Part shown: positions 1 to 13,844 of the stretch, piece after piece
Layout: each line of letters starts with the position of its first letter
Numbering within the stretch: position 1 is the stretch's first letter
DNA from: a virus
Lineage: Duplodnaviria; Heunggongvirae; Uroviricota; Caudoviricetes
DNA: 13,844 nt
Virus record (IMG/VR): IMGVR_UViG_2711768045_000004
Reading direction: 5' to 3' (one strand)
The notes under the pieces: model-generated
Told to the model about the DNA's origin: nothing
The model's input: the letters and a program-made list of their open reading frames with translations, nothing else
Databases searched by the model: none
Position numbers and translations under genes: made by a program

Positions 1-63
1 CACCCGCGGTGACTGCTCTGATTTAACCGACTCGTTCAGGCTTGCTTCGTGAATATCCTGCAT
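1..63 (-). CDS. L: Minor tail protein L, N-terminal fragment (runs off the window edge)
   Basis: Reverse complement of 1..63 reads ATG CAG GAT ATT CAC GAA GCA AGC CTG AAC GAG ... = MQDIHEASLNESVKSEQSPRV, matching the lambda gpL N-terminus (MQDIRQETLNEC..., from memory). The ATG overlaps the M stop as ATGA. Only 21 codons are visible. Confidence 0.75.
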   Translation of the reverse strand, partial: MQDIHEASLNESVKSEQSPRV

Positions 64-392
64 CAGTTCACCACCTGCTTAAACTCCGCGCTGAACTCAA
101 CGCGCAACATCCCGACCCGCGCAGACCACCCGGCACAGGTCACCTTTATCTGCCGGTATGCATAGGGTGGCTTCCACAAAAATGCCTTCCAGCCCCCGTG
201 CTCTGCCAGGAACGCTTCCAGATGCCGGGCCTCCTCCCGGCTCACGGAAAGCATCACCCGGTATGTTTTCAGGTCAGCATTCAGCCCTGCCGCCATACGC
301 TGTGAGTACCCGTCACCAAAACGCACTTCACGCACCGACGGCTGCGAGTTCACCTCCATATCCGGCTTCACTTTCCAGCGAAAGGTTTTCAT
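63..392 (-). CDS. M: Minor tail protein M
   Basis: 109-aa ORF (MKTFRWKVKPDMEV...RVEFSAEFKQVVN), near-identical in length and sequence to lambda gpM (109 aa). ATG at 392..390 overlaps the H stop as ATGA. Confidence 0.95.
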   Translation of the reverse strand: MKTFRWKVKPDMEVNSQPSVREVRFGDGYSQRMAAGLNADLKTYRVMLSVSREEARHLEAFLAEHGGWKAFLWKPPYAYRQIKVTCAGWSARVGMLRVEFSAEFKQVVN

Positions 393-3001
393 CGCCCGCT
401 CCCTGATAACATACCGCCATCACGCAACTGCAGCCGGAGTTCATCCTGCGCCCCCTTACGGGCCATGTCATACACCGCCTTCATCAGCTGCGGCCCCGCC
501 TGTCCGTTGATACCGTCGTTCTGAATCACCACGTGATTGTTCTGATTAAAATTAATACCTTCCGCCCGCCGCATCTGCGCCGGACTTCCGGCACCACCCA
601 CATAACCCCCTTCCGCATAGCCGCGCATCAGACGGTAAAGATTCCCCACGCCTATCCGGCTGGTTGCCTCCTTCGTGAAAACAAACTCCCCGCGGTGAAC
701 TATCCCCGCAGGCTCATATTTGCCGCCCGTCCCCGTAAATCCGCCGGTCGCAAAATGAAAGTTCGCCGCCGCAGCCTCAATGGCCGTTCCCGTGGAAGCG
801 GATGCGCCACCACCGAAAGCACCACCAATGGCGCTGCCGATACGCCCGACAATGCCCACCATGGCCTGTTTAAGCAGGATTTCTGTCATCATGGACAGCA
901 CCGAACGGGTGAATCCCCGCCAGTCTGCCTCTGCACCGGTCAGCATCGCCGCCATATTCTGTGCAATACCGTCAAAGGTCTGCGTGGCAGCACTTTTAAC
1001 CTGCGAAAAACTGTCCGTCGCACTTTCCGCCCACTCTCCCCAGCCGGACTTCAGCCCGGCCAGCCAGTCACCGCGCAGCATGTCTTCATCCGCCCATGTC
1101 TGTTTCAGTGCCCCGGTGACCCGGGCCAGCGCCTGCGGATTATCACCGTACACGTCACGAAGACGCTGCGCTTCAGACTCCCGCTGCGCCTGACGGTCAG
1201 TGAGACCGCGGGCTTTTGCGCTGATGGCGGCCTGCTTCGCGCTCTGTTGCTCTTCAAACCGCACCGCCTGCTGTGCCAGCTCATTCAGCCGTTTCTGGCG
1301 CTCCACCTTGTCGCCCAGCTCAGCCAGCTGGCGTTTGTACTCCAGCGTTTCTTTCTCATGAGCCAGCAGGGATTTCTCCTGCTCAGATAACTGTCGTTTC
1401 GTGGCAACCTCTTTCAGGACCGCATACTGACTTTCCGCCTTCCATAAATCACGGCGCTGCCGGCTGATTTTCTCATTCGCACCGCTGTGTTTTTCCAGCG
1501 TCCTGAGCTCAGCTTCAAGGGCAAGCAGAGCCTCTCTTGCCTGCTCCTCTTCCCTCTCCCCGGCAGAGCGCGTTTTCGGTGATGTATGCTTTTTACCTGT
1601 CAGCTCTTCAGCCAGACGGCTGACGGCTTCCTGCTGCCCCGGACCTTTGCTGACGCCTGTTGCACGCGAACGGTTGATGTACCCCATTTCCCCCTGGCGT
1701 ATACGCGCATCCCGTTCCGCAATGGATTTTCTCAGCGCCAGTTCATCACGTTTTGTTTTCTCAATAAATACGCGGTTCTCTTCTGCCAGTTCACCAAACA
1801 ACGCACCAACGCCGGGCACATTCTTTGTCGTTTCCCAGGCTGACTGAATAAATTCAGCCAGCGCCAGATCCCCCTGCACAAGCAGCAGCTTCACCTGTTC
1901 AACGGTTCCGGCCACCACGTCAGTGATCAGACTGAGTGCCCCCAGTGTATGATCACCTATCCATGCCCATGCGTCAGAAGTCCAGGTTTTAACATCGTCC
2001 CAGATTTTTTCCACCGGCGTGGCCGCTTTATCAAGTTGCTCCAGACGTGCATTCATGACATCCGCAAACAGGGACATCGCCTCCGTCACCGCAGCCTGTT
2101 TACCTTTCGTGCGCTCAAGCTCATCAATATGGCGTAACTGGGAAACGCTCAGGAAGTTATACTGCTGATTCAGGGAGGCCAGCGCCTTCACCGGATCTGC
2201 TGCAATCCCTTCAAAGGCTTTTTCCACCTTCCCGGCATCGTCTCCCACCGTCTGCAGCCATCTCTGAGAGGTTTCCCCCATGATCCGTAGCTGCCCGGCG
2301 GTATATTTCCCGCTTTCTGCCAGACGGGCCAGATTTTCTGCCGCCTGTCTGATACCACCACCGGCTTCATCGCTGATCACCCCGGCCATTTTCCACAATT
2401 CGGCCGTTGTGGTGGCAGCCGCCCCTCCGGTCAGGGTCAGTGAACGCAATAAGGCCCGGTCAGCCTGCTCTGCCTGCCAGGCGGCGGCAGCAAGCGCGGC
2501 CAGTACGGCAACCCCGCCACCTGCCGCCACACGGGCCACCGACATAAATCGCCCCAGTTCACCGGCATTCCGGGCATTTTCAGCCAGTGCATTTGCCGTA
2601 TCTGACAGCGAATCCTCTGATGATTCAGAGGCATCCCTGATCCCGAGAAGTTCCTCCTTCAGCAGGGTAAGCAGGCTGAGCGGTCCACCGAATGAATCGC
2701 TGATCTGCCCCCCCTGCTGCAGCATGATAAGGAAGGGATTCTGACCACCGGCAAGCTGAGTGACAATATCCGTGAACTGTGCGGGCAGTGTGCGCATGGC
2801 AGCCTTATACTGTCCGACTGATATCCCGGCTTTTTGTGCAGCCAGCGCCTGGCGGCTCAGCCCCTGTTCAACAGTACTGGCGGTTTTTCTGGCATCCGCC
2901 TCCAGACTGGAAAAATGGCGGCGTACCCGGGCCATCTGTTCATCAAACCGGGCCGCATCCAGACTCAAATCAATAACCAGATCACCCGCTGGCTGGGACA
3001 T
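389..3001 (-). CDS. H: Tail tape measure protein H
   Basis: 870-aa ORF. The N-terminus (MSQPAGDLVIDLSLDAARFDEQMARVRRHF...) and C-terminal half (...ELRTLEKHSGANEKISRQRRDLWKAESQ...GGFTGTGGKYEPAGIVHRGEFVFTKEATSRIGVGNLYRLMRGYA...) match lambda gpH (853 aa); the middle section is divergent. The start overlaps the end of the T frame. Confidence 0.95.
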   Translation of the reverse strand: MSQPAGDLVIDLSLDAARFDEQMARVRRHFSSLEADARKTASTVEQGLSRQALAAQKAGISVGQYKAAMRTLPAQFTDIVTQLAGGQNPFLIMLQQGGQISDSFGGPLSLLTLLKEELLGIRDASESSEDSLSDTANALAENARNAGELGRFMSVARVAAGGGVAVLAALAAAAWQAEQADRALLRSLTLTGGAAATTTAELWKMAGVISDEAGGGIRQAAENLARLAESGKYTAGQLRIMGETSQRWLQTVGDDAGKVEKAFEGIAADPVKALASLNQQYNFLSVSQLRHIDELERTKGKQAAVTEAMSLFADVMNARLEQLDKAATPVEKIWDDVKTWTSDAWAWIGDHTLGALSLITDVVAGTVEQVKLLLVQGDLALAEFIQSAWETTKNVPGVGALFGELAEENRVFIEKTKRDELALRKSIAERDARIRQGEMGYINRSRATGVSKGPGQQEAVSRLAEELTGKKHTSPKTRSAGEREEEQAREALLALEAELRTLEKHSGANEKISRQRRDLWKAESQYAVLKEVATKRQLSEQEKSLLAHEKETLEYKRQLAELGDKVERQKRLNELAQQAVRFEEQQSAKQAAISAKARGLTDRQAQRESEAQRLRDVYGDNPQALARVTGALKQTWADEDMLRGDWLAGLKSGWGEWAESATDSFSQVKSAATQTFDGIAQNMAAMLTGAEADWRGFTRSVLSMMTEILLKQAMVGIVGRIGSAIGGAFGGGASASTGTAIEAAAANFHFATGGFTGTGGKYEPAGIVHRGEFVFTKEATSRIGVGNLYRLMRGYAEGGYVGGAGSPAQMRRAEGINFNQNNHVVIQNDGINGQAGPQLMKAVYDMARKGAQDELRLQLRDGGMLSGSGR

Positions 3002-3844
3002 ATCTCACACCTCCGGAAATCCCCGCTGAAGCCATCATTAATGCAACATCATCTTCGCTGACATCCACCACATCCGCAGAAGGTGAAATATCGCCCCCTC
3101 CGTCCCCTCCGAACCGGACGCCTCCGGCAACTCCTGTCGCTTTCTGCATCAGCATGTCTTCCTCGTCCGGCATCTCCGTCTGCTCTTCCTCACACGCTGG
3201 AGCAAGCAGACTGAAATCCGCCGGATGCATATCCGGATCGCCAAAAAACAGGCTGAGTACGGCGTACATCAGCCCGGAAAAATGAGCGTCCAGTTGGGTA
3301 TCCTGAAAATAATGCGTGCAGTAAAAACGTCGCCAGTCGGCATATTCGGTGGATGTCATCCCGGCAAGCATGGCGCGCCAGTCGGCTCTCCCCATCTCAC
3401 GCGCCAGTTTCAGGACAAAGTTCAGCTCGCCTTCGAATGCTTTTTTGATGTTACCGGCTCAGTCGCTTCTGCTTTCCCGGTTTGTTCAGGATCGGCATCG
3501 TGCCGGTTATCCAGCATACCTGAAAGATAAAGCACCCGGTTCGTTGCCTGATTCAGTGCATCAGCAGGCCATCCCAGCATCACTTCACGGCGGATCTGCT
3601 GCATCTCTGTCTCCGGAGAGGCCAGAGTGCCTTTGAGGGAATGGGAATGCCATAGCGACATCGCCACAAGCAGGGATGCCGTTTCCAGATATCGCTGGTT
3701 AATGTGCACGGCATCATGCTTCGTTGTCTCCTGTTGTTCTGCGTCTGAAACAAACTTTATATAATCAAACCGCTGCAGCGCGGACAGTTCCGACAGCGTG
3801 ACGGACACACCGTTATATTCAAATTGTTCTGTTTTCAGGAACAT
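2982..3844 (-). CDS. T: Tail assembly chaperone G-T fusion made by programmed -1 ribosomal frameshift at 3446..3440
   Basis: The -1 frame downstream of the slippery heptamer is open to the TGA at 2982..2984 and reads KKAFEGELNFVLKLAREMGRADWRAMLAGMTSTEYADW..., homologous to the lambda T part of gpG-T (..FDGELSFALKLAREMGRPDWRAMLAGMSSTEYADW.., from memory). The T frame has no credible independent start/RBS at the position-equivalent site. Confidence 0.8.
3422..3844 (-). CDS. G: Tail assembly chaperone G (zero-frame product)
   Basis: The track ORF 3422..3958 contains MFLKTEQFEYNGVSVTLSELSALQR..., matching the lambda gpG N-terminus. The in-frame ATG at 3844..3842 gives 140 aa (lambda G = 140 aa) and is preceded by GGGGAGGAG (RBS). 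The longer track start (GTG at 3958) would overlap V and is rejected. Confidence 0.9.
   Translation of the reverse strand: MFLKTEQFEYNGVSVTLSELSALQRFDYIKFVSDAEQQETTKHDAVHINQRYLETASLLVAMSLWHSHSLKGTLASPETEMQQIRREVMLGWPADALNQATNRVLYLSGMLDNRHDADPEQTGKAEATEPVTSKKHSKAS
3440..3446 (-). other. Programmed -1 frameshift slippery heptamer A AAA AAG
   Basis: Minus-strand sequence ...ACA TCA AAA AAG CAT TCG... in the G zero frame: the heptamer A_AAA_AAG is in the correct X_XXY_YYZ phase, 6 codons before the G stop, at the same relative position as lambda's G_GGA_AAG. Confidence 0.75.
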
Positions 3845-3860
3845 GCTTGATCTCCTCCCC

Positions 3861-4610
3861 TCAGCCCGCAGCGCCATCCGTGACGGTGATCTCCGCCACC
3901 GCCGCAAACTCACCATTGCCGGTGACAACAGGGATCTGTGCTTTACCTGCCGCAACACCTTTCACCGTGATCGTGTTCCCTTTCACGGTAATGGTGGCGA
4001 AATTCTGATTTGCCGACGTTGCGCGGAATGTTTTATCCGTTGCGCCTTCCGGCTGAACGGCCACAGTCAGGGTGGTGCTCTGACCTTTTGCCACATTCCC
4101 CGTTAGTGGCGTCACGGTAATACCGGTGACCGGTGTGATTTCTCCCCGATCCTCCGCCAGCGAAGGACGACCGATATTGGTGATTTTTACCGTACGGGTA
4201 ATCACTTCTTTGGCGGTCACCGCTTTACCAATGGCGCTCACCCAGCCACGGAACACATCCACCGTACCGTTCGGGAAGCGGATTTTGTAGGCCCGGGTCT
4301 CACTGCTGTCAAACCAGGCAATCAAATCACGCTGCCCTTTCTCGCCGGGCTTCCAGGCCAGCGTAAAACTGGTGTCACCGGCAGATTTCTGCCCCTGCCC
4401 GGTGGATACCCAGTCGGCATCCTCATCATCCAGATAGTTATCGTCGTAGGATTCCGCCGTCATCTCGCCGGGGGTCAGATCCTTTATTTTTGCCAGACGC
4501 GTCCACTCATCATCTGACAGCGGGTTTGCATAAGCATCGCCCTTACCGGTGTAAACCCAGAGCGTGGTGCCGGAACCTTTTACCGGCGCCAGGGGATTTG
4601 GTTTTGCCAT
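3861..4610 (-). CDS. V: Major tail protein V
   Basis: 249-aa ORF ([33 protein letters not shown]...), matching lambda gpV (246 aa), including the C-terminal Ig-like region (...[14 protein letters not shown]..). RBS GAGGA upstream. Confidence 0.95.
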
Positions 4611-4617
4611 ATCATCC

Positions 4618-5013
4618 TCACATCTCGTATGTAATGGAATAAGTCAGATCTGCAGAGCTCCACAATGCCATATCGTCATCACGACGATACTCATAGCCCT
4701 GCGTAACCATCGTGGTAATCATGCCTGCCAGTGCAGGGATCGCCGCCATCGCCGGGTAAATCCGGCTTTCCATCCACTGATCAAGCTCTGAATCCGGTAC
4801 CTGTGCCGGTAAAAACACCTCAATATGCAGTGTGGCCCGCCAGGTATCTGCATCCAGCTCTTCACCGGTATACTCTGCATCCGTCAGATAAACCGCGATC
4901 GCGGGAAAATCCTCTTCGTCAAAAACAACGGGGCGACCATCAAACAGCGTCGCCCCGTGTTCATGCTGCTCGAGTGCATCCAGCACTGCGGCACGAATAT
5001 CAGTGTGTATCAT
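4618..5013 (-). CDS. U: Tail terminator protein U
   Basis: 131-aa ORF ([28 protein letters not shown]...LTYSITYEM), matching lambda gpU (131 aa). The start overlaps the Z stop as ATGA. Confidence 0.95.
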
Positions 5014-5585
5014 CGTTTTATCGCGATCCTCAGTTGTTGTTTCAGCGCATATGCCAGTTCTTTGGGCAGGCGTTCACGACGGATACGGTCAACGTTTTCA
5101 TCAAACGCCTGTTTCAGTGGGGCCGCCATCGGGATTTTCACCACCTGAATGGGAAGGCGATTACGCTTTTTCCTGCCCTTGTCGTCATAGCCCTTCTCAT
5201 ATCTGGCTTCGGGAAGACGTTGCATAACATGCCAGCGCCCATTATTTAATCGCTGGATAAATGCCCGCTGATAACGATGCTGACCGGCTTTGAGTATGCT
5301 GTCCGGACGACGCCCCAGCATTCTGATCCCCAGCTTAATCACAGGGAGATCACCGCGGTTAACGATAATTTTTGCATTCGGATTTCTGACCGTGGCCCGT
5401 TTCAGTCTGGACCGTTCCTTAACCAGTTTCCGGCGTACCTTTGTCTCCCGGGCAACCTGTGATGAAGACTGATTAATCGCCGTTGTGGCCACGCGGTTAA
5501 TCGTCATTGCTGAAGCAGCAGGAATGGCGTTTTTACGAACCCGGCTCAGATTTTCAATCGCCTGATCAAGCCCTTTTATCGCCAT
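5010..5585 (-). CDS. Z: Tail completion protein Z
   Basis: 191-aa ORF (MAIKGLDQAIENLSRVRKNAIPAASAMTINRVA...LRIAIKR), matching lambda gpZ (192 aa). Confidence 0.95.
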   Translation of the reverse strand: MAIKGLDQAIENLSRVRKNAIPAASAMTINRVATTAINQSSSQVARETKVRRKLVKERSRLKRATVRNPNAKIIVNRGDLPVIKLGIRMLGRRPDSILKAGQHRYQRAFIQRLNNGRWHVMQRLPEARYEKGYDDKGRKKRNRLPIQVVKIPMAAPLKQAFDENVDRIRRERLPKELAYALKQQLRIAIKR

Positions 5586-5600
5586 AATTTCACCCTGCGT

Positions 5601-5954
5601 TTATCGTCGCCGGTTAACAGCGGGTGGGTGCCCACGGTTGAGCCAGAGATAACAGCTGCCCCCGTCATCCGGAGAAACACGATCCACCCAGAACATCCCG
5701 CCGTTAATGGTCAGCGTGTCACCACGCCGCACGGCACGCACCGTATCCGTCCGCACAAATAATGACGGGCTGCTTCCTTCAATACGGACCCCGCCACCGG
5801 CAAAACCCAGCGACTCCGGATCGTCAAAAACCCCCTGAACTTCGCCGCCACGCTGTGCACCGGAGGTGAACTGCGCACGGATCCCCATCACTTCAACTAT
5901 CGTACTGTCCACCCCGGAGAGGGCAGCATCAAAGGCATTCTGAAAATCACGCAT
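5601..5954 (-). CDS. FII: Head-tail joining protein FII
   Basis: 117-aa ORF (MRDFQNAFDAALSGVDSTI...WVDRVSPDDGGSCYLWLNRGHPPAVNRRR), matching lambda gpFII (117 aa) with a near-identical C-terminus. The start overlaps the FI stop. Confidence 0.95.
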   Translation of the reverse strand: MRDFQNAFDAALSGVDSTIVEVMGIRAQFTSGAQRGGEVQGVFDDPESLGFAGGGVRIEGSSPSLFVRTDTVRAVRRGDTLTINGGMFWVDRVSPDDGGSCYLWLNRGHPPAVNRRR

Positions 5955-6315
5955 AAACGGCCATTCCGCTCTTGACCATGTCTTTTGCCTCTGAGGGAGG
6001 CATCAGAATTACTCTGCCAGCATCAACATACTCAACGGGCTCCCCTGTTTCATCGTCAACCCCACACAGGTAAAAACACTTCAGAAGTCTGATACGTTCC
6101 AGAATACCTAAGGCATCCTCATCGGTGTTCCTGTATGCCTGCTCATGAACGACATCATCAACACCTGAGATTTCATTTTCCGATGCGCAAACCTCCTCTT
6201 CCCACTCAGCCACACGCTGTGCGATATCCGCTGCACTCCCCGACATATCCGGCTCGCGCCCCAGCAGGCCAGCCAGTTCACGAAGACGTTTCTGATTTTC
6301 TTCTTTTGTTGCCAT
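5947..6315 (-). CDS. FI: DNA-packaging / head assembly protein FI-like
   Basis: Position between E and FII, and N-terminus MATKEENQKRLRELAGLLG.. resembling lambda gpFI (MTKDELIARLRSLGEQL..); the rest is divergent from lambda. Start placed at the ATG at 6315..6313 (about 122 aa); the track's GTG at 6342 lies inside the upstream hairpin loop. Confidence 0.75.
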   Translation of the reverse strand: MATKEENQKRLRELAGLLGREPDMSGSAADIAQRVAEWEEEVCASENEISGVDDVVHEQAYRNTDEDALGILERIRLLKCFYLCGVDDETGEPVEYVDAGRVILMPPSEAKDMVKSGMAVYA

Positions 6316-6331
6316 ATCCAGCCCCCCAGTG

Positions 6332-6360
6332 AAAAAAGACACGGGGGCATTTCGCCCCCG
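6332..6360 (-). terminator. Putative intrinsic terminator/attenuator hairpin immediately 3' of E
   Basis: Minus strand after the E stop: TAA TCCGGGAG CGGGGGC-GAAAT-GCCCCCG TGTC TTTTTT CAC. Perfect 7-bp GC stem, 5-nt loop, then a U-rich tract (UGUCUUUUUU). Confidence 0.45.
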
Positions 6361-6368
6361 CTCCCGGA

Positions 6369-7397
6369 TTATTTCACCTGTACCACCACAAACTCATCCG
6401 GATCCGGCAGCACCATCAGCGGTGCAGACTGCGTCATGGTGAATTCACGGGCCGGATCGCCCACGGTCAGCCAGTGTTTCGGGTAACGGGAAGAAGCCAC
6501 CACACCTTCGGACAACGCCTGCGCATCCTGAATGGCACCATAGCAACGGATGCCCTCAGCAGCCGTATTTCCCAGGACCAGCGTGCCCTCCGGCAAATAA
6601 CGTTTTTCGGTACCGTCCTCTGCCACATAAGACGTTTTCGCCACCACAATGGCCAGATCGCCGTAATACCCTTTGAAAGACACCACCGCCCCCAGGTCTT
6701 TCACTGCCGTTTCGAGTTGTGAATTTGAGCCGCGACGGGTATCCAGTTTTTCGCGGAACAGCTTAAAGCCATTCAGCAGACGCCAGACGGTACCGTCCAT
6801 AATGGCAATATTCACAAGACCGCTGGCCTGATCACAGAAAAGGTCGATATCATATGTCGGGTCGAACGTGTCACGGTCCTGTTTTGACCACTCCTTACCG
6901 CTACCCTGTATGATGTTATTCTTCGTCGATCTGCCAAAATCAACCTCAATTTTCTCGAACTGGTCTCCTTCCATGGTGTATTTGCCATACAGCACGGCAT
7001 TCACCGCCTGCACTTCTTCCACCTGGACAATGGCGTGCTCTTCCTGTTTGAGGTTATCGGTGATGATACGCAGACGACGGTAGGCCGGGTCGTTCAGTTG
7101 CGCCGGATCTTCACCGGGAAGGCGCTCCACCGCCTGCTGGTAATTAAATTCGTGTTTCGGCTTGACGTAGCCCGGACGTAACACGCGGGTTTCACCACCA
7201 CGATGACGCAGCACTTTTCCTTCAACAACCGGGGAGACATAGGCTGCCACCGGCGTTTTTCCGGTAATTTTGTCCAGCATCACCTCTTCGGTGTGGAAAT
7301 TCACCGTACGGCGGAAAAACAGTTCCAGAAACAGCGCACGAAATTTCACTTTTTGTTCGGTATAACCGAGTAACTGGCGGGTCGTAAACAATCCCAT
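6369..7397 (-). CDS. E: Major capsid protein E
   Basis: 342-aa ORF (MGLFTTRQLLGYTEQKVKFRALFLELFFRR...TGDPAREFTMTQSAPLMVLPDPDEFVVVQVK), matching lambda gpE (341 aa) throughout. RBS AAGGA 8 nt upstream. Confidence 0.97.
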   Translation of the reverse strand: MGLFTTRQLLGYTEQKVKFRALFLELFFRRTVNFHTEEVMLDKITGKTPVAAYVSPVVEGKVLRHRGGETRVLRPGYVKPKHEFNYQQAVERLPGEDPAQLNDPAYRRLRIITDNLKQEEHAIVQVEEVQAVNAVLYGKYTMEGDQFEKIEVDFGRSTKNNIIQGSGKEWSKQDRDTFDPTYDIDLFCDQASGLVNIAIMDGTVWRLLNGFKLFREKLDTRRGSNSQLETAVKDLGAVVSFKGYYGDLAIVVAKTSYVAEDGTEKRYLPEGTLVLGNTAAEGIRCYGAIQDAQALSEGVVASSRYPKHWLTVGDPAREFTMTQSAPLMVLPDPDEFVVVQVK

Positions 7398-7426
7398 AAA
7401 TCAGTTCCTTTCATTCAGAAATCAGT

Positions 7427-7446
7427 CAGGCCACCGCGGTGGCCTG
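7427..7446 (-). other. Perfect 20-bp palindrome (potential RNA hairpin or protein-binding site) in the D-E intergenic region
   Basis: CAGGCCACCGCGGTGGCCTG reads identically on both strands; it lies 8 nt after the D stop codon and about 30 nt before the E start. Confidence 0.4.
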
Positions 7447-7454
7447 ATAACGTG

Positions 7455-7802
7455 TTACGGCAGCGCCGCGTGACTCAGGGCTGTGCCGACAAAGGCGTTG
7501 GCCTTTTTGTGTTCATCCACACGTTCAGGCCAGTGGATTGCCTCCGTCGCAAAGGTCCCCGACTTGTAATAGGTCAGCACCGTCTCTGTGCCTTCAAGCG
7601 GCAGTACCAGTATGCCAACCGCACTACCGGCTTTCTGTCCGTCCCAGACCACCAGTTTCCCGGTGGACTCATCCAGCATCAGGGGGGTCAGTGCCGGTGT
7701 TGCCTGAGAAATCCCGCTGCTGCCTGTGGCGGTATGAGCCGGATCATTACCGGCAAAAATACGTACTTCCGCACGTTGTTCAGTGATGGTTTTCGTCACC
7801 AT
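7455..7802 (-). CDS. D: Head decoration protein D
   Basis: 115-aa ORF (MVTKTITEQRAEVRIFAGNDPAHTATGSS...TPLMLDESTGKLVVWDG...YYKSGTFATEAIHWPE..), matching lambda gpD (110 aa). Confidence 0.95.
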   Translation of the reverse strand: MVTKTITEQRAEVRIFAGNDPAHTATGSSGISQATPALTPLMLDESTGKLVVWDGQKAGSAVGILVLPLEGTETVLTYYKSGTFATEAIHWPERVDEHKKANAFVGTALSHAALP

Positions 7803-7837
7803 TTTGTTAAAACCTCATATTGATGTCAGCACTGACT

Positions 7838-8623
7838 TCATGGCATGGCCATGAGCATTTTCACGTCCGCATCACCGTCTGCTGACGTCTGTGGCACGCC
7901 ACCCTGCACCGCTGCCGGTGAATGGTTCGCCATGAAATGTTCAAACAGGGCGGTTGTGGATGCAGAAACCGGTTCTGCCTTACCTGATCCCGCAGCCAGC
8001 ACAGCCCGGGCGTTCTCCACGGTCATTCCCGGGCAGGCCGCCAGTTTTTCAGCCTGCGCCTCAGCCCCTTTTGCCTCCTCCAGATCCATAATCTGATCAC
8101 GGAGTGAGGGCCCGGCATCCGCCCGTGGTGCAGCCGCCAGGACAGGGCGGGCTTTTTCCACCGTCATATCCGACATCGCCGCCAGCATTGCCGCCAGTTG
8201 TTCACGACCTTTCGCTTCTTCACACGCCATAATGCGATCGGCTTCACTCTGCGCGGATGCCACCGGCTGCTGTGATGCTGCCGCGGCCAGAATCGCCCGG
8301 GCCTGTTCAACGCTCATGCCCTGTTGTCCTGCCAGCATCGTGGCAAGGTGTTCACGTCCTTTCGCTTCCTGACACGTCAGGATCCCCATCACTCGCTGGT
8401 TCTCCTGCGCGGCAGCTTCCGTTGCAGTTAATTGCGGCATAGTGCCTCCTGTATCATGTGTGTTCAGCGCCGCAGCCATCACGCTGATGGCATCCGACGC
8501 ATTGATTAATTCATCCGCCAGTCCGGCCTTAATACCGGACTGACCTTCAAAAACGGCAGCCTCTGTCCCCGTGACCGCATCCACAGACAGCCCGGTATAC
8601 ATCGCCACTTTTTCGGCAAACAT
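7838..8623 (-). CDS. nu3: Putative scaffolding protein Nu3 (nested in-frame internal start within C, sharing its C-terminus)
   Basis: By analogy with lambda, where nu3 starts in-frame at about codon 239 of C. The in-frame ATG at 8623..8621 (C codon 241, MFAEKVAMYTGLSV..) is position-equivalent. The start is not verifiable from sequence alone and the RBS is weak. Confidence 0.45.
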   Translation of the reverse strand: MFAEKVAMYTGLSVDAVTGTEAAVFEGQSGIKAGLADELINASDAISVMAAALNTHDTGGTMPQLTATEAAAQENQRVMGILTCQEAKGREHLATMLAGQQGMSVEQARAILAAAASQQPVASAQSEADRIMACEEAKGREQLAAMLAAMSDMTVEKARPVLAAAPRADAGPSLRDQIMDLEEAKGAEAQAEKLAACPGMTVENARAVLAAGSGKAEPVSASTTALFEHFMANHSPAAVQGGVPQTSADGDADVKMLMAMP

Positions 8624-9343
8624 CCGGTGCGCCGCATCAATGCGCTGCTGCATGTCCTGACGCACCTCTGACGGTAACGCTTCAAACTGATTGCCATCCA
8701 CCTTATGCGCCCCGGCATAAATCAGCGTGATATCCACTCCGGCCTGCGCCAGATGACCGGCATAGCTGACATGGCTCATCATCACGCCAATGGAGCCGAT
8801 ACGGGATGTCTGGGTAACCAGCCGTCGGGAGCAGGCCGACGCCAGCAGCATGGCTGCAGAACAGGCCGTGTCATTACACAGTGCCCAGACCGGCTTCTGC
8901 TGCCGGAGGCGGTAAATCATGTCAGCGCAGTCAAACGCGCCTGCGGCCTGCCCGCCCGGACTGTCAATGTCCAGCAGTACGCCCCGCACCTGGCTATCCG
9001 CCATTGCCTGCTGAAGACAGGCGACAATGCCGTCATAGCCTGTCATTCCGGAAAATGGCCGCATGCCACCCAGCCGGTGCACCAGCGTGCCGGTCACCGG
9101 CAGTACAGCAATACCGTTCACCACCCGGTAAACACGGGCCGGTCGTTTACCTCCGGCCATGTACTCGTCCGTTTCAGCCAGCATTCCGGGAGCATCAAGC
9201 TGTACCTGCTGTTGTGGTACCGAAAGACTTGCTGCCCCCATCTCGCGCCCGAGCGCGCAAAAGAAAACCCGCGCATAGGCGGGCTCCAGAAGCAGTGGTT
9301 CATTGAATGCTGCGGCAATAATGTGTGAAAGATTACGTCTCAC
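7838..9343 (-). CDS. C: Head maturation protease / scaffold C (S49/ClpP-like N-terminal protease domain plus C-terminal scaffold region)
   Basis: 501-aa ORF with a GTG start at 9343 preceded by GGAAGAGGAG, overlapping the B stop by 11 nt. N-terminus MRRNLSHIIAAAFNEPLLLEPAYARVFFCAL.. and the core (..VWALCNDTACSAAMLLASACSRRLVTQTSRIGSIGVMM..) match lambda gpC (439 aa, from memory). Confidence 0.93.
   Translation of the reverse strand: MRRNLSHIIAAAFNEPLLLEPAYARVFFCALGREMGAASLSVPQQQVQLDAPGMLAETDEYMAGGKRPARVYRVVNGIAVLPVTGTLVHRLGGMRPFSGMTGYDGIVACLQQAMADSQVRGVLLDIDSPGGQAAGAFDCADMIYRLRQQKPVWALCNDTACSAAMLLASACSRRLVTQTSRIGSIGVMMSHVSYAGHLAQAGVDITLIYAGAHKVDGNQFEALPSEVRQDMQQRIDAAHRMFAEKVAMYTGLSVDAVTGTEAAVFEGQSGIKAGLADELINASDAISVMAAALNTHDTGGTMPQLTATEAAAQENQRVMGILTCQEAKGREHLATMLAGQQGMSVEQARAILAAAASQQPVASAQSEADRIMACEEAKGREQLAAMLAAMSDMTVEKARPVLAAAPRADAGPSLRDQIMDLEEAKGAEAQAEKLAACPGMTVENARAVLAAGSGKAEPVSASTTALFEHFMANHSPAAVQGGVPQTSADGDADVKMLMAMP
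7955..8395 (-). repeat. Three tandem in-frame repeats (about 40-50 codons each) inside the C/nu3 scaffold-coding region
   Basis: Protein units RVMGILTCQEAKGREHLATMLAGQQGMSVEQARAILAAAAS / RIMACEEAKGREQLAAMLAAMSDMTVEKARPVLAAAPR / QIMDLEEAKGAEAQAEKLAACPGMTVENARAVLAAGS. The DNA shows the same repeats, e.g. ttcacgacctttcgcttcttcacacgccataatgcgatc versus ttcacgtcctttcgcttcctgacacgtcaggatcccc. Confidence 0.8.
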
Positions 9344-10925
9344 GTGGTGTTGTCTCCTCTTCCGGCCTGCGACTCTCCGCTATCTGCTGCTGATACGCCT
9401 GCGCTATCCACACCGGACGTGAGAGTCCGGCTTTTTCCCGCTCTGCAGATTCCCTGACCTGCTGGCGGAAAATGTCCTGATAATCCTCGCCCATCAGCGC
9501 CAGCTCTTTCTCATACGTGCTCAGTCCGGCCTCAATGCGCATCACTGATTCCTGAACCTCCTTGAGCCCGTCAATGGCCATTCTTCCGGCTCCAATCCAC
9601 TCAGCCCGTGACCAGGCTGATCGCGCCTGATAAAAATCAAAACGTGCCCGTGGCGGACGAATAATCCCCCGAAGAAGTGCCTCTTCCAGCCAGCAGGAAA
9701 ACATCTGCGTGGCCAGCCGGGACGCAATAAATTTTCGCCGCCCCATAAAATAGCGCCACGACTCATTGGCGGATGCGCGGGCACTTGAATAACTGACCTT
9801 CGAGTAATCACGGGACAACTGTTCGTAGGAAACGCCAAGACCGGCGGCGATATACCGCAGCAGCGCCTGTTCAAGCGCCGAAAATCCATTGTCTGAATCC
9901 TGCGCGGTCTGAAGTTTCAGATCATCACCGGGGAAAAGGTGCGGAATTTTGACACCGCCCAGCGTCACGCTATTCGTGTCATACCAGGTGGAGAACTTAT
10001 CCAGAATATTAATAAGCGGATTATCCTTCTGCCCCTGCGGCGCACCGGCGATATATTCAAAGGCCTTTTCGGTATCAAGGTCACTTTCAATCGTCGCTGC
10101 ATACATCGCCTTCACTATGGCCGACTGAAGCTGTGTTGCCTGCAGGGAATCGAGCATCTTCAGCCGTTCCATGACGCTGTAAAACTGATTGGCCCCACGG
10201 GTCTGCCCGTCCTCCACCGGCTCGAAAATATGCAGCATGGCCGGACGCCCGGTGGGAAGTTCACGCGGGATCCGTTCCCATCGTCCACTCCCGGAGAACG
10301 GAAAATCATCCTCACAGATATGGTACGCAACGGCACGGCCATATCGATCGACCTCCACACCGGCCCGCAGAAAGCGGTTCCCCATACCGTGCCCTGGCGT
10401 GTCCACCCGTTTCGGACTCACGGCTTTAAAACGCGTACGAAACAGCTGCGTGCTCTCCGTATCCCAGACCGGCTGCACAAAGATTTCGCCGTTAAAGGCA
10501 TGAACGCCCACACCTTCACGGATAAATTCCGTAAACGTGCGTTTCCCTTCCACGTCGATCTCGCCAAACATCCCTTCGGCGTATTCCGACCAGGCCGCCT
10601 CCACCTCATCGACAAAACTTTTTGCCGCAGTCTCCCGCATCCCCAGCCAGCGCCAGTTCGGACGGTAGCTGATCAGAAACATATGCCCGACAATATGATC
10701 CTTATGCAGGGCCACCGCATTAGCCGCTATCCCGTTATTGCGTACCAGATCATCTGCACGGGCATTCCCCAGACGCAACGCGGGCAGCAGGGCCGCATCG
10801 GCACTCTGCGAGGGTGGCAACCACTCCGCCATTTGCCCGCCAAATCCTGCACCGCCCCCGTGGTAGCTGAGACTCTCCCGAAGCGGAACGCCGTTCACAT
10901 CAATCAGGACAGGCGTTCGTTTCAT
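9333..10925 (-). CDS. B: Portal protein B
   Basis: 530-aa ORF (MKRTPVLIDVNGVPL...), size and position match lambda gpB (533 aa). ATG at 10925 overlaps the W stop as ATGA. Confidence 0.95.
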   Translation of the reverse strand: MKRTPVLIDVNGVPLRESLSYHGGGAGFGGQMAEWLPPSQSADAALLPALRLGNARADDLVRNNGIAANAVALHKDHIVGHMFLISYRPNWRWLGMRETAAKSFVDEVEAAWSEYAEGMFGEIDVEGKRTFTEFIREGVGVHAFNGEIFVQPVWDTESTQLFRTRFKAVSPKRVDTPGHGMGNRFLRAGVEVDRYGRAVAYHICEDDFPFSGSGRWERIPRELPTGRPAMLHIFEPVEDGQTRGANQFYSVMERLKMLDSLQATQLQSAIVKAMYAATIESDLDTEKAFEYIAGAPQGQKDNPLINILDKFSTWYDTNSVTLGGVKIPHLFPGDDLKLQTAQDSDNGFSALEQALLRYIAAGLGVSYEQLSRDYSKVSYSSARASANESWRYFMGRRKFIASRLATQMFSCWLEEALLRGIIRPPRARFDFYQARSAWSRAEWIGAGRMAIDGLKEVQESVMRIEAGLSTYEKELALMGEDYQDIFRQQVRESAEREKAGLSRPVWIAQAYQQQIAESRRPEEETTPRET

Positions 10926-11128
10926 AACCTCACTCCCAGCGGACGACGGCGACGGCGGGTTGTCCCCTGTACCGACTCCGCATCATTGATCGCACGGTTA
11001 AGCTCATCCAGAGAAGCCGCCGTATATTCAATTCTGCGACCATCTTTCTGGACAGACACCACCCGTTTACCGGTTAATAAATCAAGGCGCGCCTGACGCA
11101 GCGCCTGCAGTTCAGCGACTGTAACCAT
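10922..11128 (-). CDS. W: Head-tail joining protein W
   Basis: 68-aa ORF ([54 protein letters not shown]..), matching lambda gpW (68 aa; ..[27 protein letters not shown]..). Strong RBS GGAGGAG upstream. Confidence 0.93.
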   Translation of the reverse strand: MVTVAELQALRQARLDLLTGKRVVSVQKDGRRIEYTAASLDELNRAINDAESVQGTTRRRRRPLGVRL

Positions 11129-13061
11129 TCACTCCTCCGGACAGCTTCGCTGCCAGTTCTTTCAGGGTTGGCCGGGTCGTCTCTTCTTCCCGGGATTTTG
11201 CCAGTACAGCCAGATCAAGCTGCCAGCGTTGCACGGACACACGTAATGCCGCGTAGGCATACACCAGGCAGTCCAGCGCTTCGTTACGCCGCTTTTTGTT
11301 ATCCCACAGCAGACGCATCTTTCCTTTTTCCCACTTCTCCACCAGCTCTTCCGCCACCAGTTGCTGCGCCTCTGTCTGCGAAAAAATCTCCGGATCATCA
11401 GGAAAACGGATGGCATACGACGTGGCTGCATCCGCAGGTGTGGGATCGGCTTTCATACGGGCATAGAGAATTTCTTTTGCGGTGTCCGTCCCCACTTCAC
11501 ACAGATACACGCCCCGCTGATTGCGGGTTTTTGGCATGGTGATCACCGGCTTGCCATAGACAGATGCGCCTTTTACCGGCAGCACCCGGAAAACACCGTG
11601 TTTTTTTGATCTCTGATAAACGATTTCGCCATCGATCCCCCCGGTGTCCCAGCAGACCCGGGAAATGGTCATTTCGGTTCCGTCTGCATGGCGGTATTTT
11701 TTGTTGATCGCCGCATCCACACGTAACAGCGTCTCTTCCTCATCGGGACGCCCCATAATGATGATTTTATCCACCAGAAAGGCTTCCTCTCCCGGAGCCC
11801 ATCCCCAGACATACATCTCAAAACGGTTTCGCTGCGAGTCAATGCCCGCCGTCAGATAAACCACCCGGGCAGGCACCGCCGCCGTGTAACGCACAACCTT
11901 ATCCATCAGTACCTGGTGATCGAGTTTTTCGCCCACGGCCTCTTCCCAGGTCTCGCCCAGCGTGGTGTTCACAAAAGTTTTCACGCCGTTGGGATCTTTC
12001 AGTGCATCCAGCCAGTCATAGACTATCTGTACCCAGGTAGTGAACGGACTGTACGCCGTCCAGATATGGAACGTGATGGAGCGCGGCGGCGGAATTTCAT
12101 TACCCGCAGCGCTGAAAAACGTCAGACCATCACGGGTCCACATCCCCGTGTTTTCACAGATCCACCGCCCGTTGCTCTGGTCAAGCTCAGACTGATGGAT
12201 CACGCAGCCATGATGTTCACAGAGGTAGAAAACGCTTTCGGGGCTGTCCTTCTCCCATTTAAGGCCAAAAGGCGTGGACTCATCGCCAAATTTCAGATAC
12301 TGCTCCTCCCCACAGTGTGGGCAGGGCACATAAAAACGCATGAAATGCGCCGACTCATTGGCCGCTTTTTCGATCTGGCAGGAGCCTTTTATTTTAGGCG
12401 TCGAGCCGCGAATGGATTTTGGCCATACAGAGCCCTCAATACGCTTATCCCCCAGCAGGGTTGGCGAGCCCTCTTTTTCAACATCCGGCTCGAACGAGGA
12501 AAGCTCGTCATAACAGACCACGTCCACGGATTTTTCACGGTAGTTTTTGGCGGCAGCGCCGCCCAGGCACCAGAACCCAACACGTGACGTAAACCTTTTT
12601 AATGTCAGCGTGTTATCCCTGTGCTTACGTCCCAGCCAGGGGGAAAGAATTTTCAGACAAGGGACATCCCGTAACGTTGACTCCACGTGAGATTTCATAA
12701 AATCTTCAGCAGATGAATCTGTCGGTTGGAACAATAAAGTGTTACGGCTTTTATGCTCGATAAAATACCCGACCACGCCCAGTAACATCTTTGTATAACC
12801 AACACGGGCAGATTTAATCAGATTAACCGTGCGGATCCGGTCATTCCCCATGCAGTTCATTATTGCCATCTGAAATGGCAGAGTTTCCCAGCGACCAGCA
12901 AGATACGAAGACTCTGGTGGTAGATAATAATGTCTGTCAGCCCACTCAACTGGCGTCACAGGCAATGGCCGAATCATCCCCTTTAACCCGGCCCGGAATG
13001 GAAAAACAAACTTATGAATTTGACTCTCTAATGTAGTCTGCAAGCATATCTGGTAACCCAT
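11112..13061 (-). CDS. A: Terminase large subunit A (ATPase/endonuclease)
   Basis: The track ORF 11112..13076 (654 aa) matches lambda gpA (641 aa) from ..[31 protein letters not shown] onward through the ATPase and nuclease regions. Start is uncertain: the ATG at 13061 is chosen here; alternatives are the GTG at 13076 or the TTG at 13043. Overlaps the 3' end of nu1, as in lambda. Confidence 0.93.
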
Positions 13062-13560
13062 CTGCAGTATCCGCACACTTGTTAGATGCTTTTGCTATCT
13101 CCGATTTCAAAAACTCAAGGGCGGAAGGGGGAAATTCAGGGAATTGTCTCTGCATATACAGTGGAATACTGTCAAGAATACCGGAAATGTCCTGCGCAAG
13201 ACGCGCCAGTGCATACATACAAAAACCAGTATCAATCACCTGCCCACTGTCGCGGGCATTTTTCAGTTCCTGTGCATCTGCCTGTGCCTTCGTCAGTCGG
13301 TAACGTTCGTAATCAATGGTACCGGGCTGAAGGTCAGTCTCGCTGGCAGCTCTCAAATCTTCGACCTCTTTACGGAGTTTTTCGTTTTCAATATCGGCTT
13401 CACGCTGCGCATACCATTCGATCGCCTTCGCAGAATCAAAAATGATCTCAATACCTTTTCCTCCACCAGATATCTGAGGGAGCCCCTGAGTTTGCCAGCG
13501 TTCAATTGTACGCGGATCAACATTAAACATTTCCGCAAGGTTCTTTTTGTTAACATGCAT
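13012..13560 (-). CDS. nu1: Terminase small subunit Nu1 (N-terminal winged HTH that binds cosB)
   Basis: 182-aa [73 protein letters not shown]..., about 60-70% identical to lambda Nu1 (MEVNKKQLADIF..., 181 aa). RBS GAGG 9 nt upstream of the ATG at 13560. Confidence 0.95.
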
Positions 13561-13734
13561 ATAACAACCTCATTCAAAAATCAGTTACGACACAAAACGG
13601 CCTGAAAATGCCTTTCTTCCACGCACCTGTGACGGTCCTTTTTTCTTACGTACCGTTTAAAAACAATACATTACATATAATCAGTACCGACATGATTTTC
13701 CCCGGAAAATTTTCATAAATAGTGAAAACGCGCG
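13561..13734 (-). promoter_or_regulatory. cosB: terminase small-subunit binding region with an A/T-rich putative IHF bend site, between cosN and the nu1 start
   Basis: Position between cosN and nu1. The first 33 nt after cosN (CGCGCGTTTTCACTATTTATGAAAATTTTCCGG) are near-identical to lambda. Further in lie R-site-like elements (AAGAAAAAAGGACCGTCACAGGTGCG; GGCCGTTTTGTGTCG) and an A/T-rich tract (TTATATGTAATGTATTGTTTTTAAAC). Confidence 0.65.
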
Positions 13735-13746
13735 AGGTCGCCGCCC
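13735..13746 (-). other. cosN: 12-nt cohesive-end sequence GGGCGGCGACCT (lambda-type)
   Basis: Plus strand 13735..13746 is aggtcgccgccc, the reverse complement of GGGCGGCGACCT, which is identical to the lambda cohesive end. Flanks (..CCGTTACG | GGGCGGCGACCT | CGCGCG..) also match the lambda right/left end junction. Confidence 0.85.
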
Positions 13747-13750
13747 CGTA

Positions 13751-13780
13751 ACGGGTCCATATGCCGGAAAGGACCCGAGA
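13751..13780 (-). promoter_or_regulatory. cosQ-like element upstream of cosN
   Basis: Minus strand CTCGGGTCCTTTCCGGCATATGGACCCGTTACG resembles the lambda right-end cosQ region (..ACGGGTCCTTTCCGGTGATCCGACAGGTTACG, from memory). Contains an inverted repeat GGGTCC(N12)GGACCC at 13753..13776. Confidence 0.5.
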
Positions 13781-13844
13781 AAATGATAATGGTTATCAGT
13801 TGCAACAAATCCAGTTTCTTCCGCCATCGCACCGGACCAGCGAC

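What the first reader, a model, noticed from the sequence alone, without database searches (positions are those of the whole stretch)
3422..3480. G-T frameshift site uses A AAA AAG instead of lambda's G GGA AAG, with an out-of-phase GGGAAAG 30 nt upstream
The programmed -1 frameshift that makes the G-T chaperone is conserved in position, but the slippery heptamer here is A_AAA_AAG (minus strand, plus coordinates 3446..3440), the classic high-efficiency heptamer. A lambda-like GGGAAAG also sits at 3478..3472, but in the wrong phase (zero-frame GGG AAA G), and the -1 frame from it hits TGA after 6 codons, so it cannot be the functional site. Frameshift efficiency sets the G:G-T ratio (about 3-4% in lambda) and so affects tail assembly.
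Basis: partly seen in the sequence, partly recalled or inferred. Interest (0 to 1): 0.5.

Follow-up and report, generated by a model that had tools for sequence, protein, structure and literature searches.

The report
Lambda-type G-T frameshift site, A_AAA_AAG allele
This is the well-known programmed -1 ribosomal frameshift that makes the tail-assembly chaperone fusion G-T of lambda-like phages, here in a common E. coli prophage allele whose slippery heptamer is A_AAA_AAG instead of lambda's G_GGA_AAG; published reporter data rate the two heptamers as equally efficient, so it is an ordinary variant.

Summary
On the minus strand, gene G (3844..3422, 140 aa) contains AAAAAAG at 3446..3440 in the phase A_AAA_AAG. 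This is the position homologous to lambda's G_GGA_AAG, 18 nt before the G stop. The -1 frame runs on from there for 152 codons of T homologue, to the stop at 2984..2982. The upstream GGGAAAG (3478..3472) is codon-aligned, and its -1 frame closes at TGA 3461..3459. It is not conserved in relatives.

The hint that the heptamer changes the G:G-T ratio is not supported. Published E. coli reporter data give A_AAA_AAG and G_GGA_AAG nearly the same efficiency (0.29 vs 0.28 %, 4.3 vs 3.8 %, 39 vs 43 % in three contexts).

The allele is widespread. It occurs in 644 of 5426 complete E. coli genomes, mostly STEC, and in phage VT1-Sakai. Related phages use a third heptamer, G_GAA_AAG, at the same site; only A_AAG and its position are constant.

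All records I inspected for this allele annotate G and T as separate genes, which is an annotation gap rather than new biology. A conserved downstream RNA structure starting 8 nt after the heptamer is a candidate stimulator, with suggestive evidence only. Interest is low.

The parts
3422..3844 (-). Gene G (tail assembly chaperone, 140 aa), zero-frame product; ATG 3844..3842, stop TGA 3424..3422
   Evidence: Pfam PF06894 Phage_TAC_2, E 2.7e-34, residues 1-123. Lies between the V homologue (4610..3861) and H (3001..389).
3440..3446 (-). Slippery heptamer A_AAA_AAG (zero-frame codons AAA 3445..3443 and AAG 3442..3440, Lys-Lys), 18 nt before the G stop
   Evidence: Homologous to lambda GGGAAAG (L001 1110-1116) in gapless protein and DNA alignments. 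Invariant in all fetched relatives of this allele.
2982..3440 (-). T segment, read in the -1 frame from G3440 (re-read) to the stop TGA 2984..2982: 152 codons. The G-T fusion is join(3844..3440, 3440..2982), 287 aa
   Evidence: Pfam PF06223 Phage_tail_T, E 2.5e-11. phrog_32165 matches the whole fusion, residues 1-285, E 6.4e-165. T-frame codon periodicity starts at the heptamer.
3393..3395 (-). Internal ATG (Met in LAREMGR) that PGAP and GenBank records use as the start of a separate T gene; probably not a real start
   Evidence: T annotated from this ATG. This Met is Phe in phi80, mEp237, HK225, Fels-1 and mEp460. The only SD-like triplet, GAG, abuts the ATG. Conserved T-frame residues E5, F8, L12, A13, R14, E15 lie upstream of it.
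3472..3478 (-). Out-of-phase GGGAAAG (zero-frame GGG AAA G, Gly-Lys); non-functional look-alike
   Evidence: offset 366, phase 0. Reads GGGAAAA in 4 of 13 relatives. Aligns with lambda residues E-D, not with lambda's heptamer.
3459..3461 (-). TGA in the -1 (T) frame that closes that frame upstream of the heptamer. The window open in both frames runs 3458..3422 (37 nt)
   Evidence: Absent in ASU11-type relatives (ACA GAG instead of ACT GAG).
3363..3431 (-). Candidate downstream stimulatory RNA structure. Basal helix 3431..3425 (GGCGAGC) pairs with 3369..3363 (GCUUGCC), 8 nt after the heptamer. It encloses a hairpin, 3406..3392 paired with 3385..3371
   Evidence: MFE -31.3 kcal/mol, z -2.59. The same architecture is predicted in lambda (z -4.11), mEp237 (-5.77) and phi80 (-3.86), but not in Fels-1 or mEp460. 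91 % of cells paired, 5 pairs with double changes, 0/500 shuffles reaching the observed score. Pair 28-96 is AU 40 / GC 27 / CG 2 among 71 unique sequences. Suggestive, not proven.

Best explanation
The site is the programmed -1 ribosomal frameshift of a lambda-type tail-assembly chaperone gene pair, in an E. coli lambdoid prophage of the VT1-Sakai / Stx1-phage kind.

Most ribosomes translate G (140 aa) and stop at 3424..3422. A minority slip while the two Lys codons AAA-AAG (3445..3440) occupy the P and A sites. Both tRNA-Lys (anticodon mnm5s2UUU) re-pair one base back, on A-AA and A-AA. G3440 is read again as the first base of GCA, and translation continues in the T frame to 2984..2982. The product is a 287-aa G-T fusion with the junction ..VTSKK|AFEGEL...

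By analogy with lambda, G and the G part of G-T coat the tape-measure protein H, and the T part recruits the major tail protein V. A low G-T:G ratio is required, about 1:30 in lambda.

A_AAA_AAG is an allelic replacement of lambda's G_GGA_AAG (GCG GGA -> UCA AAA). I expect it to give about the same few-percent efficiency.

A base helix beginning 8 nt downstream, which encloses a GC-rich hairpin, may be the modest stimulator that lifts the bare-heptamer rate (about 0.3 % in reporters) to the few-percent range.

Shown: the sequence anatomy, the homology, the conservation and the coding signature. Inferred: that slippage occurs, its rate, and the role of the structure.
For: - Anatomy and phase.
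- Gapless alignment of the fusion with lambda G-T across the junction: 57 % identity, E 6e-112.
- PF06894 on the G part and PF06223 on the T part. A PHROG of about 290-aa proteins (profile length 290) covers the whole fusion.
- Gene order is V-G-T-H within a complete lambda-type late operon.
- Third-position-biased variation in the T frame from the heptamer onward. This holds in the 27 nt between the G stop and the annotated T ATG (0.29/0.31/0.68), as it does after the ATG (0.47/0.29/0.97).
- No start codon in the T frame before 3395, and that Met is not conserved.
- At the homologous position every relative has a shift-prone ..A_AAG. Lambda-type loci have G_GGA_AAG (109 + 69 loci). This allele has A_AAA_AAG (13 + 11). 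The five annotated phages phi80, mEp237 and HK225 (N15-like), Fels-1 and mEp460 have G_GAA_AAG, as do 78 of 80 further N15/phi80-like viral-contig loci. phi80's record annotates that heptamer and a joined G-T CDS.
- A_AAA_AAG, G_GGA_AAG and C_CCA_AAG are the three most efficient motifs in E. coli, with near-equal values.
- An unrelated HK97-like prophage tail chaperone cluster (ECs1801) with A_AAA_AAG is listed as a 'true' frameshift case. Members of that kind of cluster were measured at 6-7 %.
- Lambda keeps the 0 frame about 96 % of the time, and a 30:1 ratio is required.
- Downstream structure.
Against: - No protein or ribosome-profiling data exist here for this allele, so slippage and its rate are inferred.
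- All records of this allele that I inspected annotate G and T as separate CDSs. That is what automatic gene callers produce, not evidence of independent translation.
- The evidence for the structure is weak. The region encodes a highly conserved peptide (LAREMGRPDWRAML). Covariation rests on a few lineage-level changes. Fels-1 and mEp460 lack the fold. The z-score for this window is only -2.6.
- No SD-like stimulator was evident upstream. Sharma et al. also scored 'no SD' for the lambda-type gpG cluster (G_GGA_AAG_4), not for this allele.
Confidence: 0.9

Rival explanations
1. T is a separate gene translated on its own from the ATG at 3395..3393, by initiation or by re-initiation after the G stop 27 nt upstream, as PGAP and GenBank annotate it. 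On this view the heptamer is incidental.
For: RefSeq and GenBank records list 'phage tail assembly protein T' from this ATG. The ATG is close to the G stop, so coupling is conceivable.
Against: The 45 nt of T frame upstream of the ATG carry invariant residues (E5, F8, L12, A13, R14, E15) and codon-position-3-biased variation, although the frame has no start codon. The Met is replaced by Phe in the phi80, N15-like, Fels-1 and mEp460 types. The only SD-like triplet abuts the ATG. In lambda, T is made only as G-T (Levin et al. 1993, as cited).
Confidence: 0.04
2. The frame change is made at the RNA level. RNA polymerase slips on the A6 run and deletes or adds an A, producing a fraction of mRNAs with G and T in one frame.
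For: The site is a homopolymer run. Transcriptional realignment on A runs is used in some bacterial and phage genes.
Against: Known programmed transcriptional realignment uses runs of more than 7 A or more than 8 T, and this run has 6. Lambda-type and N15-type alleles at the same position have only A3 or A4 runs (GGGAAAG, GGAAAAG), so a mechanism common to the family cannot depend on polymerase slippage. What is conserved is the tRNA-Lys A_AAG tetramer.
Confidence: 0.03
3. The upstream lambda-like GGGAAAG (3478..3472) is the real or an additional shift site.
For: It has the same seven bases as lambda's heptamer and lies 32 nt upstream. In ASU11-type relatives the -1 frame is open across it.
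Against: Its phase is GGG AAA G, so neither tRNA can re-pair after a -1 move (CGG, GAA). In this window the -1 frame closes after 6 codons. It reads GGGAAAA in 4 of 13 relatives. It aligns with non-homologous lambda residues.
Confidence: 0.01

Closest known systems
Bacteriophage lambda G / G-T programmed -1 frameshift (Levin, Hendrix and Casjens 1993; Xu, Hendrix and Duda 2004, 2013, 2014)
   Same: Homologous G (PF06894) and T (PF06223). Same gene order V-G-T-H. The shift site is at the identical alignment position, 18 nt before the G stop. Same A-site codon AAG read by tRNA-Lys. The T N-terminus is nearly identical, including a 25-nt stretch identical at DNA level.
   Different: The P-site codon and the preceding base differ (UCA AAA instead of GCG GGA). 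Both slipping tRNAs are therefore tRNA-Lys, rather than tRNA-Gly plus tRNA-Lys. The junction is Ser-Lys-Lys, not Ala-Gly-Lys. The predicted basal helix downstream is one pair shorter (7 vs 8 bp) and the whole predicted fold is weaker (z -2.6 vs -4.1).
phi80, N15-like (mEp237, HK225), Fels-1 and mEp460 G-T sites with G_GAA_AAG
   Same: Same protein families, same position and same A_AAG. phi80's record annotates the slippery sequence and a joined G-T CDS.
   Different: The P-site codon is GAA (Glu), a non-canonical heptamer. In vitro work calls it less slippery. The N15-like and phi80 types have a longer basal helix and a shorter spacer. In Fels-1 and mEp460 the G stop comes one codon after the heptamer.
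E. coli dnaX and IS3-family (IS911, IS2, IS150) A_AAA_AAG frameshift signals
   Same: Identical heptamer and phase. Tandem slippage of two tRNA-Lys(mnm5s2UUU).
   Different: dnaX has a strong upstream SD-like element and a tight hairpin 6 nt downstream (that spacing is from my own knowledge, not from a call), and shifts about 50 %. Here I saw no SD-like element and found only a candidate interrupted structure, and a few percent is expected. In dnaX the shifted product is shorter; here it is longer.
HK97-like prophage tail assembly chaperone cluster A_AAA_AAG_25 (ECs1801, Sakai prophage Sp9; Sharma et al. 2014; Antonov et al. 2013)
   Same: A tail-chaperone frameshift in E. coli prophages that uses A_AAA_AAG. 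It is listed as 'safely inferred', and the HK97-like cluster was measured at 6-7 %.
   Different: It is a different protein family: ECs1801 shows no significant similarity to this G (E 0.67). Its heptamer sits immediately before the stop codon.

Membership tests
Lambda-type G / G-T tail assembly chaperone with programmed -1 frameshift | Upstream ORF is a gpG homologue | tested here: met
   PF06894, E 2.7e-34, 118 bits against a cutoff of 27. The fusion as a whole is 57 % identical to lambda G-T.
Lambda-type G / G-T tail assembly chaperone with programmed -1 frameshift | Downstream ORF in the -1 frame is a gpT homologue without a conserved start of its own | tested here: met
   PF06223, E 2.5e-11. 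No ATG/GTG/TTG in the T frame from 3458 to 3396. The Met at 3395 is not conserved. A coding signature is present upstream of it.
Lambda-type G / G-T tail assembly chaperone with programmed -1 frameshift | Located between the major tail protein gene and the tape-measure gene | tested here: met
   ORF map and PGAP annotation of a 96.6 %-identical prophage: V-like tail protein, gpG, T, tape measure.
Lambda-type G / G-T tail assembly chaperone with programmed -1 frameshift | In-phase slippery sequence inside the short overlap of the two frames | tested here: met
   A_AAA_AAG at 3446..3440 is the only canonical heptamer in the 37-nt overlap.
Lambda-type G / G-T tail assembly chaperone with programmed -1 frameshift | Fusion protein made at a few percent of G and needed for tail assembly | not testable with these tools
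   Needs protein detection or genetics. Lambda values (about 4 %, 30:1) come from the literature.
dnaX / IS3-type stimulated A_AAA_AAG frameshift signal | Heptamer A_AAA_AAG in the X_XXY_YYZ phase | tested here: met
dnaX / IS3-type stimulated A_AAA_AAG frameshift signal | SD-like element about 6-17 nt upstream of the motif | tested here: not met
   The upstream 20 nt, GCGACUGAGCCGGUAACAUC, contain only 3-nt matches (GAG, GGU). Sharma et al. scored 'SD: N' for the lambda-type gpG cluster (G_GGA_AAG_4), not for this allele.
dnaX / IS3-type stimulated A_AAA_AAG frameshift signal | Stable stem-loop or pseudoknot 5-9 nt downstream | tested here: inconclusive
   A 7-bp basal helix starts 8 nt downstream and encloses a GC-rich hairpin; z -2.59. 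It is conserved in lambda, phi80 and N15 types with limited covariation, and absent in Fels-1 and mEp460. No Rfam family matches.
Programmed transcriptional realignment (polymerase slippage) | Homopolymer run of about 8-9 or more A or T | tested here: not met
   The run is A6.

The most novel reading that the evidence does not exclude
The lambda / N15 / phi80 G-T family shares a previously uncharacterised downstream RNA element of about 70 nt. It consists of a basal helix 5-8 nt after the heptamer that encloses a GC-rich hairpin. On this reading it is the real frameshift stimulator and is co-tuned with heptamer strength: strongest with the weak G_GAA_AAG, intermediate with G_GGA_AAG, and weakest with A_AAA_AAG. 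Mean MFE is -38.4, -35.2 and -31.5 kcal/mol respectively. All alleles would thus converge on the same few-percent G-T yield. In addition, both slipping tRNAs in this allele are tRNA-Lys(mnm5s2UUU). STEC prophages carrying it would then be more sensitive than lambda to the host tRNA-thiolation (Tus/IscS) state.
Probability: 0.2. Interest if true: 0.45.

Novelty: new member of a known kind. Interest (0 to 1): 0.2.

Why it matters
The practical value is mainly in annotation. Every record of this allele that I inspected lists T as a separate gene starting at an internal ATG, and no G-T fusion is annotated. That covers VT1-Sakai, ASU11, 1720a-02, an Stx2 phage record and the RefSeq E. coli genomes. 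The 90-bp allele occurs in 644 of 5426 complete E. coli genomes.

Biologically, three natural heptamers at one homologous site (G_GGA_AAG, G_GAA_AAG, A_AAA_AAG) offer a ready-made series for asking how frameshift efficiency is held at the level tail assembly needs. It also allows a test of whether the conserved downstream fold contributes. Nothing here challenges what is known about G-T frameshifting.

Tried and rejected
- A genome-contig scan with the fusion protein returned only one locus (E. albertii, GGGAAAG type), because the peptide patterns were too specific.
- The search for homologous proteins with the 287-aa fusion returned 19 odd partial or chimeric proteins and no full-length fusion. 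That collection holds gene-caller products, so this says nothing about frameshifting.
- Xu et al. 2004 (Mol Cell) and Xu et al. 2013 (PMC3762263) are not held. I could not check whether this allele appears in their tables.
- Sharma et al.'s cluster A_AAA_AAG_25 looked at first like this allele. ECs1801 proved to be an unrelated HK97-like chaperone.
- Rfam gave nothing: no family at gathering threshold in the window, and only a chance snoRNA hit at E 0.8 near the site.
- The promoter and terminator scan found nothing of note between G and T.
- The GC-rich hairpin (3406..3371) on its own was rejected as a canonical stimulator, because it starts 33 nt after the heptamer. Only the enclosing basal helix has a suitable spacing.
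- An upstream SD-like stimulator was looked for by eye and not found.
- A tblastn of the junction peptide against plasmids only confirmed that the match splits into two frames.

Full report
**What the window is**

The minus strand carries a complete lambda-type late operon: Nu1, A, W, B, C, D, E, FI, FII, Z, U, V, G, T, H, M and the start of L. This follows from the ORF map and from the PGAP annotation of a 96.6 %-identical E. coli prophage. The 1-kb G-T region is 98.6 % identical to Stx1a-converting phages. It is 99.1 % identical to a prophage of E. coli strain 48.

**Checking the observation**

- Gene G runs 3844..3422 (-) and encodes 140 aa ending ..EPVTSKKHSKAS*.
- AAAAAAG occupies 3446..3440 at offset 398 of G (398 mod 3 = 2). 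The zero-frame reading is UCA AAA AAG, which is the canonical phase A_AAA_AAG.
- Reading from G3440 in the -1 frame gives AFEGELNFVLKLAREMGRADWRAML..., 152 codons without a stop down to TGA 2984..2982.
- GGGAAAG at 3478..3472 has offset 366 (mod 3 = 0), so it reads GGG AAA G. Its -1 frame reads RESRSD and then TGA at 3461..3459.
- Every coordinate and statement in the finding is therefore correct.
- The count of AAAAAAG in the window is not above chance (3 against 2.04 expected). The placement is what matters. Among 4345 codons of the 15 genes there are 10 in-phase X_XXY_YYZ heptamers. Only this one belongs to the efficient class, and only this one opens a long -1 ORF (152 aa; the others are 34 aa or less).

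**Homology with lambda**

The conceptual fusion (135 + 152 = 287 aa) aligns with lambda G-T (279 aa) over its whole length. There is no gap at the junction (..VTSKK|AFEGEL.. against ..VSAGK|VFDGEL..), identity is 57 % and E is 6e-112. At DNA level, lambda's GCG GGA AAG UGU UCG ACG GUG AGC UGA lines up base for base with UCA AAA AAG CAU UCG AAG GCG AGC UGA. In both, the heptamer ends 18 nt before the end of the G stop codon. Pfam places the G part in PF06894 (E 2.7e-34) and the T part in PF06223 (E 2.5e-11). A PHROG with a profile length of 290 matches the entire fusion.

**Is T translated by frameshifting or on its own?**

All inspected records of this allele annotate T as a separate CDS from the ATG at 3395 or its equivalent. 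Four points argue against that annotation.

- The T frame has no ATG, GTG or TTG between its upstream stop (3461..3459) and that ATG.
- The Met is replaced by Phe in the phi80, N15-like, Fels-1 and mEp460 relatives.
- Six invariant T-frame residues lie upstream of it.
- Column variability follows the T-frame codon pattern from the heptamer onward. Entropy at codon positions 1/2/3 is 0.61/0.33/0.98 in the overlap with the G tail. It is 0.29/0.31/0.68 between the G stop and the ATG, and 0.47/0.29/0.97 after it.

**How common the allele is, and what relatives use**

- I anchored on a 23-mer of the T N-terminus in viral contigs. That gave 123 loci: 109 with GGGAAAG, 13 with AAAAAAG and one with AGGAAAG at the site.
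- I then anchored on the T protein. The 11 loci whose T is at least 97 % identical to this one all have AAAAAAG, and the next 69 have GGGAAAG.
- The 90 bp around the heptamer occur at 95 % identity or more in 644 of 5426 complete E. coli genomes, at 1445 places. These are largely O157:H7, O111, O145 and O121.
- VT1-Sakai, ASU11 and 1720a-02 carry the allele.
- More distant members of the same protein families use G_GAA_AAG at the same alignment position. These are phi80, mEp237, HK225, Fels-1 and mEp460, plus 78 of 80 further N15/phi80-like loci. phi80's record annotates that heptamer and a joined G-T CDS.
- The invariant features are thus the position and A_AAG. The P-site codon varies: GGA (Gly), GAA (Glu) or AAA (Lys), each a single-base step from the next.
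- The upstream GGGAAAG is GGGAAAA in 4 of 13 relatives. It aligns with unrelated lambda residues. It is a chance Gly-Lys look-alike.

**Efficiency**

Sharma et al. 2014 measured all 64 heptamers in E. coli. A_AAA_AAG, G_GGA_AAG and C_CCA_AAG are the three best. The values with no stimulator, with the IS911 stimulators and with the IS3 pseudoknot are:

| Heptamer | No stimulator | IS911 stimulators | IS3 pseudoknot |
|---|---|---|---|
| AAAAAAG | 0.291 % | 4.255 % | 39.0 % |
| GGGAAAG | 0.277 % | 3.801 % | 43.0 % |

An in vitro study likewise describes G GGA AAG as working 'almost as well as' A AAA AAG. An unrelated HK97-like tail chaperone cluster of E. coli prophages (ECs1801) uses A_AAA_AAG and is listed as a safe case. 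The HK97-like cluster was measured at 6-7 %. Lambda stays in frame about 96 % of the time and needs roughly 30 G per G-T. The heptamer swap is therefore expected to be close to neutral. The suggestion that it alters the ratio has no support.

- Bare heptamers give about 0.3 % in reporters, whereas lambda gives about 4 %. Some context effect is therefore likely (this is inference).
- The 75 nt after the spacer fold into a basal helix that encloses a GC-rich hairpin. In window coordinates, 3431..3425 pairs with 3369..3363, and 3406..3392 pairs with 3385..3371. The basal helix starts 8 nt after the heptamer.
- Folding energies against shuffles give z -2.59 here, -4.11 in lambda, -5.77 in mEp237 and -3.86 in phi80. 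They give only -1.10 in Fels-1 and -0.33 in mEp460.
- On a 10-sequence alignment, 91 % of cells pair and 5 pairs show changes on both sides. No shuffle out of 500 reaches the observed covariation score.
- Among 71 unique sequences (three of them stray motif matches, not G-T sites), pair 28-96 is A-U in 40, G-C in 27 and C-G in 2.
- The caveats are serious. The region encodes a highly conserved peptide. The double changes trace to a few lineage splits. The structure was derived from these same sequences. Two lineages lack it.
- Sharma et al. also flagged a potential downstream structure, and no SD, for the lambda-type gpG cluster.
- I rate it as a candidate stimulator only.
- I saw no SD-like element upstream, and no Rfam family matches.

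**Mechanism**

With AAA in the P site and AAG in the A site, both tRNA-Lys(mnm5s2UUU) can re-pair perfectly one base upstream. G3440 is then re-read and translation enters T. Transcriptional slippage is unlikely. The run is only A6, while known cases need more than 7 A. The sister alleles at the same site have only A3 or A4 runs.

One inferred consequence follows. Both slipping tRNAs are thiolated tRNA-Lys, and hypomodification of that tRNA raises lambda G-T frameshifting. This allele may therefore respond more strongly to the host thiolation state.

**Verdict**

The identification as the G-T frameshift site is correct. The functional contrast with lambda is not supported. This is a common natural allele of a textbook recoding signal, systematically unannotated in databases. 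Novelty: a new member of a known kind. I found no paper that names this allele in the PF06894 family, but I could not read Xu et al. 2004. Interest is low, at 0.2.

Noticed in passing
Viral-contig loci (for example L240 and L278): There are rare natural variants of the heptamer at the homologous site: one lambda-type locus with A_GGA_AAG, one N15/phi80-type locus with A_GAA_AAG (L240) and one with G_GGA_AAA (L278). They may be decaying prophages or tolerated weaker sites.
   Followed up: no
window 3389-3413 (-) compared with L001 1142-1166: A 25-nt stretch, CCTGAAACTGGCGCGTGAGATGGGG, is identical between this prophage and lambda, although the G-T proteins are only 57 % identical overall. It overlaps the 5' arm of the GC-rich hairpin. 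This fits RNA-level constraint, strong peptide constraint, or a recombination junction.
   Followed up: partly
L002 (VT1-Sakai), L126 (ASU11), L128 (1720a-02), L295 (Stx2_14040) compared with window 2982-3100: These relatives share the A_AAA_AAG allele, but similarity to the window ends near query position 802-805. Their annotated T is 102 aa from the internal ATG, against 137 aa here. There is thus a mosaic breakpoint inside T, ahead of the second GGVRY repeat.
   Followed up: no
window 2982-3140 (-); alignment A2 columns 103-152: Lambda-type and window-type T proteins end with a duplicated motif (GGVRFG ... about 35 aa ... GGVRY). The phi80, N15-like, Fels-1 and mEp460 T proteins stop soon after the first copy.
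   Followed up: no
L132 (Fels-1) 595-607; L133 (mEp460) 583-595: In these relatives the G stop codon comes one codon after the heptamer (GAA AAG CCC UGA and GAA AAG UCC UGA), and the downstream fold is absent. They may use a different context to promote shifting.
   Followed up: no
L126 (ASU11) 661-700, and 5 viral loci: The -1-frame TGA that closes the T frame upstream of the heptamer in this window (3461..3459) is ACA GAG in these relatives. Their T frame is therefore open across the out-of-phase GGGAAAG. The phase still forbids re-pairing.
   Followed up: partly
window 11601-11607 (-), in the terminase large subunit gene: There is an in-phase A_AAA_AAA heptamer with a 34-codon -1 extension. 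H also has an in-phase G_GGG_GGG at 2708-2714 with a 27-codon extension. Both are probably incidental.
   Followed up: no
L003 (E. coli strain 48) 1-400: In the closest match to the G-T region (99.1 %), the tail module is preceded by a Mom-family methylcarbamoylation gene and a truncated tail gene, not by the head genes. That prophage is rearranged relative to this window.
   Followed up: no

Follow-up and report, generated by a model that had tools for sequence, protein, structure and literature searches.

Bacteriophage lambda and its relatives combine the protease and the scaffold of the head in one stretch of DNA. In lambda, the C gene encodes an S49 protease, carries the scaffold gene nu3 nested in frame and lies between the portal and the D/E genes. 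The way in which a lambda-type scaffold makes contact with the capsid shell has been only poorly characterized. Interactions of lambda Nu3 with the capsid protein E, with C and with itself have been reported, as has a requirement for Nu3 in portal incorporation; self-association is supported by yeast two-hybrid results and a personal communication, as cited in the same source, which also compiles the Nu3-B dependence and the interaction of C with Nu3 and its degradation (PMC3224144). The closest described system is phage 21, whose head genes are laid out in GenBank record M81255.1 ('Bacteriophage 21 head gene operon'). That record places a gene 6 of 200 aa inside gene 5 (501 aa), gives gene 6 a putative ribosome-binding site of its own and marks three repeat_region features within it, named 'Tri1 box', 'Tri box' and 'Tri3 box' and described as 'function unknown; putative'. 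Our literature search on the Tri boxes, the phage 21 head genes and Nu3 repeats returned no paper; the original phage 21 publication lay outside its coverage, and the GenBank notes are the source used here.

We analyzed a stretch of 13,844 nucleotides from a virus of the Caudoviricetes (IMG/VR record IMGVR_UViG_2711768045_000004), hereafter the window. Its open reading frames form a lambda-like morphogenesis cluster of an E. coli prophage on the minus strand, in the order A, B, C, D, E, FI, FII, Z, U, V, then G/T and H (Table 1). The ORF list and tblastn comparisons placed the 501-aa gene of interest with the portal gene on one side and the decoration and major capsid genes on the other, as in the lambda head module. 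Elsewhere in the cluster, the minus strand carries GGGAAAG at 3472-3478, near the end of the G-like ORF (3422-3958); a lambda-type G/GT -1 frameshift in the tail assembly chaperone genes would be expected at just such a slippery heptamer. The FI-like packaging gene (5947-6342, minus strand) is only 48% identical to the FI gene of an E. albertii prophage (locus L004, 5507-5908), whereas identity to the same prophage is 93-97% in the neighbouring genes E, FII and Z, a pattern of mosaic replacement of FI.

Table 1. Features of the head gene region, with positions in the window and the basis for each assignment.
Feature	Position	Strand	Basis
Terminase ORF	11112-13076	minus	ORF list
Portal (B-like) ORF	9333-10925	minus	ORF list; 62% identity to lambda B (tblastn against lambda DNA)
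Gene C / phage 21 gene 5 homologue, S49 prohead protease plus scaffold domain, 501 aa, GTG start	7838-9343	minus	ORF translation
Peptidase S49 domain (SppA/ClpP-fold), aa 146-293	8465-8908	minus	Pfam PF01343, E = 1.4e-35
AGGAGG ribosome-binding site of the nested scaffold gene (putative)	8445-8450	minus	Sequence; phage 21 context
Nested in-frame scaffold gene (Nu3 / phage 21 gene 6 homologue), 200 aa	7838-8440	minus	ATG at 8438-8440; phage 21 annotation
Repeat unit 1, aa 315-358, approximately 'Tri1 box' (8270-8373)	8270-8401	minus	Unit HMM, 86.6 bits; Tri box mapping
Repeat unit 2, aa 365-408, approximately 'Tri box' (8123-8233)	8120-8251	minus	Unit HMM, 82.9 bits; Tri box mapping
Repeat unit 3, aa 412-455, approximately 'Tri3 box' (7979-8092)	7979-8110	minus	Unit HMM, 82.6 bits; Tri box mapping
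C-terminal tail, aa 456-501 (…ALFEHFMANHSPAAV…KMLMAMP)	7841-7978	minus	Alignments
Decoration (D-like) ORF	7455-7802	minus	58% identity to lambda D (tblastn)
Major capsid (E-like) ORF	6369-7397	minus	61% identity to lambda E (tblastn)

The 501-aa protein matched PHROG 53 ('head maturation protease') end to end (E = 7.8e-223), and its PF01343 match scored 123 bits against a cut-off of 24.9. The internal start lies in the context AGGAGG-cact-ATG (8438-8450), the core of which (GGAGGcact-ATG) is common to phage 21 while the bases upstream differ. The complete phage 21 genome (OL657228.1) has the same internal start context and the same nested CDS is annotated in it; the start also corresponds to Met309 of the lambda-type C protein, which is preceded by a Shine-Dalgarno sequence. 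Phage 21 gp5 aligned with the 501-aa protein at 95% identity and with zero gaps, sharing its architecture (501 aa plus a nested 200 aa). The 27 substitutions between them are concentrated in the second of the repeat units and in the linker that immediately precedes the internal start, and the nested 200-aa domain was 91.5% identical to phage 21 in tblastn searches against phage records. As read from these sequence comparisons, the gene product is an S49 prohead protease whose C-terminal 200 residues are common to a putative scaffold with an in-frame internal start. Public annotations of the nested start are inconsistent. In the HK630 record, nu3 is given as 201 aa from Met239 of C (2200-2805), with no Shine-Dalgarno sequence upstream, and the HK630 ATG that does carry one (caggagggcgaATG) is Met309, equivalent to the start of phage 21 gene 6. 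In phage D2 (OM475427.1, 1486-3000), C is lambda-like for its first ~110 residues and phage 21-like thereafter, which places a recombination joint inside the protease gene.

The initial annotation had proposed that the scaffold region contains three tandem, diverged, in-frame copies of one unit, visible in protein and DNA alike. The unit HMM recovered all three and defined a span (7979-8401) in close agreement with the 7955-8395 proposed. A DNA repeat search returned a three-copy family (7985-8030, 8126-8171 and 8276-8321) with 74% identity; as the spacings of 141 and 150 nt are multiples of three, the copies are in frame. BLOSUM62 local scores between units ranged from 87 to 110 against shuffle means of ~25 (SD ~5), which corresponds to z = 13-18, and the observed score was reached in 0 of 2000 shuffles. 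PHROG scaffold families also matched three separate stretches of the protein. Tandem Repeats Finder reported only a 12-nt micro-repeat in the region, because the units are too diverged for it, and Pfam contains no model for the repeat unit. When mapped to the window, the phage 21 Tri boxes coincided with the cores of units 1-3.

The core motif written in the initial annotation occurs in all three units but is slightly idealized, as some of the residues that it gives as fixed vary. The spacing from [IV]M to EAKG is 5 residues in unit 1 and 2 in units 2 and 3. In addition, unit 1 reads QEAKG instead of EEAKG, unit 2 has D-M-T-V in place of G-M-T-V, and unit 3 has Q-I-M where R-I-M was given. The underlying Nu3 module of ~45 residues (…RIMGIL.CEEAKGRE…LA…GM[ST]V…A..ILAAAP) is thus present three times in the 501-aa protein. 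Alignments across the family identified the unit as the best conserved part of the scaffold domain, with E-A-K-G-R-E and L-A nearly invariant.

We compared the protein with lambda C via HK630, whose C is of the lambda type. The length that the initial annotation gave for lambda C was correct (439 aa against 501 aa), as was its tentative statement that the motif occurs there only once: the HK630 alignment and the unit HMM gave one full copy. Overall, the lambda-type protein is 53-57% identical to the 501-aa protein and aligns with it along the protease, and its module (ENxRIMGILxCEEAxGRE…PGMTV…ILAAAP) is 57-60% identical to unit 1. Its Shine-Dalgarno-bearing internal ATG, at aa 309, lies at the place equivalent to the nested start described here. 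It differs in having one unit, an extra low-complexity linker of ~36 aa before that unit and another C-terminal tail. The linker, which is absent here, partly offsets the two extra units, so the net gain is 62 aa. These differences recur in the alignments of the wider family. Multi-copy proteins combine a short linker with an F-x-x-F/Y-M…SP…AV…M-P tail, whereas single-copy enterobacterial proteins have a T/A/Q-rich linker of 50-60 aa and a tail of the form …ARSDTALDRLM…LLNTPV. The tail at aa 456-501 is specific to the multi-copy clade, with …ALDRLM…LLNTPV in its place in lambda. In single-copy proteins (in HK630 C, aa ~405-439), the stretch after the unit (…SAQARSDTALDRLM…) lines up with the beginning of unit 2 (…SAQSEADRIM…) in the three-copy proteins; judging from this alignment, helix 1 of a second unit may have been present in the ancestral protein already, or the register of the duplication may have run from EAKG to D-R-I-M.

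Comparing copy number across related prophages, as the initial annotation had suggested, revealed a family that spans 1 to 4 copies. We scanned the C homologue with the unit HMM in 80 loci from species-representative genomes, ~72 of which were usable (near full-length). About 65 of these ~72 homologues from other bacterial species had one unit; they came from Enterobacter, Klebsiella, Kluyvera, Citrobacter, Vibrio, Photobacterium, Pseudomonas, Marinobacter and other genera. Among the 80 loci, three units were found only in E. coli, E. albertii and Shigella (93-96% identity), Trabulsiella guamensis (70%) and Providencia alcalifaciens (61%), and one Buttiauxella prophage had two. Three units were also present in Salmonella prophage proteins, including the Gifsy-1 homologue. 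A second census took the best 150 representatives after clustering at 50% identity and an exhaustive HMMER search. One unit was detected in 98 of these 150 nearest cluster representatives and three units in a single one (59% identity); another was a deletion variant, and the 50 with no unit were roughly half short fragments, the others being full-length proteins with no detectable unit. Homologue searches with the Nu3 domain, ranked by shared words, returned mostly fragments and were used to find variants rather than for the census. Within complete E. coli genomes, the allele described here (at least 80% of the gene covered) occurs in 1866 of 5426, and the lambda-type single-unit tail in 3201 of 5426.

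Because most relatives carry one copy, the single-copy state is ancestral and the three-copy state derived; the opposite pattern, in which most relatives carry three, was not seen (98 of 150 have one). We rejected a loss of two copies in lambda because nearly all outgroups have one copy. Among the retrieved loci, near-identical lambda C genes also appeared on low-coverage contigs, some of ~48 kb, in genome assemblies from unrelated organisms, including Neobacillus, Chromatium, Kitasatospora, Shewanella, Pseudomonas, Oceanobacillus, Leeuwenhoekiella, an Akkermansia MAG, Herbaspirillum and Enterococcus. This looks like contamination of public genomes with lambda control DNA.

The age of the expansion emerged from a tree of the units. 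All the copies of unit 1 grouped together and with the single units of the lambda-type proteins; unit-2 and unit-3 copies each formed a cluster of their own, and these two clusters were sisters. The units are therefore orthologous by position in the E. coli, Trabulsiella and Providencia prophages, a clade in which the proteins are 61-96% identical, and the triplication is older than the split of these versions. The initial annotation had described a local in-frame expansion of the Nu3 domain. The expansion is indeed in frame, derived and downstream of the internal start, but it is not local, being ancient and fixed in a large clade. Codon positions carry the same signal: between the units of this gene, identity is 0.62-0.74 at positions 1 and 2 and 0.40-0.45 at position 3, which is close to randomized. 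Positional orthology and near-randomized third positions led us to reject a recent local duplication. In comparisons of orthologues, dN/dS was 0.14-0.23 for the units in diverged pairs and 0.08-0.11 for the protease. Unit 1 (~0.11) evolves like the protease, and units 2 and 3 (0.2-0.4) evolve faster. Together, the codon-position pattern and dN/dS indicate that all three copies are old and are maintained at the protein level by purifying selection. That this is a phage 21-type gene, that its expansion is ancient and that the repeats had been annotated before are all but certain, and the triplication is an already known property of phage 21-type head genes, ancient and widespread.

The same data bear on whether the repeat could act as DNA or RNA, for example through protein-binding sites or RNA structure, with the protein similarity as a by-product. 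In phage 21 (OL657228.1; locus L087), two matches to the CII binding-site consensus pattern (ttgynnnnnnttgy) lie at 1506-1519 and 1740-1753 inside gene 6 but on the opposite (minus) strand, one of them in unit 2, as a nucleic acid function might have it; these matches are probably due to chance. The greater likeness of the units at codon positions 1 and 2 than at position 3 and dN/dS below 1 point the other way, it is the amino-acid core and not the DNA that is conserved in distant relatives, and the window returned zero Rfam matches. We consider this explanation extremely improbable and, on the codon-position pattern and dN/dS, rejected a DNA-level function.

Copy number also varies in nature. 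About 105 of the 5426 complete E. coli genomes carry a four-unit allele (WP_096934546.1, 538 aa), which was seen in E. coli STEC309 (NZ_CP041435.1; locus L085, 1927-3543) and also in locus L084; it belongs to the same gene family as the three-copy gene and has the same short linker, type of C-terminal tail and head-gene context. Its units 2-4 are 82-90% identical in protein and only ~50% identical at third codon positions. They are therefore old copies kept alike by selection rather than recent duplicates. At the other end of the range, five natural E. coli variants included an in-frame loss of unit 2, an in-register hybrid of units 1 and 2 and a partial deletion of unit 2; in one type of variant, the deletion runs from the end of the protease into unit 2. 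Their sequences are consistent with repeat-mediated recombination, and the existence of alleles that lack unit 2 or carry the hybrid suggests that three copies may not be strictly required. Such variants, together with the 1-to-4-copy range of the family and the protease-like constraint on unit 1 relative to the looser units 2 and 3, could mean that the additional units are largely redundant, harmless passengers of slippage or unequal recombination and that unit 1 alone is functional. We regard this as improbable. Units 2 and 3 retain the invariant core in every member of the clade, down to 61% identity and with synonymous sites saturated, and the protein-level likeness of units 2-4 in the four-copy allele, set against their diverged third codon positions, signals selection on each copy. 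Furthermore, the long lambda linker has been lost in the multi-copy clade, which suggests compensation.

The initial annotation had anticipated helical scaffold modules, and structure prediction returned a single unit as two helices, the first of them long, separated by a turn (pLDDT 76). For the 200-aa protein, AlphaFold2 with a 39-sequence alignment modeled helical units with pLDDT of 70-84 joined by poorly defined linkers, and the pTM of 0.28 implies no fixed packing between the units. The two models, both of moderate confidence, disagree on helix 1, which the longer model breaks at the EAKG turn. Searches for structural relatives returned no match for the sequence among PDB chains (phmmer) and no significant Foldseek match for the 200-aa model, as expected for a flexible string with such a pTM. 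The hits in fold searches were generic helical hairpins and uninformative, and neither the PDB sequence search nor the fold searches detected homology to a P22-type coat-binding domain.

Predicted amphipathic hairpins are of the kind that bundle, and lambda Nu3 is itself reported to self-associate (PMC3224144). The units could thus be modules for scaffold self-association rather than for capsid binding, in which case triplication would change the oligomeric state and mimic, within or between chains, the oligomer of a single-unit Nu3. AlphaFold, however, did not pack the units against each other with confidence (pTM 0.28), and we think this reading somewhat unlikely.

The most likely role of the nested region is, as we infer it, that of a multivalent Nu3-type scaffold that doubles as a domain for targeting the protease. 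An ancient tandem duplication, in frame, gave rise to the two additional modules, which purifying selection maintains; each module would form an independent helical hairpin on a flexible string. By way of this module, the Nu3-type scaffold and the protease, which ends in the same tail, would engage the major capsid protein from within the growing shell. This reading draws on the conservation of the module within the scaffold domain and on the interactions reported for lambda Nu3 (PMC3224144). A chain with three modules would be multivalent and could bind as many as three capsid subunits or partner chains. Multivalency may thereby replace the reach and weak self-association that lambda would obtain from a long disordered linker and a single module, and the shared tail would carry the protease into the procapsid. 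We consider multivalent capsid binding by the modules plausible, if somewhat short of an even call. The statement as a whole, of a phage 21-type C/Nu3 pair with three modules, mechanism included, strikes us as evenly balanced between right and wrong.

The partners of the units could also be the portal or the S49 protease, which degrades the scaffold before packaging, so that the units would serve for docking or cleavage instead of shell binding. The dependence between Nu3 and B and the interaction of C with Nu3 and its degradation (PMC3224144) would fit such a role, and cleavage might take place in the linkers that separate the units, which are rich in Ala, Pro and Gln. The portal, though, is present in few copies (12) compared with the amount of scaffold, and we judge docking or cleavage improbable as the function of the units. 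Returning to capsid binding, a stronger version would make the number of modules (1, 2, 3 or 4) a selected, tunable parameter that sets the valency and stoichiometry of the scaffold and is traded against the long disordered linker of lambda-type proteins, each module binding the capsid. This version is possible, although we find it doubtful. If it were true, lambda-like heads would offer a natural series on the control of T=7 assembly by scaffold valency.

The triplication itself is close to textbook knowledge, since the Tri boxes entered the GenBank record of phage 21 some three decades ago and roughly one third of complete E. coli genomes carry the allele. The point is a modest one, for specialists, and holds no surprise. 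What is minor and possibly new is the range from 1 to 4 copies, the four-copy allele and the natural deletion variants. The natural series of one, two, three and four copies, each copy under purifying selection, provides a genetic handle on the function of the Nu3 module. The proposed working principle has a counterpart in scaffolds of the P22 gp8 type, in which a small C-terminal helix-turn-helix hairpin on a flexible, largely extended chain is believed to touch the coat protein from inside. The likeness is in working principle only: the P22 scaffold carries a single hairpin for coat binding and no fused protease, whereas the gene described here carries three predicted hairpins in a domain common to the putative scaffold and the protease.

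Follow-up and report, generated by a model that had tools for sequence, protein, structure and literature searches.

The window analysed here, the whole 13,844 nt stretch of phage DNA, carries on its minus strand a small terminase gene, terS (13012..13560), and a large terminase gene (11112..13076). The terS product is a 182-amino-acid homologue of lambda Nu1 and phage 21 gp1 that matches the Pfam family Phage_Nu1 over its full length (E=2.6e-77), and phage 21 gp1 shares 64% identity with it, lambda Nu1 58% and the TerS of Escherichia phage PhiR5_1 81%. The large terminase is a homologue of gpA, the nuclease that would nick cosN, with matches to GpA_ATPase (E=1.6e-54) and GpA_nuclease (E=1.6e-70); its ORF is listed from the first possible start codon, and a near-identical relative is annotated at 649 aa. 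After the terminase, the genes follow the lambda order of portal, S49 protease/scaffold, D, E, Z, U, V, G, T and tape measure, and all head and terminase ORFs in the window are intact. A slippery heptamer of the lambda type, GGGAAAG, is present at 3472-3478 on the minus strand, within the G ORF (3422-3958) and upstream of the T ORF (2982-3395). This places it near the end of the gene for the tail assembly chaperone G, where lambda makes its G-T fusion by -1 frameshifting.

The lambda 12 nt cohesive end GGGCGGCGACCT occurs in the window as one exact copy (12/12), at 13735-13746 on the minus strand, and 98 bp separate cosN from the window end at 13844. About 0.002 occurrences of a given 12-mer would be expected by chance in 2 x 13.8 kb. 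The composite pattern GGGTCCT-N21-CG-GGGCGGCGACCT-CG, which joins cosQ to cosN, is matched exactly at 13733-13776 (minus strand) and by none of 200 dinucleotide-preserving shuffles, which rules out a chance occurrence of the cos pattern. To compare the site with known systems, we numbered offsets on the minus strand starting at the cohesive end's first base, rebuilt the joined cos of lambda from NC_001416, and compared each element at equal offsets. The phage 21 reference was M81255, in which R4/cosQ, I2, R3, I1, R2, R1 and gene 1 are annotated. On this scale the terS ATG lies at offset 187, and its counterparts at 189 (phage 21) and 191 (lambda).

The packaging-termination element cosQ, GGGTCCT, is found at 13770..13776 on the minus strand (offsets -30..-24) and matches lambda, phage 21 and PhiR5_1 at 7/7 positions. 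We take cosQ to be exactly this heptamer, as reportedly defined by Wieczorek & Feiss 2001; a literature text search for the heptamer gave no relevant paper. The heptamer is unchanged at the same offset in seven other cos sites (lambda, phage 21, PhiR5_1, Gifsy-1, IdasGreatGrand, 4A7 and PhiR12_1) while its flanks diverge, and in the phage 21 record M81255 it falls inside the feature 'R4 ... terminal cos cleavage'. Between cosQ and cosN is a variable 21 bp spacer (13749..13769, minus strand, offsets -23..-3) that matches lambda at 13/21 positions and phage 21 at 12/21. The length of this spacer is kept and its sequence is not, even among contigs with the same cosB. A perfect 6 bp inverted repeat, GGGTCC-12 nt-GGACCC, spans 13753-13776 on the minus strand with one arm in cosQ. 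The repeat is present in PhiR5_1 and in a prophage of E. coli 2013C-4282, and is absent from lambda and phage 21 and also from three IMG/VR contigs whose cosB is the same. It is therefore probably incidental, and we dismissed it as a structural element over cosQ because it is not conserved among these same-cosB relatives.

The 16 bp nicking site cosN, CG/GGGCGGCGACCT/CG = CGGGGCGGCGACCTCG, occupies 13733..13748 on the minus strand (offsets -2..14) and is identical to that of lambda and phage 21 (16/16). By our own count, 10 of its 16 positions are twofold symmetric, the value reported for lambda cosN (PMC9026076). Offsets 15-29 match lambda at 13/15 positions, and the following segment is I2, TATGAAAATTTTCCG (13703..13717, minus strand, offsets 30-44), which corresponds to the I2 annotated in M81255 and is required for efficient termination (PMC4669245). 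This I2 is the lambda version (15/15) rather than that of phage 21 (13/15). By BLAST, window offsets -52..+45 are 85.6% identical to lambda. The lambda-like sequence that had been claimed on both flanks of the cohesive end is thus real for about 50 bp on each side, and it gives out past offset 45, where the R3, R2 and R1 slots match lambda at only 9/16, 7/16 and 5/16 positions respectively.

From I2 to the terS start codon, cosB (13561-13702) contains elements in the slots at which phage 21 has its R boxes and I1. The R3 box, AATCATGTCGGTACTG, is of the phage 21 type and lies at 13682..13697 on the minus strand (offsets 50-65), with 14/16 matches to phage 21 R3 in the same register and 9/16 to lambda. 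At bp 56 and bp 59 it has G, as does phage 21, whereas the lambda bases at these positions are T and C, respectively. The R1 box, TTTTGTGTCGTAACTGATT (13579..13597, minus strand, offsets 150-168), is in the phage 21 R1 slot and is nearly identical to CATGTCGTAACTGATTTTTGA, the R1 of PhiR5_1; over offsets 150-165 it reads TTTTGTGTCGTAACTG, which matches phage 21 at 10/16 positions and lambda at 5/16. R3 and R1 form a direct repeat with 12/14 identities (TGTCGGTACTGATT / TGTCGTAACTGATT) exactly 100 bp apart, and a repeat of such quality appeared in 2.4% of cosB shuffles (P about 0.024). The cores are TGTCGG in R3 (offsets 55-60, as in phage 21), TGTCGT in R1 and TGACGG in the R2 slot, and R3 and R1 have in common an extended ACTGATT that the phage 21 boxes lack. 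A third R-box-like copy, TGTTGCAACTGATA, was noted on the minus strand upstream of cosQ (13794-13807, offsets -61..-48), with 11/14 identities to R1; it is present in PhiR5_1 and not in the contig L012, and may be due to chance.

The predicted IHF bending site I1, TGTAATGTATTGTTT, lies between R3 and R2 at 13661..13675 on the minus strand (offsets 72-86) and matches phage 21 I1 at 11/15 positions and lambda at 10/15. With one mismatch or fewer, the IHF consensus WATCAANNNNTTR is found seven times in the whole window, which is no commoner than expected by chance. Only the position of the match at 13661-13673, in the predicted I1 slot, is telling. For R2 the candidate is AAGGACCGTCACAGGT at 13625..13640 on the minus strand (offsets 107-122), inverted with respect to R3 and R1 and located in the phage 21 R2 slot, with 9/16 matches to phage 21 and 7/16 to lambda. 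The best inverted match to R3/R1 anywhere in cosB, TGTGACGGTCCTT (8/13), falls in this slot, yet the inverted-repeat statistics are not significant alone (shuffle P 0.35-0.42). We therefore regard R2 as a positional candidate only, a putative homologue in the place of phage 21 R2.

In general, this arrangement has key features of the lambda-like cos class, which includes lambda, 434, phi80, 21, N15, Monarch and Gifsy-1. The 12 bp cohesive end and its flanking CG agree at 16/16 positions, a 7 bp cosQ lies upstream of cosN at the fixed spacing, and Nu1-family TerS and gpA-family TerL genes adjoin downstream. In the cosB plan of the class (R3-I1-R2 inverted-R1, with R3 at about bp 50-65), R3, I1 and R1 are at the expected offsets, and the candidate R2 has the right slot and orientation but no significance by itself. 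Read on the minus strand, the site is very probably the DNA-packaging cos of a lambdoid (lambda-family) prophage of E. coli, with a predicted initiation specificity like that of phage 21. This is a textbook system in a common type of prophage. The original prediction, made before these comparisons, had recognized the lambda cohesive end, had placed it about 100 bp from the window edge and had described a complete cosQ-cosN-cosB layout over 13561-13780. Each of these points is borne out: the spacing is that of lambda and 21, intact Nu1-family and gpA-family terminase genes follow, 13561 adjoins the terS ATG, and 13780 is just past cosQ. The label 'lambda-type' that it used holds for the architecture and for cosQ, cosN and I2; for initiation specificity it does not, given the 21-like cosB and TerS helix.

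A comparison with individual phages separates the parts of the site. Phage 21 has the same cosQ and 16 bp cosN, has every subsite at the same offset, agrees at 14/16 positions of R3 including the G at 56 and 59, and differs at one of the eight residues of the TerS helix. It differs from the window in R2 (9/16) and R1 (10/16), in the unrelated I1-R2 interval (5/20), in I2, and in its TerS, which has Ser24 where the window has Thr24, a different wing and 64% identity overall. Lambda (NC_001416) is identical in the cohesive end, the flanking CG, cosQ and I2, has the same R3-I1-R2-R1 order, and carries Nu1 and A homologues followed by a head/tail module in the same order. In contrast, the R-box core is TGTCG in the window and CGTTTCC in lambda, and the TerS helix is RTIERWQT rather than RTIQNWQE. 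The best match among phage records, at 80-84% across cos and terS, is PhiR5_1 (PV340545), together with a related E. coli O22:H8 prophage. PhiR5_1 was deposited as a phage with E. coli C as host, and its cosB is related to that of the window. The two are identical over offsets -30..+14, including the cosQ-cosN spacer, and are nearly the same in R1 and the leader, with TerS identity of 81%. PhiR5_1 differs in its R3, AAGCATGTCAGTTCTT (12/16, with A at bp 59), in a clear inverted R2, CTGATGTCGTTTC, and in its helix, RTIDRWQT. A literature search on PhiR5_1 and PhiR12 found nothing relevant.

On a fine scale, cosB is a mosaic. Its offsets 45-65 are like those of phage 21 and IdasGreatGrand and its offsets 150-186 like those of PhiR5_1; only a few relatives have the middle (offsets 87-149). 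An exact 40-mer from the I1-R2 region had no match in GTDB species-representative genomes and three in IMG/VR, none of them identical to the window, while a wider 445 bp query reached 95% identity or more in about 28 complete genomes of E. coli. Four relatives, L001 and L012-L014, have the same cosB; with differences at only 2 of its about 190 positions, they are uninformative about constraint on this element. PhiR12_1 (L011, 600-800) and many records of Stx1a-converting phages (H31-H40) have offsets -98..+45 in common with the window at about 91% identity. Past offset 45 they have an unrelated cosB with repeats of the ATGTCCGGTT type and a different small terminase. This pattern shows a conserved cosQ-cosN-I2 cassette beside a cosB/TerS module that can be exchanged.

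The DNA of the window continues across cosN for 98 bp, through the cosQ homologue of the right end, and, as had been proposed, the site therefore represents a joined cos and not the end of a virion chromosome. No terminator-like site was found on the minus strand from the window edge to terS, a result that fits late transcripts crossing the joined cos. That the joined form would be a prophage, and not a circle or concatemer, is suggested by relatives. With 13400-13844 as query, 859 of 5426 complete E. coli genomes had some match, all chromosomal, and the best public match (99.6% over 445 bp) was to the chromosome of E. coli 2013C-4282. There the cos belongs to a complete lambdoid prophage, about 52 kb long, at ompW (NZ_CP027579.1, about 1259700-1311900), whose int/xis end adjoins intact ompW and whose tail-fibre end adjoins a 126 bp ompW fragment. 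Upstream of its cos are Q, tRNA genes, a NanS-p-type esterase, holin, lysozyme and Rz, and downstream are head and tail genes. Among the genes of this prophage are hokD, dicB, lom and two for tRNAs, and no stx is annotated in it. The IMG/VR contig L013, which has the same cosB and is 98% identical over the common ~1.7 kb spanning cos and terS, has a NanS-p-like esterase, a phage-21-type holin, lysozyme and Rz before cos. Both relatives agree with the expectation that the lysis and late-regulation side lies beyond cosN, with Q further on. No complete E. coli genome matched the whole window above 96.6% identity, and the window is another mosaic member of this prophage population.

Lambda and 21 discriminate more than 1000-fold against each other's DNA although their cosQ and cosN are identical (PMC4669245). 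We considered whether lambda Nu1 might bind this cosB and give the site true lambda packaging specificity. The identity of cosQ, cosN and I2 to lambda and the common architecture and spacing would allow this, but the R boxes match lambda at only 9/16, 7/16 and 5/16 positions. Recognition depends critically on base pairs 56 and 59 of R3, which are specificity determinants, and Glu24 of lambda TerS clashes with the G:C pair at bp 56 of phage 21 R3 (PMC4669245). The window has G:C rather than the T:A of lambda at bp 56, and Thr24 rather than Glu24. Its TerS recognition helix (residues 17-24, with bounds taken from PMC9026076) is RTIERWQT; it is unlike RTIQNWQE of lambda at residues 20, 21 and 24, and it matches RTIERWQS of phage 21 at 7/8 residues. 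We rejected lambda specificity on the R boxes, these two base pairs and the recognition helix, and regard it as very improbable. Because both bp 56 and bp 59 are G, because R3 (14/16) has the core of the 21 type, and because the helix is unlike that of 21 only in the change of Ser24 to Thr, we read cosB as 21-type, and its initiation specificity is predicted to be phage-21-like and not lambda-like. Lambda terminase would then not be expected to start packaging here. The termination elements are common to lambda, 21 and many Stx phages. Cross-specificity with phage 21 itself is unproven, as R1 and R2 match at 10/16 and 9/16 positions and Thr24 replaces Ser24. The sole helix difference is at the residue implicated in contacting bp 56 in lambda. 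A third specificity, unlike both lambda and 21, might be defined by the natural hybrid cosB together with its TerS, whose helix is RTIERWQT and whose wing is like that of PhiR5_1. The mosaic structure of cosB, with a middle part (87-149) peculiar to a small clade, and the ACTGATT extension of R3 and R1 are compatible with this idea. However, at the positions tied to specificity by experiment (bp 56 and 59 of R3; residues 20 and 21 of the helix) the window agrees with 21, and Ser to Thr is a conservative change, so that we consider a third specificity unlikely. If true, it would represent a natural intermediate in the co-evolution of cosB and TerS by recombination inside cosB.

Two further explanations were weighed. 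Gram-negative PICIs (phage-inducible chromosomal islands), such as those of the EcCICFT073 type that depend on Rpp, hijack the terminase of a helper phage, and their cosQ and cosN are nearly identical to those of lambda-like helpers, with conserved spacing. PICI cos sites, however, lack R boxes and are followed by rpp in place of the TerS, TerL and head genes. As the window has R3 and R1, then terS, terL and a complete head/tail module in lambda order, we rejected a PICI cos on gene content, and its probability is practically negligible. The cos could instead be intact in sequence and functionally dead in a cryptic, non-inducible prophage. Most E. coli lambdoid prophages are defective somewhere, the window covers 13.8 kb only, and the prophage of the closest relative, that of 2013C-4282, has several frameshifted genes. 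Against these points, all cos subsites in the window are intact, and so are all of its head and terminase ORFs. We judge a dead cos to be rather improbable, though a case to be reckoned with, and one that would leave the identity of the site unchanged.

With the elements, spacing, terminase genes and joined state observed here, a course of packaging can be predicted from the lambda/21 paradigm (PMC9026076, PMC4669245). After induction and rolling-circle replication, the winged helix-turn-helix motifs of TerS dimers would bind R3 and R2 across a bend made by IHF at I1, and TerL would thereby be anchored on cosN. The nicks that TerL would then make in cosN are predicted, with a spacing of 12 bp, between 13747/13746 (minus strand) and between 13735/13734 (plus strand). 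The terminase would stay on the cosB end, and packaging would run toward the Nu1, A and head/tail genes, in the direction of falling window coordinates. The terminating cut would be triggered at the following cos of the concatemer by its cosQ, cosN and I2. Position 13746, with the 5′ overhang GGGCGGCGACCT, would consequently be the first of the virion chromosome, and 13747 the last.

The main value of these assignments is for annotation, as they give the packaging origin, its direction, the predicted virion ends (13746/13747) and the joined, prophage-like form of the DNA. They also predict which helper terminases could mobilize the prophage, with initiation by one of the 21 type and termination by any that is lambda-like. 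For the mobilization of STEC prophages and cos-bearing islands this is of minor relevance, and it opens no new question. The window and L001, its closest cos relative, are 97.6% identical over 6193-13844 and 95.7% identical over 3771-5968. Over window positions 1-3770, in the tape-measure region, they are about 89% identical or do not align, which indicates a recombination breakpoint in the tail genes.
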